NCBI GenBank assembly: GCA_048939995.1 | Contig: JBHLOY010000011.1 | Coordinates: 1-64,000 of the forward strand | Length of the DNA: 64,000 nt | Origin: Promethearchaeota archaeon | GTDB lineage: Archaea; Asgardarchaeota; Lokiarchaeia; Sigyniarchaeales; SOKP01 | Direction of reading: 5' to 3' | Shown: piece by piece, positions 1 to 64,000 of the stretch | Layout of the letters: each line of letters starts with the position of its first letter | Position numbering within the stretch: position 1 is the first letter of the stretch | Program-made: the position numbers and the translations under genes | Notes under the pieces: model-generated | The model's input: only the letters and a program-made list of their open reading frames with translations | The model's database searches: none | What the model was told of the DNA's origin: nothing

Positions 1-465
1 GATTTAAGAAATAATATCAAACCTCATATAAAAATCACTGTTAACGAAATGTTTAAAAGCACTGTTATGAACTTATTCATAGCGTTTTTCGCTTTACTAA
101 TCACACCTCTTACTAAATTCAACGCCATTATATATCAATTAGAGGCGATCAAGTGGACCTTAAGGACTTCAAATTATTACTGTTTCAAAGATACTGAAAC
201 TCTTAACAATATAATTGATCGTTTTATATCACTCGAAACTTTTCATTCACAACCAAAAACAAGACTCTTCTTTGATAATTTCCTTAAGTTAAGGAAAAAC
301 CCTAAAAATGTATTCTTCTTCATGCTGCGTACTCCTCTTAGAATTATAAAGATTCATGTAAAAGCTATAATTTACAAGAAACTAGTTAAACGAAAGCCAT
401 TAAGGATTCCTTCTGAACATAAAGAACCCATTTTTCCAGACCGAAGTTTCCCTCTACAGTTTTAA
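1..465 (+). CDS. Hypothetical protein, 5'-truncated by the window edge
   Basis: The frame of the 49..465 ORF is open back to base 1 (DLRNNIKPHIKITVNEM...). No recognisable motif. Confidence 0.55.
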   Translation, partial: DLRNNIKPHIKITVNEMFKSTVMNLFIAFFALLITPLTKFNAIIYQLEAIKWTLRTSNYYCFKDTETLNNIIDRFISLETFHSQPKTRLFFDNFLKLRKNPKNVFFFMLRTPLRIIKIHVKAIIYKKLVKRKPLRIPSEHKEPIFPDRSFPLQF

Positions 466-539
466 TAATGAAAAGTTTTAATAACCTTTGAACTCTATTA
501 GTAAGTAGAACTAATTAATAACTATCCTTCTACTTTAAG

Positions 540-1097
540 ATGGAAAATAGTAATATAGACATTCGCGAATTATTTTTAGATATTTTAGCTATTTTGAAGT
601 TCGAGCTAAAGTTCTATCAATATAAAGAGAGCCCTATGTTTGAGCGAATTGTGAAAACAAGAGTGTTCCAACAAAAACTTCAGAGACTCAAGGATTTTAT
701 TAACGCTTACTTTGAAATAATGTATAAGGATGAAGAAAGTCCTATTAATCAAGCTGCACTTCGTACTCAATTAGACAATATTGCAAGAATCACCAATTAT
801 TATAATGATTTATCTGATTTTTACAAAGACCACACAAAAACTCTTATTACGAAAGAAAAACTCCAAACCTTAATAGATTATAGCCATATTGAGATCCTCT
901 TCATAATTTTTACCAATATCCTTGATTGGGAACATTATAAGAGCAGCTTAATCTTTCCGCACGATAAAGTTAAAGAAAGGATATTAAAAGAGTTCTTGAA
1001 TAAACTTGCGAGTTCAGAGATAAAAGAAACTCAAGATTTAATAGATTTAGAGCAATCAATAGAAAGTTTTGTTGAAAAAATAGAAATAGAACTATAA
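540..1097 (+). CDS. Hypothetical helical protein
   Basis: 185-aa ORF with ATG start. No motif recognised. Confidence 0.7.
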   Translation: MENSNIDIRELFLDILAILKFELKFYQYKESPMFERIVKTRVFQQKLQRLKDFINAYFEIMYKDEESPINQAALRTQLDNIARITNYYNDLSDFYKDHTKTLITKEKLQTLIDYSHIEILFIIFTNILDWEHYKSSLIFPHDKVKERILKEFLNKLASSEIKETQDLIDLEQSIESFVEKIEIEL

Positions 1098-1421
1098 TTT
1101 TAAAGACTTATTTTAACCTTCAATTTGTATGATATTGTAGCGCCTAAAAGCTTAATTTTTGAAGCTAATTTTTACAGAAATAAATTTTTCCACAATTTTA
1201 GGATTGATAACTAATTATTACTTCTCCCGATAACAGATATTCATGAAATTTTACACACAAATTTTTAATTTTCATTAATCTCTCGTGAAATTCTACCAAA
1301 AATATTTTTATATTCGTACTATCATGTTTAATACGACCATAAAAAAATATTCTAATGACATCTCAGAATCGTACGTTCTTAAATCTATCGATTCGAAAAA
1401 CTCTATTTAGGTATAAGCCGA

Positions 1422-1727
1422 ATGGATTGTATAGCCCAAATTATGGAATTTTATCATAAAAAAGCCAAAGAGGCCTCTACTCCAATTCAATTTAATAAAG
1501 TTTATTTAAGCAACCTTCTAATTAAATTAATGAGAAATTTTAATGGAAAAGTCACAAAAGAAGAAAATCTACAACTTCGAAACTGCTTGATTTTGCTTAT
1601 TAATTTATTCTCTACTGATGATACTCCAGATCATTACAATAAAAAAGGGAAGAGAGCTAACAAACTGACAGGTACTGAAAAAAACCTTTATCGAGAGATT
1701 TTAACAAATGAATTCCTCAATAATTAA
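1422..1727 (+). CDS. Hypothetical protein (start uncertain)
   Basis: 101-aa ORF. The frame is open upstream to 1383. Confidence 0.6.
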   Translation: MDCIAQIMEFYHKKAKEASTPIQFNKVYLSNLLIKLMRNFNGKVTKEENLQLRNCLILLINLFSTDDTPDHYNKKGKRANKLTGTEKNLYREILTNEFLNN

Positions 1728-4012
1728 AAAACTTTTAATTCTGCTTCCTTCCATTTTTCATATTCATTAAAGATTGTGTTTATCTTATCAAAAATTTTAT
1801 TTAATAGCTTTTTAATATCTTTATTTTTACCAAATGTATCATTAATTACACTATTTAAGTTTACATTAAATTCTAAAGTCAGTTCTGAAATTTTTTCTAA
1901 ATCTTTCTTACTAATTCCATTCTCTTCTAACTGCTTAAACGCAACTTCAAATTCTTGGTTTAATCTTATGGTCGCTCTTAAAGATTTGGAACATTTTTCA
2001 AGAAGTTCTCGTTCTTTTTCATAAACTAATTGATCTTCTTTAGATAAATCAGATGTACCATTTAATATTTCTACTCTCTCATTTAACAGATTTTTAACAC
2101 GTTCATAAATTATAATTGCTTCTTTAATTTTTTGCATAGTTTTTAATAAATCATTTTTTCTTGCTAAACGAGCTTCAATAATCTTTAAGGAAGCATCTTC
2201 ATAATAGATCTGTAGTTCTCCAAAAGTACTTTTTTCTCCTTCAGCAATTTTTAACACTATTTGCTTTAGATCTTCATTAAGTAATTCTCTCTCTTGTTCT
2301 ATCAAACTATCATCTTTTAGTAAATCAAAAATTTGATTAGCGGTTATTTGAATTGAAGTTGCTTTTATGTTTAGATCACGTGCTTTTTCTACAATATTAG
2401 TAATACTCCTAAATTCACCCTCTTTTTCACAATAATTAAAGATCTTTATAGCATCACTTATCAATTGATTAAACTTTTGGGGATTACTTTCTATATAATA
2501 CTTGGAATCCTGAACTTTTTGAATTGCTCTATCCATTTGAATTTCTAATTCAAAAATGTAATCTAACAAGCTTACTTGTTTTCTCTCAGATAAGATCATT
2601 GATTTAGTCGTTAAATCCTTTCCCACACTTCGACTAGCGAAAAACCAAAGAATACAAGCTGGTATCCAAAAAAACATAGAAAAGAACATCATGTTATAAA
2701 TTCCTCCCAAAAATGATATTAAAAAATAAGAGGCAAACAAGGTAACACTCTTTCCAACTTGTTCCGAAAGATTCAAAAACGAAACCGAAGTACCCCTATG
2801 CTCGGGTAAATTAATATCTATCATAACAGCATTTCTATTTGCGACTGGACCCGCAATTAAGATCGTTCCTATTAAGCCAAAAATAAAATAATAAATATAA
2901 TTAGGATATTTTGAGAAAATCTCTCCTAATGTAAGAAAGATATAACTAGCGAGTTCTGTTGTCGGAATTGGGGATGGGTAAGAAATAGTTAATACACTTA
3001 ATTCAACTGGAGTAATTAAAAGTAATGTTGTAATATAGAAGGGCAGAGCTAATACCATACAGAGAGCCCCTAATCTTGTTCTATTTTTCTTATTTCTCCG
3101 ATATAGTACATCTCCCAAATAAGAAAGAACCAAATTTCCAACAATGTAACCTATTCCTAATACCCCTGCTAAAATCGTAGCAGTCTGTAATCGAATCTCG
3201 ATAGGTAACTCGTATAAATAATATATATTTAACATTGAGGTTAAAAAAAAGATAGTGATAGTACCTGGAATGATGGAGAAAAAATTTTGAAAAATAAGGT
3301 ATCGATTAGTTTTTTTTCTTATGATCCTTGATAAATCTTCTTTAGAAATGGTATAACTATATTCAAGATTTAATTCAACTAAATCTAATAATTCCTCCTC
3401 TTTCATTCCCCGTTTAGGAATTTTTACAAAAAACAATAAAAATACAATAACAATACTAATACAAGATAGTAAGAAAAAGGGAAATCTCCATGTAGGGAAA
3501 AAATAAGGAACTCTCCATATTGGACCAATAAATGATGATAATGCCTGTCCAACACCATTAGAGATTGAACTCAAAATAGCTAAAGTCCCAAACCATCCTG
3601 AGCGCTCATCCGGAGGTATGGCATCTGAGATTATAGAGTATCCAACAGGGAGAACACATCCAAGACCTGCCCCACTTAGCATTCTTGAGATAATTAGCAT
3701 TACATAATTACTTGATGTAGCTGTTAGCATCATTCCAATTGTCCAAGAAAAAGCTCCTGCCAGAATTACCTTTGTTCTATCAATCCGATCTGTATAATAA
3801 CCCCATAATAAAGCAAAAAGTGCGCTAATTAATACAAAAAACGCATCTGGAATGGCTAATAAGGATTCTGGGATGCCGAAGTCAGACTGAATCTGTGCAT
3901 AACTAGGGATAAGCATATTAGCACACGCTATTGATACAAATAGCAATAACATGACCAATAGGATCGGTGCTAAGTCCTTTATTTTAACTTTTGTTAATTT
4001 AAAAAGTCCGAT
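1724..4012 (-). CDS. MFS transporter with a long C-terminal cytoplasmic helical/coiled-coil extension
   Basis: MFS motif A (GYYTDRIDRTK), about 12 hydrophobic segments, then ~300 aa of charged helix. The called TTG at 3958 lies within TM1. The frame is open to 4015, with a candidate ATC start at 4012. Confidence 0.85.
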   Translation of the reverse strand: MGLFKLTKVKIKDLAPILLVMLLLFVSIACANMLIPSYAQIQSDFGIPESLLAIPDAFFVLISALFALLWGYYTDRIDRTKVILAGAFSWTIGMMLTATSSNYVMLIISRMLSGAGLGCVLPVGYSIISDAIPPDERSGWFGTLAILSSISNGVGQALSSFIGPIWRVPYFFPTWRFPFFLLSCISIVIVFLLFFVKIPKRGMKEEELLDLVELNLEYSYTISKEDLSRIIRKKTNRYLIFQNFFSIIPGTITIFFLTSMLNIYYLYELPIEIRLQTATILAGVLGIGYIVGNLVLSYLGDVLYRRNKKNRTRLGALCMVLALPFYITTLLLITPVELSVLTISYPSPIPTTELASYIFLTLGEIFSKYPNYIYYFIFGLIGTILIAGPVANRNAVMIDINLPEHRGTSVSFLNLSEQVGKSVTLFASYFLISFLGGIYNMMFFSMFFWIPACILWFFASRSVGKDLTTKSMILSERKQVSLLDYIFELEIQMDRAIQKVQDSKYYIESNPQKFNQLISDAIKIFNYCEKEGEFRSITNIVEKARDLNIKATSIQITANQIFDLLKDDSLIEQERELLNEDLKQIVLKIAEGEKSTFGELQIYYEDASLKIIEARLARKNDLLKTMQKIKEAIIIYERVKNLLNERVEILNGTSDLSKEDQLVYEKERELLEKCSKSLRATIRLNQEFEVAFKQLEENGISKKDLEKISELTLEFNVNLNSVINDTFGKNKDIKKLLNKIFDKINTIFNEYEKWKEAELKVF

Positions 4013-4119
4013 AAGCTATAACCCTTCAATTCTTATTATAATTAATAACCTTTGAGAATTAAAAAACCTTTCAAACAAAAATTTTTTTAAAAAATAACTC
4101 TAAAATTGAAAATCTTCAA

Positions 4120-4830
4120 TTAGATCAATAATGACATGTAATAATTTAATGCGTATTCAACATGAATATCGATTGTATCCAACAATTTTAATGGTGTATC
4201 TTTTTGTTGTAATATCAATGGAAGCTCGGTACACCCCAAAATGACTCCATCTACTTCATATTTATGTATTATGTCTAAAAGTTTTTGTTTACTTTTTTGT
4301 TTGAAAAAACCTATAACCAATTCATCAAATATGATTTTATCAATCTCATCTTGCTCATGATTTGATGGAGTTATTACATCCATTCCAAATTTTCTGAATT
4401 CATCCTTATAGAAAGCAGATTGCATAGTGAACTTAATACCAAGTAATAACAGTTTATTCATATCATCTTTTCTTGCTTGTTCAGCTGCTGCTTTAACTAT
4501 ACTTAGGATTGGAACTTCTGTCCTTTTTTTCAAATCCTCGTAAACTGCATGTGGAGAATTAGCTGCCATAAGAATAAATCCTACTCCTGCATTTTGTAAA
4601 AAGTTTATGCCTTCCATCAAATAATTAATGTATTCTTCTAATTTACCTCCAAGCTCGTAATCTATTACTCTTTGAAAATTTAAACTGAATATGACAATTT
4701 CTGGATAGGAATAATTTTGCTCCTTCTCATAATACTTTTCTAAGAAAAGCTGGTAATATTTTAAAGTGGATTCATAGGACATTCCACCAAGTAATCCTAC
4801 TCTTATGTTTTTCATATACTTAACCTGCAA
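4120..4830 (-). CDS. Aspartate/amino-acid racemase family protein
   Basis: GLLGGMSYEST N-terminal motif and ILGCTELP motif. The first catalytic Cys position reads AANSPH. Confidence 0.88.
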   Translation of the reverse strand: MQVKYMKNIRVGLLGGMSYESTLKYYQLFLEKYYEKEQNYSYPEIVIFSLNFQRVIDYELGGKLEEYINYLMEGINFLQNAGVGFILMAANSPHAVYEDLKKRTEVPILSIVKAAAEQARKDDMNKLLLLGIKFTMQSAFYKDEFRKFGMDVITPSNHEQDEIDKIIFDELVIGFFKQKSKQKLLDIIHKYEVDGVILGCTELPLILQQKDTPLKLLDTIDIHVEYALNYYMSLLI

Positions 4831-4878
4831 AACTTATAATTTATAAAAATGAATCTCGAAAATTCAATTTATCGAAAT

Positions 4879-4902
4879 TACGTGAAATACCGATTTCACG
4901 TA
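4879..4902. repeat. Perfect 10-bp inverted repeat (TACGTGAAAT-accg-ATTTCACGTA), possible operator or hairpin
   Basis: Seen directly. It lies between the tRNA 3' end and the racemase start. Confidence 0.6.
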
Positions 4903-5015
4903 GAAATATATTGTTCTAAATGTCTAATAGATAATTATCTTGAAATTATTCTTAAAATCTTAAAATCTAGCAATAAAGCTATAATTCTTCAAGGTATATA
5001 ATGGAGCTGGGGGGA

Positions 5016-5047
5016 ATTCCATTACACGGATAAATTCCATAGAGTCC
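5016..5047 (-). other. tRNA intron at position 59/60 (32 nt, BHB-type)
   Basis: Central helix TTCA/TGGA, bulges ATG and ATT, outer helix GGGGG/CCCCC. Cleavage restores the T-loop TTCAATT. Confidence 0.85.
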
Positions 5048-5086
5048 ATTGAACCCCCGGCCTTTCGCATGCCAAGCGAACGATCT

Positions 5087-5104
5087 TATGGAAAATTTAA
5101 ATTT
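5087..5104 (-). other. tRNA D-loop intron (~18 nt, relaxed BHB/BHL)
   Basis: Central helix TGGA/TCCA, bulges AAA and TAA. Boundaries are uncertain by 1-2 nt because of the A-run. Confidence 0.7.
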
Positions 5105-5230
5105 TTTCCACTAATCCACAGCCCCTTAGTGTTTAGAAAAGCTGACAGTAAGATAAACTAATCATCAATCTTAAAAAAAAATTATGGTTTTTAGAGTATT
5201 AAAAAAATAAATAAATAGCTATTTTATTAT

Positions 5231-8200
5231 TTGATACCTATGAAAAAAAATCTAATTAATTTCAAAAATCTATTTACTGCAACAATCCTTATAATTACGT
5301 TTTTAACGCCAATTATAGGAATCAACGCTTACTTCAGTCAAAATACTCTTTATGACAAGCAATTTCAATTGGATACAACTCAAATCCTCTCCTCATTGAA
5401 TTTACAATCGAATGCAGAATCATCTTCTGGACAAAGATTAGAAACAAAGTACACCATTTTTGATAATGAATTGAACCAATATTTAAGAAATATCAAACTA
5501 AAGGAGAATAACCAGGAAAATGTAAATATCATAGTCGTTTTTAACGATTCAATTGAAAAATTCAAAAGAATAGAAGTTATCAGTTCAATTCTAGGGGATG
5601 TCAAAATAATCAATAATTACGATATAATTCCTGGAGTTTACATGTCTTGTAATTCAAATAATTTACTATTAAAGGCAGAACAATTGAAGGATGTGGGCAT
5701 AATTAGAAAGATCTATAAATCTAAATTATACTCATATCCAGTTGAAACCATTCAAACTCCACAATCAAGTGCCTTAAATAGTCTAAATTATCCTAATTGG
5801 TGGATACCTGCTATTGGAGCCAACAATTTGCCATATGATGGTTCAGGGGTAAGAGTAGCAATAGTCGATACTGGTATTTATGAGCACCCTGATTTAAATA
5901 TAGTTCAAAGTAAAAACTTTATTACAGGAGAAAGCTCATTTTATGTAGATGATATTTATGGGCACGGAACTCATGTTGCTGGAATTGTGGGATCCAATGG
6001 ATCAAGCTCGGGTGGCATATATAGAGGTGTTGCTCCTGGCGTTTCACTAATTAATGCAAAGGCAGGTGGACTTGAAGGCTTAGAGGATGGTGATATAATT
6101 AGTGCAATTGATTGGTCAGTTCTTCCAGTTAGCAGTGGAGGCGCTGAAGCAGATATAATCTCAATGAGTTTTGGTGGTGGTTATCCAAATGCTAGTGATC
6201 CTCTCGCAAGGGCAATGACAAATGCTGCTCAGGATTATGGAGTGATTCTAGTATCTTCAGCAGGAAATTCTGGACCAGATTTCTTTACAGGCGGCTCACC
6301 TGCTTCAGGGCCCTATATTATTTCAGTAGGAGCAACAGACAGCAATAATAATCTTGCTTCTTTTAGTAGCTGGGGGCCAACTACTAGTTATTTAGGTTAC
6401 CCAGATGTTGTTGCTCCTGGTGTAAATATCATAGCGACTGAAGCGCCAAATTCTGTTATCTCCAAAGAACAACGCTATAAAGAGGATTATTTTGACTATA
6501 CCGGAGATGCTGATTATATACCCCTAAGTGGAACTAGTATGTCCTGTCCTATGGTAGCAGGAGCTTTAGCACTCATAAGAGAAGCCTATCCATCAATAAC
6601 TCCTGAAACAGCACGAATTGCTCTATTAGAAGGTGCGACTAAATTTATTGATCATAACTTCCTTAAATTTGGTGCTGGAATAATTAACGTTTCCAAATCT
6701 TTACAATTTCTTAATCAAATTAATCTTTCATATGGAAATGTCAATAATGTCTCAAAATTTTTTCCAGACGAAATACCCTTGAAACCATTTGATCTACTAC
6801 ATTTTCCAGGTGATTATCAATCTTATAACTTAACACTATTGTCAGGAATAGCTAACACTTATGATATCAATATTCCTTCTAACATTGATGGTCTATCTGT
6901 TTTCTTAGATAAAACTCAAGTTCCATTTACAGATTCAGGTTTTAATTTTGTTACATTAGATATTAAAATTAAAACTGATTCGAAGCCGGGGATAAAATCA
7001 TTTGAATTAAATATGACTTCTGGAACCAGAGTCTACGATTCGATTACAATCTCAGTTGATGTAAAATTACCAAACTATAAGATTTTAATGGAATCATATC
7101 ATGGTCTAAATGATTGGTTCCCAGAGGTTTCCTTTTATCAAATGAGATTTTATGATGTGATGGATTCACTTTCAGAAATGAATATATCAATAGATTATAC
7201 CGCAGAATTTTGGACTCCTTATTATAATAAAAATACCGATAATTCATTTTTGACGGAAGAAATGTTATCAAGATATGATTTAATTGTCCTTCAGAATCCA
7301 GTTTTACCTATTAATCCGTTAGAGATGAATTTTATTAAAGATTACTTCAGTAATGGAGGAAACATACTCTTCTTAGGCACACGGTATCAAGATTTATGTT
7401 CAGATAATTTAAATGTATTATTTAACAAGCTTGAGCTTGATCTTCAAATAAATGAAGAAAATATTGTGTATGATACATGGCTAGGCATTGGTTTAAGATT
7501 AAATACATACAATGTTACCAATTTAAATTCTACATCTATTTTTAATGGAGTTGATAAATTTCTATGGTCCTATGGAAATACTTTTACAACTTCTGGAAGT
7601 GTAAAATCAATAGCATCAATTGACGGTAAAACTATTGCCGCTTCATATGATGGAACCCCCTACGGGAAAGGTAAATTTGTTGCTTTTGGAGATTTGCATT
7701 GGCTAACTGATTATTTCGCTAGTACAAGTTATCGGCAAGATCACTTTAGACTATTACAGAATTTAATCGATTTCTTTCTATATCAAGAAGATGTATCAAT
7801 TAATTTAAATTCAAATTCTGGAATAACCTCGGATCCACAAATAAATGTTTCTGCTTATATTAAAGACCAAATAACGAATCATCCAATAGGATCCTCAATA
7901 CTGAACTTCAATTTATCGGTTTCTGTTAAGAATAATGGATATTCTGAAATGTTCAAGATGTATTCCCCATTCGATGGATATGCATATAATTATTCTCTCA
8001 TTTTACCATTTCCAAGTGACGTTCCTTATGATATTGTTGTAAATCTAACACTAGGGCAGCAAATTTTCAGTAAAACAATAAAGGTGCTTTACTATGATAG
8101 TAATTCTTATCCTCAGATAATAAATCAAACGATTTCTGATTCCACTATAAGGGATGGTTTTGATTCCTTAACAATCTTATCCTCCCTTAATGAACCAGGT

Positions 8201-9199
8201 TATGATGTAGACGCATACATGGCTATTTATTCTTATTCTCTCTTTAATTCAAAGAAAACTGTGAATAGAACCCTTAATAACTTCAACAATCCTCCTTTTT
8301 CAAGTACCTACACTAAAAGTTACACTCCTACAATTAATGATCCTACGGGTTTAGTTATTGCGTATACCGTACCAAAAAATCTAAGTTCTAACTATTATAA
8401 TCCTTTTTCCAAACGGCTTTTAACTTCAATTATAAATTATGTCCCTATAATCGATGAATATAATTCAAGCTTTTCTATTGATGGTTCTGTTATAACAAGA
8501 TTTGAAGATACACATTCATTGGATATTACATTTGTACAGAGAGCATCTCAAGGAAGTATGATTGATTTTAGCGTGAAAGCTTATGAATCAGTAGGTTATG
8601 AGGATCCTAATATGTCTAAAATGCGGGTTTCAATTAACTTTTTCATTTGTCTTGTTTCTCAGGACGATTTTCTGGTAATCATATTTCCAAATACTTTTCC
8701 CGTAATCGAATTAAACTATCAAGCTACTTCTGATACCCATCAAGGAACTTTTGAAATCCCTTATAATATACAATACTCTACAATAAAAGGATTAGTGTCA
8801 ATACCAACTGTGACAGATTTTGATTTAGACACTAATGAAGGCTACTTAGCAATTATTATGATTTCTGTAGATGATAGTGAAGGTGGTACTAATGATTTTA
8901 TTATTATTTTCTTTATCAATGTAGGAAGGCAACTAAATTTATTTCTAGGATTAATTATTGCTGCAGTAGCTATCGGGACTAGTTTATTAATTCTGGTGCT
9001 TGTGTTAAGAAAAAGGAAAAAATCACGAATTCAAAAATTCACACAAGAATATTATAGCCCAGATGATACCACAACTGAACAAGACACAACACAACAACCT
9101 TATCTGCCATCATTTGGATTTTGTCCTTATTGTGGCTATAAATTGATATCATTTAAAAATTTCTGTCCAAATTGTGGAAAACAATTTAAATTCATGTAA
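5231..9199 (+). CDS. Membrane-anchored subtilisin-family (S8) serine protease with a GldG/IFT52-like domain, C-terminal TM and zinc ribbon
   Basis: Catalytic triad motifs VDTG, HGTHVAG, GTSMSCP. N-terminal signal/TM, C-terminal TM followed by RKRKK, then CPYCG...CPNCG. ATG 5240 is an alternative start. Confidence 0.92.
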   Translation: MIPMKKNLINFKNLFTATILIITFLTPIIGINAYFSQNTLYDKQFQLDTTQILSSLNLQSNAESSSGQRLETKYTIFDNELNQYLRNIKLKENNQENVNIIVVFNDSIEKFKRIEVISSILGDVKIINNYDIIPGVYMSCNSNNLLLKAEQLKDVGIIRKIYKSKLYSYPVETIQTPQSSALNSLNYPNWWIPAIGANNLPYDGSGVRVAIVDTGIYEHPDLNIVQSKNFITGESSFYVDDIYGHGTHVAGIVGSNGSSSGGIYRGVAPGVSLINAKAGGLEGLEDGDIISAIDWSVLPVSSGGAEADIISMSFGGGYPNASDPLARAMTNAAQDYGVILVSSAGNSGPDFFTGGSPASGPYIISVGATDSNNNLASFSSWGPTTSYLGYPDVVAPGVNIIATEAPNSVISKEQRYKEDYFDYTGDADYIPLSGTSMSCPMVAGALALIREAYPSITPETARIALLEGATKFIDHNFLKFGAGIINVSKSLQFLNQINLSYGNVNNVSKFFPDEIPLKPFDLLHFPGDYQSYNLTLLSGIANTYDINIPSNIDGLSVFLDKTQVPFTDSGFNFVTLDIKIKTDSKPGIKSFELNMTSGTRVYDSITISVDVKLPNYKILMESYHGLNDWFPEVSFYQMRFYDVMDSLSEMNISIDYTAEFWTPYYNKNTDNSFLTEEMLSRYDLIVLQNPVLPINPLEMNFIKDYFSNGGNILFLGTRYQDLCSDNLNVLFNKLELDLQINEENIVYDTWLGIGLRLNTYNVTNLNSTSIFNGVDKFLWSYGNTFTTSGSVKSIASIDGKTIAASYDGTPYGKGKFVAFGDLHWLTDYFASTSYRQDHFRLLQNLIDFFLYQEDVSINLNSNSGITSDPQINVSAYIKDQITNHPIGSSILNFNLSVSVKNNGYSEMFKMYSPFDGYAYNYSLILPFPSDVPYDIVVNLTLGQQIFSKTIKVLYYDSNSYPQIINQTISDSTIRDGFDSLTILSSLNEPGYDVDAYMAIYSYSLFNSKKTVNRTLNNFNNPPFSSTYTKSYTPTINDPTGLVIAYTVPKNLSSNYYNPFSKRLLTSIINYVPIIDEYNSSFSIDGSVITRFEDTHSLDITFVQRASQGSMIDFSVKAYESVGYEDPNMSKMRVSINFFICLVSQDDFLVIIFPNTFPVIELNYQATSDTHQGTFEIPYNIQYSTIKGLVSIPTVTDFDLDTNEGYLAIIMISVDDSEGGTNDFIIIFFINVGRQLNLFLGLIIAAVAIGTSLLILVLVLRKRKKSRIQKFTQEYYSPDDTTTEQDTTQQPYLPSFGFCPYCGYKLISFKNFCPNCGKQFKFM

Positions 9200-9226
9200 T
9201 AAATAAATAGTCCTTATTTTTTTTCT

Positions 9227-9934
9227 TTATTTTTGAATAACTAAGACATTCCCATCTTTTTGACCAATATATGCTTTTGATGTCATATTTATAAAGAGAC
9301 CTGTATCTACAATCCCGGAAATTCTTAATAGTTCCAAATTCTGCTCGAGAGGATTTTCTATTATCCCAAAGTCAACATCTAAGATAAGATTGCCATTATC
9401 AGTGACTACTGGGCCTAATTTTGCTTTGGCTATCCTCAGTTTTGGTTTTCCTCCTAATTGTTCCAACTTTTTCATGACGGGGACATAAGCCATGGGTATA
9501 ACTTCAATAGGGATGCCATTTCTCCAGTTTTCACCTAAATTTTTTGAATTCTTTCTAAAATCTGCTATAATTATAAACTTTTTAGAATTTGAAGCCAAAA
9601 TCTTTTCTTGTACTAAACATCCCCCACCGCCTTTTATTAAATTTAGGTTTTTGTCAATTTCATCAGCACCATCAATATCTAAATCAACTTCAGGATATTG
9701 GCTTAGAGACACCATTGGCAAATCATTTTCAATAATCAATTGAGATGATTGAAAAGATGAAGGGATGCATTTTAAGTTTAAGTGTTCACTTTTATTCATC
9801 TCAGCTATTTCTTTTAAAGCATAAACTACTGTTGAACCGCTTCCTATACCAAGAATCATATTTTTCTTTATATTCTCTCTCACTGCTTTTATGGCAGCTT
9901 TTCTTTTCCCTTGTTCTATTAATTCTTCACTCAT
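9227..9934 (-). CDS. rpiA: Ribose-5-phosphate isomerase A
   Basis: GIGSGST, DGADEID and IKGGGG motifs. GTGAT SD precedes the ATG at 9934. Confidence 0.96.
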   Translation of the reverse strand: MSEELIEQGKRKAAIKAVRENIKKNMILGIGSGSTVVYALKEIAEMNKSEHLNLKCIPSSFQSSQLIIENDLPMVSLSQYPEVDLDIDGADEIDKNLNLIKGGGGCLVQEKILASNSKKFIIIADFRKNSKNLGENWRNGIPIEVIPMAYVPVMKKLEQLGGKPKLRIAKAKLGPVVTDNGNLILDVDFGIIENPLEQNLELLRISGIVDTGLFINMTSKAYIGQKDGNVLVIQK

Positions 9935-9945
9935 GTGGATCACTT

Positions 9946-10371
9946 TTAAATTCGATTTAAAAGCTTTAAAATTCTTATTGCTAAATAAGCCGCATTATCA
10001 CCTCTATCAATACCTACACAAGCCACTGGAACTCTTGGTGGCATTTGTACGATAGATAATAAAGCGTCTAAGCCTCCTAATTTGGCACTAACTGGGACTC
10101 CAATGACCGGTTTGTCTGTTTTTGAGGCTATTACTCCAGGTAATGCTGCGGATAATCCAGCAATCGCAATATATAATAAAGACTTACAAGATTTAATATA
10201 TTGATCCAATTTATCTGGATCTCTATGAGCAGATAGAATCTGAAGATCGTATGGAATCTTGTTTTCTTTTAATACCTCTTCAGCTTTTTCATAAACTTCC
10301 TTATCTGATGTACTGCCCGCGATTATTGAAATTAATGGATTTTGGCTAATATTCTGCTTTTTACTCATCAT
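9946..10371 (-). CDS. purE: N5-CAIR mutase / AIR carboxylase
   Basis: [26 protein letters not shown] and VQMPP motifs. Confidence 0.95.
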
Positions 10372-10572
10372 ATCTTATTTAAATATTCTAAAAATTTAAA
10401 CAATTCTACTAATTTCTTAACAAAATAATAGTTGATTATCAAAATGATTAATTAATGTAACTTATAATAAAACTAGTTTTGTCAAAAACTTTAATATTTT
10501 GTTTGAATTTTTCCATTTATCAATCAAAATATTATATTCTAAATCAATTTAAATTAAAAGGGATATTAAATA

Positions 10573-11880
10573 ATGGTAAAAGAATTAAAAGAAGTATGGC
10601 TAGTTGATTATGCAAGAACTGCCTTTTCACGTTCAAGACCTAAACAACCAGAACGAGATGTATTTGGTGATCAGAGAGGAGATGAATTAGTTGCTCAATT
10701 ACTAACAAAATTTTTCGATGGAAGACTAGCGGATAAAGGAATTGAGAAAAAAGATATAGAAGAAGCTTCTATTGGTACTGCTATGGGAGTCTACGAATGT
10801 TGGACCTATGGAGGTCGACTTCCTTTATTTATGGCAGAATTTCCTGTTTCCACCTCTGCCTTTTTTGTTGATAAACAATGTGGAAGTGCTGGTGCTGGAC
10901 TTCAATTTTTAGCTATGGAAATTATGAGTGGTTATACAACATGTGCTCTTGGGATGGGAGTTGAACATATGACGAGAATCCCAATGCAAAATGATTGGAT
11001 ACGCCCAAATTTAGGAATGATGAATAAAAAAGATAAATGGTATCGTCCTCAATATGATCTTCTAACAACTATTAATATGCTTCAAACAGCTCAGAAACTC
11101 TACGAAGAAGAGAGCCCATATATAACGAAAGTAGACATGGATAAATTTGGAGTACGTAGTCATAATTTAGCAGTAAAATATTCAGAGGAAGGATGGTTCA
11201 AAGGAGAAATAATACCAATTGAGGGCCATTTAGAAGGTAATGTTGAGGAGAGAATTATGATAGATACTGATCAAGCTCCCAGAAAATCAGTCTTAGAAAA
11301 AGTTGCATCCTTACGTAGAATCTCAAATCCATTCTTTCTGAAACAAAATGCATACGGAGAAGATTTAGGGGGAAGATCAGGATATGAAGAACGAGAAAAG
11401 ACTAAAGAAGGTGTGATAACGGCAGGTAACTCCTCTCCATTAAACGCTGGTGCTACAGCAGCTGTTTTAATGGAAGCTGAAGAGGCGAAGAAAAGAGGAA
11501 TTAACCCTATGGCCAAGCTCATTTCTCTTGGTTGGGCAGGAGTAGATCCAACTGTTATGGGTAGGGGACCTGTTCCAGCTAGTCAAATGGCATTAAAACA
11601 TGCAGGGTTAACTGTTGAAGATATTGATTATTGGGAAATAAATGAAGCTTTTTGCATTGTAACATTAAATTGTATGAGAGCCCTAAACATTCCTGAAGAA
11701 AAGGTAAATGTAATGGGAGGTGCAACTGCAATTGGACATCCATTAGGGGCAACAATGATCAGACTTACTGGAACTTTAGCCAGAATCTTAAAAGATAAGA
11801 AAGCTAAATACGGAATTGCTAATGCATGTATTGGTGGTGGACAAGGTATAGCAATATTGCTTGAGAATCCTGATGCTTAA
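10573..11880 (+). CDS. Thiolase (acetyl-CoA C-acyltransferase)
   Basis: KQCGS, TAGNSS, EINEAF, GHPLGATM and ACIGGGQG motifs. Confidence 0.95.
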   Translation: MVKELKEVWLVDYARTAFSRSRPKQPERDVFGDQRGDELVAQLLTKFFDGRLADKGIEKKDIEEASIGTAMGVYECWTYGGRLPLFMAEFPVSTSAFFVDKQCGSAGAGLQFLAMEIMSGYTTCALGMGVEHMTRIPMQNDWIRPNLGMMNKKDKWYRPQYDLLTTINMLQTAQKLYEEESPYITKVDMDKFGVRSHNLAVKYSEEGWFKGEIIPIEGHLEGNVEERIMIDTDQAPRKSVLEKVASLRRISNPFFLKQNAYGEDLGGRSGYEEREKTKEGVITAGNSSPLNAGATAAVLMEAEEAKKRGINPMAKLISLGWAGVDPTVMGRGPVPASQMALKHAGLTVEDIDYWEINEAFCIVTLNCMRALNIPEEKVNVMGGATAIGHPLGATMIRLTGTLARILKDKKAKYGIANACIGGGQGIAILLENPDA

Positions 11881-11930
11881 ACTTGTCCTATTTTTTTCGA
11901 GTTTGAAAATCTCTCATTTTTTTTATTATA

Positions 11931-12455
11931 CTACTCCTCAATAGACTTTTTCAATCTTAACGCTTTTATCTTTTTTTGAACAGCATCATAAGCTTGAATG
12001 GCATAAACAAATTCTTGATTATAACATAATGCTTTTTCGTAGTATTCTAAAGCTTTCTCTAAGTCTTCTTTATGAAATTCATAAATTAATCCAATATTAT
12101 AATAACTATAAAAATAATCTGGTCTTATCTGAATTGCTCGCCTATATGCATTTAAGGCTTCTTCAATATTACCATGATTAACGTATGCTATTCCCAAATT
12201 ATACCATGCTCTGTGATTATCTGGTGCTAATTCTATAACATTTTTAAAGCATTCAACAGCTTTTTTATAATTTGATACCCATACATCATTCAAATAAAGA
12301 CCATAATTAAACAAAACATCAATAAGAGCAATCCTGACCTCAAGGGAAAGATGATTTTTTATATAAAGTGGTTTTAAAATATTTATAGCCTCCTCAAACT
12401 TCTCTTGTTGTTTAAGTTTAATCGCCTTAGCAATTAGCTCTTTTTCTTGTAACAA
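11931..12455 (-). CDS. TPR-repeat protein
   Basis: AWYNLGIAY...EEALNAYRRAIQIRP TPR consensus. Confidence 0.88.
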   Translation of the reverse strand: MLQEKELIAKAIKLKQQEKFEEAINILKPLYIKNHLSLEVRIALIDVLFNYGLYLNDVWVSNYKKAVECFKNVIELAPDNHRAWYNLGIAYVNHGNIEEALNAYRRAIQIRPDYFYSYYNIGLIYEFHKEDLEKALEYYEKALCYNQEFVYAIQAYDAVQKKIKALRLKKSIEE

Positions 12456-12609
12456 GATATCTGCCTATAAAATGGTTTAATTGATTTTATTATATTTAAA
12501 TTGAATTTTTTCATTTTAATTTATTTATCGTAATGTTTAAATATAAAACTATTACAATAAGACTTACACAAGAAATCAGAAATTATTTGATTAAAAAGGA
12601 GGAATTTAA

Positions 12610-12816
12610 ATGCCAGTGTATAAATCAATTCAGCTCGTCGCGACGAGTGAAAAAAATTGGGCAGATGCTGTAAAAAATGGTTATGAAGAAGCTAAGAAAA
12701 GCCTGAGAGGTATTAGAAACATCCAAATTATTGAAAGTGATGTGAAGGTTAAAGAAGATCAAGACAAGTTAATCTATCGAGTTCGTGTACAGGTTAATTT
12801 CCAAATTGAACGTTAA
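12610..12816 (+). CDS. Dodecin family protein
   Basis: VYKSIQLVATSEKNWADAV...YRVRVQVNF. Strong SD AAGGAGG upstream. Confidence 0.88.
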   Translation: MPVYKSIQLVATSEKNWADAVKNGYEEAKKSLRGIRNIQIIESDVKVKEDQDKLIYRVRVQVNFQIER

Positions 12817-13072
12817 ACTTTCAAATTTTTAATTTTTTTTCTCTTTTAATTCAGAATTATTTTGACTAGAAATTTTATTTTGATCTAATTTTAAATAGCT
12901 GTATTTTTTAAGTAAATATTATGAAATAATTTCTTAAGAACATAAAATTAAAACTATAAATGCAAGTTCTTGAAGCTTATAGTGGATATATAATTGCAGC
13001 GATTATCTTATTGGTTATATTTATTCTTTGCTGTATAATACATAATCGTTTAATTAAGAAATGAAAAAGTGT

Positions 13073-13528
13073 TTATATTTTATTTTCGTACCAAATATTT
13101 TTTGACTTTTTTGCTCCTATCTTCAGCAAAACACTCCTTAATGAAGCATCTGAATCAGGGCAAATAAAATACACGTTTTCATGCTTAAGGGTCTTTTTAA
13201 TATATGATTGAAGCTCACGAATAATCTTTTCTTCAATTCCCTTTTTGTAAGAATCTTCTTTTCTTGTTAAAATTTGATGAATTAATGCTCTCTCATTACC
13301 TAAATAATCTATAAATGAGGTATAAGTCCCCCAGCCAACAATCTTTTCATCTTCTTTAGCTACAATCATTGAATTTCTGTACTGGAGATCCAGAGCTCGT
13401 TTATTCAATTCTTTTTCAAACTTTTGCCAATGGGAAGAGAAATGAGATTTATTTCCAATAAAATCTTCGAAAATTTCTTTTAGTTCATCTTTATCTAATC
13501 TTGGGTCATATCTATCGATATCAATCAT
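13073..13528 (-). CDS. GNAT-fold acetyltransferase-like protein
   Basis: IVAKEDEKIVGW strand and a YKKGIEEK motif-A-like segment. Confidence 0.65.
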   Translation of the reverse strand: MIDIDRYDPRLDKDELKEIFEDFIGNKSHFSSHWQKFEKELNKRALDLQYRNSMIVAKEDEKIVGWGTYTSFIDYLGNERALIHQILTRKEDSYKKGIEEKIIRELQSYIKKTLKHENVYFICPDSDASLRSVLLKIGAKKSKNIWYENKI

Positions 13529-13643
13529 AATATATTCATTAATGAATTATGTTTTTATAAGATTATTTTAAAATATTTTAGAAATAATTTTTCTTTAATA
13601 GAAATTCTTTTTTAGAATTTATTCTAATAACAATTGAGAAATT

Positions 13644-14153
13644 ATGAAGCAGAAAGATCATACTAAAATGTCTATTCCTTTTAAAAAATTAAGAGATGAT
13701 GTGATTCTCCCTAAAGCATCAAAACCAGGAGACGCTGGTGCAGATGCCCGGATTTTTGGTTTTAAAAAGATTGTTAAAAATGGAAATAGAAAAGATTTAG
13801 TTGAAATTGATTCTAATTCGTATACTTTAAAGCCCCTAGAGAGAATTGCGTGCCCCTTAGGATTTTCTACTGCTATTCCAAAAGGATATTATTTTAAAGT
13901 AGTTCCTCGAAGCGGTCTAGCATTATGGGAAGGGATTTCTATCGTTAATAGCCCTGGAACAATAGATTCAGGTTATAGAAATGAATGGATGGCAATTGTA
14001 GTAAATCTTTCAAATAATGAAGTAACCTTAAAAAAAGGAGACAGAATATGTCAAATAATTCTAAGTAAATTATATCCTTATGATATTATAGAGACTGATG
14101 AATTACCCTCCTCAGAAAGAGGTTTAGGAGGATTCGGATCTACTGGTAAATGA
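13644..14153 (+). CDS. dut: Trimeric dUTPase
   Basis: GDAGAD, PRSGLA, GTIDSGYR and RGLGGFGSTG motifs. Confidence 0.96.
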   Translation: MKQKDHTKMSIPFKKLRDDVILPKASKPGDAGADARIFGFKKIVKNGNRKDLVEIDSNSYTLKPLERIACPLGFSTAIPKGYYFKVVPRSGLALWEGISIVNSPGTIDSGYRNEWMAIVVNLSNNEVTLKKGDRICQIILSKLYPYDIIETDELPSSERGLGGFGSTGK

Positions 14154-14296
14154 TTATGATAGACTTTATTATACAAATTAATTTAGAGATGATTGAAATT
14201 TTAATCTCCGCTTTTAAAAAGATTCAAATTTTTTGAATAATTCATTAAATCATTGCTTTTTAAAATTTTTCCAAAATAAACATTTAGGTCTGCATT

Positions 14297-15820
14297 TTGT
14301 CCCAAGATAATAAAAAGTTTCCATATAAAGATCATTTTCTATATCGGATCTTTAATCCAAAAACAATAGCAATATTTGGAGCAAATAATAATTTATTAAC
14401 AACAATGGGTTCAATGCAACTTAGGAATATCCGTGCTGGAAGTGGTTTAGATGATGGGATTTATCCAATTCATCCTCGATTGGATGTAATTCAAGGTTAT
14501 AAAGCGTATAAATCTATAGTGGATTTACCCATCATTCCAGATCTTGCATTTCTTATCTTACCAACAGCTGCAATTCCACAAGTTATGGAAGAATGCGGTC
14601 AAAAAGGAATTAAAAATCTTTTAATAACTTCTGGTGGATTTAGAGAGAGTGGTTTACGTGGAAGAGAATTATCAAAAAAGATTGATTTAATAGCAGAAAA
14701 ATACAGTATGCGATTTTTGGGTCCTAATTGTTTAGGTATTTATAATGGTTGGTATGGATATCCTGAGAAAAATAATACATATTTTAATACTTTCTGGCCT
14801 TATGCTATTCCTCAAAGAGGAAATGTATCAATCATAAGTCAATCTGGTACAATTGCAGCTCAAACTTTCTGGCACGCAAAAGAAATGGGTTTAAAAATTA
14901 GTAAATCAATTTCTGTAGGAAATGAGCAAAATATTGATATAGTAGATTGTCTTGATTATTTAAAAAACGATCCCCAGACAGAAATAATAGGATTATACAT
15001 TGAAGAAGTTAAAAGGGGAAAACAATTTATCAAGTTAGCCCAAGAAATAGTGCCAATTAAGCCTATTGTGGCAATATATGCTGGAGGCACTAACGCAGCA
15101 ATTAGATCTATAATGAGTCATACAGGTTCAATAGCTGGAAATCAAAAAATATTTGATGCTGTGTTTAAAGAAACAGGTATAATTTCCACAGATTTAATTC
15201 TAGATTTTTTACATTATCTTAGAACTTTATCATTTGCTAAATCAAATAACTCTTTCCCTAAAGGTAAAAGAGTTGCGATTGTGACTGATTCAGGAGGAAG
15301 TGGGAGCATGATGGCTAAGATGTTAGAGCTTTACGGATTGAAGGTGCCTGAATTTTCAGAGAGTTTAAAAAATGAGATCTTTAAATTAATTCCTCCAACA
15401 GCTAGTGCCAACAATCCTATTGACGTTACTTTTGATGTTAATTTTCTTAACATCTTTTATAAATTCCCGAAGCTCTTAATGAAATCTGGGGAGATTGACA
15501 GTATAATTGTATACGGTGTATTTGATTTCGATGAAGTTTTGGACATAATGGAAAAGAGTGGTATGGATATCGATGAACAGACAAAAAATCTTAAGTTTAT
15601 GATTGATAATGCTGTTCTAAAACCAATTAAACGCTTAATGAAAAAATATTCTATACCTGTATTCTATGCAGGACCAATCCCTTATAAATATCCATGGTTT
15701 CAGAAATTTCTTTCACATAATATCTCTATTTTTGAATTATGGGACTTTCCTCCAAAATGTTTAGCTATTCTTACTCAATATTCAGAGAATATGAAGAATA
15801 AAACTTTGCAGAAAGAATAA
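14297..15820 (+). CDS. acdA: Acyl-CoA synthetase (ADP-forming) alpha subunit
   Basis: CoA-binding domain, LGPNCLG, SQSG, SHTGS (phospho-His) and NPID motifs. Confidence 0.88.
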   Translation: MSQDNKKFPYKDHFLYRIFNPKTIAIFGANNNLLTTMGSMQLRNIRAGSGLDDGIYPIHPRLDVIQGYKAYKSIVDLPIIPDLAFLILPTAAIPQVMEECGQKGIKNLLITSGGFRESGLRGRELSKKIDLIAEKYSMRFLGPNCLGIYNGWYGYPEKNNTYFNTFWPYAIPQRGNVSIISQSGTIAAQTFWHAKEMGLKISKSISVGNEQNIDIVDCLDYLKNDPQTEIIGLYIEEVKRGKQFIKLAQEIVPIKPIVAIYAGGTNAAIRSIMSHTGSIAGNQKIFDAVFKETGIISTDLILDFLHYLRTLSFAKSNNSFPKGKRVAIVTDSGGSGSMMAKMLELYGLKVPEFSESLKNEIFKLIPPTASANNPIDVTFDVNFLNIFYKFPKLLMKSGEIDSIIVYGVFDFDEVLDIMEKSGMDIDEQTKNLKFMIDNAVLKPIKRLMKKYSIPVFYAGPIPYKYPWFQKFLSHNISIFELWDFPPKCLAILTQYSENMKNKTLQKE

Positions 15821-15994
15821 CAATACTCCCTATTTTCTAGATTTACCTTTCACTTCATTTGATTATTATCAAAAATTATATAATATCTTATAAATTGAAA
15901 AGCTCAAATTTGTATTACACTAATTTTTTATATAATTTTTATCCTATTATTATTAGCAACTTATAAATGATAAAATAGATTGTGATTCTTTCAA

Positions 15995-16993
15995 TTGTCA
16001 TTAGATTTTTATAATCCACCGTCAGCAATTTTAGCATCTGGTAGTAGAAAAGGTGTAGAAATTGGGGGTTCAAAGTTGATTGTAAGCATTGATAGAGCTC
16101 ATAATTTCTATAATGAAGGTTTAATTTACACTGAAATGTCTTGGGCTTCTTTTTATGAAGAAAAAGGATTGGAAGACCAAATAGATACATTCACAACTAC
16201 AGAATATGATTCAATCCGCGAAGATCCGGAAGCTTTGGTTGATACGATTATAAAAACTATCTATCAAATCATCAATAATAGAAAGATTTTTTATGGTATT
16301 GCTGATTTTGAGGTAGATGCTTTCTTAGATACTAATGTTACAGTCATACCCGGTTTAAAATTAGATTATAAAATCATTAATAAATTATTAGACGCTCATA
16401 AAAAATCAAGAGAAAAAGAACTTTTCCCAAATATTCTTGATGATAAAGGAAAAAGAAAGATTAAAATTGATTTCCAAGGGAATAAAAAGCACAATGTTCA
16501 TTTGAAAGGTTCGAGCTTAGAAGATTTAATTAACAAGTTAAGATTAGCTAAGGGATTCGCTGTTGGTTTAGTTTGCACTTCTAGAAACGCAGCAAATCTT
16601 TATATAATAAGTGATAACATTGTATTCAACAAAGAAGAGTTATCCGAATTATATATAGACGAAGAAAATATTAAAATTATTGAATATGGAATTAAGAAAA
16701 AACTATTATTCCCTATTAGTTGGTTTCGTATAGATGTAGGAATTCGTTCTTTAGAAACTTTAGAGTTATGGGATGCCATTAAAGATAATTCCGAACTAAA
16801 TAAGGCAATGGGTCATTACGAACGCTACATAAATGCGCTAGTTTATAAAAAATTTAAACCTGTTGCAGAATCTCAAAAAATTGGGATTGATCTAGAAGAA
16901 GACTTTTACACTATGAGCTCTAAAGAAAGAAAAAAAGCTTTAAAGGATATGGAGGAAGCCATAAAAATTTTAACCGAGCATTATAAGGATTAG
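15995..16993 (+). CDS. Hypothetical protein
   Basis: 332-aa ORF with TTG start preceded by a GTGAT SD. Confidence 0.75.
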   Translation: MSLDFYNPPSAILASGSRKGVEIGGSKLIVSIDRAHNFYNEGLIYTEMSWASFYEEKGLEDQIDTFTTTEYDSIREDPEALVDTIIKTIYQIINNRKIFYGIADFEVDAFLDTNVTVIPGLKLDYKIINKLLDAHKKSREKELFPNILDDKGKRKIKIDFQGNKKHNVHLKGSSLEDLINKLRLAKGFAVGLVCTSRNAANLYIISDNIVFNKEELSELYIDEENIKIIEYGIKKKLLFPISWFRIDVGIRSLETLELWDAIKDNSELNKAMGHYERYINALVYKKFKPVAESQKIGIDLEEDFYTMSSKERKKALKDMEEAIKILTEHYKD

Positions 16994-16998
16994 AGCGA

Positions 16999-17304
16999 TT
17001 ACTCTTTAAGTATCTTTGGAGCTTTAAAAAATCCTTTCAACTTATACTTGGTGTTCTTTAATGCCTCTTCTTGTGATAAGGATTCTCTAGGAATATCCTC
17101 TCGAAATACATTTTGTAAACCTTTAATTGGATGGGTCATAGGTTTAACATTTTCAGTATCCAATTCCTTTAGTTTAGCAAAATAACTTAAAATATCGCTT
17201 AATTCTTTAGATAAATTCTCTTTTTCAGCTTCTGATAAATCTAATAGTGCTAATTTTGAAATGTATTCTAAGGTTTCTTTTGAAATTTCTTCTTTTTCTG
17301 ACAT
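16999..17304 (-). CDS. gatC: Asp/Glu-tRNA amidotransferase subunit C
   Basis: ISKLALLDL...LDTENVKPMTHP...NVFRED...FFKAPKI. Confidence 0.93.
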   Translation of the reverse strand: MSEKEEISKETLEYISKLALLDLSEAEKENLSKELSDILSYFAKLKELDTENVKPMTHPIKGLQNVFREDIPRESLSQEEALKNTKYKLKGFFKAPKILKE

Positions 17305-17448
17305 TTTATGACTATAATATGGTGATTTTATAGTATAAATAAAGAAGTCTTAAGTAATAAATAAGTTTAAGCAATTAAATAGGCTTTATGTCAATTTCTT
17401 TGAAATATAAGCATAAGAATTTTTTACTGATCAAACTTTTAAGAAAGT

Positions 17449-17802
17449 ATGAATGATGAAGAAGATCTAAAAAATGAGATACCAACTTATGCATATATTT
17501 CCCTTGCTCGCAGGGGCATGGAAAAGATTTCATTAGATCAATGTTTTTTGAAAAATTGTAATAATAAAGATCCTAAATTATTAGAACCTCTTAAGAAAGA
17601 AGAATATGATGAAGAAAATAAATTAATTAAAAATATTTACATTAAATGTAAAAAGTGCGAAGGTACATTTATTTTAAGATTCGAGACTTTGAAAAAAGTA
17701 GCTAAATCTAAAAAAAATGATGAAGAGAGTCCATTATCGATGGGATTAGTCTATGCTCTTGACGAAGAAGGTAAAAATTTGGGTCATATTGGCTATTTTT
17801 AA
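17449..17802 (+). CDS. Small putative zinc-binding protein
   Basis: CFLKNC and CKKC cysteine pairs. Confidence 0.7.
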   Translation: MNDEEDLKNEIPTYAYISLARRGMEKISLDQCFLKNCNNKDPKLLEPLKKEEYDEENKLIKNIYIKCKKCEGTFILRFETLKKVAKSKKNDEESPLSMGLVYALDEEGKNLGHIGYF

Positions 17803-17951
17803 TTAATCAAATCCAATAAAAACAATAAAGTAATAATCCCTGAAATAGTCTCTTCCATGTCAGGATCTAGAATCCCAACCTTAAGTCCTCCTAGAATATC
17901 TTCCCCAACATCTCCCGGTAAACCTTGAGGGCCAAGTTTTTGAAAAAACAA
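17799..17951 (-). pseudogene. Probable gene remnant (short collagen-like GPQGLPG segment followed by VGILDPD..ETISG)
   Basis: 50-codon open frame not in the ORF track. It is GC-richer than typical spacer DNA and reads like an internal fragment of a surface protein. Confidence 0.45.
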
Positions 17952-18122
17952 TAAAATTTATATATTTAGGGTGAGTATGAGTTAATTGAAAATTCAATCT
18001 AACTACAAATTAATGGTTAACGTAAGACAAATTCTAGAATGATAATAATAGGATAAGGAAATCTTCAGTCTTTTGTCTTATATACTATTGAAAAATTACA
18101 AAATTGAGAGTAGAATGATATA

Positions 18123-19790
18123 ATGATTAAAAAATCTTTAATTGTGATGGTTGGTATTTTGATTTTTTCCTCAGGAATTATCGTACCAACGATTACAACA
18201 ATAAACATTCATAATGAAAGTGAATGCGAGAACTGCACTCATGAAAATGACAATGATCTTCAATCTTCATATCCTATTTGCATGTGTGGTCATCCTACTT
18301 GCTCTGGAAATATATATACCTGCCCCTGTTGCGGATATCCTCCACCACCTCCACCACAATCTCCACCCCCACCTACTTTATATGATATACCTTCACCTAA
18401 TGATAATGGAATTATAAAACTAGATTGGACTTCATCGTCTGGGGCAACGTCTTACAAGATTTATAGGAGCGACGCAGAATTTGGAACCTATACTCTAATT
18501 GCGACAATTTCCTCTTTATCTTATACAGATACAATTACACCAGGAATCTACTGGTATTATGTTAGAGCTCATAATTATATTGGAGATTCTGGTCCTTCAA
18601 ATAGAGAAGGCGTTGAGGTATATCAACCACCAGAGCCAATTATACTACATGGTAGTACACAGAGATTCTTTCCTCATATGAACACAGCAAAACTAGGATT
18701 TACAATATATACTGAGTTTGCTTATAGTCCAAAGATTGATTTAGTAGTTACAGAAACAGCAACATGTTCCTACAATGTGAATCTGAAAGTGAAAATTGAT
18801 AACACCCTTGTTTTTGATGTGAGCAGGAATTTTTACTCAACAGAAGAATTCTTTAACATAGATGGATCTTTACTTCAATCTGTAGGAACACATCAGATTC
18901 TCATTGAACTAACGAATGGAGATGGTCCAAATGATATATATCGCTTGGAATATCTGAAAATCAAGAACCTTCATTTTAAAAATAGTGAATCTTATGCAAA
19001 TAATCGCTACTCACCAGCTCAGATTTGGCAATATGATTCACAATATGACAATGTAGTAGTGACATTTGGTGACGATGTTCCCTTTTTAAATGATGACTTT
19101 AGAACTGATGATGTTCAAGGAATTGAGTTTTGGCCCTCGATAACAATTCAAATAGATCCTGATTTAGATGGGAAGGTTATAGGAATTGGACCCTTCTTAA
19201 AACCAATCGTTATTAACGAATGGGAATACTACATTCATAACTATAAGATTGATTGGAAGGTTATTGATAAAAATGGGAACTATTTGACATCCTCCTCGGC
19301 TGAATTCAATAAATTAAATAATTATGGTTGTCAAATAGGAGTTAGCGATGGAAACCGAGCTGAAAATTATGAGGCAATAGAATTCTTACTAAGATGTTTA
19401 GAGACAGCTTTTATTATTGGAACAGCTATTTATGAACTTGCCCCATATATAACGATTCCAATAGATTTGTTTTTAACATGGTTACAGTTTGGTTCTGATC
19501 CACCGAGATCAAGTCAAAATTTTATTGATGATAGAACCTATCAAGTTGCATGGACTAATGGTATTGAAGGATCTGGACCATGGACTTGGCCTACCCTTAA
19601 ACTAGAAAGTGCTAGTATGCTCGCTGAATGGGATTTTGAATTTTTTGATACAGGACAGTATCAAATACAGTATCATTGGACTTTAACTACGCGCAAATTC
19701 AGATCGTGGAAAATCTTTCCATATTATCAGGAGACATTGCCCGGGTTTACCCTAGAAGGAGATTATTACGTGAATTTTGAATTTTATTAA
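18123..19790 (+). CDS. Secreted/surface protein with Cys-rich N-terminus, polyproline linker and fibronectin type III domain
   Basis: Signal peptide; CENC, CMCGHPTC, CPCC; PPPPPQSPPPP; LDWTSSSGATSYKIYRS...YWYYVRAHN...SGPSN FN3 pattern. Confidence 0.82.
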   Translation: MIKKSLIVMVGILIFSSGIIVPTITTINIHNESECENCTHENDNDLQSSYPICMCGHPTCSGNIYTCPCCGYPPPPPPQSPPPPTLYDIPSPNDNGIIKLDWTSSSGATSYKIYRSDAEFGTYTLIATISSLSYTDTITPGIYWYYVRAHNYIGDSGPSNREGVEVYQPPEPIILHGSTQRFFPHMNTAKLGFTIYTEFAYSPKIDLVVTETATCSYNVNLKVKIDNTLVFDVSRNFYSTEEFFNIDGSLLQSVGTHQILIELTNGDGPNDIYRLEYLKIKNLHFKNSESYANNRYSPAQIWQYDSQYDNVVVTFGDDVPFLNDDFRTDDVQGIEFWPSITIQIDPDLDGKVIGIGPFLKPIVINEWEYYIHNYKIDWKVIDKNGNYLTSSSAEFNKLNNYGCQIGVSDGNRAENYEAIEFLLRCLETAFIIGTAIYELAPYITIPIDLFLTWLQFGSDPPRSSQNFIDDRTYQVAWTNGIEGSGPWTWPTLKLESASMLAEWDFEFFDTGQYQIQYHWTLTTRKFRSWKIFPYYQETLPGFTLEGDYYVNFEFY

Positions 19791-20010
19791 GGAAACGACT
19801 TAGAAAATAAATATAAATACTGTTTTTTTATTTTTATTATTTTATTTGTTTTTAACCTAATATATGATTAGTTTTTATCTTTCGGGGATTTTTCTAACAT
19901 CATTGAAGATTTATAAAGAATTATAAATACTTTTATTAAGAAGATTATTTGAGATCTTTCTGATCTCTTTTTAATAAATCTATCAGAATAAGTATGTTTG
20001 AAGGAAAACT

Positions 20011-21768
20011 ATGTCAAATAAAATTGGAGAGGAAGATGGATTAAGACAAAAGGTATGGAAAATCATCAATTTAATACAAGCAAATCAAATATTTGTACAT
20101 TCTAAGCATCTCGAAATCAAATATGCTGATGAAGAGAGTGAAGAAGTTAAGACTAAAGTTTTACCTGAAATATTATCTCTATGTGTACTAAACGCGTTAG
20201 TACCTAATTCAGCAATGTTATTAATAGGAGGCCATGGAGGAGGTAAAACAACACTAGTAAAGCTTCTAGGTCGAATGTTTACCGGTATGCCACTAACTGA
20301 TATTGAAAATTCTATTGTAAGGGGCCATAGTGAATCGATCTTAACGGTTAACGGCTAACCACAACTTACAGAAGAAAAATTAGTTGGCACGTTAAAGTTA
20401 GGTAAATTAATGCACGACGGGGAAGAGGAGGTTGTCTGGAGACAATTTGTCACAAGCTTCTGGAAAATCATTGATGAGGTTAATAGATTAACCCCTTATT
20501 CCCAAGATATCTTATTGTCACTTCTTGCTGAAGGAACCATTAAATATTATGATGAAATAACCAACATTCAGAAATATTGCCTTTATGCTACTATTAATCC
20601 TCAGGATGTGGGTACATTTGAATTAAGCGAACCTTTCTTAGACAGATATGGGATATCAGCCCCTATTTCGATGCCAAGTAGCTCTGATTTAGAGTTAATT
20701 TTAAAAGGAAAAGATGAAAAATATAGTGGGTGGGACGAATTAATTCAAGTTCCTAGAGTGTTAACAATTGATGAGTTAATGGAAATCTGGTATTATGTCA
20801 ATAGAATACCCTTTCAAAGTGATGTTAATAATTATATTCATGCGATTGTACGAGAATTTACTCTATGTGATCGGATTGATAAAGGAAGTTCAGAAAATCT
20901 CAAGCCAAGTAAGGGATTATGCTCTGGGTGTCATTTTGATACAACACAGAATATTTGTAATAAGATAGATTCCATTTTAAGTGTTAGAGTTGCGAAGGAT
21001 TTACTAAGATATTCTAAAGCTTTAACTTGGTTAATGAGTTTAAGTAAAATTGACGTCAACATTGTAAATACAGTTGCTCCATTTGTAATTTCACATAGGG
21101 TTCTTTATTCTAGTAGGGAACTAGACAAAGCTCCTTATTGGGGCAATAAATACGAATTTTCAAAAGCTAATCTTAGTCAAATCCAAAAAAGGTTTATAAA
21201 TAGAGCGGTTTGTTACGAAATTACAAAAAAGTTTAGAGATGGAATTGGTATACCTGAAGATTTCTCAACTTTAAAAAATTATAAAAAAAATGATTTAATA
21301 GTAAAATATGATTTAATCCCCTTCGTCAATTCTGTTAAAGATAAAAATTACTCCGGTTTAGCTCAAAAAATACTAAGTGCTGCAAAAAAAGGTGACATTA
21401 AACAATTAGCTGATTTGCGAAATTATCTTATTGAAGATATAGATTTTCCAAATCGCGCCTATTTAATAAACTTATGTAACCAAGAGCTTTATAAACAAAC
21501 AGTTACGGATTATGTCTTCAAATATCTACATAAAGATGAGGTATGGGCGGACATTGCTAGTGAATTTCCTAATTTAGATAATCCAATTAAGGACGCTTTA
21601 AGTAGAAGGCAGACGAAGCAGATCAGAACTGAGGATATATTAATAGAAATAAATGTTAGTGGAACAAATGATGATTCTTTAGTTAATATTCAGTTATCTG
21701 GAGGGTCAGAAGCAATAAAATTAAGGACAATTTTAGATAATCTCAGTTATATTCAGAAGGAGGAATAA
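20011..21768 (+). CDS. MoxR-type AAA+ ATPase, spliced: join(20011..20328,20359..21768), 575 aa
   Basis: Walker A GGHGGGKT is in the upstream ORF, and Walker B IIDE plus ATINP are in the downstream ORF in the same frame. Removing the 30-nt BHB intron gives ...VRGH|PQLTEEKLVGTL... Confidence 0.9.
20329..20358 (+). other. BHB-type intron in a protein-coding gene (30 nt, ends in in-frame TAA)
   Basis: Central helix GGCC/GGCT, bulges ATA and AAC, inner helix GTGAATCG/CGGTTAAC, outer G-C pair plus TGTAAG/CTTACA. Confidence 0.88.
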
Positions 21769-21784
21769 GTTAAATATCATTTTT

Positions 21785-23476
21785 ATGGTAGATGGAAAAT
21801 TCGGAAAAAAGGAACAGCAACATTTAATTAAATTTGCAAGAATTGCTTGGAATAGGACTCTTAAAGAATATTATTATCCTCCATTAAATGACCCTCATTT
21901 TGTATTTGATTACACTCGTAAAGAAGGTTTCTATATTGATCCGGAACATAGATGGCAAATAACTATGAATTTAGCAAATATACCTCTATTTACTGAACAG
22001 GAAGAATACATAAACTATTTCCATGCGATCTCTCTTCATGAGGTCTCTCATTATCAAATCATCCCCTATGATGGTTTAATCAATGCTAAATTACTAAAAG
22101 CTGCAATGAAGCATGTAAATGGAAATTTTGCTCCAATTGTTGTCAATCTTTTTGCGGATCTAGTTATTGATACCAAATTATATAAAAAGTTTCCCGAACT
22201 AATATATTGGGAACTGAAACAGACATATAACTATATTCAGAATAATTATAAAGATCATTTCAGTAATTTCTCAAAACTTTTATTCCGTACCTATGAATTA
22301 CTTCTAAATATTCAATTATCTGAAACTAATTCAAATTCCACAATTGATGATCTATCTGAGCAAATTGTTAAGATTACGTTAAAAGATTTTGAAGATGAAA
22401 CAACTTGGGAACAAAAAGTCGAAAAAATCTCAAGTGTTTTAAAAACCCTCATTTTAGATACATTCACCCCTAAAGTAGGAGCCGAATATGATAAAAATTC
22501 TAGAAGTAAATCTCCTAACCAACCACGTACAGGGGTAGAGATACCAGAAGATGTTTTAGAAATAATGGATAACCCGTTGGAGATTAAAAGCTCTGACAAA
22601 CTTAAAGAAACAAGTGAAGATGAATTAAGAAAAAAGGCAGAAATTTTCGCTAGGGAAACTCCATACTCTGAATTCGGTGCACCTGCCACTCAAGCCGGTT
22701 TAGTAGTTGATAAAAATCCTTTAGCAACTTGGTATAGAGGTTTAGCTAAAAATTTAATTGAAATAAAAATTTATGAAGAAAAATTTGGAGGAAAAATGCC
22801 CATATATCCAGAGCTATGGCGAATTGGAGAACCAATTGATCAATTAGATATAATACAAACAGTACTTACGAGCCCAGTAATAATTCCAAATATTACGACA
22901 AGAAAATGGTCTAAAGAAGATGGTTTTGGCTATTTATCTGATAAGCAACTTCCCGATTTATTGTTAGTCATAGATTCTTCGGGGTCTATGAATTGGAATT
23001 ATTCCGCAAAGGATCCCAGAGGACAGTATCATACTGCTTTAATTGCTTCGTTTGCTGCTCTCCATTATGCGATTACTAAAGGTATTAAATTTAGCATAAT
23101 TAATTTCTCGAACAGACCAATTACATGTGATTGGACAAAAAATTATCATAATGCAGAAGAAGTCTTATTAAAATACCAAGGTGGAGGGACTCACTTACCA
23201 GTTGAATCAATAGAGAGACAGTGTGATACATCAGAGCGGAATTCTCTAGTTCTTATTATTACTGATTTTGCGATATATAATTGGGCTGCTGCTAAAAAAA
23301 CTTTAATAAAATTGTCAGAAAATGGGCATAAGATTGTAGGCTTTTTTATTGGATCCTCAAAAATACCCCAAAATCGATTCAAAAATCTCCTTGATAAGGT
23401 TAATTTTTATCCTATAAAGAATGAAAAAAAGTTAATTAATTTAGTAATTGAAGAAGTAAAGAAGTTTTATCAATAA
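21785..23476 (+). CDS. VWA-domain partner of the MoxR ATPase with an N-terminal HExxH metallopeptidase-like domain
   Basis: LHEVSH motif, MIDAS IDSSGS, GGT and IITD motifs. Adjacent to the AAA gene on the same strand. Confidence 0.88.
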   Translation: MVDGKFGKKEQQHLIKFARIAWNRTLKEYYYPPLNDPHFVFDYTRKEGFYIDPEHRWQITMNLANIPLFTEQEEYINYFHAISLHEVSHYQIIPYDGLINAKLLKAAMKHVNGNFAPIVVNLFADLVIDTKLYKKFPELIYWELKQTYNYIQNNYKDHFSNFSKLLFRTYELLLNIQLSETNSNSTIDDLSEQIVKITLKDFEDETTWEQKVEKISSVLKTLILDTFTPKVGAEYDKNSRSKSPNQPRTGVEIPEDVLEIMDNPLEIKSSDKLKETSEDELRKKAEIFARETPYSEFGAPATQAGLVVDKNPLATWYRGLAKNLIEIKIYEEKFGGKMPIYPELWRIGEPIDQLDIIQTVLTSPVIIPNITTRKWSKEDGFGYLSDKQLPDLLLVIDSSGSMNWNYSAKDPRGQYHTALIASFAALHYAITKGIKFSIINFSNRPITCDWTKNYHNAEEVLLKYQGGGTHLPVESIERQCDTSERNSLVLIITDFAIYNWAAAKKTLIKLSENGHKIVGFFIGSSKIPQNRFKNLLDKVNFYPIKNEKKLINLVIEEVKKFYQ

Positions 23477-23610
23477 AAAGGGATAATTATAGCGAGATTC
23501 TAAATTCATAATAATTATCTCATTTTACTTTTAAAGATTAAGCTAAAATAAAAATATATTTATAATTTTAATAAGATTTGCTAAAATAGGAGTATTTCTA
23601 GCTATATTTC

Positions 23611-24210
23611 ATGGATTATGTAAAAATTAATAATAAAAAAGTGTTCATCGATAACAGTCACTTATACCTAGAAAGTTTTAATCTTAGTAAAATAACCCAG
23701 ATAAAACGGTTAAAAAAACATTCAAATTTAACTGAATTATATTTAGAAAAAAATAACTTAGTTAATATTGATGGATTGGATAATCTTATCAATTTACGTA
23801 AACTTCATTTAGAATCAAATTCAATTGTTGAAATCAGTGGGTTAGATTCTCTTAAAAATTTAGAGGAGCTAGAATTAAGCGGAAATAATATTACTAAAAT
23901 TAAGAACTTAGATAAGTGTTTAAATTTAAAGGAACTTTTACTAAACAGAAATAAAATTGAGAAGATAGAGGGATTAGAAAAACTTACGAATCTACAACAT
24001 TTAGATCTAAGTCATAATTTTATTGAAAATATCGATGGAATAAAGAATTTGAAGAATCTTAGGTATTTAAATCTCTCAAATAATCAGATTAATAATATCG
24101 ATAACTTAGTTGATCTAATAAATTTAGAAATTTTAGAGATCGAGGGAAACCATATAAATAATTATGATACTCTTAATCACTTAAGAAATTTAAAAAGATT
24201 TAGAAAATAA
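23611..24210 (+). CDS. Leucine-rich repeat protein (SDS22/internalin-like, 22-aa repeats)
   Basis: Repeated LxxLxxLxLxxNxIxxIxGL, e.g. LEKLTNLQHLDLSHNFIENIDG. Confidence 0.92.
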   Translation: MDYVKINNKKVFIDNSHLYLESFNLSKITQIKRLKKHSNLTELYLEKNNLVNIDGLDNLINLRKLHLESNSIVEISGLDSLKNLEELELSGNNITKIKNLDKCLNLKELLLNRNKIEKIEGLEKLTNLQHLDLSHNFIENIDGIKNLKNLRYLNLSNNQINNIDNLVDLINLEILEIEGNHINNYDTLNHLRNLKRFRK

Positions 24211-24213
24211 GGA

Positions 24214-24528
24214 TTACAATTTATTTTTATTTACTTCTCGAAGATATAATTTCATAAAATATCTCTGACTTTCGCAATACATTAATTTTTGTTTCGGATT
24301 TAAGTGGGCACACTTTTTTAATATAGTTTGAATCTCCTCCAGCAAATTAAAATTGTCATTCTTGTTTTTTTCCTTTAAATCATCAAATTCTGAATTTATC
24401 TCATTTTTAATTTCTGAATCAGTAAATAAATCCTTAAGATTGAGAATTTGATCAGTTTCACCTGTCCTTGTACTCATCATAAAGATTACTTCAAAGATGT
24501 TTAAGATAAATATGTGGATATTTTCCAC
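24214..24528 (-). CDS. Hypothetical protein (real start probably the internal ATG near 24480)
   Basis: ORF only. Confidence 0.5.
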   Translation of the reverse strand: MENIHIFILNIFEVIFMMSTRTGETDQILNLKDLFTDSEIKNEINSEFDDLKEKNKNDNFNLLEEIQTILKKCAHLNPKQKLMYCESQRYFMKLYLREVNKNKL

Positions 24529-24617
24529 GTATATATAAAAAACATTAAGGTTCTTCTATTGAAATTAAGTGATATGCAGGTAATACAGTTCAAGTAAATG
24601 GATTTTAATTGATAAGT

Positions 24618-25262
24618 TTAGAAATTTTTTTCAACCCATTCTTCGAACTTTATTTTTCTTAATTGCTCAGCCCAGATTACTTTTAGGTTTGTTTGTGCGG
24701 GTAATAGCTTCTCATTTTGAAGTTGTTCATATAATTTTTCGATTGCTCTTTCAATCACTATTTCATATACAGGAAAGTTTTCTTTCATATTAGCAAAAGA
24801 ATTTTCAATATCCTTTTTTGATTCTTTAATAACATTTATCCATGCTTTTGAAAATTGAATTACATAGTTATTAATTTCAGCTAAATTGTCTAAATTTAAA
24901 ATAGGGAAAGTTAAATGATACCTATCATTCTTTTTTTCGATTAAATTGTACCATTCTAAATTTAATAGATGATTCTTTAATGTTTCTTCTGTCCATTGAT
25001 AATTTACATGACAATTATACTCTTCTCTACTTATAAGTAACGGAGTTGGTGAAAAATTAACGTTATCAAATAGTTCTTTGAAAGATTTTTCTCCACTTGA
25101 AAGTGAAATCAATATTTCTCTCCTAACACGATTTTCTAAAACCCAAGGTATATCCCCTTCATCCCATGGTTTAAGAGAGGCAAAATCAAACCATGGTTCG
25201 ATCTCATCAATATTTATTTTTCCAACAAACCTATAATTATGATATTTTGTATTTTCTTTCAT
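24618..25262 (-). CDS. Winged-helix-like DNA-binding protein
   Basis: RREILISLSSGEKSFKEL...LKNHLLNLEWYNLIEK, an ArsR-like wHTH pattern. Confidence 0.6.
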   Translation of the reverse strand: MKENTKYHNYRFVGKINIDEIEPWFDFASLKPWDEGDIPWVLENRVRREILISLSSGEKSFKELFDNVNFSPTPLLISREEYNCHVNYQWTEETLKNHLLNLEWYNLIEKKNDRYHLTFPILNLDNLAEINNYVIQFSKAWINVIKESKKDIENSFANMKENFPVYEIVIERAIEKLYEQLQNEKLLPAQTNLKVIWAEQLRKIKFEEWVEKNF

Positions 25263-25289
25263 TATTGAATCCTTTTAGTGATAAATGAA

Positions 25290-25808
25290 TCATAAAGTTT
25301 CTAAGATTTTGGGTATTAACAACCAACCTTTTCTTTCATGAATAATCTTTCCATCTCTATCAATTACGAATTGGCCAGGACCCTGTTGTTCCCATCCTTC
25401 ATATTCTCCATGTTGAAATCCTAGCTTCATAGCCTTTTTGAATTTTTCTCTTACTTGTCCTACTGCTTCAGGAGTCATTACACCTAAACCATATTCCGCA
25501 TATAACTCATCTTTAGTAGAAGGAATAACAGGAAAATTAATATGATATTTATCAATGTACTCTTTAGCAACTTTTTCCCCTGATTGAGTTATATATAACA
25601 ATTTAGCTCCTTTTTCCTTTATTTTAGGATAATATTCCAATAAAATATTTAAATCTAATTGACATATCGGACAGCCGAAGTATCTGGAAAAAATTAACAC
25701 TATTTTTTCTTTTCCCTGTATATTAGCTAAGTCAATTAAACCAGCATTAAACGATTCTATTCTAAATAATGGTGCTTTGTCCCCTAAATTAAGACTTCTA
25801 TTACTCAT
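25290..25808 (-). CDS. Peroxiredoxin-like AhpC/TSA (redoxin) protein
   Basis: LGDKAPLF, FSRYFGCPIC and QFVIDRDGKI motifs. Confidence 0.88.
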   Translation of the reverse strand: MSNRSLNLGDKAPLFRIESFNAGLIDLANIQGKEKIVLIFSRYFGCPICQLDLNILLEYYPKIKEKGAKLLYITQSGEKVAKEYIDKYHINFPVIPSTKDELYAEYGLGVMTPEAVGQVREKFKKAMKLGFQHGEYEGWEQQGPGQFVIDRDGKIIHERKGWLLIPKILETL

Positions 25809-25860
25809 AATTGTTCACTTTTATTTTTTTATTAATTATATTTGAATTAACTTTAATTTT

Positions 25861-26820
25861 TTATTCTTTTAGCATAGCTGTGATTAAAACTTCTGTTGCT
25901 TCATCTTCTGTTAAACCTTTAGCCATAAGTTCATCGAGCCATTTTTGAGGAAATCTGCCAAGAGAGGCTTCATGAGATACACTTGAAGTAGGATCTATTG
26001 CCCTAATAAATGGACGCGCTCTACAGATGGAACCCTTACCTAAAACTATCTCATTACACTCGACATGACCATTACAATATGGAGCATTTCCTTCAGTCAC
26101 ACCATACATTAATACTTCTCCTCCATCTCGGGCTGCTGCTTTCATTTTGATTAAACTACGTGCATTCTCTCCTTCCAAAAATATTGAATCTCTAATTCTG
26201 ATGGAATCTTTTCTATTCCTTCCATAAGCTTTTATCGTTGAACGGATTACACTATTCTTCATAGCATAGATATCTAACATAATTTTCACTATTCCTGGTG
26301 TTCCTTGAGTTAAATTAAAGTTATTCTCAAAGATACTATTTTCTCCAACATACATATAACCTACTGGTGCAACAAATGCACCAGAGTTTTCACCATGATA
26401 ATGAGTCTCACTATAAGTGAAGTTACAATTCTTTCCAATATAGAAATGACCAAACATTTTATGAATAAGCCCATTGGCTCTTGGAAAAGAACAATGAGCC
26501 TGTATCTTAACATCTGTATTATTTTCAGCAATAATTCTTGGAAAGATTTCTTGGACCCCAGTTTCTTTATTTACTCCAAAACATAAATGAATTGGCTCTT
26601 CATGTTTAGTTCCTTCTTTAATTATTACATCAGCTACTATTCCGTTGGCGATTTCATGTCCTTTTAAAATAATTCCATCTACTTGTTCTACACCAGTAAT
26701 TTTATTAAAATTTAAAAGCAGTTTAGCACCTTTTCCATGTCCAGGTATAAAATCTTGAATATCAATATTATAATCTTCAAGACTTTGTAAAATTTCTTTA
26801 GGATAATCGCTAGTATTCAT
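25861..26820 (-). CDS. sufB: SufB/SufD-family Fe-S scaffold (SmsB-like)
   Basis: PIHLCFG, AHCSFP, GHVECNEI, HEASLG and LMAKGLTEDEA motifs. Overlaps the sufC gene. Confidence 0.88.
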   Translation of the reverse strand: MNTSDYPKEILQSLEDYNIDIQDFIPGHGKGAKLLLNFNKITGVEQVDGIILKGHEIANGIVADVIIKEGTKHEEPIHLCFGVNKETGVQEIFPRIIAENNTDVKIQAHCSFPRANGLIHKMFGHFYIGKNCNFTYSETHYHGENSGAFVAPVGYMYVGENSIFENNFNLTQGTPGIVKIMLDIYAMKNSVIRSTIKAYGRNRKDSIRIRDSIFLEGENARSLIKMKAAARDGGEVLMYGVTEGNAPYCNGHVECNEIVLGKGSICRARPFIRAIDPTSSVSHEASLGRFPQKWLDELMAKGLTEDEATEVLITAMLKE

Positions 26821-27620
26821 GATAATCCCTCCTCTTTGAAGATTTTATCGATATATTCGTCATCAAAACATTTTCCACCGTTTTTAAATAGATTTCTTTT
26901 ACACCATTCTTTTAAACCAGCTTTAGCACAATACTTTAGCATAACATTAGGGAATTCATCAGTTAGCAATGCATCTCCTCGCCATAAAAGAGTTCCATAA
27001 TCAGCGACCATCCCAATCTCTTCGCGATGGGTGATAAGTAATATTGTAATATTTAAGGCTTTTATCTTATTGAATATATTTAAAAAATCCTCAACAATTA
27101 TAACATCAAGTCCACTATCTGGTTCATCTAAAATCAGTAATCTTGGCTTCATTGCTATTGCTGCTGCTAATTCAACTCTTTTTCTTTCTCCTCCGCTCAA
27201 TGTTTCATCAATTATTCGATTATAGTAGCGTTCGGGCTCTAAATTTACCATATTAAGCGCTATTGAAATTTGTTCTTTCAAGTTATTCTTATCCTTTATG
27301 CCTAATGAAATATATTTAGAAACCGATAACCCATCTATACGAGCTGGTTCTTGCCAGGTTAAAGTAATACCTAATTTCGCCCGTTCTGTTATACTGCTAT
27401 TTGTGATATCAATTCCATCAAAATATATTTTTCCTTGAGAGAGTTTATATGAATTTAATCCCATTATGGTATATGCTAGTGTTGATTTACCTGAGCCGTT
27501 AGGTCCAATCACGGCATGTATAGATCCCTCTCTTACTCCAAAAGATACATTATTAACGATTACACATTTTTGATCAAAAGTGGGGATTGTAACATTCTCA
27601 AGTTTTAAGAGCGTTTTCAT
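26817..27620 (-). CDS. sufC: SufC-like ABC ATPase (SmsC-like)
   Basis: GPNGSGKSTLAYTIMG, LSGGERKR and ILDEPDSGLD motifs, plus C-terminal Cys residues. Confidence 0.9.
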   Translation of the reverse strand: MKTLLKLENVTIPTFDQKCVIVNNVSFGVREGSIHAVIGPNGSGKSTLAYTIMGLNSYKLSQGKIYFDGIDITNSSITERAKLGITLTWQEPARIDGLSVSKYISLGIKDKNNLKEQISIALNMVNLEPERYYNRIIDETLSGGERKRVELAAAIAMKPRLLILDEPDSGLDVIIVEDFLNIFNKIKALNITILLITHREEIGMVADYGTLLWRGDALLTDEFPNVMLKYCAKAGLKEWCKRNLFKNGGKCFDDEYIDKIFKEEGLS

Positions 27621-27835
27621 ATCTTCTTTGTTTACAAAAGAATAAACATTTCTAATATGTAGTTTATTTATTTATAAAAGATAAAATTTGGTAATTCAAC
27701 GATTAAAAGAAATATAATAGATCAATTTTAATATTATAGGATTAACTAATAAATATAAAAAATAATTTTAGAAATAAACGAAAAACAAAAAAGAGTTGAA
27801 TACTAGCTAAAAAATCTAGAAAAGATGTGATTGCA

Positions 27836-28656
27836 TTGGTAATTAAAGAATATATTTGCGAAATAACTTTCGCAATTCGCGAAGTTTCGTAGAAGGCAAA
27901 AAAAGTAGAATAGTTATAGATGTATCAACTAGGATAAAAGAAGGCTCTACAGCAATATTAGGATTTGCAGGTATCGGTTTGATTGGCCCAATCGTTGCCA
28001 ATACATTAATAGAACAAATTCCGGACATAAAAGAGATTGGTTTTATAACTTCTGAATACTTACCACCTATAAGTGTATTTTATGATGGTGTTTTAAAACA
28101 CCCGTTTAGATTGTATTATTCTCCTCAATATAATATGATTATAGGAATTGCTGAAGTGCCTTTTCAAGTTTCAACAGCATACAATGATCTTAGTAAAACT
28201 ATTAACAATTGGTTGTTATCTGATGATGTTAAAGCAAAAGAAGTGGTAATATTTCAAGGAATTCCACAGAGAGGTATTATTGATGATTATCCTGTGTATT
28301 ATGCTGCTGAAGCAGATATGATTACAAAATTAGAAGGATACGGGCTTACTAAGGTAGAAAAGGGAATCATTGTTGGGCCCGAAGCTACCATTTTAAATGA
28401 AGCTTTAACTAATAAATTGAAAGCTTATAGTCTTTTCACACCTGTTCTGGAAATTCCTACTCCTGAGGCTGCGGCTGCAATAATTGAAGTATTAAATCAA
28501 ATCTATAACTTAAAGATAGAAACTACAAAACTAATTGAAGAAGGCAAAGAAATCAAAGCAAAAATGCTTGAGTTAGCGGAAAAAGCACAACAATTTCAAC
28601 GACAGCAGCAATTACCAGAACAACCAAAAGAAAGATATACTCAATATTTTCAATAA
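27836..28656 (+). CDS. PAC2-family proteasome assembly chaperone, spliced: join(27836..27863,27893..28656), 263 aa
   Basis: GFAGIGLIG, HPFRLY and PTPEAAA PAC2 motifs. A GTGAT SD and TTG at 27836 lie in a different frame that is joined by removing the 29-nt BHB intron (MVIKEYICEKGKKSRIVID...). Confidence 0.85.
27864..27892 (+). other. BHB-type intron in a protein-coding gene (29 nt, ends in in-frame TAG)
   Basis: Central helix GCGA/TCGT, bulges AAT and AGA, inner helix AACTT.CGC/GCGAAGTT, outer helix TTT/AGG. Confidence 0.82.
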
Positions 28657-28792
28657 TTTCTATTTCTTTTTATTTTTTGTATTTTAGGCTCTACTATGTA
28701 ATTCTCTTAAATTTAATAAATCATAAAAGTGAATTTTAAAATTTTTTAATATTTAGTTGAAATATCTTTATAACTATTGAGAATATAGGTAG

Positions 28793-29236
28793 GTTGCTAT
28801 TAAAGAAAGATTTATCCCAGTACAAATCGATCAAGAACTTTGCTTAAGATGCGAAAGATGCTTAAGGGCCTGTAAAGCTAAAGCAATATATTTTGAGCAT
28901 GGTATTAGAAAAGTAAATTATGAAAAATGTAAAGCATGCTTAAATTGTGTGCAAGTGTGCCCTCGAAACGCAATAGAGGTAACTAATGTATTACATCCAG
29001 ACCAAATAGTAAGTATAAAAATTGATCATGAAAAATGTAGTATGTGTGAAACGTGTCTTGATGAAAACGGAAAATTCTGTCCTAAAAATTTGTTTTTTAA
29101 GGGTATTGTTAAAAAAATTGGTAGAGAGGAAGCAGGAATTCGATATAAATTTAAGGAAATTAGAAAATGCCAAGGTTGCTTGAAATGCGAATTATCTTGT
29201 CCAGAAGGAGCAATCCAGCCTGTGAAATTTAAGTAA
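28793..29236 (+). CDS. Polyferredoxin (four 4Fe-4S motifs), non-canonical start (GTT 28793 or ATT 28799)
   Basis: The frame upstream of the called GTG 28949 encodes CLRCERCLRAC and CKACLNC(VQVCP). Downstream are CSMCETC..FCP and CQGCLKCELSCP. In-frame TAG at 28790. Confidence 0.88.
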   Translation, partial: VAIKERFIPVQIDQELCLRCERCLRACKAKAIYFEHGIRKVNYEKCKACLNCVQVCPRNAIEVTNVLHPDQIVSIKIDHEKCSMCETCLDENGKFCPKNLFFKGIVKKIGREEAGIRYKFKEIRKCQGCLKCELSCPEGAIQPVKFK

Positions 29237-29241
29237 AATAT

Positions 29242-29796
29242 TCACCCTTTTCCGGTAATCTTATTGAGAATAATCTTTTTGATATCGGCAAATTCAGAGA
29301 TCATATGAATACCCTCAAGATTCTTCAATCTTTTTATATTTTCAATCTCGATATCTCTAATTCTAAGAATTAAAGGGCTCCCATCTGGTCTTGAAGTGAT
29401 AATAGGCTCCAAATCTTGATCAGAAGGAAAAACATGTACCTTTACCCCACCCTTTATAGCTTGAGCAACACAATTCGTTATTAAGGTATCCGCAATTCCA
29501 TAAACTATTTTTGCCACACTATTTGCTGATACGGGGCACACTAAAAACATATCATACTTACCAAGTTGTAAAGGCCCTGCATAAAAAGGAATATTAGCAG
29601 TTTTCTCTACTTTTGGCTTTTCTACTACATTTATTAAATCTAACCATAATTTATACCATTTTACAACTGCAGCCCCTTCTTTTGAGAGAATCACAGTAAG
29701 GTTTACATCATAATTTTCTTGAAGGTCTTTCATTAATTCAATTGATTCCTTTAAAACATAGCCAGTTCCCGTAATACCCCACATCAATTTAAACAA
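29242..29796 (-). CDS. Archaeal flavoprotein (AfpA/DmrX-like, HFCD superfamily)
   Basis: WGITGTG and PVSANSVAKIVYGIADTLITN motifs. Confidence 0.82.
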   Translation of the reverse strand: MFKLMWGITGTGYVLKESIELMKDLQENYDVNLTVILSKEGAAVVKWYKLWLDLINVVEKPKVEKTANIPFYAGPLQLGKYDMFLVCPVSANSVAKIVYGIADTLITNCVAQAIKGGVKVHVFPSDQDLEPIITSRPDGSPLILRIRDIEIENIKRLKNLEGIHMISEFADIKKIILNKITGKG

Positions 29797-29929
29797 AACT
29801 AATTCATCTCTTTCTAAATTATTAAAATTATATTGATGTAAAAATTAATATAATATAAAAATTCTAATCAAAAGAATTATTAACCAAATTTTGATTCTAA
29901 TACAAATATTAATTTAAATTGATATAATA

Positions 29930-31123
29930 ATGAATGATTCAAGATATGTCTATTTGGATAATGCCGCAACTACTCCTATGGACCCTAGAGTTATTGAAGA
30001 AATAAATAAGCATTTCAGAGAGACATACGGCAACTCTTCAAGTTTACATACATTAGGGCAAAAAGCTGGGCAAATATTAGAAAAATCTCGTGAGACAATA
30101 GCTTCACTAATTAATGCCAAACGAGATGACATTTTTTTTACTTCCTCTGGAACAGAAGCAGATAATCTAGCTATTTTTGGAGTCGCCCACAGAAATAAAA
30201 AGAAAGGAAATCACATAATCAGCAGTTCTATTGAACATCATGCTGTGGAGAAGCCTTGTAAGCAACTAGAGAAAGAAGGATTTAAACTAACTTTTTTAAA
30301 AGTTGACAAATATGGATTAATCAATACCCAAGAATTAGAGAAAGAAATAACAGATAAAACTATTTTAGTTAGTATTATGGCCGCTAACAACGAAGTGGGT
30401 ACAATTCAACCCATAAAAGAAATAGGATCGATTGCTAAAAAACACAATGTGTTATTTCATACAGATGCTGTACAGGCATTTGGAAAAATCCCTATTAACG
30501 TTGAGGAAATGAATATAGATTTATTGTCAGCTAGTGCTCATAAATTGTATGGACCAAAAGGTATAGGTTTACTATATATTCGCAATAAGGGAGTTAAGGA
30601 AGGTTGGGGAAAATTTATTGAACCTCTTTTATTTGGAGGCGGTCATGAAAGAGATATGAGGCCCAGCACTGTAGCTGTACCTCTAATCGCTGGTTTTGCC
30701 AAAGCTGCAGACATTGCAAGACAAGAAATGGCTCAAGAAGCAAAAAGGGAAATTGAATTAAGAGATAAAATAATTAAATTCATTCTTAACAATATCGAGG
30801 ATTCATATCTAAATGGACATCCAACACAAAGGCTTCCTAACAATGTAAATGTAGGATTTAAGTACATTGAAGGAGAATCTATGGTTTTAGATTTAGATAT
30901 GGAGGGAATAGCCTCTTCAACTGGTTCAGCATGCTCTTCAAAATCACTAGATCCATCCCACGTATTATTAGCAATTGGATTAAAGCCGGATGAAGCTCAT
31001 GGATCATTAAGAATTACCCTGGGTAAATTCACTACTGAAAACGATGTTACCTACTTTTTAGATAAACTCCCTCCTATTATTGAAAGACTTAGGGAAATAT
31101 CTCCTCTAAAAAAGAAAAAATGA
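29930..31123 (+). CDS. iscS: Cysteine desulfurase (IscS/NifS type)
   Basis: YLDNAATTP, HTDAVQ, SAHKLYGPKG and STGSAC motifs. Confidence 0.96.
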   Translation: MNDSRYVYLDNAATTPMDPRVIEEINKHFRETYGNSSSLHTLGQKAGQILEKSRETIASLINAKRDDIFFTSSGTEADNLAIFGVAHRNKKKGNHIISSSIEHHAVEKPCKQLEKEGFKLTFLKVDKYGLINTQELEKEITDKTILVSIMAANNEVGTIQPIKEIGSIAKKHNVLFHTDAVQAFGKIPINVEEMNIDLLSASAHKLYGPKGIGLLYIRNKGVKEGWGKFIEPLLFGGGHERDMRPSTVAVPLIAGFAKAADIARQEMAQEAKREIELRDKIIKFILNNIEDSYLNGHPTQRLPNNVNVGFKYIEGESMVLDLDMEGIASSTGSACSSKSLDPSHVLLAIGLKPDEAHGSLRITLGKFTTENDVTYFLDKLPPIIERLREISPLKKKK

Positions 31124-31133
31124 ATAAGATACT

Positions 31134-32444
31134 TTATCCAGTAATAAGGGTTAGAATGAATAAATACCCAATAGATAAAATTATATGAATTATAGCAAAT
31201 ATTGCACCTACTTTTAGTAGTCGCTTAAAATTCAAATTTTCAACCTCATAATTCTGCGCGATTTTTAGCGTCATCATATCACAAGCAGCCCCTTGGGGAA
31301 TTAAGTTTCCTCCAATGTTAACAGCTATAATTAATGAATATAATAGGGGTACTGGAGCAAAACTATTGGGAGGAGCTAGAAGTAAATTGACTATTGGGAT
31401 GAAGATCAATGCTGTCGGTGTATTGGCAACAAAACCTGAAGTAAAACTTACTATTAGTAGAATAACTAAACTAAGAAGGAATGGATTTAATAATTGAAAT
31501 GGAATTCCACTAAAGAGACCTTCAAAATTGGCCTCAATTAAACATCCTATTACAATATATAAAGAAATAAAGAAGAAAATAATTTCCCACTCTACGTCTT
31601 TAAACAGATCGCTTGTTTTCTTCTTAGTAAATTTCTTATTTATTAAAACTAATATAAAGGCTGAAATTGCTGCCGTTAAATAAAGTAATGGCAAAACAGC
31701 GAAAAGTATAATTGTGATAATTATTCCAATACTATTAATATAGAATAATTTCTTGTTTGAAATCATTACATCAGAATCTACTAATTCTAATACAAACCTC
31801 TTTTGTTCCTCTTCAATTTCAGGCTCTTTAACTAAAAATAATTTATCCATTAAAAAGGCTGTAAAGAATAGAAGAAAAAAAGAGAATCCCCAATAGTATA
31901 CTATAAAATATAAGGTGTTTAATTCAAAAGCAACTGAAATAATAATGTTTTCTCCGCTTGAAAAGGGAGTAATAATAGATCCAATATTAATACAAATAGT
32001 CATACCTAATAAATAAGTTCCTGCTCGAATCTTCAAGAAGCGACATAACCTAATTACAACTGGAGCTAATATTAATACAACTACAACATCACTAATAATT
32101 GAAGCAAGTAATGTTGTGATTAGGCAAATTAGATAAAAAAATAATCTCCTATTTCCCTTCGAAAACTTAAAGAGTTTCACTGCTAGAAATTCTAATATAT
32201 TAGAATCTTGAGCTATTTTAGTAATAAGACTCATACATAAGATTACAATAATAGCTTCAAATTCAATGTACTGAATAAAGCCTTTAATATCTACTTTTTT
32301 TATTAAACCCGTTATTGTAGCGGCTATAAAACAACCTAGTAATGAAATAGCTACAAAATCCAGACTTTTAGATGAATAACTAATTAAGATGATGGCAAAA
32401 ATGCTAAAAATTATAATTAAAAGGATTATATCTTCTAAAATTAT
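31134..32444 (-). CDS. ArsB/NhaD (ion-transporter superfamily) permease, probable ATA start
   Basis: NIGSIITPFSSGEN and NIGGNLIPQGAACD motifs. The frame is open 70 codons upstream of ATG 32234 and encodes extra TM helices. GTGAT SD lies 5 nt before ATA 32444. Confidence 0.85.
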   Translation of the reverse strand: MILEDIILLIIIFSIFAIILISYSSKSLDFVAISLLGCFIAATITGLIKKVDIKGFIQYIEFEAIIVILCMSLITKIAQDSNILEFLAVKLFKFSKGNRRLFFYLICLITTLLASIISDVVVVLILAPVVIRLCRFLKIRAGTYLLGMTICINIGSIITPFSSGENIIISVAFELNTLYFIVYYWGFSFFLLFFTAFLMDKLFLVKEPEIEEEQKRFVLELVDSDVMISNKKLFYINSIGIIITIILFAVLPLLYLTAAISAFILVLINKKFTKKKTSDLFKDVEWEIIFFFISLYIVIGCLIEANFEGLFSGIPFQLLNPFLLSLVILLIVSFTSGFVANTPTALIFIPIVNLLLAPPNSFAPVPLLYSLIIAVNIGGNLIPQGAACDMMTLKIAQNYEVENLNFKRLLKVGAIFAIIHIILSIGYLFILTLITG

Positions 32445-32580
32445 GGCAAATCACAGTTTAGACAAATAATAAATATAGAAACTAATCAATAATAAAAAAT
32501 TATTTAATTAAAGATGGGAAAAAAATTCTAATTGAGGCTAAGTATAGATTTTATTAATTATATATTAAAGAAGAATTATT

Positions 32581-32796
32581 TTGAATAGAGAAGTAATTTT
32601 TCTCAGATTGACGGATGTAGGACGAAGTATTGATCTAAATAGAGCGAAAAATATATTTCCAGGTATTCCAGATAAACGAATAGTTAAAACAAAAGATAAC
32701 CCCTACAATGTTAATATTACTGAAGCGTTAAAGTTAGAATTAACTCAAAATATCTCTTTTTCTAATTTTAGACTTCTTTATATAGAGGTTATATAA
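32581..32796 (+). pseudogene. Probable truncated gene (N-terminal fragment)
   Basis: A 71-aa protein-like N-terminus that runs into the 3' end of the convergent gene. Confidence 0.4.
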
Positions 32797-34717
32797 ACCT
32801 CTTTTCAGCAGAATTTAAGATTTTAGCTAACATATCTTTATATGAAATACCGGCAAATTGTGACATTTTTGCTAAGTGCCCGTCCCAGCACCATCCTGGG
32901 TTGGGGTTAACCTCTAATAGTTTTGGATTTCCATCACTATCTAGCCGCCAGTCAAAACGAGCATAATCTTGACATTCTAATCTGGTGAATAACTTTACAG
33001 AAGAGTTCTCAATTGTCTGAATTACTTCATCTGGAAGTTCTGCAGGTATAGATCTGAGATTCCAATAAGGAGAGTCTGGCAACCATTTCGCTTCGTATCC
33101 ACATATGTTTGGTAAACCAGAGGGTAAACCTGAATAATCCTCCTCGATTATTGGGAGCATAATGTAATCATATGGAGGATTTCCTATGATTCCTAAAGAC
33201 AAATCTTTACCCGGTAGGAATTGTTCTATTAGAATTGGTTTATCATATCCAAATTTGTTTCTAATATCTGTTATAGCATTTAATAATTGTTCTCCATTCT
33301 CAACTACACTATTTTGGGTAATTCCAAAACTAGAATCCCCAAAATTAGGTTTAACAATTGCAGGGAAATATAAGGGTAAATCTATAATTTTATCTTCTGG
33401 CTTTATAAATATAGATTCCGGCACTGGTATCTCTAGATCCTTTGCAATGCCTCTAATTAATGATTTATCATAGCAAAATGCCAGGCATTGAGGATTAGAA
33501 CCCGTATATGAAAATTTTAATATCTCTAAAAGAGCAGGTATATGTAATTCTTTCCGAGGATCATTAGAATAGCCTTCATCACATAAGTTAAAGACATAAT
33601 CTACTTTTCCCTTCAATTTTTCTAAATCGTGAATCAAAGTATCATGATTGTTTAAGTAAATAAAGCTATATCCTTTCAATTCTTTTAGAGCAGACTTTAA
33701 CTGATCTATTGTGTAGAAATCATCATCATCGAAAATTGTAGAAGGTTTTATCGTATCTGGTTTATTTGGGTCTCCAAAAAGAACTACTACGTTCTTTAAT
33801 ACTGGTATTCCTTTTTTTTTTGTTTCCGTCCACTCCTTCTTAGCAATAGCTGTTACTATTATTCTTCTTTCCATCATTCCTAAATCTTGTTGTCTTTGAG
33901 AATCTGGTGTTATTGTTCCATGAAATTTAATATCACTGAAACCTGCTTTTTCCAATATTTCTGAAATATTTTTTTTAGAATAGAGTCTTTCAGCATAAAA
34001 TTGATCGACCAGAACTCCTTTATTAACATGGCTAATAACCTCTCTAGAGATTAGCCTTTGATTATCTAAAGATAGTGAACGCTCACGACAAACAAAATAA
34101 TTCTTATCGATCCATTCCCATGAACGTGGTTGGAAATTATCTTTTACATATTCTCCATCTGTAATGTCAATTAATACTTTTCCCCAGGGTTTTAATGTAC
34201 GAAATGTTTCTTTTAATACAAGATAATCATCGTTGATAGATTCAAAATAACCAAAACTATTTCCTAGTATTGTAATAAAGTCAAAACTGTCTGGAGAATA
34301 AGGTAGCTTACGTGCATCTCCTTCTCGAAACTTTACTATTATTCCCATTTTTTTTGCAGTACTTTTAGCTTTTTGAATTAAATATCTTGATCGATCTATG
34401 CCTTCAACATTTTCAAATCCTCGTTTTGCTAATTCAATCGAATGCCTACCTTGACCACAACAAAGATCTAATATATGTTGATCAGGGCGAATTCCCAAAA
34501 TCTTAGAAAAAACATCAATTTCTGTGGAGGTAATCTTCTGATCTTCAACCACATCCCCATCGGTTTTTAAATAATATGCATTAAAGATATTTCTCCACCA
34601 GTCTTTTTTTACAAATTCCTCCAAATTCGAGACTGGGCCAAGACAAACAGGTTTTAATGTCTCCCTTTTACTTGTTAAAGATTTTTTATTCCCAGGATTA
34701 TTTTGCTTTAGTGACAT
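32789..34717 (-). CDS. Fusion of a class I SAM methyltransferase and a D-Ala-D-Ala-ligase-like ATP-grasp domain
   Basis: LDLCCGQGRH and EGDARKLPY (methyltransferase); VFNLCDEG, IVKPNFGDSSFG, YARFDWR and LLEVNPNPG (ATP-grasp). Confidence 0.9.
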   Translation of the reverse strand: MSLKQNNPGNKKSLTSKRETLKPVCLGPVSNLEEFVKKDWWRNIFNAYYLKTDGDVVEDQKITSTEIDVFSKILGIRPDQHILDLCCGQGRHSIELAKRGFENVEGIDRSRYLIQKAKSTAKKMGIIVKFREGDARKLPYSPDSFDFITILGNSFGYFESINDDYLVLKETFRTLKPWGKVLIDITDGEYVKDNFQPRSWEWIDKNYFVCRERSLSLDNQRLISREVISHVNKGVLVDQFYAERLYSKKNISEILEKAGFSDIKFHGTITPDSQRQQDLGMMERRIIVTAIAKKEWTETKKKGIPVLKNVVVLFGDPNKPDTIKPSTIFDDDDFYTIDQLKSALKELKGYSFIYLNNHDTLIHDLEKLKGKVDYVFNLCDEGYSNDPRKELHIPALLEILKFSYTGSNPQCLAFCYDKSLIRGIAKDLEIPVPESIFIKPEDKIIDLPLYFPAIVKPNFGDSSFGITQNSVVENGEQLLNAITDIRNKFGYDKPILIEQFLPGKDLSLGIIGNPPYDYIMLPIIEEDYSGLPSGLPNICGYEAKWLPDSPYWNLRSIPAELPDEVIQTIENSSVKLFTRLECQDYARFDWRLDSDGNPKLLEVNPNPGWCWDGHLAKMSQFAGISYKDMLAKILNSAEKRFI

Positions 34718-35252
34718 TTTTAAATTCTTATTATAGATGTATTTGAATAACGAAAATTTTAATAATTCTTTTTAGAAATAGATTTTGAATACGATTTATA
34801 GGTGATATTCTTTTATTCATCAATTTTATTTTTCATGATGTTTAATGAAAAGTGCTTAGATTTAAATGAAGTATATCAATTATTTAAAATTTTTTATTTT
34901 ATCTTATTAGATAATAAATAAGATTAATTGCTTTTTAGATTCCAAATATCTCCAAAATGGGATAACTGATAATGATTCTTATGTAATCATAAACTATTTT
35001 AAGACTTATTAAAGCTTTAGGTCAATAAAACTAGAGTACTTAAATTATTCTTTTTATTATAAGCATTTTTCTCTAAAATTGGCCTTTTTGAATATTTTTT
35101 TTCTAGATTTTTGCAAACTGGATATAATAATTAATTTCTTTACCTTAAATAGTAATTAAAAATCCAATAAATTGGAAATATTTATATATGATTTTGATTT
35201 CTTACGGTATTTGAAAATATATATAAAATAATCTAAAATAGAGCTGAAAAGT

Positions 35253-35426
35253 TTGAATAATGAAATCACAACAGATTTAGGGAAAGATGAAGATGAGGAT
35301 TGGGATGAAGATGAGGATTGGGATGAAGATGAGGAATGGGATGAAGATGAGGAATGGGATGAAGACGAGGATTGGGATGAAGACGATGATTTAGACGATT
35401 ATGACGATGATGACGATGATGATTAG
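35253..35426 (+). CDS. Unannotated 57-aa hyper-acidic protein with tandem WDEDE(D/E) repeats
   Basis: TTG start, MNNEITTDLGKDEDED(WDEDE[D/E])x4 WDEDDDLDDYDDDDDDD, TAG stop. The 18-nt repeat units differ only at third codon positions in this frame. Confidence 0.75.
   Translation: MNNEITTDLGKDEDEDWDEDEDWDEDEEWDEDEEWDEDEDWDEDDDLDDYDDDDDDD
35286..35390 (+). repeat. Tandem 18-nt coding repeat GATGAAGA(T/C)GAGGA(T/A)TGG, about 5.5 copies
   Basis: Seen directly. Confidence 0.9.
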
Positions 35427-35530
35427 TAACTAGCAATCGAAATTGAAGGAAGTTTTTCAAATCAGGATTTTTTTAAATTAGATTCTTTTTTTGAATAAAA
35501 ATTTAATTTCAATATGAATTTTGATAACTT

Positions 35531-36199
35531 ATGTCAAAATTAGATAGTCCGAAATATCTTGCGATCCTCATATTAATTGGAGGTAAAAGTACTCGCTTCG
35601 GTACTGAGAAAGCTGTCGTTGAATTATTTGGAAAACCGCTTATCTTACATCAAATCGAAACATTAGCCAAATTCGATCAAAATATCTTCTTAATAGCTCA
35701 CTCAGATGAACAAATCTACAATTATAAGAGTGAAATTGATTTTCCAAGAGAAGTTACTTTTATTGTTGATGATCGCGAGATTTTTAAACATCCCAAAATC
35801 TATCGTCCAATGCTTGGAGTTTATTCCGGATTTAAGGAACTATTTAGACAAAGCTTCGAAAAAGCTTTTGTTTTATCATGTGATATGCCATTAATTAAAC
35901 CTGAAGTAATAGAATTTATGATTAAGCAATCTGCAGGTTATGAGTGCCTAATACCCCGATGGAAAAACGGATTTCTAGAACCTTATTTTGCGATTTATCC
36001 TGTTGAAAAAGGATATCAAAAAGCAAAGGAAATTTTGTTAAGCGAAAACTACGGATTACTTAACTTAATAGATAAAAATTGGAAGATTAATCATATTTCA
36101 GTGGAAGAGGAACTACAACCTTTAGATAAGAATTTATTAAGTTTAATTAATATTAAAGGTCCAATTGATCTACAAAAATTGACAAAATTATATCAATAA
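35531..36199 (+). CDS. mobA: Molybdenum cofactor guanylyltransferase
   Basis: LIGGKSTRFGTEKA, LSCDMP and EPYFAIY motifs. Confidence 0.9.
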   Translation: MSKLDSPKYLAILILIGGKSTRFGTEKAVVELFGKPLILHQIETLAKFDQNIFLIAHSDEQIYNYKSEIDFPREVTFIVDDREIFKHPKIYRPMLGVYSGFKELFRQSFEKAFVLSCDMPLIKPEVIEFMIKQSAGYECLIPRWKNGFLEPYFAIYPVEKGYQKAKEILLSENYGLLNLIDKNWKINHISVEEELQPLDKNLLSLINIKGPIDLQKLTKLYQ

Positions 36200-36209
36200 G
36201 GAGAAAAAT

Positions 36210-36422
36210 ATGTTAGGATTAACTTTTCAAATTTTTCCTTCAAAGATTCTTATTATTCTGCCATTTTTACTTATACTTATTATTTCCCTAATCATATTAT
36301 TGAAATTAATAATTTCTGAGTTTAAAAATCAATCATCTGAGCAAGAAATATTGATTTGCCTATTTGGGGTCATTTTTTTTTTGTTATTATCGGTAATACT
36401 AGGTATGAGTATAATGTCTTAA
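36210..36422 (+). CDS. Small two-TM membrane protein
   Basis: Two hydrophobic segments. AAGGAG SD upstream of the ATG. Confidence 0.6.
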   Translation: MLGLTFQIFPSKILIILPFLLILIISLIILLKLIISEFKNQSSEQEILICLFGVIFFLLLSVILGMSIMS

Positions 36423-36471
36423 GAATAAAACTAAAAAGTTAAAATTTAAGATTTCATATCAAGTGATTATA

Positions 36472-36882
36472 ATGGATGGGAAAGAATACCAATTTAATCA
36501 AATAAAAGAGGATATAATCGTTTTAAAAGAGGAATATAAAAAAAAGGGTAAAGAATATGGAATTGTAAAAATGGCCAAGAAACAAATTAGTGCCTTTGTA
36601 GAAGCTATCGATTTAATATCAGTTTCTCCTTCGATATCATCTAAATTTAGTGAAAAAGTAGAAAAATTCATATTTCCTAGATTTATGGAACTTAATAATA
36701 TCACATATAGCGAAAAAACATTACCATCTGAGGTTAGTATCGAGTTATCAAAAGAAAATCAAAAAAATCTTATTAATGCTCTTGAATATTCTAGTGTAAT
36801 TGTAGGATTAGAAGAAAGAGGTTACTCTATTAAAGAGTTAAGAGAGGTTTTGAAAAAGATATCTTTTTTTAAAGAAAAATAA
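36472..36882 (+). CDS. Hypothetical protein
   Basis: ORF with GTGAT SD preceding ATG 36472. Confidence 0.65.
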   Translation: MDGKEYQFNQIKEDIIVLKEEYKKKGKEYGIVKMAKKQISAFVEAIDLISVSPSISSKFSEKVEKFIFPRFMELNNITYSEKTLPSEVSIELSKENQKNLINALEYSSVIVGLEERGYSIKELREVLKKISFFKEK

Positions 36883-36965
36883 TAGTTGTTCATTTTTTTA
36901 TGTATATGTATAACTTCAAATTCATTAAAATATTTTATTCTAACTTAAAATTAGTGAGAATATAA

Positions 36966-37583
36966 ATGGTATTTAAAAGTATTAATCGAATTAAAGCTGC
37001 CTTACCAGAAGTAATTCACATCGCAATGTTCTATAATAATGGAACTATTTTTCAAACTACATTTGGATCTGATATAAATATCCCTAAATTAGGTGAAAAT
37101 CTAGCTGAAGCATTACATCACATGCAAAAAATATATGAATTTTGTAATTTAAAAGCTGAAGAATATAAAAAGCTTATATTTGAAACGGAAGATATGTCTT
37201 CGATAATCTTAAAGCTTGGAGAAGACAGTAATATCGCATTATTTTTTAAAAAAGAAGAAGATAAAGAATTAAGAATAAGTGCTATTAGAAGATATCTAAA
37301 CAAAATTGAAGACATCATGGATATGGATGCAAATGAAATATTATTCCAAGAAATCCTAGTTAAGGAAGAAGAATTAAAAAAGTTAAATAATGATCTGCAA
37401 AAAAATCAAGAAGAAATTAATATCTTAAATGAAAAAGTCAAAGATTCTGGAATGTCTCAGGAAAGACAAATGGTTTTAAAGAAAATAAATGAAAACACTG
37501 AGGAATACTTTAAAATTAAGAAGCAGATTGAAGAAGTTAACTCTGAAATTGAAAATCTTAAAAAGGAAATTGTGAATAAATAA
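36966..37583 (+). CDS. Roadblock/LC7-like domain plus C-terminal coiled coil
   Basis: Helix, then IAMFYNNGTIF, helix, then LIFETEDMSSIILKL...IALFF topology, followed by a heptad tail. Confidence 0.65.
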   Translation: MVFKSINRIKAALPEVIHIAMFYNNGTIFQTTFGSDINIPKLGENLAEALHHMQKIYEFCNLKAEEYKKLIFETEDMSSIILKLGEDSNIALFFKKEEDKELRISAIRRYLNKIEDIMDMDANEILFQEILVKEEELKKLNNDLQKNQEEINILNEKVKDSGMSQERQMVLKKINENTEEYFKIKKQIEEVNSEIENLKKEIVNK

Positions 37584-37611
37584 ACAAGACAGAACTTTAA
37601 AGAAAATTACA

Positions 37612-39069
37612 ATGTGGATTAGTAATGTCATCATTTTAGGGTGTTTTGTAGGCGTAGTTCTTCTAATTTTAACAAATAAATTAAACAGAGCAATCGCAGC
37701 TTTACTAGGCGCATTAATTGCATTTTTTACATTAATATTTATTGAAGATCTAGCTTTTCCAATAATAGTAGAATTTCTATTTGGGAGTCCGCCTCCAGGG
37801 GGAGATAATTTTGTTAATTTACACTCTCTAATTTTAATATTAAGTATGATGATTATAGTTCAAATTGCTCATGAAGCAGGATTGTTTCAATTTATTTCAA
37901 TAAGTTTAATAAAATTAACTGGTGAGAAACCAATTTATATTCTAGTAATTTTTTCAATTATAACAGTTATTCTTTCTTCAATTTTAAACAATATCCTAAC
38001 TGTTATCATTTTGATTCCCTTGATAATTACTGTTTCTCGTATTTTAAGTGTAAATCCATCTCCATATATCCTCACTCAAGCGATTTTAGTAAATATTGGA
38101 GGAACTTTTTTTTCCATCTCATCAATACCTAATATCTTAATAACCAGTTATGCACAAATCTCATTTATAGATTTTTTTTTAAACGTGGGCATAATTTCAT
38201 TATTTACATTTCCTCTAACTTTACTCTTTTTCATTTTTCTTTATAAGAAGGATTTGGAGGTGCCTACTGGGGGTTTTGAAATTTTAAAAGAATTTAATAT
38301 CTGGAATTTTGTACAAAATAGAGTCCTCTTATATAAATCAGCATTTGCTTTAGCCATTACTCTTACTCTTTTCATTGTTATACCTCCCTCACTTATTTCA
38401 ATTGACATTATTGCTCTAACGGTAGCAATAATATTGATAATTACTAGTAAATTGAATGCTAAAGTTATAATTGGAAAAATAGATTTTGAATTATTGCTAT
38501 ATCTTCTCGGAATTTTTATTATCTCAGGAGCTTTAGAATATACGGGAATATTAGATTTATTGGGAGCGTGGATGTCAACCATTGTGGGAGGGGATCCTTT
38601 AAGTCAAATCTTAATTATAATATGGTTTTCTGGATATTTGAGTAGTAATATTGATAATATTCCTATTACTAAAGTATTAATCCCTGTTATAAGCAACATG
38701 CCAGATATCCCTTCGCTTGATAATATAAATCAACCTTATTATAGTCTTGCTCTTGGAGCAAATTGGGGAGATAACTTGACTCCTATGGGTGATAATATAC
38801 TGGTTGCTAATATCGCTGAACAAAATAAACGCCCAATTAGTATGAAACAATTCTTTAAATTAGGATTCTTTACAACAAACTTTCAATTGTTAATAGTCTC
38901 TCTCTATTTTACTTTACTCTACCAATTATTTACAGGAGTTCTTATTATTTTGACAATCTTTTCTGCAATGCTAATCCTTTATCTATTTCAAAAAATATCT
39001 TCGAAAAAAGGAGAAATATCAAAGATTAATCGATTAATCACAAAAATTAGGAATTTTATTATTAAATAA
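37612..39069 (+). CDS. ArsB/NhaD (P-protein-like) permease
   Basis: SSILNNILTV, VNIGG...SSIPNILI, SSNIDNIP and GANWGDNLTPMGDN motifs. Confidence 0.88.
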   Translation: MWISNVIILGCFVGVVLLILTNKLNRAIAALLGALIAFFTLIFIEDLAFPIIVEFLFGSPPPGGDNFVNLHSLILILSMMIIVQIAHEAGLFQFISISLIKLTGEKPIYILVIFSIITVILSSILNNILTVIILIPLIITVSRILSVNPSPYILTQAILVNIGGTFFSISSIPNILITSYAQISFIDFFLNVGIISLFTFPLTLLFFIFLYKKDLEVPTGGFEILKEFNIWNFVQNRVLLYKSAFALAITLTLFIVIPPSLISIDIIALTVAIILIITSKLNAKVIIGKIDFELLLYLLGIFIISGALEYTGILDLLGAWMSTIVGGDPLSQILIIIWFSGYLSSNIDNIPITKVLIPVISNMPDIPSLDNINQPYYSLALGANWGDNLTPMGDNILVANIAEQNKRPISMKQFFKLGFFTTNFQLLIVSLYFTLLYQLFTGVLIILTIFSAMLILYLFQKISSKKGEISKINRLITKIRNFIIK

Positions 39070-39153
39070 TAGCAAAATCATTGAATAAGTTTTACCACTA
39101 GCAATTTTTAGAAAAACGAAATTGTTTTCTTAAGTGAAAAATTCCTTAAACCA

Positions 39154-41454
39154 ATGTATAATGAGGAATTTAAATTTAAAGATAGAACTATTGATCTGGT
39201 AGAAACAGAACAATTAGATTCTTCCTTTAAAATAAAATCATATAAAGATAAATTACAATTGATGATCCAAAAGCAAATTCCTCAAAAAAAGATTAAGGTA
39301 GTTATTGAGCATTTCTTTTTAAAAAGTAAACTAATATCTGAGAAAACTAAAGCGTCTATATCGAAGATAATTTACTCCCAAGTTGATCGTATCATTATCG
39401 TTTTCACGAAATCTGGAAAAGATATAATCTATAATCGTGAGAAACTAATTCAAAATTATGGTTGGTTTTTCTATATTGAAAAGCCAGAGAAGAGAAAAAA
39501 AGAAAGTAAGAAAAAAGGAATAAAAGACGAAGAGAAAACTCTTAGTACAGAAACATTCTTTTATAATAATCATTCAATAATACTTAAAGAAAAGAGTAAT
39601 ATGCGCTCTCTTTATAATACAAAAGAATACTTTTATTACAAGAAAATCTTGAATTCAAAAGAAATCATCCAAATGCCGATCAAAGATGTTCTAGATGATT
39701 TTTTTCTCGAAAATGACAAAGTACCCGTTAAAGAAAAAGAATCTATAAAGAAAATAATTTATTATCAAGAAGAGAAAGTAATTGTCTTCAAATCCTTAAT
39801 TGGAGATATAATGTATGAAAATCTTAAACAACTTGTCAAAAAATATGGTTGGTATTTTTATATTACGGGAGTACCTGTAGGTGAGAGTGAACTCTCCATT
39901 GCTATTGATAAAATAGAAAAAAGATATGATAATACATATTTTAATAATGTATCTCTTGTTGATGGATTAAATAATTCCGAGGATATATGTCTAACTATTT
40001 ATCCTATTGTACTTAAACCAAATCACAATTGCCACATCTTGGGATTAGGAAATTTAAATATTTTACTAGATTGTGGATTAACAGAGCCTAATGAGGAAGA
40101 AAAAATTGAAGGGGACTTAAGATATATAGAGTTCTATTTGAAAAATTATTATAATTTAATAGAAGAAGAAAAAAATTTTGAGAACCAAGAAATTGATAAT
40201 AAAAAGATAATAAAGGAACATAATAAAAACAACATTAAACCTCCTAATGAACCTAAAATTGATGCGATATATATTTCTCATAGTCATTTCGATCATGTAT
40301 CTGGTTTAAAAGAATTGATTAAACGTTATCCTGATATACCTATCTTATGTTCAAGGATCACTCTTGATTTATATCTACTTCGGGACTCTAATTTCTTAAA
40401 GCAAGAATCACAGAATGAAATTGAAGAAGATGATTATAAAAACATTATAAGGAATGTTATTTACGTCGAAAATGGTACAAAATTAAAATTTAAGGATAAA
40501 GGATGTTATCTCTCTTTTTATCATGGAGGTCATATGCCTGGAGCTTTAATGATTCTGGCAAAGGTAAAAGATTTTAGATTTCTATACACGGGTGATTATA
40601 CTTATTATGATATTACCCCCTTTGCTGGCACCAGAAGATTTCTAGGACAACTCTCTAGACCTATAGATTATCTTCTCATTGATGGAACTAGCGCTCGTGA
40701 AGATTTTGGTAATTTATCAGATCAATTTCATAGCCTTATTCTCTTCTTAGAGCAAAAAGCAGAATATGAAGATAACGTACTAATTGGAGCAGATCCTTCA
40801 AGTCTGGCGATTACATTTATGTTGATTTTTTGGAGGTATTTTAGAAAACTACAACTAAGAAGAGATTTTAAGAAACGCCCGAATATATACGTCGACATGA
40901 TGGTTCGCAAAAACATCCAAGTTATTAACCATAGATATGAATATATATATGGACCAATCTCCAATTTGATTCGTGAAAAAGCAAATCCATTTAATAGTAT
41001 TAAGTTTAGATGGTTTAATCTTGAAGATTTAGACTTTTTAAGAGAGAAAAATAATATCATTATATCCCATCCTCCTGATCTTTCTTATGGAATTATCAGG
41101 AACATTATAAACATCATTGGCCGCAATCCGCATAATCTGGTATTTCTGGCAGGATCTGTCAATGAAAAACCTGGTGAGGATCTTATTAATGGAAGTAATG
41201 AAATAGTTTTCTCAGAAACATGGAGAGTACCTTTTCGAGCATTATTGATTAATACGTTTGTACCATCTCTGAATATTAAACTACATGCAGATAAAAATCA
41301 ATTAACTGAGATGATAAAATATCTTGAACCGAAACATGTATGCTTTTTTCATCAATCCGCGAAAAACCTTGTTGAAGTTGCTGAATATGTAAAACAATTA
41401 GGTGTTGAGAAAGTATCTCTCCCTAAGAAAAGAAAGCTTTCGATAATAAATTAA
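39154..41454 (+). CDS. Metallo-beta-lactamase/beta-CASP ribonuclease-like protein with a duplicated N-terminal domain
   Basis: LLDCG, SHSHFDH, GHMPGA, YTGDY, IDGT and LHAD motifs. Two ~105-aa N-terminal repeats each end in YGW.FYI. Confidence 0.85.
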   Translation: MYNEEFKFKDRTIDLVETEQLDSSFKIKSYKDKLQLMIQKQIPQKKIKVVIEHFFLKSKLISEKTKASISKIIYSQVDRIIIVFTKSGKDIIYNREKLIQNYGWFFYIEKPEKRKKESKKKGIKDEEKTLSTETFFYNNHSIILKEKSNMRSLYNTKEYFYYKKILNSKEIIQMPIKDVLDDFFLENDKVPVKEKESIKKIIYYQEEKVIVFKSLIGDIMYENLKQLVKKYGWYFYITGVPVGESELSIAIDKIEKRYDNTYFNNVSLVDGLNNSEDICLTIYPIVLKPNHNCHILGLGNLNILLDCGLTEPNEEEKIEGDLRYIEFYLKNYYNLIEEEKNFENQEIDNKKIIKEHNKNNIKPPNEPKIDAIYISHSHFDHVSGLKELIKRYPDIPILCSRITLDLYLLRDSNFLKQESQNEIEEDDYKNIIRNVIYVENGTKLKFKDKGCYLSFYHGGHMPGALMILAKVKDFRFLYTGDYTYYDITPFAGTRRFLGQLSRPIDYLLIDGTSAREDFGNLSDQFHSLILFLEQKAEYEDNVLIGADPSSLAITFMLIFWRYFRKLQLRRDFKKRPNIYVDMMVRKNIQVINHRYEYIYGPISNLIREKANPFNSIKFRWFNLEDLDFLREKNNIIISHPPDLSYGIIRNIINIIGRNPHNLVFLAGSVNEKPGEDLINGSNEIVFSETWRVPFRALLINTFVPSLNIKLHADKNQLTEMIKYLEPKHVCFFHQSAKNLVEVAEYVKQLGVEKVSLPKKRKLSIIN

Positions 41455-41534
41455 TTTATCTAAATTAAAGATAATCATTAAAAGTTTAATTTAATAATTC
41501 TTATTTAGATTAAATACAAATAAAGTGATTCTCT

Positions 41535-41912
41535 ATCTATTCAGAAAAAGTTTTAGATCATTTCAAAAATCCTCGAAACATGGGAGAAATGAAGGATGCA
41601 GATGCAATTGGCAAACATGGTAATCCTGTTTGTGGCGATTTGATGTACATATATATCAAGGTAAAGGAAGAAGGTGGAAAGGAAATATTAGAGGATATTT
41701 CTTTCCAAACATTTGGATGTGCTGCGGCTATAGCAACCTCATCGATGATAACTGAGTTAGCAAAAGGTAAAACCCTAGATGAAGCCATAAGGATAACTAG
41801 AGACGATGTGGCTGAGTCATTAGATGGACTTCCTCCTATCAAATTACACTGTAGTAATTTAGCTGCTGATGCTTTACATGATGCGATTGAAAAGTATCGA
41901 AAGAATAAATAG
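41535..41912 (+). CDS. iscU: IscU/NifU Fe-S scaffold protein, ATC start
   Basis: GNPVCGD, TFGCAAAIA and KLHCSNLA motifs. The conserved N-terminus YSEKVLDHFKNPRN lies upstream of ATG 41580 and is preceded only by ATC, with a GTGAT SD 5 nt upstream. Confidence 0.93.
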   Translation: MYSEKVLDHFKNPRNMGEMKDADAIGKHGNPVCGDLMYIYIKVKEEGGKEILEDISFQTFGCAAAIATSSMITELAKGKTLDEAIRITRDDVAESLDGLPPIKLHCSNLAADALHDAIEKYRKNK

Positions 41913-42091
41913 AAACCATGTAAGGTTAAATTAATTGTAATCTGCACTCTATTAATATTTTAGTTATTAAAAATCAAAATATTTGTGAAATTATTAGAAA
42001 TAAAACCATTTTATTTTAGTTTTATAATCAGTATTTATAATAATTTCATTTACTTACTTTTTTATGGGTGTTACTAAATAGGTGAATTTGA

Positions 42092-45000
42092 GTGGAATCT
42101 AAAGAAAAAGTAAAAATAAAACTTGGCGGTATGACATGTGCTTCATGTGCATTAAAAATAGAAACCAAATTGAAAAGTCTCGAAGGAGTTAGTAGTTCAG
42201 TTGTAAATTTTGCTAATGAGGAGGCCACAGTAGAATACAATCCTTCTAAAACAAATTATAACACATTTAATTCTGCTATACGTAACTTGGGATATAAAGC
42301 ATCACTTGCAAAAATGGATCTGAAGGTAGCTGAAAGTGTAAGTATGGACGATTTTAAAAATCTTGAAACTAAAATCTTAAAGATTAATGGTATTAACAGT
42401 ATTAGGAGCAATTTTGAAACTAAGAAGTTCTTTATCGAGTTCAATGAATTAAAAATAACTGAAAATGAAATATTTTCAACAGTTAAAGGTTTTGGCTATA
42501 AAATTGAAAAAGTAGCCGGAGCTATTGATAAAGAAGTTGAACAACACAAAAAAGAAATGAGATACAGGTTAACTCTGCTTATTATTTCAATAATTTTTGC
42601 AGGAATTATTTCACCAATTAATTTTATTGTTCCTTTCTCCTTTACAAGAAATCTTATACTTACAATTTTAGCAACAGCTAACTATGCAATTTCGGGCTCA
42701 TTTTTCTTGAATGGAGCTTATAAATCTCTCAAAAATAAAACAACAAATATGGATGTTCTAATTGTCTTAGGAACCACTACAGCATATGTATATTCATTAT
42801 TGACAACTTTTTTCATTGAAGGTGAAGTCTTTTACGATGCAATGAGTATGATTTTAGCGTTTATTCTAATAGGTAAATATTTAGAACATAAAACGAAGGG
42901 TCAAGCTTCTGAAGCGATAAAAAAATTAATAGGATTACAACCTAAGAATGCAACTTTAATAAAAGATAATCAAGAAATTGAAATTCCAATCGAAGAGATT
43001 GAGATTGGGGATACATTGTTAGTTAGACCGGGTGAAAAAGTTCCAGTAGATGGGACAGTAATTGAAGGTAAAACTAAAGTCGATGAATCAATGATTACAG
43101 GGGAAAGTAAATATGTCAAAAAAGAGATAGGAGATAATGTCATTGGAGCCACGGTAAATCAAACAGGATTAATTAAGATGACAACAGAGAAGATTGGTAA
43201 AGAAACCCTTCTTTTTCAAATTATAAATTTTGTTAAAGAGGCTCAAGCTCGAAAAGGATCAAGACAACGCTTAGCAGATAAAGTAAGTAGTTATTTTGTC
43301 CCTATTGTTATTATTACCGCAATTACTGCTTTTTTAGGTTGGTATTTCTTTGGAGGCCCAGATATTGGACTTGAAGGAGCATTATTGGTTTTTACGTCTA
43401 TTGTAGTTATATCTTGTCCCTGTGCTCTTGGTCTAGCAATCCCAACGGCAATAATGGTTGGAACTGGAAAAGGTGCTGAAAATGGAATTTTAATGAAAGG
43501 AGGAGATTCTTTAGAAGCTGTAAATGATATTAATACAATAGTTTTTGATAAGACAGGTACATTAACGATAGGAAAACCGAAAGTTACTAAAATCTTTTCT
43601 GAAAAAGATTTAAGAAATACCGGATTGAATTCAAGGGATATTCTTTATTTTGCTGGTAGCGCTGAAATGGGATCTGAACATCCACTAGGACAAGCTATAA
43701 TTGAGGAAGCAAACCAAAAAGGTCTATCACTTATAACCCCTAAAGATTTTGACGCTATTCCAGGAAAAGGAATAATTACAAATATAGATAGTAAGCAGAT
43801 TAGAGTAGGTAATGCAAAATTATTTTCGGAAAATCAAATCTCTTTTAATGAATTTAATTCCAAATATAATGAGTATCAGCAAAATGGATATACAACTGTT
43901 TTAGTTGGCATAGATGATGAAGTTAAAGGATTAATTGGTATAGCTGATAAAGTGAAAGATCAAGCTCCATACGCTTTAGAAAAACTGAGAGAAAAAGGTT
44001 TAGAAATCTACATGTTAACTGGTGATAATATACAAACAGCATTAAGTATTGGAAAAGAGTTAAATTTTGATTCAAACCATATATTAGCAGAAATATTGCC
44101 TAATGAAAAGGCTCTTACAATAAAAAAGATTCAAGAATCTGCGGAAAAAGTAAAAGTGGCAATGGTTGGGGATGGCATAAATGACGCTCCTGCATTAGCA
44201 CAGGCAGATGTTGGAATAGCAGTCGGATCAGGAACTGATGTAGCAATTGAGACCGCTGATATTGTGCTTATGAGAGGAGATTTAAGAAATGTAGTTGCGG
44301 CAATTAATTTATCTCAGAAAATATATCGAAAAATGATAACAAATCTATTTTGGGCATTTATATATAATATTATTGGAATTCCACTAGCAGCTGGGTTATT
44401 ATATGCGTTTACTGGATTTTTCCTTCCTCCATATTTAGCTGCCATATTTATGGCTTCAAGTTCTGTTTCGGTCGTTACAAATGCGTTGTTTTTAAAAAGG
44501 TATGAACCAAAAACTAAACAACAAATCGAAGAAATGAAACTTTTAACTGAAAAGAGAGTAATAGATCCTATATGCGGAATGGAAATTATTCCCAGTCAAT
44601 CAATTGAATACAAATATAATGGAAAAGAATATTATTTCTGTAGTGCAGTATGTGAAAAAGAATTTAAATCAAATCCAGAAAAATATGCTACCTTTGAAAA
44701 TATTAATCCAAAACTTATGCAAAAATCAACAGATTCATCAATATTGGTAACTGATCCTGTTTGTGGAATGACCGGAAAACCAGAAGATTGGATTGAATAT
44801 GAATATTTGGGTAAAAATTATTATTTTTGCAATCAATCTTGTTTAACAGAATTTAAAAATATTCCTGAAAAATTCATTTCTAATAACCAAGATTCTGAAA
44901 AAAATATTAATCAATTACAAAAGGAGGAAATTAAAAAAATGGCAAAATTAATATGTGATGAATGTGGATTCGAACAAACAATCCCAATGCATTGTGGTAA

Positions 45001-45106
45001 ACCAATGCATCAAGAAGGAGACCAACTAGTTTGCTGGATGGGTGATTCTTGTGGTTCTGAACCTATTCCTAAGCATCATGGTAAGGCTATGAAATTAGTT
45101 CAATAA
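42092..45106 (+). CDS. copA: Cu(+)-translocating P1B-type ATPase with two N-terminal HMA-like domains, two C-terminal YHS/TRASH domains and a terminal Cys/His module
   Basis: [31 protein letters not shown] and MASSS motifs; DPICGM..YYFC and DPVCGM..YYFC. Confidence 0.95.
44921..44941 (+). promoter_or_regulatory. Internal Shine-Dalgarno (AAGGAGG) and in-frame ATG 44939 inside copA
   Basis: Same SD context as the dodecin gene. It precedes a self-contained 55-aa Cys/His module. Confidence 0.55.
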
Positions 45107-45111
45107 TTTAT

Positions 45112-46386
45112 TTAACTTTTTTTTCTAATTTTCAACCAAACTTCTAATAGTATAAATATTAAAAGTCCTATTCCCGTAAGTATTGCTGCTACTATAAATG
45201 AGACCTGATATGCAAAATTTTCTCCTATATTTAGTGTAATTATATCTATAAGTGGTCCAGATAGAATTGTAGAAGGTAATCCCCAAGAAAGGAAAAAAGT
45301 GGCATTATACAATCCAAATAGTTTAGCTCGTACTTTTTCTGGAATTAAATTCGATGCAATTGTATAAGAAGAAGCTGAAATGATTACTTCACCTGCTCCA
45401 ATAAAAAAACTACCCATAAAGATTAAAAATACACTCGATGTTAAAGCAGTGATAATTAGAGCAATAATGGCTAAAAGAATGCCGAAAATTAGCGTTCTGG
45501 AATGACCTAATTTTCTACTTAAAAAAGCAGCACAAAATCCAATGATTATGACTGCTACAGAGCGCGTATTAGCAATAAATCCTATTACTACAGAATCTAA
45601 ATTAAAACCTGAAGGCAAAGAAAGGAATGGACTATATGTTGTAGCTATTGAATTTCGTCCGAAATTAATAAAGAATAAAGCTAAAATGAATATTGAAAAA
45701 ATAATTTTATATTTGGATTTAAATTTATTATTTCTGCTTTCTTCACCTTTGTACGCTCCCATACTTTTATGAATACCTCCTTCAGGAGCTAATAACATAG
45801 GAAAAGTCGAGATAAACATTACTGAGGATGCTATTATAAAAAGCATTCCATTTCTGAATCCAAAACCATTATCATAAAGATATCCTCCTATAATAACACC
45901 AATTATCCTTCCAAGACCACCAATACTGGTTAGTTGCCCTATAATACGACTTCTATCATGCGATGGATAAATATCGCTTATAAGAGCACTCCATCCAATA
46001 TTAGACATAGACCAAAAGGCTTCAATACAAGTTAACCCAATAATAATAACTAAACCTGCGAGAAATAAATTATCGAATCCATAATGAATAAACCAAACAA
46101 GAATAGTTCCTATTCCTGCCAATATTTCACCCAGAATTATTAATGTTCGACGCTTCTGGAATCTATCACTAAGGGGTCCCCACACTACATTTTGGAAGAA
46201 TACACTCATTATCATAGGCAAAGTTGCATAAAGTGTAACAAGAGTCATAGAAAGAAATAAAAAGTATCTCATATACAGTGATAAAAAAGTGTAAAACAAA
46301 CCTCTTCTAAACATTGCTAGTATTTGAAAAGATGACAATCCCAGAAAGGTTTTTGTTAGGTTTTTCTTTATCTTGTTTAATACCAC
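45112..46386 (-). CDS. MFS transporter
   Basis: WGPLSDRFQKRR motif A and about 12 TM segments. Confidence 0.9.
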   Translation of the reverse strand: MVLNKIKKNLTKTFLGLSSFQILAMFRRGLFYTFLSLYMRYFLFLSMTLVTLYATLPMIMSVFFQNVVWGPLSDRFQKRRTLIILGEILAGIGTILVWFIHYGFDNLFLAGLVIIIGLTCIEAFWSMSNIGWSALISDIYPSHDRSRIIGQLTSIGGLGRIIGVIIGGYLYDNGFGFRNGMLFIIASSVMFISTFPMLLAPEGGIHKSMGAYKGEESRNNKFKSKYKIIFSIFILALFFINFGRNSIATTYSPFLSLPSGFNLDSVVIGFIANTRSVAVIIIGFCAAFLSRKLGHSRTLIFGILLAIIALIITALTSSVFLIFMGSFFIGAGEVIISASSYTIASNLIPEKVRAKLFGLYNATFFLSWGLPSTILSGPLIDIITLNIGENFAYQVSFIVAAILTGIGLLIFILLEVWLKIRKKS

Positions 46387-46496
46387 TCTAAATATCTCGA
46401 GAAAATAGATTAAAAATTAAAACATTAAAATATTGAATACTTCTTGAATTTTTACGAAAAATTTTATCTTCCCATTTTTGAAAAATTAGAATAATT

Positions 46497-48809
46497 TTAC
46501 GCAAAAATATCTATTTCTTTTTTTGGAAAAATAGCAAAAATCTTAGATATTGATTTTCCAGATAATAACTTCTCTTGAATTTCAGAATAATTTGGAAAAT
46601 ACTCATGCAAAATTTTATAAATATTTTTCCATTGTCGTTGCTTTTCGGTTCTACCTTCTAATCGTTTTCTTATTTTAGAAAATTGAGCTTTTGATTTCTT
46701 CCTTTTAAGATTCCTTATAAATTGTTTTACTATTTCCATCTTTTCTTTTTCAAATTCTTTTGGTCTAAAATTAGCATATGAATAAGCCAAAACCTCATCT
46801 GAAATGGGAGAGAAACTGATAATTTTATCCTCAGGCTCATTGGGATTTTTTAAGAGTCTTAATTCAATATTTTGTTCATTAATAGTCTCAAGTATTGGGT
46901 AAAGTTCTCCAGGTGTAATTTTTGTTTTTAACTGAATTTCTGAAGCTATTTCAGATATGGGAAATTGGAATTTTGGGTATTTGTCTTCATTTTCCATTCG
47001 ATAAATGTATTCATTCTTTAAGATATCAATAATGGAATCCTTTAAAGAGTCTGGAACATCTTTTTCTGTAAAAGAAATTATTGATTCTTTTTGTTTTTTC
47101 TCAGTCACCCTTTCTTCTCTTAGTTTCTTGCTATATGTACTTGTAAGTGAGGATACAAAAATATCTGAAGCTTTATCTTGTTCTGAGCCTTTATTTAACT
47201 TAAATAAATCCGGAGATTTTTTTTTCATTGTTTCATATAATCTCTCAGATAAGTAAGATTTTGCTTTTTTCTGTGCTATTTCCTTCTTATCGAATTTTTC
47301 TATAACTGATACAAAATCTATAAATTTTTGAATCACACCATAATCATCCTTCACCTTTCTAATGAGAACGTCGATATCACCATCAACTAATTCATTAATA
47401 AGTGAATAAATAGCATTTTTAGGGAGATTCGTTGCTTTTATTAACTCTCGATCCATAATTTCAATAGGATAAGCTTCCCCCCTTCGGATATATTCACTTT
47501 TTAATAACTTGTATATGATTTCCATTTTTTCCTCTTCTCTATTAATAGTTTCTTTTTGTAATCGAATAAACATAGAAGTTTCATGTGGTTTTATATAATA
47601 TCCTAATAGAGTAAAACCTAGAAATAAAATCATAAGAATTGAAACAACATATTTATCAAACATTAAAAAATTTCCGATAATGCTCATTTCTTGGTTGGAA
47701 ATTTGGGCTTCTAATCCAAAGCGAGTTAATGTTTGAGCTACAACGCATCCTAAGATCAACATTATCAACCCATCTCTCTTAAACACAAAGATTTGCCATC
47801 CAAGAGATCTCCCTAGTTTTAATATGATCCTATATAAAAATAGCATAGAAATTATAAATTCAAAAATAAAAATAAAGGAAACTGTAGAACTAGTAGCACC
47901 AACTTTAGCTTTTAAAGCGTCTATAGTTTCTGGTCTTAATATTAAGAAAATACTTACCTGAAATATTTGAAAGAAGAAAATAAAGAAAACAATTAATGAA
48001 AAAGTATAATTATCATACACTCCTGCTCTTTTTGTTTCTGCCTTTCTACGAGTGAATATAAATTCAAAGAAAATGAATAATAGTGTCATTATAAGACTGA
48101 AATAAATCAATGGCATTACTAGTCTCATTTCTGTTTGATATACTTCAACAGCTTCTTGAGGAGCTGTGGATCCTAGAAAGTCTAAAGATAGAAATACTAG
48201 TAAGAGTCGATAAAACAAAGCTAATAAAATTAATGAACCTACAATTAAATAAGGAGAGATTCCAGCTAAAAATTTTCGCGTTGTTGAATATTTTGCTATA
48301 AGTTTTGCTTCTAATCTCGTAGCGAATTTTCTGGAATACATATAAAACCTAGCACTCAGTAAAATCAGCCAAATTGTAGATAACAGAAACAAATAAGTCA
48401 TAAAGTTTAAGTTTGTTGAAAATAGATATAGAAAAAGCAAATAAAATATAACTCCTGCTCCTATATAAATAATCAATTGCTTAATCGCCGAATGTTCTTC
48501 AAAAATGAAATGTCTTATCTTATTATGACTGTAAAGAAAAGATAAAAGAATAAATAAAGCAACGATAGTATTTCCAATTAGGAATACTTGTTCAAAAAGT
48601 AATGGAAATGTTATTTCGGATATATTCATTAAAATTAATAATAGTAAAGATATTAAAATAAACATACTATAAATTCCTAAAAATTTTTTACTGAAAGCAT
48701 AAGATTTAGGAGGTTCCTTTCCTTCAACATAAATCTCCTTAATGAATAATCTATTGTAAATTGGTTTTAACTTCTTTCTAATGTTAAGCAGTATCCGTTT
48801 AGATTTCAT
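46497..48809 (-). CDS. Polytopic membrane protein with C-terminal cytoplasmic wHTH-like repeats
   Basis: About 10 TM segments, then two related units (LLKSEYIRR..YPIEI / ILKNEYIYR..FPISEI). Confidence 0.72.
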   Translation of the reverse strand: MKSKRILLNIRKKLKPIYNRLFIKEIYVEGKEPPKSYAFSKKFLGIYSMFILISLLLLILMNISEITFPLLFEQVFLIGNTIVALFILLSFLYSHNKIRHFIFEEHSAIKQLIIYIGAGVIFYLLFLYLFSTNLNFMTYLFLLSTIWLILLSARFYMYSRKFATRLEAKLIAKYSTTRKFLAGISPYLIVGSLILLALFYRLLLVFLSLDFLGSTAPQEAVEVYQTEMRLVMPLIYFSLIMTLLFIFFEFIFTRRKAETKRAGVYDNYTFSLIVFFIFFFQIFQVSIFLILRPETIDALKAKVGATSSTVSFIFIFEFIISMLFLYRIILKLGRSLGWQIFVFKRDGLIMLILGCVVAQTLTRFGLEAQISNQEMSIIGNFLMFDKYVVSILMILFLGFTLLGYYIKPHETSMFIRLQKETINREEEKMEIIYKLLKSEYIRRGEAYPIEIMDRELIKATNLPKNAIYSLINELVDGDIDVLIRKVKDDYGVIQKFIDFVSVIEKFDKKEIAQKKAKSYLSERLYETMKKKSPDLFKLNKGSEQDKASDIFVSSLTSTYSKKLREERVTEKKQKESIISFTEKDVPDSLKDSIIDILKNEYIYRMENEDKYPKFQFPISEIASEIQLKTKITPGELYPILETINEQNIELRLLKNPNEPEDKIISFSPISDEVLAYSYANFRPKEFEKEKMEIVKQFIRNLKRKKSKAQFSKIRKRLEGRTEKQRQWKNIYKILHEYFPNYSEIQEKLLSGKSISKIFAIFPKKEIDIFA

Positions 48810-48938
48810 AGTAAAGAGAATATTTAATTTAAATTTATATAAATGATTTTTTTCTTTTATAAATTAGTATCTTTATGGTCTAAAAAATGTCCTTTAGATA
48901 AAGTCTTTTTAATAAAGTAAAAAAGTTGAAAGCTTAAG

Positions 48939-49250
48939 TTGAAACTTTTAAAAATATTCAAAAATAATAATAATATGAGCATGGAAAACCAGCAAGATAA
49001 AGATACGATCTTAAAATTTGTCAAACAAGCAATTGAGATGCTCTGTGAAAAAAATATTTCTGAGGTAGTTATACTTTCTTCTTATAAAATTAACTCTATT
49101 CTAAAAGAAAATTATGGAGTTGATATTAGAGTTGATAAGATCGGCAGAATTTTGAGTAATATCGCCGAAAGAAATCAATTAAAAAGATTAAACACTAACA
49201 TACCAAAATACAAGTTAAAAATTTCTAAACTTTCATCATTGCAATTTTAA
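48939..49250 (+). CDS. Small winged-helix-like protein
   Basis: LSSYKINSILKENYGVDIRVDKIGRILSNI pattern. The real start is probably an internal ATG. Confidence 0.55.
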   Translation: MKLLKIFKNNNNMSMENQQDKDTILKFVKQAIEMLCEKNISEVVILSSYKINSILKENYGVDIRVDKIGRILSNIAERNQLKRLNTNIPKYKLKISKLSSLQF

Positions 49251-49261
49251 AAATAGATTTC

Positions 49262-50635
49262 CTATTTTAATTGGCGAAAATCAGATATAACCTTTTGAAG
49301 GCGTTCAATTAATTCTTCAATCTCTTTATACTTTTCTCTAATTGGATTAGAATCTAAATTAAGATCTTCAATCTCTTTATTCAAACTTGCGGTGAACTTT
49401 GAGCTGAGTATTTTATTTTCATTAATCATATTCTCAGAGAGATTATTCATATTTTTATAAACTTCATTAATAATATCTGAAGATTTAAGCACTAAGGGGC
49501 TAATATTAGACTCTGTCTGTTTGATATTATATAGTTTGACCTCTTCATAAGATATTTTTTCTTTTAGATTCTCTACGAGTTCCTGCAAATTCTTTTCGAT
49601 AATAATTTTAATCTCCTCAGAAATCGTTTCAAATGTCTTTGAAATGTCTACTGTAAACTCTTCTTGGGCTTTGATTCTTCTGTTAATATATTCTGAGACG
49701 TTTTTAATGAATACATTTGAAATCTCAGTAAAACTTCGGTCAAAATAAATCTGTATATCTTCAAGACCTTTTTCAATAGAATTTTTCATTTGACTAACAC
49801 TGCTTCGAATATATTCGGTACCTTTTAACGATCCATTGCGAATATCAATCATCCAACGAGTCAATTGTTCTTTGTAGGCGCCTATGAAGGATTCGGCAAA
49901 TTTTGAGGTTCCTTCCTTAAACCCTGAAAAAACTGGTTCGATTTGCGTATTGAATTCATCCAAATCGCCATTTATAGCAACTTCCACTTTTGGTATTTCT
50001 TGAAGTTCTTCAACTGAAGGTTTTCTAATTTCTTCAAATTCATTGATAATAATTGGAGTTTTTCTTTGAGTGTCTTCCACAAGTTCTTTTATCCATTTAT
50101 AGAAATCTAAGGTTTGAGGAATTTCTAACTCATATTGAACTCTCAAATATTCACTATCGGTTCCTTTTGATAAATTTTTCAATCTAAAAATTTCAAATCC
50201 AAAATTATTTTCTATATTCAGTAAGGAACAATCAAAAATTATGATAAATCCATATGGATTTTTTTCATTTTGGAAATATAATTGATTACTTTTGTCTGCA
50301 TGAGAAAGGAAAAACCCTCCTTTTAATCTCGAATGGTACCATCCAATAATTTTAAGATTAGTAGTAGATACTCTCTCCTCGATCTGCATAATTTTTTCAT
50401 GCATTTCCTGGGAAAATCCTAATTCTGCTATATCTCCATGGGATACGGGAATAACATTTAAAATATTAAGTGTTTTTTCTATTGTTTCCCCGATACATAT
50501 TCCCAAAACCTCTTGGTTTTCATCCAATGATTCATTTGAAAATCTTGCTATGTGAGTAAGCATTTTTCTGAAAGCATCATTTTTAATGAACACTTTCCAA
50601 TCGCTTGCTACTTCTATTTGCTTTTCATTTGACAG
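49262..50635 (-). CDS. MPN-domain protein with a degenerate JAMM motif (HSR) and coiled-coil tail, probable CTG start
   Basis: EVLGICIG...GWYHSRLKGGFFLSHAD. The frame is open past GTG 50593 to CTG 50635 (MSNEKQIEV...). Confidence 0.85.
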   Translation of the reverse strand: MSNEKQIEVASDWKVFIKNDAFRKMLTHIARFSNESLDENQEVLGICIGETIEKTLNILNVIPVSHGDIAELGFSQEMHEKIMQIEERVSTTNLKIIGWYHSRLKGGFFLSHADKSNQLYFQNEKNPYGFIIIFDCSLLNIENNFGFEIFRLKNLSKGTDSEYLRVQYELEIPQTLDFYKWIKELVEDTQRKTPIIINEFEEIRKPSVEELQEIPKVEVAINGDLDEFNTQIEPVFSGFKEGTSKFAESFIGAYKEQLTRWMIDIRNGSLKGTEYIRSSVSQMKNSIEKGLEDIQIYFDRSFTEISNVFIKNVSEYINRRIKAQEEFTVDISKTFETISEEIKIIIEKNLQELVENLKEKISYEEVKLYNIKQTESNISPLVLKSSDIINEVYKNMNNLSENMINENKILSSKFTASLNKEIEDLNLDSNPIREKYKEIEELIERLQKVISDFRQLK

Positions 50636-50650
50636 TTTATAACACTCTCA

Positions 50651-52096
50651 CTATTTTAATTCTTTTTTTAGGTCTCTAATTGTATTATGAAGATTTTTCT
50701 TTTCATTCTCTAACTTTTCGATTTTATTTAGAACTGGACTTTTAGACCCCTCAAGAACTAATATAGCTGCTTTAAGATCAGCTAGAACCTTTTTCAAATC
50801 CTTGTCTAGATCAGAAAAGATCGTTTGAATATTTAAAATTCTTTTCCTAAAGTTACCTAAAATTATTTCTTGATTTTCTTCAATTGCTCCTTTAATTCTA
50901 CTCTTAGTTGGTTCGATCATATTATTAATATTTTCTATTTTATTGTAATTTTCCTCTAAATCTTTTAATATTGATTCATTAGTCTTATGAATTTCATCCA
51001 AATCTTCCAAATTATTATTAAATTTATTTAACATTTCAGTTATCTTAGGTAGAAACTTAAGATCGATTCCTTCATGTATTTGTTTCATAAGATTTTCCTT
51101 AAAAGCATCAATTTGTTGTTTCATGTTAGTAAAAATCTCATCAAGATCATCAAGTTTATCATCAATATAGAAATCTAATCCTTTCAACTTATCTTGTAAT
51201 GAGAAATTATATGACTTTTGAAGTCTAGTGATCCCCCCACTTAAATTTTCTTTAAGTTGGATTAGATCATTCCTTATTTGTGAAGTATTATAATATGTTT
51301 TTTTTATAATTTCTTGACTCCATAAATTAAGAATTTGAATTAGAGGCTCAATAGATGAATCGATAAATATAGAAAAACTTTCTTTAAGATTGTTCAATAG
51401 AACTGGGATTGATATTTCTGGGATTTTGCTTTCTAACTGTTTCTGCTCAGGAAAAAAGATATCCCCAAATAATTCTGTCGTTTCATTTAATTCAAGAATA
51501 GGTGGCTCTTTTGAGTAGATATTATTTATAAGATCAACTATTTTCTCGTAAAATTCAAAACTATCTGGAGGTTCGACTATCGCTTTAACTTCATAATATT
51601 TAGAGTTTAAGCCCTTTGAAGGGTCTAATAATCTGAAAACTCTGAAACCTAAATCACCTGATTTTTCTAAGAAAGCATGATCAAATACAATTCCTAATCC
51701 ACTAGGATTTTTATCTTGCCAAAAAAGCTGGTTAAAGATATCAGTACTAGAGAAAAAGATTCCCAGATTGGGATGTGAATGATACCATCCTACAGTAAAC
51801 CAATTTTTATCACCATGTTCCTCCCAGATTTGCCTATCAATTTCACCAAAAGCACCAAGTTGTTCTGGGGAAAATTTGACCTCTATAGAACCACCATGAG
51901 ATATAGGGATAATATCTTCCACTATAACGTCTTTAATTTCTCCTTCACCAGTTTGATACCCTATTAACATGCCCATAACTTCTTTATATTCATTTACTGC
52001 TTGTGTTTTAGATCCAAATCGAAGAACATGGACTAACATTTTATAATAGGCCATTGGCTTGATAGTAACAATACTAGCGTCTGTAATTTTGCCCAT
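50651..52096 (-). CDS. JAMM/MPN+ metalloprotease (Rpn11/CSN5-like) with coiled-coil tail
   Basis: EVMGMLIG and an intact GWYHSHPNLGIFFSSTD motif. Confidence 0.9.
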   Translation of the reverse strand: MGKITDASIVTIKPMAYYKMLVHVLRFGSKTQAVNEYKEVMGMLIGYQTGEGEIKDVIVEDIIPISHGGSIEVKFSPEQLGAFGEIDRQIWEEHGDKNWFTVGWYHSHPNLGIFFSSTDIFNQLFWQDKNPSGLGIVFDHAFLEKSGDLGFRVFRLLDPSKGLNSKYYEVKAIVEPPDSFEFYEKIVDLINNIYSKEPPILELNETTELFGDIFFPEQKQLESKIPEISIPVLLNNLKESFSIFIDSSIEPLIQILNLWSQEIIKKTYYNTSQIRNDLIQLKENLSGGITRLQKSYNFSLQDKLKGLDFYIDDKLDDLDEIFTNMKQQIDAFKENLMKQIHEGIDLKFLPKITEMLNKFNNNLEDLDEIHKTNESILKDLEENYNKIENINNMIEPTKSRIKGAIEENQEIILGNFRKRILNIQTIFSDLDKDLKKVLADLKAAILVLEGSKSPVLNKIEKLENEKKNLHNTIRDLKKELK

Positions 52097-52221
52097 TATT
52101 TGTCACTTAATCTATCAAGTTTAGATATAGTTAACTTTTGTAATATTTATAATTTATCTCATTTAAAAATTGATTTAAGCAATTATAAAAAATAAAATTA
52201 GAGAAGTGTCTAATATCAACT

Positions 52222-52851
52222 TTAATGCGGAAGTTTTCCACCACAATATGGACAATATTTCCAATCTAAATCTTTTCCGCAATGAGGACAGAATATTGAT
52301 GGACCTTCTTCAGCTTTAGGTATAGATGGCAATTCTCTAGAGGTTTTAATTGTTTCAGCTCTTCTTTCTGCTTCTTCTTGCTTCTTGTAAATCATTCGTT
52401 CTTTAAACGCTTGACGTTTTTCTTCATCTAATTCTTGGTTGCCCTTCGTCGCCTCTTGCTTCACCCATCCTACAGATTGAGGTCTCTTTATTTCGCTTTG
52501 TGGAACTTTCTCTAATTCTATCTTTTTAGTTTCTTTCAGAGGAGCCATTACTTTCTTTTGTTCCTTTTTCTCAAGAGCTTGCTTTACTAATGCTTGCGTT
52601 GTTTTCATAACTTGGTGCGGATTTATATTTGGAATAGCAACAGTGCGTAAAACCCAACCTACGATGAGATTCTGATTAGGAAAGCCTCCATCTGCTACAT
52701 CTTCATCTTTATAAACATATGACTCAATAACATTTTGTCCTTTTAATAATCGTGAGGCCCACATTTTATTGATAAGCCCTAATTGAATCCTATAGGAGGT
52801 TCCGGGTATTCCCAACTGACTTGTTAATGGTTCAAAACCTTTATCTGCCAT
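52222..52851 (-). CDS. Hypothetical protein with C-terminal zinc ribbon
   Basis: CPHCG...CPYCG. ATG at 52851. Confidence 0.8.
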   Translation of the reverse strand: MADKGFEPLTSQLGIPGTSYRIQLGLINKMWASRLLKGQNVIESYVYKDEDVADGGFPNQNLIVGWVLRTVAIPNINPHQVMKTTQALVKQALEKKEQKKVMAPLKETKKIELEKVPQSEIKRPQSVGWVKQEATKGNQELDEEKRQAFKERMIYKKQEEAERRAETIKTSRELPSIPKAEEGPSIFCPHCGKDLDWKYCPYCGGKLPH

Positions 52852-53058
52852 TATAATCAAATGATCTTAATTCTGTCAGAATCAGAAATAATCTGATACT
52901 TGTAATAATATAATGGTAAATTATCAATTTAAATAATTTTATGTTTTAATAGACAAAATGGATATAGATATCATTTGATTTAAGAAAAAAATAGACATAA
53001 ATATAGGTGGTAGTATAAACATATCAATTAGAAAATAAATTTATCTTATGATGTAAAA

Positions 53059-54012
53059 ATGACTGTGATCATTCCGAGAGAAGCTTATTTGACAGTTGTG
53101 GCAGCTTCGGTCAGATTTGCGAATCGAAAAATTTCCCAGAATGATTGGTTAGAGGTTAATGGAGTGTTTATTGGAGAACTTAAAGGAGATGACGTAATAA
53201 TAAAAGAAGCTTATCCTATAATGCACCAAAAATTAGACAAGACTGCAGTAATCGATAAATACGAATGGTCTGCAGAAGATAATATCTCATATACTTTAAT
53301 CGATGAAGAAGCTTTCTCAAGAGGTTTGTTCACAGTCGGCTCTTGGCATTCCCATCCCGGCTTCAAAGTAATGTTAAGCCATATTGACATTAGACACCTA
53401 GCTTTCCATCAAGGAGCAAACCCGAATTATTTTACTTTAGTATTTAATCCAAAGAGATTAATGAGACAAGTAGAAATGCCCGAAAAAAAAGGAGATCCAG
53501 AGATTCAACTAAAAGATGATCCTGGATTTAAAATTTTTAGTTTAGATGATATAAATAGGGGAATTGAAGCCTCTTATCATACAGTGCAGTATCATATAGA
53601 AGGTTATGATTCAATGGAACAGTTAGTTAATTTGAGTCAAAAATTTGTCGTTGAAATAACTAATTTATTCCCCAAGGAGAATCTCTTTAAAGTATATGAA
53701 AATTTCATTATGGAAAAAACACAAAATTTAGATTCTCTTCTTTTAGGCACTGAAGAATATCTAAATACATTGGCAAGGAAAGGAGAATCAAATCGAGTTT
53801 CTGAAGTTTTAGAGAATCAAGCAAAAGAGATTAGAAAATTCATTGCTGAAGCTTATATTAAGATTGACAATATTAAACAATTCATGAACTATTTAGAATT
53901 TAAAGAGAGAGATACTATAATCCCTAAAATAAAAGAACTCTTTTCAAAATGGGATGAGAAAATCTCCACTATTGATTTAAAATTAAATAAGTTAGCAAAA
54001 CAGTATAAATAA
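53059..54012 (+). CDS. JAMM/MPN+ metalloprotease with helical C-terminus
   Basis: EVNGVFIG and an intact GSWHSHPGFKVMLSHID motif. Confidence 0.88.
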   Translation: MTVIIPREAYLTVVAASVRFANRKISQNDWLEVNGVFIGELKGDDVIIKEAYPIMHQKLDKTAVIDKYEWSAEDNISYTLIDEEAFSRGLFTVGSWHSHPGFKVMLSHIDIRHLAFHQGANPNYFTLVFNPKRLMRQVEMPEKKGDPEIQLKDDPGFKIFSLDDINRGIEASYHTVQYHIEGYDSMEQLVNLSQKFVVEITNLFPKENLFKVYENFIMEKTQNLDSLLLGTEEYLNTLARKGESNRVSEVLENQAKEIRKFIAEAYIKIDNIKQFMNYLEFKERDTIIPKIKELFSKWDEKISTIDLKLNKLAKQYK

Positions 54013-54134
54013 GTTCCCAAAATTTTTAAAAACCGATTTTTAATCTAAGGATTAAAAGGAAAATCTTTATTTTGGTTGATATTATTTTTAATCAAAAGAA
54101 TGCTTAACTAAATTATTTATTATACAGAATTAAA

Positions 54135-56339
54135 ATGAAAAAGATTAATTTCCCATTTACTGCGATACTTGGTCAAGACAGGATGAAAATGGGACTCATA
54201 CTTAACGTTATTGATCCACAAATAGGTGGGATTTTATTATCAGGCCAGCAAGGAACGGGAAAGTCAACCGCGGTTAGGAGTTTAGTTGAAGTAATGCCTG
54301 AGATTGATGTTGTTAGAGATTGTGCTTTTTCATGTGATCCAAAATCAAGTATTGATGATTTGTGTGAAGAATGTCGCAAAAAAAAGGAAAAAAACAAAAT
54401 AGAAATAAATACACGCGAAATGAAGCTAGTGAACCTCCCACTTGGTGTAACAGAAGATATGGTTTGCGGTAGCCTTTCTATTGATAAAGTATTAACCGAA
54501 GGAATAAAAAGTCTTCACCCTGGGTTACTCGCTAAAGCAAACAGAGGTATTCTTTATATTGATGAAATTAATCTTTTACAAGATCATATAGTTGATACTT
54601 TATTGGATGCCGCATCATCAGGGGTAAATATTATCGAAAGGGAGGGAATTTCAGTCATGCATCCTTCAAGTTTTGTACTAGTTGGCTCAATGAACCCAGA
54701 AGAAGGCGAATTAAGACCACAAATTGCTGATCGCCTTGGATTAGAGGTCAAAATCAAAGCTCCAAGAGATCCTAAGTTAAGATCAGAAATCACACGCAGA
54801 GTAATTGAATTTGATGATAACCCAAAAGATTTTATCAAGCAATATGAAAAGGAGGAAAAAAAATTACGAGAAAAGATTAAACAAGCACGTGAAATTTTAA
54901 AGGAGGTAAAGGTTCCTTCCTCAGTTTTTGAATTTGTGTCAATGATTGTAAATGAGTTAGAAATATTTTCTCAAAGAGCAGATATTACTTTCATACGTTG
55001 TGCTAGAGCTAATGCCGCTTTCAATGGTAGGAGGGAAGTGGTTGAAGAAGATCTAAATATTGCAATGGATTTAGTCTTTGAACATAGAATCCAGTCACTA
55101 CATTATGAAATGACGCCCACAGAAATTAAAGCAAAAATTGCAGAGGTTTATGGAAAAATACAGAAAGCCTATGAGGATCCAAAAGCTTATAAACCGAATA
55201 AAAATACAGAGGGACCATTAAAACATGATGACAATATTCAAAAAGAATTTAAACGTCAGTCAGTAGATCCAAAAAAGGTGAAAATTCCAGAAACTAAAGA
55301 ACAGAAATTACCACCCCCTAAATATCCTGATAATAGAAAGAGAAATCCGGCTCCAGCAGGAGGTTGGAAAGTCAAAAATATTCCTTTTGATGAATTAGAT
55401 TTAAAATTTTTTGACAATGAAGTCGAGGATTTACCCTTAATATACAAGATGGAGCAAAAAATGAGTTCTATCTTGGACAATATCCGTAAAGAACGAAAAA
55501 TTTCCGATTATGGTGGACGTGGTATAGGAAGACGTATCAAAATATCGTCTTCTCAAAAAGGAAAGTATATATCATATCGAACTCCCGTGAATAAGCCCAA
55601 GAGTCTTGCTTTAGATGCTACCATCAGGAATTACTTAAAAAATACTATTTACAACCAAACAGATATTGAATTTCCAATAAAGTTTGATATATATGATTTG
55701 ATGGATAAAATATTTGAATATCGTTCTCCTCTTGTCTTATTTTTTGTACTCGATAGTTCAGCCTCAATGTATTATGTAATCAAACAGATGACCGATGTAA
55801 TTTTATCATTGCAAAAGGAAGGATATAGAAAACGTGATAAAATTAGTTTAATTATATTTCGAGGTAAGGAAGCAATTGTATTTGAAAAACCTACAGTTTA
55901 CTTTAAAAAAGCTTTAATAAAACTAAAAAATATCGAAGGTAAATCATATACACCTATGGCGGCTGCACTTACAAAATGTATTAAATTAATAAATGCCGAA
56001 AAATTGAAAAATAGGAATATAATCCCTGTGATTTTCATATGTTCAGATTGCGGAGCAAATATTTCTGCTAAGAATCCTGAATTAATTGCTCAGATACAGA
56101 GTGATTATACAATAATAATTAACGAGTTGAAGGAATTAACGAAATCACTGTCAAAAAAAGGGGTCCATCTTGTAGTCCTAGAACCCAAAAAGAGTTATGC
56201 TACTCAGGCCTTAGGAGTTAATACATATGCTGCCGATAAAATTAAAAAAAATTTCAAAGAGTTTGGGAAAGCACAAATTTTTCAATTTGATAAATATAAC
56301 CCAGAAAGATTAATATTAGAATTAAAACGAATATTGTAA
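54135..56339 (+). CDS. Chelatase subunit I/D-like AAA+ ATPase fused to a VWA domain
   Basis: FPFTAILGQ, GQQGTGKS, LYIDEINLL and NPEEGELRPQ motifs, Pro-rich linker, MIDAS LDSSAS. Confidence 0.9.
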   Translation: MKKINFPFTAILGQDRMKMGLILNVIDPQIGGILLSGQQGTGKSTAVRSLVEVMPEIDVVRDCAFSCDPKSSIDDLCEECRKKKEKNKIEINTREMKLVNLPLGVTEDMVCGSLSIDKVLTEGIKSLHPGLLAKANRGILYIDEINLLQDHIVDTLLDAASSGVNIIEREGISVMHPSSFVLVGSMNPEEGELRPQIADRLGLEVKIKAPRDPKLRSEITRRVIEFDDNPKDFIKQYEKEEKKLREKIKQAREILKEVKVPSSVFEFVSMIVNELEIFSQRADITFIRCARANAAFNGRREVVEEDLNIAMDLVFEHRIQSLHYEMTPTEIKAKIAEVYGKIQKAYEDPKAYKPNKNTEGPLKHDDNIQKEFKRQSVDPKKVKIPETKEQKLPPPKYPDNRKRNPAPAGGWKVKNIPFDELDLKFFDNEVEDLPLIYKMEQKMSSILDNIRKERKISDYGGRGIGRRIKISSSQKGKYISYRTPVNKPKSLALDATIRNYLKNTIYNQTDIEFPIKFDIYDLMDKIFEYRSPLVLFFVLDSSASMYYVIKQMTDVILSLQKEGYRKRDKISLIIFRGKEAIVFEKPTVYFKKALIKLKNIEGKSYTPMAAALTKCIKLINAEKLKNRNIIPVIFICSDCGANISAKNPELIAQIQSDYTIIINELKELTKSLSKKGVHLVVLEPKKSYATQALGVNTYAADKIKKNFKEFGKAQIFQFDKYNPERLILELKRIL

Positions 56340-56378
56340 ATATCACAAAATTTCTTAAAAGTCAAAAATTTTTATCAT

Positions 56379-57638
56379 TTGATGGAAAAGAAAGGGAACT
56401 CTGTCCTAATAGTCGGTTTTAACACTCGTCCTCTTGCTTATTCTCTCTATAAAGCTGGTTATATAGTATACGTAGTAGATTTTTTTGGGGATTTAGACTT
56501 ATTTCCTTATATTAAAGATGGTTCAATTATAATAAAAGAATTAGGGACTTCATATAAACTAATCCAAAAGAATTACCATCGCTACTTAACGGAATTTACA
56601 ATTAAGCTATTAGAGAGAAATCCTAAAATAGATAATTTAATAATTGCGAGCGGTTTAGATGATCAAATTGAAGAGCGTAATCAAATATTAAGAATAATCA
56701 GAGATAGAAATTACAAGATAAAGAATCTTAATAATGATATTATAAATATTAAAAATGCTCGCAATATCATAGAAGTAAATAAACTTTTAAAGGAAAAGGG
56801 TTACAAAGTTCCTATCACTGAACCATTTGAAAGTATAAACAAAATACCTCCTTCTATAACATTTCCTCTCATTTTTAAAAAAAGAAAGAGTTCTGGAGGT
56901 ATTAATGTGTATAAAATTGAAAATAAAGAAAAACTTATTTTTCTAATTAAAAATCTCGGGAGGAAAGAGTTTAAACCTTCGGATTGGTTAATACAAGAAT
57001 TCATTGAAGGAATTCCAGCTAGTTGTACAACAATTTCTAATGGAAATGAGACAAAAATAATTTCAATTAATCGTCAAGTTATTGGCTTAGACATTTTAAA
57101 CCCTCCTAAAGATTTTATGTATTGTGGAAATATTGTTCCTGGTAACTTCATATCAAGAGCTAAAAAATTAATTGCTGAGATATCTATTGCTTTAGCAAAT
57201 AGGTTAAGATTAAAAGGAATTAATGGGTTTGATTTCGTATTAAGAAGGCAATACCCTTACTTAATGGAAATAAATCCAAGGATTCCTGGTTCTATTAGCG
57301 CTTCAGAACATTCAATGGAACTTAATTTAATAGATTTACATATTAAAAGTTTTAATAAAAATTGTTGGAATGAAATTGTAGAGATATTAGATAACGCCAG
57401 CTACAAAAAATATGCAACTAAATTAATATATTTTGCTCCAAAAGAGGTGGATATCAATAAAATAACAAAAGTCAATCATCTCAAATACATTCACGATAAA
57501 ACTGACCCGATAAAAAGCATAATGCAAGGAGAACCAATATGTTCGATCTTATTTATAGAAAATTCATTTGCTAATTCCTTTTTTGGAGCATTAAAGATAG
57601 CAGATAATATAACTAAGATTCTATCACTTAATTATTGA
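56379..57638 (+). CDS. Archaeal ATP-grasp family carboligase
   Basis: GFNTRPLA..DFFGDLD, IQEFIEG and MEINPR motifs. Confidence 0.85.
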   Translation: MMEKKGNSVLIVGFNTRPLAYSLYKAGYIVYVVDFFGDLDLFPYIKDGSIIIKELGTSYKLIQKNYHRYLTEFTIKLLERNPKIDNLIIASGLDDQIEERNQILRIIRDRNYKIKNLNNDIINIKNARNIIEVNKLLKEKGYKVPITEPFESINKIPPSITFPLIFKKRKSSGGINVYKIENKEKLIFLIKNLGRKEFKPSDWLIQEFIEGIPASCTTISNGNETKIISINRQVIGLDILNPPKDFMYCGNIVPGNFISRAKKLIAEISIALANRLRLKGINGFDFVLRRQYPYLMEINPRIPGSISASEHSMELNLIDLHIKSFNKNCWNEIVEILDNASYKKYATKLIYFAPKEVDINKITKVNHLKYIHDKTDPIKSIMQGEPICSILFIENSFANSFFGALKIADNITKILSLNY

Positions 57639-58358
57639 CTTAATTTTTGCTATATAAGATCCTAACTTTCTTTCGTCAGCTTCGGGTACCGCAATAGCAA
57701 GAACTCTCGTTTCATCTAATTCATGAATTATAATTGACCCATTCTCCCCACCAATTATGGAAAATTCTAAACTTGCCTCCAATAACACACTTGATAAATT
57801 ATATATCGCAGAAGTAATAGCTGAAAGGATTGGTTCGGGCATTGTCGATTGAATTTTAATTGGTAACCCATCTTTGGTTATAATTGCAATTACTAAGGCG
57901 TTCGGGATTGCTCTTTTTATAGCAACAAAAATTTCCTCTTTAATAAGATCAGAAGTTTCGATTATTGCAGAGATCTGAATCGCAAATTTTTTTAATGAAT
58001 TTATATATGAATCCAATCCTTCAAGTTCAGCTAATTCTCGGTTCAAATATGACATTAAGGCGATATTTTCGGTTAAAATCGAAACTATAATCCTCTTTTT
58101 TCCGGTAATGAGATTATAAGAGAGCCTTTGATTCAAAGAATCATGTAAAATTTTTGAGGAAAGGAAGACCATACTGCTACTTGCGGCAGAAATCTCTGTT
58201 TTGGTTAATGTTATATCTTTTTTGAATTTACTAGCAAGATGGGTTCCACCGTGAGAAGAGATGGAAATACCAAGTATCCCATGCTTTTCATCTATTTCTT
58301 TTTGAATTAATCTAATTAAATCAATTTCTAAATCATTACTTTTCGGTTCCGAACTCAT
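57624..58358 (-). CDS. Tandem roadblock/LC7-domain protein
   Basis: Two roadblock units (GISISSHGGTHLAS..ISAASS / AIITKDGLPI..LSAITSAI..IIGGENGSIII). Confidence 0.82.
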   Translation of the reverse strand: MSSEPKSNDLEIDLIRLIQKEIDEKHGILGISISSHGGTHLASKFKKDITLTKTEISAASSSMVFLSSKILHDSLNQRLSYNLITGKKRIIVSILTENIALMSYLNRELAELEGLDSYINSLKKFAIQISAIIETSDLIKEEIFVAIKRAIPNALVIAIITKDGLPIKIQSTMPEPILSAITSAIYNLSSVLLEASLEFSIIGGENGSIIIHELDETRVLAIAVPEADERKLGSYIAKIKSIIK

Positions 58359-58546
58359 GATTTTATAATAAGAGTGATCGCATATAAAAATATTCCTATA
58401 GCCTTTACTTCAATCAATACTAAAGAGACTTCTGTATTCTTAAATAGAATTAATTAAAAAAATTAATTTTTCAAAATTTAACTAAGAAATATAAATGAGT
58501 TCTTTCATAATTATTTATAAATCAGATAAAAAATAGGATATAACCC

Positions 58547-59443
58547 ATGGAAAACAACGATGATCTAAATCAGAAGCACATGAATACAATACAAAAAGAA
58601 ATAGAGCTTAGGGATTTAAAATTAAAAGCGCAAGAACAAATAGTAAAAACTAAAGATGAAATGATCGAAAATTTACAAAATTCTATAAAACTTAAAGAAG
58701 ATCAAATTCAAACACTTAAGGATTCTTTAAAACTAAAATCTGAACAAGTTAATACCTTAGATAATTCAGTTAAGATTAAAGATGAAAAAATCAATACATT
58801 AGAGAAATCAATTGAATTAATAGAAAGACAATTAGAAAATTTAAGTGATACTTCGATTGATAAAAATATCCTTCTTGAACGAGACAAAATAATACAAGAT
58901 CTTGAAGAAAAGATTGAAGCACTAAGTAAGGAGCTGGCAACAGCCGATGAGGATTTAGAGGCAATGGAACAAGAAAATGAAAAGCTAAGGAATCAATTTA
59001 CTGCTGCTTCAGGAGCAAAAATCATTGATTGGACTGAAATCCAGATTCCAAAGTCAAGAATTTTAGAAAAAATGAAAGAAATCTTGATGAAAGCCTTACA
59101 TAATGTCACGATTGCTGTACCGAATATTAAGGATCTACAAAAACTCCTTTTATATGAATTAAAATCATCAGTAAACATGAAAATCTCATGTCTAATAGAT
59201 CCTAGCTTGGAAGAAGATGCAGAACTCTTAGAAGAATTTGAAAGTCTTGATAACATATCAATTCGGATGTATGAGGGCGAAGATCGATATATTTTAGATA
59301 GAGATGGTGAGGAGTTACTATTCGCTGTAATTGGAAAGAATGAGAACAATCATTTAGTGATTCATACGAAGGATCCTAAGCATCTCCGAACCTTTCGAGC
59401 ATTAATTATGGAAAGCTGGCTTCGTTCCAGAAAAATTGAATAA
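58547..59443 (+). CDS. Coiled-coil protein with a C-terminal globular (TrmB/PLD-like) domain
   Basis: 14-aa periodic repeats (IENLQNSIKLKEDQ / IQTLKDSLKLKSEQ / VNTLDNSVKIKDEK), then an alpha/beta domain containing DRDGEELLF. Confidence 0.7.
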   Translation: MENNDDLNQKHMNTIQKEIELRDLKLKAQEQIVKTKDEMIENLQNSIKLKEDQIQTLKDSLKLKSEQVNTLDNSVKIKDEKINTLEKSIELIERQLENLSDTSIDKNILLERDKIIQDLEEKIEALSKELATADEDLEAMEQENEKLRNQFTAASGAKIIDWTEIQIPKSRILEKMKEILMKALHNVTIAVPNIKDLQKLLLYELKSSVNMKISCLIDPSLEEDAELLEEFESLDNISIRMYEGEDRYILDRDGEELLFAVIGKNENNHLVIHTKDPKHLRTFRALIMESWLRSRKIE

Positions 59444-59473
59444 ATTACTTAGAGATCAAACTATTTATTATCA

Positions 59474-60325
59474 TCAAATTTCAACAGAAAGCATTCTCCT
59501 TTTATTAAAGTAAGCTAATTGATTATATCCAATCTTTTTAACTAATTTAATAATATTTCTAAATTCAAATCCTAACTCGTCTGGATGGTGTGCGTCTGAA
59601 CCAAGTAATATTGGGATATCTAACTCATACATTTTTCTCAAAATAGTTTCGCTTGGATATTGTTCTTTAATTGGCTTTCTTAAACCACTAGTATTTATCT
59701 CGATTACTAGATCTTCTTTCTTTACAAGTTCTAAAGTTTTTAATACTTGATTTTCTATTAATTCTGAAATTACAGGTCTTCTATTAAACTTTTTTGGTAA
59801 ATCTAAATGACTTATTATATTAAAGTTAAAATCAGGTGAGTTAACCATATTTTGTAAAGTTGTATAATAATCTAAATATAAATCTTCTATACTACCATAG
59901 AGATCATAGTTTTTTAAAAACCTACTATCATCAAACGCAAAAAAGCCTGTTTTTCCTTCAAGTATATGGACAGATCCCAATATATAATCTAGTCTTTCAA
60001 TATATTGATTAAGATACTTTTTATGAGCATCAGCTTGAAGTTGTATGAAATCTAGCTCAAAACCAATCTTTATTTCAATTTCTTCCTCATAATTGGATTT
60101 TAATCTTTCAATGGTTGAAATATACATCTCAATTTCATCTAATGGCATCCCGTATTCTTCATAAGGTATTCCTTCAATCCCTTGCAAGAATTCATACGGA
60201 AAATGGTCACTAAATCCGATTAGATCCAAGTTTAATGCAATTGCCCTTCTTGCATAATCATCGAGTATTCCTGTAGCATGCCTACAGAGTGAATTATGTG
60301 TATGCCAATCTTGCAAAAGACTCAT
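59474..60325 (-). CDS. PHP-family histidinol-phosphatase (HisJ/HisK type)
   Basis: DWHTH, SDHFP, LGSVH, SHLDLPK, EINTSG and GSDAH motifs. Confidence 0.9.
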   Translation of the reverse strand: MSLLQDWHTHNSLCRHATGILDDYARRAIALNLDLIGFSDHFPYEFLQGIEGIPYEEYGMPLDEIEMYISTIERLKSNYEEEIEIKIGFELDFIQLQADAHKKYLNQYIERLDYILGSVHILEGKTGFFAFDDSRFLKNYDLYGSIEDLYLDYYTTLQNMVNSPDFNFNIISHLDLPKKFNRRPVISELIENQVLKTLELVKKEDLVIEINTSGLRKPIKEQYPSETILRKMYELDIPILLGSDAHHPDELGFEFRNIIKLVKKIGYNQLAYFNKRRMLSVEI

Positions 60326-60387
60326 TATTTGACACTATTAAATAAATAAGATAAAACTTATTATTACTAAATAAAGGTGTAAAATAT

Positions 60388-61197
60388 TTGGAATTTAAAG
60401 AAAAGCAATATGATGGACCTTATGAAGTTTCAGAGGTCGAAATTGATAATAAAAGGCAAATCTTCAGAGGAATTCTTTATTACCCCCCAAAATCTTTCAA
60501 GAAACCTTATCCATTAATAATTTATTTTCATGATTTTCCTCAACTCTTCACTCTAAAAGAACTAGTAATAGAACACCAATATTTATTAGATTTAGGTTTT
60601 GCATTTCTTGTTTTCAACTTTCGAGGTTATAGACATAGTGAGGGTACAATATCGATCGAATCTCAAGCCTCTGATTCAATAAAAGTTACTGAATTTGTGC
60701 GAGTTATGTCAGAACATGGAAATTTTGATATAAATAACATTAATATTTTAGCGAAAGGTTTTGGAAGTTATATTGCGTTAATTCTATGCTCACAAACCAC
60801 TTTTACAAATAAAATTTTATTATTATGTCCAATCTTGGATTTAGAAAAGCACGTATATAGCGAGAATTTTGCACACTCTCTTAACTATATTAACCGTTTT
60901 CTTCCTGGTAACATTCAAGGAATTGAAAATGTTGATCAATTTATTGAAATCACTAAGATAGAATTAAAGGACAAAAATTACAATATTTACAGTTTTATCG
61001 ATTCTGTTCAATTCAATAAGTTAAAAATAATTCTCGGAGAAGCAGATAAAATTACTCCTTTAAGCGAAGTTAAAGATATATTGAAAAATCATTTGAAAGA
61101 TGTTGAATTAGTGATTATTAGAAACATGGAACATGATTGTGTTGATGATAATAATTTCACTAGAATAAATAAAGAAATAAAATTTTTTTTCCAATAA
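60388..61197 (+). CDS. Alpha/beta-hydrolase-fold protein with a degenerate nucleophile elbow
   Basis: FNFRGYRHSEG, LAKGFGS in place of GxSxG, GEADKITP, MEH. Confidence 0.8.
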   Translation: MEFKEKQYDGPYEVSEVEIDNKRQIFRGILYYPPKSFKKPYPLIIYFHDFPQLFTLKELVIEHQYLLDLGFAFLVFNFRGYRHSEGTISIESQASDSIKVTEFVRVMSEHGNFDINNINILAKGFGSYIALILCSQTTFTNKILLLCPILDLEKHVYSENFAHSLNYINRFLPGNIQGIENVDQFIEITKIELKDKNYNIYSFIDSVQFNKLKIILGEADKITPLSEVKDILKNHLKDVELVIIRNMEHDCVDDNNFTRINKEIKFFFQ

Positions 61198-61344
61198 ATT
61201 GCCCTTATATAAAAATCATTAAAATATAAATTAAATCTCAAATTATGTTTATTTTTATGTATAACGCAAAATTTTTTAAGATTAGAAAAAAATCCTATTA
61301 CTTAACATCAATAAGAATAATATATTTTTAGGGTGCGATAAAAG

Positions 61345-64000
61345 TTGAGTTCCATTAAAAAGTTGTCTAATTTGAATTTTTCCAGCTTATTAGGTGATGA
61401 TCAAAAATTAGTTTTCTTTGTAGGTGCTGGTTCATCAACTGATTCACCATCTTTAATGCCTAGTGCCCATGAAACAATGAAAACTCTTATTAAATTTGCA
61501 TGTTCTCAATCTGAAATAGAAAAAGTAACTCAGATTGAGGATTTGAGATTCGAAACATTGCTAGAAATTTTTTATGAAATCCTGGATAATGAACTGTCAT
61601 TAGCAGATTTGTATGTACAGAATAATATTCCGAATGTAGTGCATTTCTTTTTAGTAGAAATGGCTGAGAGAGGCCATTTTATAATGACAGCCAACTTTGA
61701 TTCCCTTATAGAGCATGCGATGATAAAAGCTGAGATTCAAAAGAAGAAAATAATTCCTGTTATAACTGAAAAGGACTATGAGAAGTATTATAACCCAGAA
61801 AAGTTGTTAAAAGGTGGAAAATATGCTATATACAAAATCCATGGTTCCCCGAAAAACATCATTACTGGAGAAGACACTAAAACTGCTTTCTTCAATACTA
61901 TAAGATTATTAGGACAAAATTTTGATAAAAGTAATTTACTACAATTAGAGCCATTTAAAGCTCAATTATTTGATTATATCTCAAGGGATCGAACTTTAGT
62001 AATATTAGGATACTCAGGGAAAAACGATTTTGATATTAGATCCACACTTAAAATAATGAAGTCTTTAAAAAATCTACTTTGGATAAATCATTCAGCAACA
62101 GATACTATAACGGAAGAAATTTATGAAATTGAGCCTAGCAAAAAAGCTATAAAAAAATTGGATGAATTGGACTCTTATTTATTAGAGATCAAACAACTAA
62201 ATGACTCAATTAATGTTTATAGAATGGATACTCACACAAGTAAATTATTAGAGAAATATTTAGAAAAGAAAGACTTAATACCTTCTGAAAAGTTTTCATT
62301 TGACTTAATAAAATGGCTTCAAGAGAATATTAAGAAACCAGATGAAATAAAGAAATTATATTTTACATATAAAATATATTACGAAACTAAAAGATATAAT
62401 GATTCTTTAAGGTGTTTAGAAAGAATTTATCGAATGGCAGAAGATGCAGGTGATGATTTATGGAAAGCCATATCCTTATTGAATATGGGAATTATAAATC
62501 GAGATCAAAAAGAATATGATAAAGCTCTTGATTGGCTAAAAAAGTCTCTTCAGGCACAAATTAAACTTAAAAATACCGAACAGAAAGTTGCAGTTTTTAA
62601 AAATATTGGAATAGTATATAGTAATTTAAGAAATTTTGATGAAGCATATAAATACTTAATGCAAGCTTTAAAGGCAAACGAAAAACTTAAAAACCTTTCT
62701 ACTAAGGCAGAAATAATCGATAATATTGGTTTAATATTTCAAAAACAAGGAAATTACAGCGAAGCTCTAAAGCAATTTGAAAGCGCATATAAAATTAATG
62801 AGAAGCTGTTAAATTTAAAGGAGAAGGCTTTAACTCTTAAAAGTATGGCTAAAGTATACTTAATAAAGGAGAATTATACAGAAGCATTAAAGTATTATGA
62901 AGAGGCTTTTCAAATCAATGATCAATTAGAAAATCTAAGTGAAAAAGGTGAAATACTGAATACTTTAGGGTATATCTATCACTTAAAAGATGATTCTCTG
63001 GTAGGTTTAGAAAAGTGTCATGAAGCCCTTGAGATATTCAATAAACTGCAAATTGTTGATGGAAGTATAAATTCACTACGAAATATTGGGATAATTTATA
63101 GAGATCAATGGAATTATATTAAAGCTTTAGAAAATTTCGAAGAAGCATATCAATTAGCAGAAGAAAATGGGAAAATGGTAAAGAAAGGGGAATTATCGAA
63201 TCAAATTGGTCTTATTTTTCAAAAACAGGATAAATTTACTGATGCCTTAGAATGGTTTGAAAATTCATTGGGAATTTTTGAAAAATTGGAAAATCTTAGC
63301 GGGGAGGTTGAAGTCTTAAAGAATATTGGTTTAATTTATAAAGATAAGAAAAACTTTTCAAAATCATTAACCATTTTTCAACAAACAATACAAATCTTCG
63401 AAAAATTAAAAGATAAAAAAGGGAAAGCAGATTATCTTAATGTTATAGGATTAATACACCTAGAGCAACGAAATTTTACAGAAACCTTGAGAAACTTTCA
63501 AGAAGCTTTAGATATCTATACAGAATTGAATAATCGTGAAGGAATTGCTGACACTTTAAGAAATTTAGGAATTTTCTATCAAGAACAAGCTAATTTTTCT
63601 GATTCCCTAAATAGATATAATGATGCATTGATGATATTCGAAGATTTAGAGTTAGTAGAGAAAAAAGCAGAACTTCTAAATAAAATTGGCACTATTTATC
63701 AGGATCAAGGAGATTATTTAGAAGCTGCTAAATTATTTAAAAAAGCATTTGAAATTTTTGATCAATCAAAGAGTTTAGAGGGTAAAATAGACACACTCCA
63801 TAATATTGGGTTAAATTTTCATTATCAAGGAGATGACACTTCTGCTTTGGAAAATTTAGATGAGGCCGTTAAGTTGTGCGAACAGATTGGAAATCTTCAA
63901 AAAAAATCGAATTGTCTTGTTTTTATTGGAAGCATCTATAAAGATCAGTGGAATTTTCTAGAAGCCTTAAGAAGATTTGAAGAAGCACTTTTAATTGTTG
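61345..64000 (+). CDS. SIR2-like domain plus long TPR array, 3'-truncated by the window edge
   Basis: Not in the ORF track because there is no stop within the window. TTG start; FVGAGSS, MTANFD, KIHGS and LGYSG SIR2 motifs; then many ~40-aa TPR repeats (NIGxIY..QG.Y.EAL..FE.A). Confidence 0.9.
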   Translation, partial: MSSIKKLSNLNFSSLLGDDQKLVFFVGAGSSTDSPSLMPSAHETMKTLIKFACSQSEIEKVTQIEDLRFETLLEIFYEILDNELSLADLYVQNNIPNVVHFFLVEMAERGHFIMTANFDSLIEHAMIKAEIQKKKIIPVITEKDYEKYYNPEKLLKGGKYAIYKIHGSPKNIITGEDTKTAFFNTIRLLGQNFDKSNLLQLEPFKAQLFDYISRDRTLVILGYSGKNDFDIRSTLKIMKSLKNLLWINHSATDTITEEIYEIEPSKKAIKKLDELDSYLLEIKQLNDSINVYRMDTHTSKLLEKYLEKKDLIPSEKFSFDLIKWLQENIKKPDEIKKLYFTYKIYYETKRYNDSLRCLERIYRMAEDAGDDLWKAISLLNMGIINRDQKEYDKALDWLKKSLQAQIKLKNTEQKVAVFKNIGIVYSNLRNFDEAYKYLMQALKANEKLKNLSTKAEIIDNIGLIFQKQGNYSEALKQFESAYKINEKLLNLKEKALTLKSMAKVYLIKENYTEALKYYEEAFQINDQLENLSEKGEILNTLGYIYHLKDDSLVGLEKCHEALEIFNKLQIVDGSINSLRNIGIIYRDQWNYIKALENFEEAYQLAEENGKMVKKGELSNQIGLIFQKQDKFTDALEWFENSLGIFEKLENLSGEVEVLKNIGLIYKDKKNFSKSLTIFQQTIQIFEKLKDKKGKADYLNVIGLIHLEQRNFTETLRNFQEALDIYTELNNREGIADTLRNLGIFYQEQANFSDSLNRYNDALMIFEDLELVEKKAELLNKIGTIYQDQGDYLEAAKLFKKAFEIFDQSKSLEGKIDTLHNIGLNFHYQGDDTSALENLDEAVKLCEQIGNLQKKSNCLVFIGSIYKDQWNFLEALRRFEEALLIV

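What the first reader, a model, noticed from the sequence alone, without database searches (positions are those of the whole stretch)
20011..28656. Candidate tRNA-endonuclease (BHB) mRNA-splicing system gating proteostasis genes in an Asgard archaeon
Seen: two unrelated protein-coding genes 7.5 kb apart each carry a ~30-nt insert that folds into a bulge-helix-bulge. Cutting after the second nucleotide of each 3-nt bulge restores a continuous ORF in both. Both introns end exactly in a stop codon in the upstream frame (TAA, TAG), so the unspliced message gives only a truncated product from the natural start. Established: archaeal EndA cuts BHB motifs and RtcB ligates the exons; mRNA introns of this type are best known from crenarchaeal cbf5; eukaryotic HAC1/XBP1 are activated by non-spliceosomal splicing that uses the tRNA ligase. 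Inference: two such introns in one 64-kb window suggest many genome-wide. Both hosts are protein-quality-control factors (a MoxR AAA+/VWA chaperone and a proteasome assembly chaperone), so splicing could act as an on/off regulatory layer, conceptually similar to unfolded-protein-response splicing.
Basis: partly seen in the sequence, partly recalled or inferred. Interest (0 to 1): 0.95.

Follow-up and report, generated by a model that had tools for sequence, protein, structure and literature searches.

The report
tRNA-type introns in Asgard protein genes
Two genes of this Asgard archaeon are broken by 29-30-base inserts of the kind normally cut out of tRNAs; they are very probably spliced introns, but at least ten more sit in ordinary housekeeping genes, so this looks like general mRNA splicing and not a switch for protein-quality-control genes.

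Summary
Both inserts are real: 20329-20358 (30 nt, MoxR-like ATPase) and 27864-27892 (29 nt, PAC2). Each forms a bulge-helix-bulge (BHB), and cutting at the canonical sites gives the proteins of intron-less relatives (575 and 263 aa). Other assemblies carry the same inserts. An intron-less PAC2 allele differs by exactly this 29-nt gap. The genome (Promethearchaeota) encodes two EndA subunits and RtcB. A motif-free comparison of about 1,580 genes found BHBs at 7 of 7 frame-breaking 18-50-nt inserts and 0 of 70 in-frame ones. The proteostasis-gating idea is not supported. The ten other introns I verified lie in EF-1alpha, MetRS, uL11, PurA, DnaG, FwdA and metabolic genes. Core chaperone and proteasome genes are intact. 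Both window introns are absent from most orthologues and are gained or lost independently. Ending in a stop codon is not general (2 of 10). Best reading: constitutive EndA/RtcB splicing of patchy mini-introns, like cbf5 but in many genes. No RNA evidence was obtained here. I found no paper reporting this in Asgard archaea; this scan noted such introns earlier on other DNA.

The parts
20011..20328 (+). MoxR-like AAA+ ATPase, exon 1 (106 codons, Walker A; ends RGH)
   Evidence: orthologues read RGH-PQLTEEK without a break
20329..20358 (+). 30-nt BHB intron, phase 0, ends in in-frame TAA; helix 20323-26/20353-56, bulges 20327-29 and 20357-59
20359..21768 (+). MoxR-like ATPase, exon 2 (469 codons); spliced protein 575 aa
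   Evidence: Pfam AAA_3/AAA_5; homologues of 575 aa
21785..23476 (+). VWA-domain protein, probable MoxR partner; no intron found
   Evidence: MIDAS-like DSSGS motif seen; Atlas clusters named VWFA; no Pfam or NCBIfam hit
23611..27620 (.). Intervening genes, not part of the phenomenon: LRR protein, two unnamed ORFs, AhpC/TSA redoxin, SufBD-core protein, ABC ATPase
27827..27863 (+). PAC2 ribosome-binding-like GTGAT (27827-31), start TTG 27836 and exon 1 (9 codons + 1 nt)
   Evidence: ATG at the same place in L276 and L280; intron-less orthologues start MVIKEY(I/V)CE
27864..27892 (+). 29-nt frame-shifting BHB intron, ends in TAG in the exon-1 frame; helix 27858-61/27887-90, bulges 27862-64 and 27891-93
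27893..28656 (+). PAC2-family proteasome assembly chaperone, exon 2; spliced protein 263 aa
   Evidence: PF09754 E 1.8e-30
27856..27858 (+). Alternative TTG that opens a 266-aa frame through the unspliced PAC2 intron; used by gene callers; possible leak

Best explanation
Both inserts are BHB mini-introns in mRNA. The transcript folds a 4-bp helix between two 3-nt bulges (shape shown; cleavage inferred). The two-subunit EndA cuts after the second base of each bulge, RtcB joins the exons, and the intron probably circularises (inferred from archaeal tRNA and cbf5 biochemistry). They are two of a dozen or more such introns in conserved genes of all functions. They come and go between lineages with precise boundaries (shown) and persist because splicing makes them nearly harmless (inferred). 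Splicing is a housekeeping step, not a switch dedicated to proteostasis.
For: Excision restores the exact orthologue junction and length. The empty PAC2 allele L278 differs from intron-bearing L280 by one 29-nt gap whose ends are the BHB cut sites and cannot slide. 7/7 frame-breaking against 0/70 in-frame 18-50-nt inserts have a BHB at the homology-optimal boundary, Fisher p 4e-10. All 8 distinct inserts in MoxR orthologues are 30 nt with 4/4 helix pairs, at three sites. Four diverged copies at this site keep the central helix 100% paired, with three intron-stem pairs changed on both sides. EndA alpha- and beta-like genes and RtcB are present. Hosts include single-copy EF-1alpha and MetRS, and uL11.
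Against: No spliced transcript, junction read or cleavage assay was obtained. The JGI junction scan gave one intron-less 10-kb contig only. The PAC2 BHB competes with a fold about 4 kcal/mol more stable in ViennaRNA. Covariation rests on four sequences and is not significant against shuffles (20-131 of 500 reach it). The census covers under half the genes.
Confidence: 0.8

Rival explanations
1. Stress-gated splicing switches on proteostasis genes, like HAC1/XBP1 in the unfolded-protein response.
For: Both window hosts can be called chaperone-like. Two of 12 hosts would have p about 0.02-0.12 if 2-5% of genes are quality-control genes (assumed shares). Unspliced products from the natural starts are truncated. 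A negative-regulator role was proposed for the cbf5 intron (PMC2738675).
Against: The pair is the ascertainment set. 0 of 16 independently found hosts are quality-control genes (this alone is also what no enrichment predicts). Core quality-control genes are intact. The introns are absent from most orthologues, the closest included, and do not co-occur in L067. HAC1/XBP1 use the stress sensor IRE1 on a transcription-factor mRNA (PMC13149111); EndA must also serve the intron-bearing tRNAs (15 of 24 detected). MoxR/VWA pairs are described as client-specific maturation factors (PMC3893208, PMC9976466).
Confidence: 0.05
2. The inserts are neutralised another way: ribosomal bypassing of the hairpin, precise excision at DNA level in part of the population, or for PAC2 initiation at TTG 27856 without splicing.
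For: Strong hairpins; an open 266-aa PAC2 frame through the insert that still holds the whole Pfam domain; precise empty alleles exist.
Against: Boundaries match EndA cut geometry in every case across phases 0, 1 and 2. No matching take-off and landing codons. No mobile-element gene nearby and no second copy of either insert in the genome. Exon 1 of PAC2 stays conserved as coding sequence in intron-bearing relatives.
Confidence: 0.07
3. The interrupted genes are recent pseudogenes, and the BHB shape is a relic of how the inserts arrived.
For: MoxR/VWA is not found in many same-family genomes, so it may be dispensable; no expression data.
Against: Exons are otherwise intact. The same class of insert breaks the only EF-1alpha and MetRS genes. 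The introns persist in lineages with 75-95% protein identity while the exons stay open.
Confidence: 0.04
4. Assembly artefacts.
For: Metagenome-assembled genome, 5.3% contamination.
Against: The MoxR insert is identical in four other assemblies (two NCBI, two Logan). The PAC2 insert is in NCBI, JGI and Logan assemblies with point variants.
Confidence: 0.01

Closest known systems
cbf5 pre-mRNA BHB intron of Desulfurococcales and Sulfolobales (Watanabe 2002; Yokobori 2009, PMC2738675)
   Same: Short (16-44 nt there; 21-37 nt here), no ORF, cut between bulge bases 2 and 3, in a coding sequence, lineage-specific loss, hetero-oligomeric EndA.
   Different: One gene and one ancestral site there, with cDNA proof. 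Here at least 12 unrelated genes in one genome, a different set in a relative, several sites per gene family, no RNA proof yet.
BHB intron in the 5' UTR of Haloferax HVO_1309 (PMC7714728)
   Same: EndA substrate in an mRNA; 46 nt; found as a circle and cut in vitro.
   Different: Untranslated region; it does not break a reading frame.
Abundant tRNA introns of Asgard archaea (PMC11291895; bioRxiv 10.64898/2026.10.13.758758)
   Same: BHB boundaries, repeated gains, two EndA paralogues, unknown route of arrival.
   Different: tRNA genes only; text searches of both papers showed no mRNA introns.
IRE1-mediated HAC1/XBP1 splicing (PMC13149111)
   Same: Spliceosome-free cut and ligation of a short, frame-changing intron by a tRNA-type ligase.
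   Different: A stress-activated nuclease, stem-loop sites, a dedicated transcription-factor target and deep conservation; none is shown here.

Membership tests
Archaeal BHB (EndA-type) intron | 4-bp central helix between two 3-nt bulges, with an intron stem | tested here: met
   exon-side helix short, so canonical to slightly relaxed
Archaeal BHB (EndA-type) intron | Cuts after bulge base 2 coincide with the boundaries set independently by intron-less homologues | tested here: met
Archaeal BHB (EndA-type) intron | Structure conserved while sequence changes | tested here: inconclusive
   MoxR: 87.5% of cells paired, 3 pairs changed on both sides, but only 4 rows and not beyond shuffles. PAC2 copies vary mainly in the loop.
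Archaeal BHB (EndA-type) intron | EndA with catalytic Tyr/His/Lys and an RNA ligase in the genome | tested here: met
   Two PF01974 genes; by eye one has the three residues and one lacks the His; RtcB E 7e-168
Archaeal BHB (EndA-type) intron | Spliced RNA or cleavage by EndA shown | not testable with these tools
   No reads available; the indirect contig search gave nothing
UPR-type regulated splicing (HAC1/XBP1) | Targets restricted to stress or proteostasis regulators | tested here: not met
   Hosts include EF-1alpha, MetRS, uL11, PurA, DnaG, FwdA and metabolic enzymes
UPR-type regulated splicing (HAC1/XBP1) | Intron conserved across the lineage | tested here: not met
   4 of 85 MoxR loci; 0 of 29 same-genus PAC2 loci
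UPR-type regulated splicing (HAC1/XBP1) | Splicing induced by stress through a dedicated sensor nuclease | not testable with these tools
   Needs RNA data; a search for an IRE1-like nuclease was not run
Group I / group II self-splicing or homing introns | Ribozyme core or intron-encoded ORF | tested here: not met
   29-30 nt; no Rfam match in the window
MoxR AAA+/VWA pair | AAA_3/AAA_5 ATPase next to a VWA gene | tested here: met
   a role in protein quality control was not tested
PAC2 proteasome assembly chaperone family | PF09754 above the curated cut-off | tested here: met
   106.8 bits against 25.8

The most novel reading that the evidence does not exclude
mRNA splicing by the tRNA machinery is not only widespread in this Asgard class but condition-dependent: EndA capacity or competing RNA folds (as at PAC2) throttle a set of genes that includes translation factors and chaperones, giving an archaeal forerunner of regulated, spliceosome-free mRNA splicing.
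Probability: 0.12. Interest if true: 0.92.

Novelty: new variant of a known kind. Interest (0 to 1): 0.7.

Why it matters
The papers I could search confirm a BHB intron inside an archaeal coding sequence for one gene only, cbf5 (PMC2738675, PMC7714728). A dozen such introns in one Asgard genome, in EF-1alpha, MetRS and uL11 among others, would make the tRNA-splicing enzymes a general mRNA-processing step in close relatives of eukaryotes. It also means Asgard annotations hold falsely truncated or falsely started proteins, as for both window genes. Exact empty and filled alleles between close relatives make intron gain and loss directly testable.

Tried and rejected
Reference-free BHB plus ORF-join scan: no better than decoys except at the top scores, so not used for counting. 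Junction pattern in JGI contigs: one intron-less 10-kb contig, taken as a relative's DNA and not as splicing. Cluster look-up: no spliced full-length version of either window protein. Short Logan contigs with intron-less PAC2 were rejected as RNA evidence: L278 also holds the divergent upstream gene, and genome G104 has the same empty allele. Terminal stop codon as a design feature: rejected; it follows from a G-U closing pair plus an A-rich bulge and is seen in 2 of 10. Clustering of two introns in 7.5 kb: expected with probability 0.11-0.53 for 8-20 introns. Other cut registers in the PAC2 hairpin (23, 25, 27 nt): rejected by homology. No second copy of either intron in the genome. Rfam and promoter scans: nothing above chance. 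In the MoxR tree L256 was grouped under 'other intron' though it also has the H|P intron, so the printed change count covers three of four carriers. No structure or complex prediction was run; it would not bear on splicing.
Full report
Observation. The window is contig C7 of a 3.75-Mb assembly whose proteins match Promethearchaeota (Lokiarchaeia) records. The MoxR-like gene appears as ORFs 20011-20358 and 20410-21768. Removing 20329-20358 gives one 575-aa ORF. That is the length of most homologues, 112 of 120 of which read GHPQLTEEK straight across the site. The PAC2 gene has a ribosome-binding-like GTGAT and a TTG at 27836 (ATG in relatives L276 and L280). Removing 27864-27892 gives 263 aa starting VIKEYICEKGKKS, the consensus of intron-less homologues. 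Both inserts form a 4-bp helix with two 3-nt bulges, and cuts after the second bulge base give exactly these boundaries.

More than chance. BHB-like shapes are common in this AT-rich genome: 205,563 against 205,275 of reversed polarity. The test is therefore coincidence with boundaries set by homology. With exons fixed, none of 20,000 shuffles of either insert matched the observed motif. Among 1,583 genes, 7 of 7 frame-breaking inserts of 18-50 nt had a BHB at the best-scoring boundary, against 0 of 70 in-frame inserts (Fisher p 4e-10). Three longer 'broken' calls lay in repetitive or antisense matches and had no BHB. A motif-first version recovered these seven plus PAC2; its one decoy hit was a shifted copy of a true intron.

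Not an artefact. The MoxR insert is identical in two NCBI assemblies and two Logan runs. The PAC2 insert occurs with point variants in L062, L067, L069, L071, L276, L277 and L280. Intron-less L278 and intron-bearing L280 align over 801 bases at 91% with a single 29-nt gap, and the flanking bases allow no sliding, so the empty site equals the predicted cut sites.

Evolution. Of 85 MoxR loci, four carry an intron at this H|P site (this genome, L061, L066, L256). They are scattered in the tree beside intron-less sisters; L066 is about 0.04 substitutions per site from intron-less L203. The four share stem positions and look homologous. The central helix is paired in all four and three intron-stem pairs change on both sides, but four rows do not beat the shuffles. 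Other relatives have 30-nt BHB introns at residue 79 (Walker A) or 194. For PAC2, 29 same-genus genomes lack the intron. An intron-less group nests among carriers, and the tree needs 2-3 changes. L070 has a different 31-nt BHB intron two bases downstream. L067 has the PAC2 intron but an intact MoxR. Patchy presence with precise boundaries is shown. Whether it comes from repeated loss or from spread between relatives is not resolved.

Machinery. The genome has two tRNA-endonuclease genes. By eye one has the catalytic Tyr, His and Lys and the other lacks the His, which fits the two-subunit form reported for most Asgard genomes (bioRxiv 10.64898/2026.10.13.758758). RtcB is present. ARAGORN called introns in 15 of 24 detected tRNAs, so the enzymes are needed all the time.

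Test of the proteostasis idea. The census hosts besides the window pair are MetRS, DnaG, FwdA, an AIR-synthase-related protein, a family III CoA-transferase and an acyl-CoA dehydrogenase. Leads from earlier scan notes, checked here against conserved motifs, add uL11 (37 nt) and PurA (30 nt), EF-1alpha (33 nt, restores GKST in the only gene over the TIGR00483 cut-off) and a low-molecular-weight phosphatase (21 nt, helix 4/4 but no intron stem, the weakest case). G091 has six others, at sites not used here: uL11, RNase HII, NAD synthase, a LURP-related protein, a molybdopterin-binding-domain protein and an undecaprenyl-diphosphate synthase, the last with only 3 of 4 helix pairs. None of these 16 is a quality-control gene. 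Thermosome, proteasome alpha and beta, PAN/Cdc48-type ATPases, DnaK and ClpB are uninterrupted ORFs. The first in-frame stop falls on the last intron base only in the two window introns, of ten measured; at the same MoxR site L061 ends in TAT. Two introns within 7.5 kb are not unusual for 8-20 introns per genome. Calling MoxR a quality-control factor is loose: published MoxR/VWA pairs mature specific complexes. Unspliced PAC2 RNA keeps an open frame from TTG 27856 that holds the whole Pfam domain, so it may not even be a clean off state.

Mechanism. Shown: geometry, boundaries, enzyme genes, mixed hosts, patchy distribution. Inferred from archaeal tRNA and cbf5 work (PMC2738675, PMC7714728): EndA cleavage, RtcB ligation, intron circles. 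Inferred from essential hosts: splicing runs during ordinary growth. Not shown: any spliced RNA of this species, and any regulation. The PAC2 hairpin prefers another register in ViennaRNA by about 4 kcal/mol. The program does not model enzyme-stabilised bulges, and the L061 intron shows the same, so I do not read this as a switch.

Comparison and novelty. These work like, and by every feature I could test are, cbf5-type BHB mRNA introns. They fail the tests for UPR-type splicing that could be run. Seven paper searches found no report of such introns in Asgard coding genes (most subscription journals are not covered). The 2009 paper says introns in other genes were predicted but unconfirmed, and the 2020 paper names cbf5 as the only other case. 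This scan has noted the same class on much other DNA, with unchecked claims of RNA support; I treat those as leads only. Verdict: real introns, a new variant of a known kind and of high general interest; the proteostasis-gating claim is not supported. Interest 0.7.

Noticed in passing
G000 C11 - 167313-167345; C6 + 82172-82203; C23 - 129198-129234; C7 - 109897-109926: BHB introns in EF-1alpha (P-loop Lys), MetRS (before HIGH), uL11 and PurA (catalytic Asp region).
   Followed up: yes
G000 C11 - 487217-487250; C17 - 377423-377452; C17 + 23476-23508; C23 - 175418-175447; C38 + 64707-64737; C17 + 37247-37267: BHB introns in DnaG, FwdA, an acyl-CoA dehydrogenase, an AIR-synthase-related protein, a CoA-transferase and (weak) a low-molecular-weight phosphatase.
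   Followed up: yes
L122:9379-9406, L161:19341-19370, L170:19625-19654, L137:1944-1977, L186:10020-10049, L191:5072-5101: Six 28-30-nt BHB inserts in G091; its uL11 intron is at a different site from the one in this genome.
   Followed up: partly
L256, L014/L211, L259, L266: MoxR orthologues with 30-nt introns at residue 194 or at Walker A; L256 has two introns in one gene. The strict 30-nt length of all MoxR introns is unexplained.
   Followed up: partly
L070:3036-3066: A different 31-nt BHB intron two bases from the PAC2 site, suggesting a favoured insertion spot.
   Followed up: partly
window 28790-29236: The ferredoxin gene after PAC2 is 147 aa in relatives (GTG start in L067 and L276), but here the frame opens at GTT right after a TAG and the ORF list gives only 95 aa: a rare start codon or a damaged start.
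   Followed up: partly
window 18123-19790: 555-aa protein with a likely signal peptide, a Cys- and Pro-rich N-terminus and a fibronectin-like stretch, no Pfam hit; present upstream of MoxR in this species but not called at this place in L066 or L067.
   Followed up: no
G000, whole genome: ARAGORN finds only 24 tRNAs, 15 with introns; more are probably hidden by multiple introns.
   Followed up: no

What the first reader, a model, noticed from the sequence alone, without database searches (positions are those of the whole stretch)
20329..20358. 30-nt BHB intron with in-frame stop inside the MoxR-type AAA+ ATPase gene
The ORF track splits this gene between Walker A and Walker B, yet both halves are in the same frame. 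The insert AGTGAATCGATCTTAACGGTTAACGGCTAA sits between codons H and P of RGH|PQLTEEKL. Independently, the RNA folds as central helix GGCC(20323-26)/GGCT(20353-56), bulges ATA and AAC, and inner stem GTGAATCG/CGGTTAAC. The canonical cleavage sites fall exactly on those codon boundaries. The spliced product is 575 aa. The downstream VWA partner is intact, which argues against a decaying pseudogene.
Basis: partly seen in the sequence, partly recalled or inferred. Interest (0 to 1): 0.92.

Follow-up and report, generated by a model that had tools for sequence, protein, structure and literature searches.

The report
tRNA-type intron in Asgard ATPase gene
A 30-base hairpin of the kind archaea cut out of tRNAs interrupts an ATPase gene of an Asgard (Loki-type) archaeon, and comparison with relatives shows the messenger RNA almost certainly has to be cut and re-joined, which the papers I could search report inside a coding sequence for only one archaeal gene (cbf5).

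Summary
Observation confirmed. Removing exactly 20329-20358 gives a 575-aa MoxR-like AAA+ ATPase, the length of nearly all full-length homologs; all 120 top hits covering the motif read RGH-PQL. The insert is identical in ten independent assemblies of this species. Nine distinct lineages carry a 30-nt insert at this site: the 4-bp central helix pairs in all nine and six pairs show two-sided changes. The exon-side helix is only 1 bp (HBh' class). Relatives carry similar inserts at two other sites of the same gene. Both exons, including the 17 codons between the stop and the next ATG, are under purifying selection. The genome encodes a two-subunit splicing endonuclease with the relaxed-specificity loop, and RtcB. 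At least eight more genes here are split the same way, including the only EF-1alpha and a PAC2 gene in this window (27864-27892). Best reading: an EndA/RtcB-spliced mRNA intron (0.93). No spliced transcript was found, so splicing is inferred. The motif alone is not enriched genome-wide; homology and covariation carry the case. Published precedent found: cbf5 only. This scan has noted the same class before in other Asgard genomes.

The parts
20011..20328 (+). Exon 1 of the MoxR-like AAA+ ATPase (106 codons, Walker A GGHGGGKT, ends ...IVRGH)
   Evidence: dN about 0.12 against dS 1.6-2.2 versus close intronless relatives
20329..20358 (+). 30-nt BHB-type intron, ends in an in-frame UAA
   Evidence: unique deletion restoring RGHPQL; identical in ten other assemblies; orthologous 30-nt inserts in eight other lineages
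20359..21768 (+). Exon 2 (Walker B IIDEVNR, sensor 1, arginine finger region, Cys cluster, C-terminal extension)
   Evidence: codons 20359-20409, upstream of the first ATG, have dN 0 with pS 0.51-0.67 against three close relatives
20323..20326 (+). 5' (exon) strand of the 4-bp central helix, GGCC
   Evidence: Gly codon is GGY in 9/9 intron-bearing against 10/23 intronless genes
20327..20329 (+). 5' bulge AUA; predicted cut between 20328 and 20329
   Evidence: geometry; the cut position follows from the known EndA rule
20330..20352 (+). Intron-side hairpin (h'): stem 20330-37 with 20345-52, 7-nt loop
   Evidence: five of nine inner pairs show two-sided changes across nine lineages
20353..20356 (+). 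3' (intron) strand of the central helix, GGCU
   Evidence: 100% of cells paired
20357..20359 (+). 3' bulge AAC; predicted cut between 20358 and 20359
   Evidence: geometry
20315..20371 (+). Weak exon-exon pairing: G20322-C20360, then 20315-21 with 20365-71 across a 4-nt bulge
   Evidence: MFE fold; the first pair is kept in 6 of 9 lineages
21785..23476 (+). Downstream partner, 563 aa, HExxH and DSSGS (MIDAS-like) motifs; intact
   Evidence: motifs read by eye; no HMM hit
27836..27863 (+). Exon 1 of a PAC2-family gene (TTG start, MVIKEYICE)
   Evidence: 11 relatives begin MVxKxYxCxxGKxS at this position
27864..27892 (+). Second BHB-type intron in the window, 29 nt, frameshifting; central helix GCGA/UCGU
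27893..28656 (+). Exon 2 of the PAC2-family gene; spliced product 263 aa

Best explanation
The 30 nt are an intron of the archaeal tRNA type inside a protein-coding mRNA. The pre-mRNA folds so that the last exon bases GGCC pair with GGCU near the intron end, with a 3-nt bulge on each side and an intron hairpin. The two-subunit splicing endonuclease EndA cuts after the second base of each bulge (20328|20329 and 20358|20359) and RtcB joins the exons, giving an mRNA for a 575-aa MoxR-like ATPase. Unspliced mRNA gives a 115-aa fragment without Walker B. The intron is one of a set of 29-37-nt introns in protein genes of this genome. Shown: insert, boundaries, conserved structure, selection on both exons, presence of the enzymes. 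Inferred: cutting and ligation in vivo, and which enzymes do it.
For: Exact boundary and 575 aa, matching homolog length and RGH-PQL in 120 of 120. Among 105 family genomes with the gene, five carry a stop-containing insert in the main copy, each of 30 nt. Nine distinct site-1 inserts are all 30 nt; 92% of cells paired, six pairs with two-sided changes, 0/500 shuffles as high, slid controls 15-50%; RNAalifold finds the same helices unprompted. 46 protein clusters end at RGH plus S/N/C. Two further sites in the same gene have the same geometry. Synonymous exon codons match the helix in carriers. Eight synonymous against three non-synonymous polymorphisms downstream of the stop, P 0.0004. Motif-free census: 8 of 9 frame-breaking inserts but 1 of 13 in-frame indels have a 4/4 central helix at the homology boundary. 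The only EF-1alpha over cut-off is broken in its P-loop by a 33-nt insert of this shape. EndA alpha with Y/H/K triad and the Lys matching A. pernix K44, a second subunit lacking the His, and RtcB.
Against: No spliced contig or near-identical uninterrupted protein was found. The exon-side helix is 1 bp and absent in 3 of 9 lineages. The MFE uses a slipped register. A motif-only genome scan shows no excess over mirror and other-bulge controls. The covariation and codon counts come from related sequences, so shuffles overstate significance.
Confidence: 0.93

Rival explanations
1. Dead gene: a hairpin insertion knocked the ATPase out and the pseudogene has not yet decayed.
For: In-frame stop; most relatives have an intact gene; about a fifth of family genomes gave no match to the gene.
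Against: The same insert is shared by lineages only about 70% identical in protein, each otherwise open; dN/dS below 0.1 and equal amino-acid change on the window and intronless branches, 21 against 21; synonymous excess among polymorphisms; the same kind of insert breaks the only EF-1alpha.
Confidence: 0.02
2. Ribosomal recoding without RNA splicing: stop-codon readthrough (10 extra residues) or a translational hop over the 30 nt.
For: All site-1 inserts are 30 nt, a multiple of three, and form a hairpin next to a stop.
Against: Several orthologous inserts hold two stops; the encoded peptide is not conserved while the pairing is; no homolog has extra residues here; a hop of the T4 gene 60 type needs matching take-off and landing codons (own knowledge), and here they are CAU and UAA; sister inserts of 29, 31, 34 and 37 nt shift the frame.
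Confidence: 0.03
3. Split gene: the 115-aa and 452-aa ORFs are made separately and assemble.
For: An ATG at 20410 exists and gene callers annotate two ORFs.
Against: The 17 codons between the stop and that ATG would be untranslated, yet have dN 0 at pS 0.51-0.67; genes with two inserts would have to be three pieces.
Confidence: 0.015
4. Assembly or sequencing artefact.
For: Metagenome-assembled genome.
Against: Identical insert in four NCBI assemblies and six Logan runs and diverged orthologs elsewhere.
Confidence: 0.005

Closest known systems
cbf5 pre-mRNA intron of Desulfurococcales and Sulfolobales (Yokobori et al. 2009, PMC2738675, citing Watanabe 2002 and Yoshinari 2006)
   Same: Short intron (16-44 nt there, 30 nt here) in a coding sequence, BHB-like boundary, lineage-patchy presence, host with a hetero-oligomeric EndA.
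   Different: Different gene and phylum; three intron sites in one gene across relatives; at least nine genes in one genome; cbf5 itself has an open 353-aa frame here; splicing is proven for cbf5 and only inferred here.
Non-canonical BHB introns of archaeal tRNAs, including Asgard tRNAs (bioRxiv 10.64898/2026.10.13.758758; PMC5829648)
   Same: Same motif classes (this one is HBh' by that paper's definition), same size range, same predicted enzymes; repeated gain or loss.
   Different: The host is an mRNA, so exon pairing must be met with synonymous codons and failure to splice truncates a protein. That preprint does not treat mRNA introns (0 occurrences of 'mRNA').
EndA-cleaved BHB in the 5' UTR of Haloferax HVO_1309 (PMC7714728)
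   Same: An mRNA that is an EndA substrate.
   Different: That site lies in the untranslated leader and does not interrupt a reading frame.
Eukaryotic HAC1/XBP1 unconventional splicing (own knowledge)
   Same: Short structured mRNA intron removed by protein endonuclease and ligase (RtcB in animals).
   Different: Cut by IRE1 at stem-loops, not BHB; stress-regulated, whereas nothing here shows regulation.
MoxR-family AAA+ ATPases with VWA partner (host gene; PDB 2r44)
   Same: AAA_5 and AAA_3 hits; the intron lies at the position equivalent to RIQF|TPDLLP of 2r44.
   Different: 575 aa with a Cys cluster and C-terminal extension; partner has an HExxH N-terminal part; substrate unknown.

Membership tests
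Archaeal BHB (EndA-spliced) intron | 4-bp central helix between exon -6..-3 and intron -6..-3 | tested here: met
   4/4 in the window and in all nine lineages
Archaeal BHB (EndA-spliced) intron | Cut after the second base of each 3-nt bulge restores the host | tested here: met
   Predicted cuts equal the single homology-defined boundary
Archaeal BHB (EndA-spliced) intron | At least one flanking helix of 2 or more pairs (h or h') | tested here: met
   Intron-side helix 7 of 8 pairs, covarying; definition
Full hBHBh' class | Exon-side helix h of 2 or more contiguous pairs | tested here: not met
   One pair (G20322-C20360), kept in 6 of 9 lineages; class is HBh'
Archaeal BHB (EndA-spliced) intron | Host encodes EndA able to cut relaxed motifs, and a ligase | tested here: met
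   Two EndA paralogs, alpha with Y/H/K and the L1-loop Lys; RtcB. Activity not tested.
Archaeal BHB (EndA-spliced) intron | Removed from the RNA in vivo | tested here: inconclusive
   No spliced contig or protein found in the collections searched; I could not tell whether RNA data for this species were among them
Archaeal BHB (EndA-spliced) intron | Cleaved by purified EndA | not testable with these tools
   Needs biochemistry
cbf5 mRNA intron | Located in cbf5 | tested here: not met
   Host is an AAA+ ATPase; cbf5 frame is open in this genome
Group I / group II intron or other curated RNA family | Ribozyme core or Rfam match | tested here: not met
   30 nt; no Rfam match at E up to 1
Translational bypass element (T4 gene 60 type) | Matching take-off and landing codons | tested here: not met
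   CAU before the insert, UAA as its last codon
MoxR AAA+ family | AAA_3/AAA_5 domain with Walker A and B and an adjacent VWA gene | tested here: inconclusive
   AAA_5 over cut-off, AAA_3 just under; sources name homologs MoxR; VWA partner only by motif reading

The most novel reading that the evidence does not exclude
Lokiarchaeia run a gene-expression layer of EndA/RtcB-spliced mRNA micro-introns, tens per genome and placed in conserved catalytic motifs, and splicing efficiency is used as a regulated switch (for example on this ATPase and the PAC2 chaperone), a prokaryotic counterpart of HAC1/XBP1-style control. The multi-gene splicing part is well supported (about 0.9); the regulatory part has no direct support.
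Probability: 0.2. Interest if true: 0.95.

Novelty: new variant of a known kind. Interest (0 to 1): 0.84.

Why it matters
Archaeal mRNA splicing is treated as a one-gene curiosity (cbf5). Here the closest prokaryotic relatives of eukaryotes appear to need protein-catalysed splicing to make ordinary and essential proteins, including EF-1alpha. That changes what the archaeal ancestor of eukaryotes may have done with its mRNAs, bears on how translation and splicing coexist without a nucleus, and means Asgard gene catalogues hold systematic split-gene errors (46 database clusters are truncated fragments of this one gene). It is directly testable with junction reads, one peptide, or a short RNA and recombinant EndA.

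Tried and rejected
Motif-only genome scan for gene-joining BHBs: 236 hits against 229-258 for seven control geometries, so useless without homology; a first version timed out. Search for spliced RNA: exact junction pattern with 0-30 nt gap in JGI contigs gave nothing; no uninterrupted protein above 84% identity to the window; best identity between an intron-truncated fragment and a full-length protein was 96.8%. Gene tree of 106 columns was too unresolved to order gains and losses. A 21-nt 'disrupting' insert at window 3493 was an antisense-frame artefact; the real gene is on the minus strand and stays open. Rfam and sigma-70 scans gave nothing relevant. ARAGORN found only 24 tRNAs; I saw no obvious copy of the insert among their introns by eye, not tested formally. 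The metG lead was not located. Nine literature searches found no report of mRNA BHB introns in Asgard archaea; the library lacks most subscription papers.

Full report
Observation. The 30 nt at 20329-20358 are as described. They separate a 115-aa ORF (20011-20358) from the same frame downstream. Of 22 sliding 30-nt deletions only this one gives RGHPQLTEEK, and the product is 575 aa. The exon bases GGCC (20323-26) pair with GGCU (20353-56); the bulges are AUA and AAC; the intron hairpin has 7 of 8 pairs. The exon-side helix is one pair followed by a 4-nt bulge and 7 more pairs, and the MFE slips to a 3-bp central helix with the 4-bp register 0.5 kcal/mol higher. By the definition quoted the motif is HBh'.

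Organism. Homolog labels are mostly Promethearchaeota/Lokiarchaeota, so this is by inference a Loki-type Asgard archaeon; the genome is 3.75 Mb, 30.5% GC, 98% complete.

Is it an insertion? Yes. Relatives from 85% down to about 52% identity read RGHPQLTEEK without a gap. Nearly all full-length homologs listed are 574-577 aa and all 120 that hold the motif read RGH-PQL. Of 105 family genomes with the gene, five have stops in the main copy, each from a 30-nt insert. The window's insert is identical in four NCBI assemblies and six Logan runs, so it is not an assembly error.

Is the structure more than chance? The motif alone is not: a genome-wide scan of gene-joining positions gave the same counts for true and control geometries. 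What counts is that homology fixes one boundary and that a 4/4 helix with at least 7/9 inner pairs occurs at 0.06% of 30-nt boundaries. Nine distinct lineages carry an insert at this site; all are 30 nt and align without gaps. The central helix pairs in 100% of cells, the whole structure in 92%, six pairs show two-sided changes, no shuffle of 500 reaches this and slid registers give 15-50%; RNAalifold predicts the same two helices. These sequences are related, so the shuffles overstate significance. The window's G20332 is a private change that breaks one pair and removes a first UAA found in most orthologs. A protein search with exon 1 returned 46 clusters ending at RGH plus S, N or C, so the intron is widespread in metagenomes, though only nine were checked at DNA level.

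Other sites in the same gene. A second 30-nt insert after GTFE occurs in at least six lineages, with central helices UUCG/CGAA, UUUG/CAAA and UUCG/CGGG and a 7-8-bp exon helix. A third lies in Walker A in G078. Several genes carry two inserts. Carriers use exon codons that fit the helix: Gly GGY 9/9 against 10/23 and Arg AGG 6/9 against 1/23 at site 1; Gly GGG 6/7 against 3/28 at site 2 (not independent samples).

Is the gene alive? Against close intronless relatives dN is 0.09-0.13 and dS 1.3-2.2 in both exons; the window and G029 branches each show 21 amino-acid changes; the 17 codons between the stop and the next ATG have dN 0 at pS 0.51-0.67; within the species 8 of 11 polymorphisms downstream of the stop are synonymous, P 0.0004. 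The linker result argues against a split gene as well as a pseudogene. Readthrough is unlikely because several orthologous inserts hold two stops and their peptide is not conserved.

Is it alone? A motif-free census against 1.2 Mb sampled from six relatives found nine distinct frame-breaking inserts, eight with a 4/4 central helix at the homology boundary, against 1 of 13 in-frame indels. In this genome it found the ATPase, a PAC2 gene in this window (27864-27892, 29 nt; all 11 relatives are uninterrupted), a CoA-transferase and fwdA. Leads from earlier notes of this scan were checked on the sequence: mevalonate kinase (31 nt), dnaG (34), purA (30), uL11 (37) and EF-1alpha (33) each have a 4/4 central helix at a boundary that restores the expected motif. 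The interrupted EF-1alpha is the only match over the family cut-off in the genome, and a few relatives also show stops or a truncated match there. The census covered 509 kb; three inserts besides the ATPase in that span suggest very roughly 15-40 per genome (inference; shared and near-terminal introns are missed, conserved genes are over-sampled).

Machinery. Two EndA paralogs are present. One has the Tyr/His/Lys triad and aligns with A. pernix alpha, including the Lys equivalent to K44; the other lacks the His. That is the two-subunit type reported to cut relaxed motifs such as HBh', with the L1 loop noted for Asgard archaea (PMC5829648). RtcB is present.

Mechanism. Shown: insert, boundaries, conserved fold, selection, enzymes. 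Inferred from the known EndA rule: cuts at 20328|20329 and 20358|20359, ligation by RtcB, translation of a 575-aa ATPase; unspliced mRNA gives a 115-aa piece without Walker B. Because the nine site-1 inserts share sequence, one origin followed by losses or lateral spread is more likely than nine new insertions, but the tree could not order events. Whether splicing is regulated is unknown.

What is missing. No spliced RNA contig or protein was found.

Comparison with the literature. The papers found name cbf5 of Crenarchaeota as the only coding-sequence BHB intron (PMC2738675; PMC7714728, which adds an EndA site in a 5' UTR). A 2026 preprint on Asgard tRNA introns does not mention mRNA. Further searches found no report for Asgard mRNAs; subscription papers are largely not covered. 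This scan has noted the same class in other Asgard genomes; those notes are not independent support.

Verdict. A real BHB-type mRNA intron, splicing inferred at 0.93; a new variant of a known kind (known chemistry, new host class and scale); interest 0.84.

Noticed in passing
window 27864-27892 (+): Second BHB-type intron, 29 nt and frameshifting, after codon 9 of a PAC2-family gene (start TTG 27836); 11 relatives are uninterrupted.
   Followed up: yes
G000 C11:167313-167345 (-), L119: The only EF-1alpha is split in its P-loop by a 33-nt insert with AUGG/CCAU central helix and 8-bp inner stem; G029, G018, G103 also have stops inside, and several genomes match only from model position 12-20.
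   Followed up: partly
G000 C17 (fwdA), C38 (CoA-transferase), C28 about 379867 (mevalonate kinase), C11 (dnaG), C7 about 109900 (purA), C23:129198-129234 (uL11): Further 30-37-nt inserts with a 4/4 central helix at conserved motifs. The dnaG intron starts AG and ends GGCUAA like the ATPase intron.
   Followed up: partly
L034:18417-18476 (G078), L119, purA: Three unrelated introns sit in P-loop motifs (GK|T, G|KS, GD|EGKGK), and several others follow Gly codons; Gly-rich motifs may supply the G-rich helix strand.
   Followed up: no
G007 C2 (32 nt in another AAA+ gene, MNPE|EGELR); G105 (30 nt in a GGLGPTFDD motif); G008 C11 (30 nt in ribosomal protein S3, 3 of 4 central pairs by my reading): Introns of the same kind in relatives where G000 is uninterrupted.
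   Followed up: partly
L116 (after GTFE): A site-2 insert of divergent sequence with TAG as first codon; not folded separately.
   Followed up: no
G131:C132:24566-25150: A second, partial copy of the ATPase with a stop but no insert, probably a true pseudogene fragment.
   Followed up: no
whole genome: ARAGORN finds only 24 tRNAs in a 98%-complete genome, several mis-called, suggesting many multiply interrupted tRNA genes.
   Followed up: no
window 18123-19790 (+): 555-aa ORF with signal-like N-terminus, Cys motifs and a poly-Pro run, no Pfam hit; present upstream of the ATPase in this species but not in locus L113.
   Followed up: no
window 14297-15820 (+): Acyl-CoA synthetase-like ORF has about 4 extra in-frame residues against a paralog match; not examined.
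   Followed up: no

What the first reader, a model, noticed from the sequence alone, without database searches (positions are those of the whole stretch)
27864..27892. 29-nt frameshifting BHB intron at the 5' end of the PAC2 proteasome-chaperone gene
A GTGAT SD and TTG at 27836 open MVIKEYICE..., which stops at TAG 27890-92. The BHB has central helix GCGA/TCGT, bulges AAT and AGA, inner stem AACTT.CGC/GCGAAGTT and outer helix TTT/AGG. Excising 27864-27892 joins exon 1 in frame with the PAC2 body (…ICEKGKKSRIVID…). The ORF caller hides this by using TTG 27856, which has no evident SD and reads through the intron.
Basis: partly seen in the sequence, partly recalled or inferred. Interest (0 to 1): 0.88.

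Follow-up and report, generated by a model that had tools for sequence, protein, structure and literature searches.

The report
tRNA-type intron in Asgard PAC2 mRNA
A 29-base insert breaks the start of a proteasome-chaperone gene in an Asgard archaeon and has the shape that the archaeal tRNA-splicing enzyme cuts, so the mRNA very probably has to be spliced; in the papers I could search this is known for only one archaeal coding sequence (cbf5).

Summary
Confirmed. Window 27864-27892 is a 29-nt insert in a PAC2/PbaA-family gene of a Lokiarchaeia (Promethearchaeota) genome. Of 154 distinct homologous 5' ends, 131 are uninterrupted. Of 12 possible 29-nt deletions, only the BHB-predicted cut restores the conserved Lys10. 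The insert recurs in independent assemblies, so it is no artefact. It is invariant at 26/29 bases across seven lineages (fourfold sites: 7/65), with changes only in loop or bulges. Two intronless sister genes carry exactly the predicted spliced junction. Seventeen other homologues hold different 30-35-nt BHB inserts 2 nt downstream, on other branches. The genome encodes a two-subunit EndA and RtcB. A motif-free census plus direct comparison found at least seven more BHB-shaped, gene-breaking inserts. Best reading: an EndA/RtcB-spliced mRNA intron (0.88). Caveats: no RNA data, no compensatory changes in this family, and a weak exon helix (the BHB is not the lowest-energy fold). This scan has noted such introns before in over 30 other genomes, including PAC2 cases. 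I found no paper reporting them in Asgard protein genes.

The parts
27827..27831 (+). Shine-Dalgarno-like GTGAT, 4 nt before the true start
   Evidence: Sequence. Similar GTGA/GGAG/GGTGA motifs precede the start in orthologues. The 16S 3' end was not found in the assembly, so pairing was not tested.
27836..27863 (+). Exon 1 (TTG start, 28 nt: MVIKEYICE plus the first base of Lys10); encodes a predicted beta-strand
   Evidence: The AlphaFold model of the intronless 92%-identical P0121 shows strand 3-7.
27855..27857 (+). 5' arm of the weak exon helix (TTT; pairs with AGG 27894-27896)
   Evidence: It extends to 5 bp in relatives L161 and L248.
27858..27861 (+). 5' arm of the 4-bp central helix (GCGA; pairs with TCGT 27887-27890)
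   Evidence: invariant in 8 sequences.
27862..27864 (+). 5' bulge AA^T; predicted cut after 27863
   Evidence: boundary fixed by homology.
27864..27892 (+). 29-nt intron (3n+2; hairpin with 8-bp inner stem and 5-nt loop); ends in the exon-1-frame stop TAG 27890-27892
   Evidence: Absent from 131 homologues, present in independent assemblies.
27891..27893 (+). 3' bulge AG^A; predicted cut after 27892
   Evidence: varies AG^A, AG^G, AT^G in relatives.
27893..28656 (+). Exon 2: body of the PAC2-family (PbaA/PbaB/Ta1441-like) protein, to the stop
   Evidence: Pfam PF09754, E 1.8e-30; PDB 3GAA, 3WZ2/5Y9N, 3VR0.
27856..27858 (+). TTG used by ORF callers (reads through the intron in the body frame); probably not the real start
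   Evidence: No SD-like motif upstream; frame closed by TGA in the 97%-identical L163.
20329..20358 (+). Second intron of the same kind in the window: 30 nt with in-frame TAA, in the MoxR-type AAA ATPase gene
   Evidence: Exact 30-nt gap against five related loci; the BHB is the lowest-energy fold.

Best explanation
The 29 nt are an archaeal-type (bulge-helix-bulge) intron in a protein-coding mRNA. Shown: translation from TTG 27836 stops after 18 codons unless the insert is removed; removal at the BHB positions rebuilds the conserved 263-aa protein; the insert is under strong purifying selection; the cell encodes EndA (alpha and beta subunits) and RtcB. Inferred: the pre-mRNA adopts the BHB conformer, the (alpha-beta)2 EndA cuts after the second base of each bulge (27863/64 and 27892/93), and RtcB joins the exons to TGC GAA A|AA GGC. 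The intron is one of at least eight in protein genes of this genome. It was gained in one branch of the genus and then lost, or replaced by recombination, in some descendants. Other branches acquired different introns 2 nt downstream in the same exon hairpin.
For: Homology fixes the insert and its boundary: only 1 of 12 placements gives Lys10, and K is found in 117 of 131 intronless genes. The insert is present in JGI, NCBI and Logan assemblies. 26/29 positions are invariant over 7 lineages against 7/65 fourfold sites, and all changes are unpaired. Intronless L249 and L168 have GAA AGA GGT, exactly the BHB-spliced product of their sister L248. Seventeen homologues carry other 30-35-nt inserts at +2 nt: 14 with a full BHB, 3 with one central mismatch (49-type geometry). 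Their 30-nt family keeps 98% of pairs through 8 further pair types and one two-sided change. In the motif-free census, well-aligned gene-breaking inserts were 5 of 5 BHB-shaped (0.03 expected), while stop-free in-frame inserts were 0 of 8. Two EndA paralogues are present, one with a Tyr/His/Lys triad, plus RtcB. The cbf5 precedent has introns of 16-44 nt, often with relaxed motifs (PMC2738675).
Against: No transcript, cleavage or proteomic evidence. No compensatory change inside the 29-nt family, so invariance alone cannot prove the pairing. The BHB conformer lies 4.3-7.6 kcal/mol above the predicted minimum. The AU test does not reject a tree with the two intronless sisters outside the family (p 0.17). 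The substrate range of this EndA is untested.
Confidence: 0.88

Rival explanations
1. No splicing: the protein is made from the unspliced mRNA, by initiation at TTG 27856 or a downstream start, or by recoding (frameshift, or a ribosome hop from GAA 27860 to GAA 27892).
For: The TTG 27856 frame is open through the insert in most family members. A matching GAA codon lies 32 nt downstream. The hairpin is stable.
Against: No SD before 27856. The frame is closed by TGA in L163. Changes in that frame are all non-synonymous (N to T or I, F to S, E to G or stop). The landing codon is GGA or TGA in three relatives. A hop would drop Lys10. Exon 1 and its SD stay conserved. The next in-frame start (TTG 27979) would delete the first core strand.
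Confidence: 0.06
2. An inactivating hairpin insertion (for example from template switching; TTTCGCAA 27868-75 is the reverse complement of the exon end 27856-63) that has made a pseudogene.
For: The internal inverted copy of the exon end. A second PAC2-family paralogue exists on contig C28.
Against: The body is intact and 92-97% identical across carriers whose synonymous sites are only 45-74% identical. The insert is more conserved than neutral DNA. The cut geometry matches the homology boundary. Template switching may still explain the intron's origin.
Confidence: 0.02
3. The element is cleaved by EndA but mostly not religated, acting as an mRNA decay or attenuation signal with only leaky productive splicing.
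For: Marginal predicted stability of the BHB. The cbf5 intron was proposed as a negative regulator (PMC2738675).
Against: No direct evidence. It still needs some splicing to make protein, and RtcB is present.
Confidence: 0.04
4. Assembly or sequencing artefact.
For: The genome is a metagenome assembly, and hairpins can arise as artefacts.
Against: The same insert, with lineage-specific loop and bulge changes, occurs in assemblies from different samples and pipelines.
Confidence: 0.003

Closest known systems
cbf5 pre-mRNA intron of Desulfurococcales and Sulfolobales (Watanabe 2002; Yokobori 2009, PMC2738675)
   Same: Short intron (16-44 nt there, 29 here) inside a coding sequence; BHB-like motif, often relaxed; cut after the second base of each bulge; host with hetero-oligomeric EndA; lineage-specific loss.
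   Different: Different phylum (Asgard) and gene. Here the intron lies 9 codons from the start, not in a catalytic codon. It is one of at least eight such inserts in the genome, not a single case. Two intron positions 2 nt apart occur among homologues. cbf5 splicing is experimentally shown; this one is not.
BHB intron in the 5' UTR of Haloferax volcanii HVO_1309 (Schwarz 2020, PMC7714728)
   Same: EndA-processed intron near the 5' end of an mRNA.
   Different: That intron is in the untranslated region and does not break a reading frame.
Asgard tRNA introns (bioRxiv 10.64898/2026.10.13.758758)
   Same: Same clade and same motif; repeated gains at a limited set of positions; intron sequences not shared between loci (this intron has no copy elsewhere in the genome); splicing not yet shown in cells.
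   Different: That study covers tRNA genes only ('mRNA' does not occur in its text).
IRE1-dependent HAC1/XBP1 mRNA splicing of eukaryotes (own knowledge; outlined in PMC13149111)
   Same: Protein-catalysed, spliceosome-free removal of a short intron that changes the frame, with ligation by a tRNA ligase (RtcB in animals); the target relates to proteostasis.
   Different: Unrelated nuclease and recognition motif (stem-loops, not BHB). No evidence of regulation here; an analogy only.
PbaA/PbaB of Pyrococcus furiosus and Ta1441 of Thermoplasma (PDB 3WZ2, 5Y9N, 3VR0, 3GAA)
   Same: Host protein family and fold (E 3.5e-39 to Ta1441; TM about 0.7-0.8).
   Different: About 20-32% identity. A chaperone or activator role of the Asgard protein is inferred, not tested.

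Membership tests
Archaeal BHB (EndA-type) pre-mRNA intron | Insertion relative to uninterrupted homologues whose removal restores the conserved protein | tested here: met
Archaeal BHB (EndA-type) pre-mRNA intron | 4-bp central helix with two 3-nt bulges on opposite strands, boundaries after the second base of each bulge | tested here: met
   the BHB cut equals the homology boundary
Archaeal BHB (EndA-type) pre-mRNA intron | Flanking helices on both sides (strict hBHBh') | tested here: inconclusive
   Inner helix good. Exon helix only U-A, U-G, U-G and outcompeted in the predicted minimum; 5 bp in L161 and L248. Fits a relaxed motif.
Archaeal BHB (EndA-type) pre-mRNA intron | Structure kept by selection (covariation) | tested here: inconclusive
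   Pairs invariant, changes only unpaired, no compensatory change. The neighbouring 30-nt family shows one two-sided change; shuffles reached its covariation score in 21 of 500.
Archaeal BHB (EndA-type) pre-mRNA intron | Host encodes EndA (hetero-oligomeric for relaxed motifs) and RtcB | tested here: met
Archaeal BHB (EndA-type) pre-mRNA intron | Spliced mRNA or EndA cleavage demonstrated | not testable with these tools
   No RNA data or assay available
Self-splicing group I/II introns or structured RNA families | Ribozyme core of hundreds of nt, or an Rfam match | tested here: not met
   29 nt long; no Rfam match at E <= 1
Mobile repeat (MITE/REP-like) | Further copies in the genome | tested here: not met
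   Best other match 20/29 ungapped
Translational bypass (T4 gene 60 type) | Matched take-off and landing codons conserved, stop right after take-off | tested here: not met
   Landing codon GAA, GGA or TGA among relatives; the stop is 9 codons after take-off
PAC2 family (PF09754) | Profile match above the gathering score and PAC2/Pba fold | tested here: met
   106.8 bits against a 25.8 cut-off

The most novel reading that the evidence does not exclude
Lokiarchaeia run a genome-wide, fast-turning-over system of endonuclease-spliced mRNA introns that land in exon hairpins resembling a tRNA anticodon arm. This marginally stable, frame-breaking intron at the start of a proteasome-chaperone gene is a regulated on/off switch, an archaeal counterpart of HAC1/XBP1 splicing. 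The multi-gene system alone I put near 0.85; the probability given is for the regulated switch, for which there is no direct evidence.
Probability: 0.1. Interest if true: 0.92.

Novelty: new variant of a known kind. Interest (0 to 1): 0.76.

Why it matters
Published work I could search knows one archaeal coding sequence with such an intron (cbf5) and one 5' UTR case. A Lokiarchaeia genome with at least eight in ordinary genes (metG, dnaG, MoxR, PAC2 and others) means that the closest relatives of eukaryotes probably splice mRNA routinely without a spliceosome. It also means their gene annotations are systematically wrong at these sites; this gene is deposited with a false N-terminus. The locus is a compact test bed for intron gain and loss, which a recent preprint calls the open problem for Asgard tRNA introns. 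It offers close relatives with and without the intron, an intronless allele equal to the predicted spliced product, and several unrelated introns 2 nt away in the same exon hairpin.

Tried and rejected
(1) A purely geometric genome scan for BHB plus ORF restoration gave no signal above decoys in this 30% GC genome (94 hits against 74-89), so it was replaced by a homology-based census. (2) The first census run was spoiled by N-gaps in the reference genome and was redone. Loosely aligned candidates remain mostly noise, so only well-aligned ones are counted. (3) An exact search for the intron in JGI metagenome contigs found nothing; carriers were found through protein look-ups. (4) No copy of the intron elsewhere in the genome, and no Rfam match. 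ARAGORN found only 18 tRNA genes, so tRNA introns were not compared one by one. (5) A single origin of the 29-nt family and the +2 families with no losses is rejected (AU p 6e-148). Sliding of an old intron after many losses is not excluded, and the loop cores of the 29-nt and 31/32-nt inserts look alike by eye only. (6) Precise loss in L249 and L168 is supported by bootstrap (100/100) but not by the AU test (p 0.17). Neighbour genes give a different tree, so recombination blurs the direction. (7) Terminator-like hits on the minus strand over the hairpin were treated as a by-product of its symmetry. (9) Searches failed on coordinates, time or a script error.

Full report
Observation. The window is contig C7, 1-64000, of a 3.75-Mb, 30% GC genome. 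Its relatives are recorded mostly as Promethearchaeota, that is Lokiarchaeia (some deposited labels differ). GTGAT lies at 27827-31 and TTG at 27836, and that frame stops after 18 codons at TAG 27890-92. The central helix is GCGA/TCGT, the bulges are AAT and AGA, the inner stem has 8 pairs, and the outer helix is TTT/AGG. Removing 27864-27892 gives a 263-aa ORF. The body is PAC2 family (PF09754, E 1.8e-30), closest to Ta1441, PbaA and PbaB by sequence and fold. A model of the intronless, 92%-identical P0121 places a beta-strand at residues 3-7, which exon 1 encodes.

Homology locates the insert without using the motif. All 27 same-genus orthologues with an intact 5' end are uninterrupted and start M-V-K/I-K-E-Y-I/V-C-x-K-G-K. 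Over 154 distinct 5' ends from genomes and metagenomes, 131 are uninterrupted and 23 carry an insert. Residue 10 is K in 117 of the 131, A in 13 and R in 1. Of twelve ways to delete 29 nt around the site, only the BHB-predicted one gives K. A 29-nt BHB of this class occurs at 1.7e-5 of strand positions in the genome, so the coincidence is far from chance.

It is not an artefact and not decay. The same insert is in JGI, NCBI and Logan assemblies. Across seven lineages whose synonymous sites are 45-74% identical to the window's, 26 of 29 intron positions are invariant, against 7 of 65 fourfold sites. The changes are two loop bases and one bulge base, and L166 adds the bulged stem base. There is no compensatory change, so the pairing is inferred from where change is tolerated. 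The ORF-caller frame from TTG 27856 has no SD, changes only non-synonymously and is closed by TGA in a 97%-identical relative.

Weak point. The outer helix is U-A, U-G, U-G. The predicted minimum (-14.0 kcal/mol) zips both bulges; the conformer with both bulges open is -9.7, or -6.4 with the outer helix forced. Two relatives have a 5-bp outer helix and a gap of only 2-4 kcal/mol. Relaxed motifs are common in cbf5 introns and are cut by hetero-oligomeric EndA (PMC2738675). This genome has two EndA paralogues, one with the Tyr/His/Lys triad and one lacking the His, which I read as (alpha-beta)2, and one RtcB. Whether this enzyme accepts the motif is untested.

History. On a codon tree without the first 14 codons, the 29-nt carriers form one clade (100/99) that also holds two intronless genes, L249 and L168, sister to carrier L248 (100/100). 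Their junction GAA AGA GGT is exactly what BHB splicing of L248 yields, and Arg10 occurs in no other intronless gene. This corroborates the boundary whichever way the change ran. Precise loss is the likeliest direction but is not proven: AU p is 0.17, and the neighbouring sufC/sufB-like genes give a different tree, which points to allele exchange. Seventeen other homologues carry unrelated 30, 31, 32 or 35-nt inserts 2 nt downstream, between codons 10 and 11. Fourteen have a full BHB (GAAA/TTTC central helix, 5-bp exon helix), and three have one central mismatch. Some are in frame without a stop, some hold a stop, and some shift the frame. The 30-nt family keeps 98% of its pairs through eight further pair types and one two-sided change (21 of 500 shuffles reach its score, so modest). 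These lie on other branches, and one clade of all carriers is rejected. After splicing, their exons form a 5-bp stem with a 7-nt loop, the shape of an anticodon arm. All 15 scored carriers keep both that stem and the codons TGC GAA AAA, against 2 of 129 intronless genes (kin are not independent). I infer a hot spot hit more than once; sliding of an older intron is not excluded.

The genome context. A geometric scan alone was uninformative. A motif-free comparison of 1,365 genes with 2.4 Mb of a related chromosome found that well-aligned gene-breaking inserts are BHB-shaped at the aligned position: 5 of 5 at the strictest cut (0.03 expected) and 6 of 8 at the next. Stop-free in-frame inserts were not (0 of 8 and 0 of 13). 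The six are 30-34 nt and include metG and dnaG by their motifs. The MoxR gene in this window has a 30-nt one at 20329-20358, absent from five related loci. With PAC2 that makes at least eight; the count is a floor. The reference genome has three of its own at other genes.

Mechanism. Shown: the frame break, its exact repair by the BHB cut, selection on the insert, and the presence of the enzymes. Inferred: EndA cleavage at 27863/64 and 27892/93, RtcB ligation, and translation of the 263-aa protein from TTG 27836. Unspliced mRNA would yield an 18-residue peptide. I give this 0.88. Alternative start or recoding (0.06), cleavage with poor religation (0.04), pseudogene (0.02) and artefact (under 0.01) are weighed in the rival list. 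Regulation is a possibility only.

What is known. Schwarz 2020 (PMC7714728) states that cbf5 was the only other mRNA BHB intron, besides the 5' UTR case it reports. A 2026 preprint on Asgard introns covers tRNA genes only and notes that no splicing has been shown in Asgard cells. Six literature searches found no report of such introns in Asgard protein genes; the library lacks most subscription journals. This scan's own notes list 34 similar findings in at least 31 genomes and several PAC2 cases. I used them as leads, re-found three of this genome's (MoxR, metG, dnaG) and do not count the notes as support.

Verdict. A real and well-supported candidate mRNA intron of the archaeal tRNA type: a new variant of a known kind, awaiting RNA evidence. 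Interest 0.76.

Noticed in passing
window 20329-20358 (+): 30-nt BHB insert with in-frame TAA in the MoxR-type AAA ATPase gene (RGH|PQL); absent from L156-L159 and L167, which include close relatives that share the PAC2 intron.
   Followed up: yes
G000 C6:82172(+), C11:487250(-), C17:377452(-), C17:23476(+), C23:175447(-), C38:64707(+): Six further gene-breaking 30-34-nt BHB-shaped inserts found by the motif-free census (metG and dnaG by motif; a CaiB-like CoA transferase by motif; three not named).
   Followed up: partly
G066 C1:1129379(+), 1410049(-), 1505072(+): The reference chromosome has its own 28-30-nt BHB-shaped inserts in genes that look like rpl11, a molybdopterin-binding/CinA-type protein and a prenyltransferase (names from motifs, not tested).
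   Followed up: partly
L166:149-330: The first ~180 nt of this PAC2 gene, with the 29-nt intron, are about 90-95% identical to the window's clade, while the rest is about 70%: a chimeric contig, or transfer of the intron by recombination.
   Followed up: partly
L139, L211, L216 (PAC2 5' end): 30-nt inserts that are in frame and stop-free; annotators would call a 10-residue insertion, so such introns are invisible to frameshift screens.
   Followed up: partly
window 27856-27875: TTTCGCAA inside the intron is the reverse complement of the last 8 exon bases, allowing a rival 8-bp hairpin; it may record an origin by template switching.
   Followed up: no
window 25861-27620 (-): The divergent sufC/sufB-like pair gives a tree that conflicts with the PAC2 tree, suggesting allele replacement at PAC2 in some genomes (L042, L044, L041, L046).
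   Followed up: partly
window 28640-28656: The protein ends YTQYFQ, with Phe at the penultimate position where the HbYX proteasome-binding motif has Tyr.
   Followed up: no
G000 whole genome: ARAGORN finds only 18 tRNA genes, all with introns, in a 98% complete assembly; probably more are hidden by multiple introns.
   Followed up: no
G000 C28:458719-459372 (L376): Second PAC2-family paralogue; its 5' region was read, but no intron test was run.
   Followed up: no
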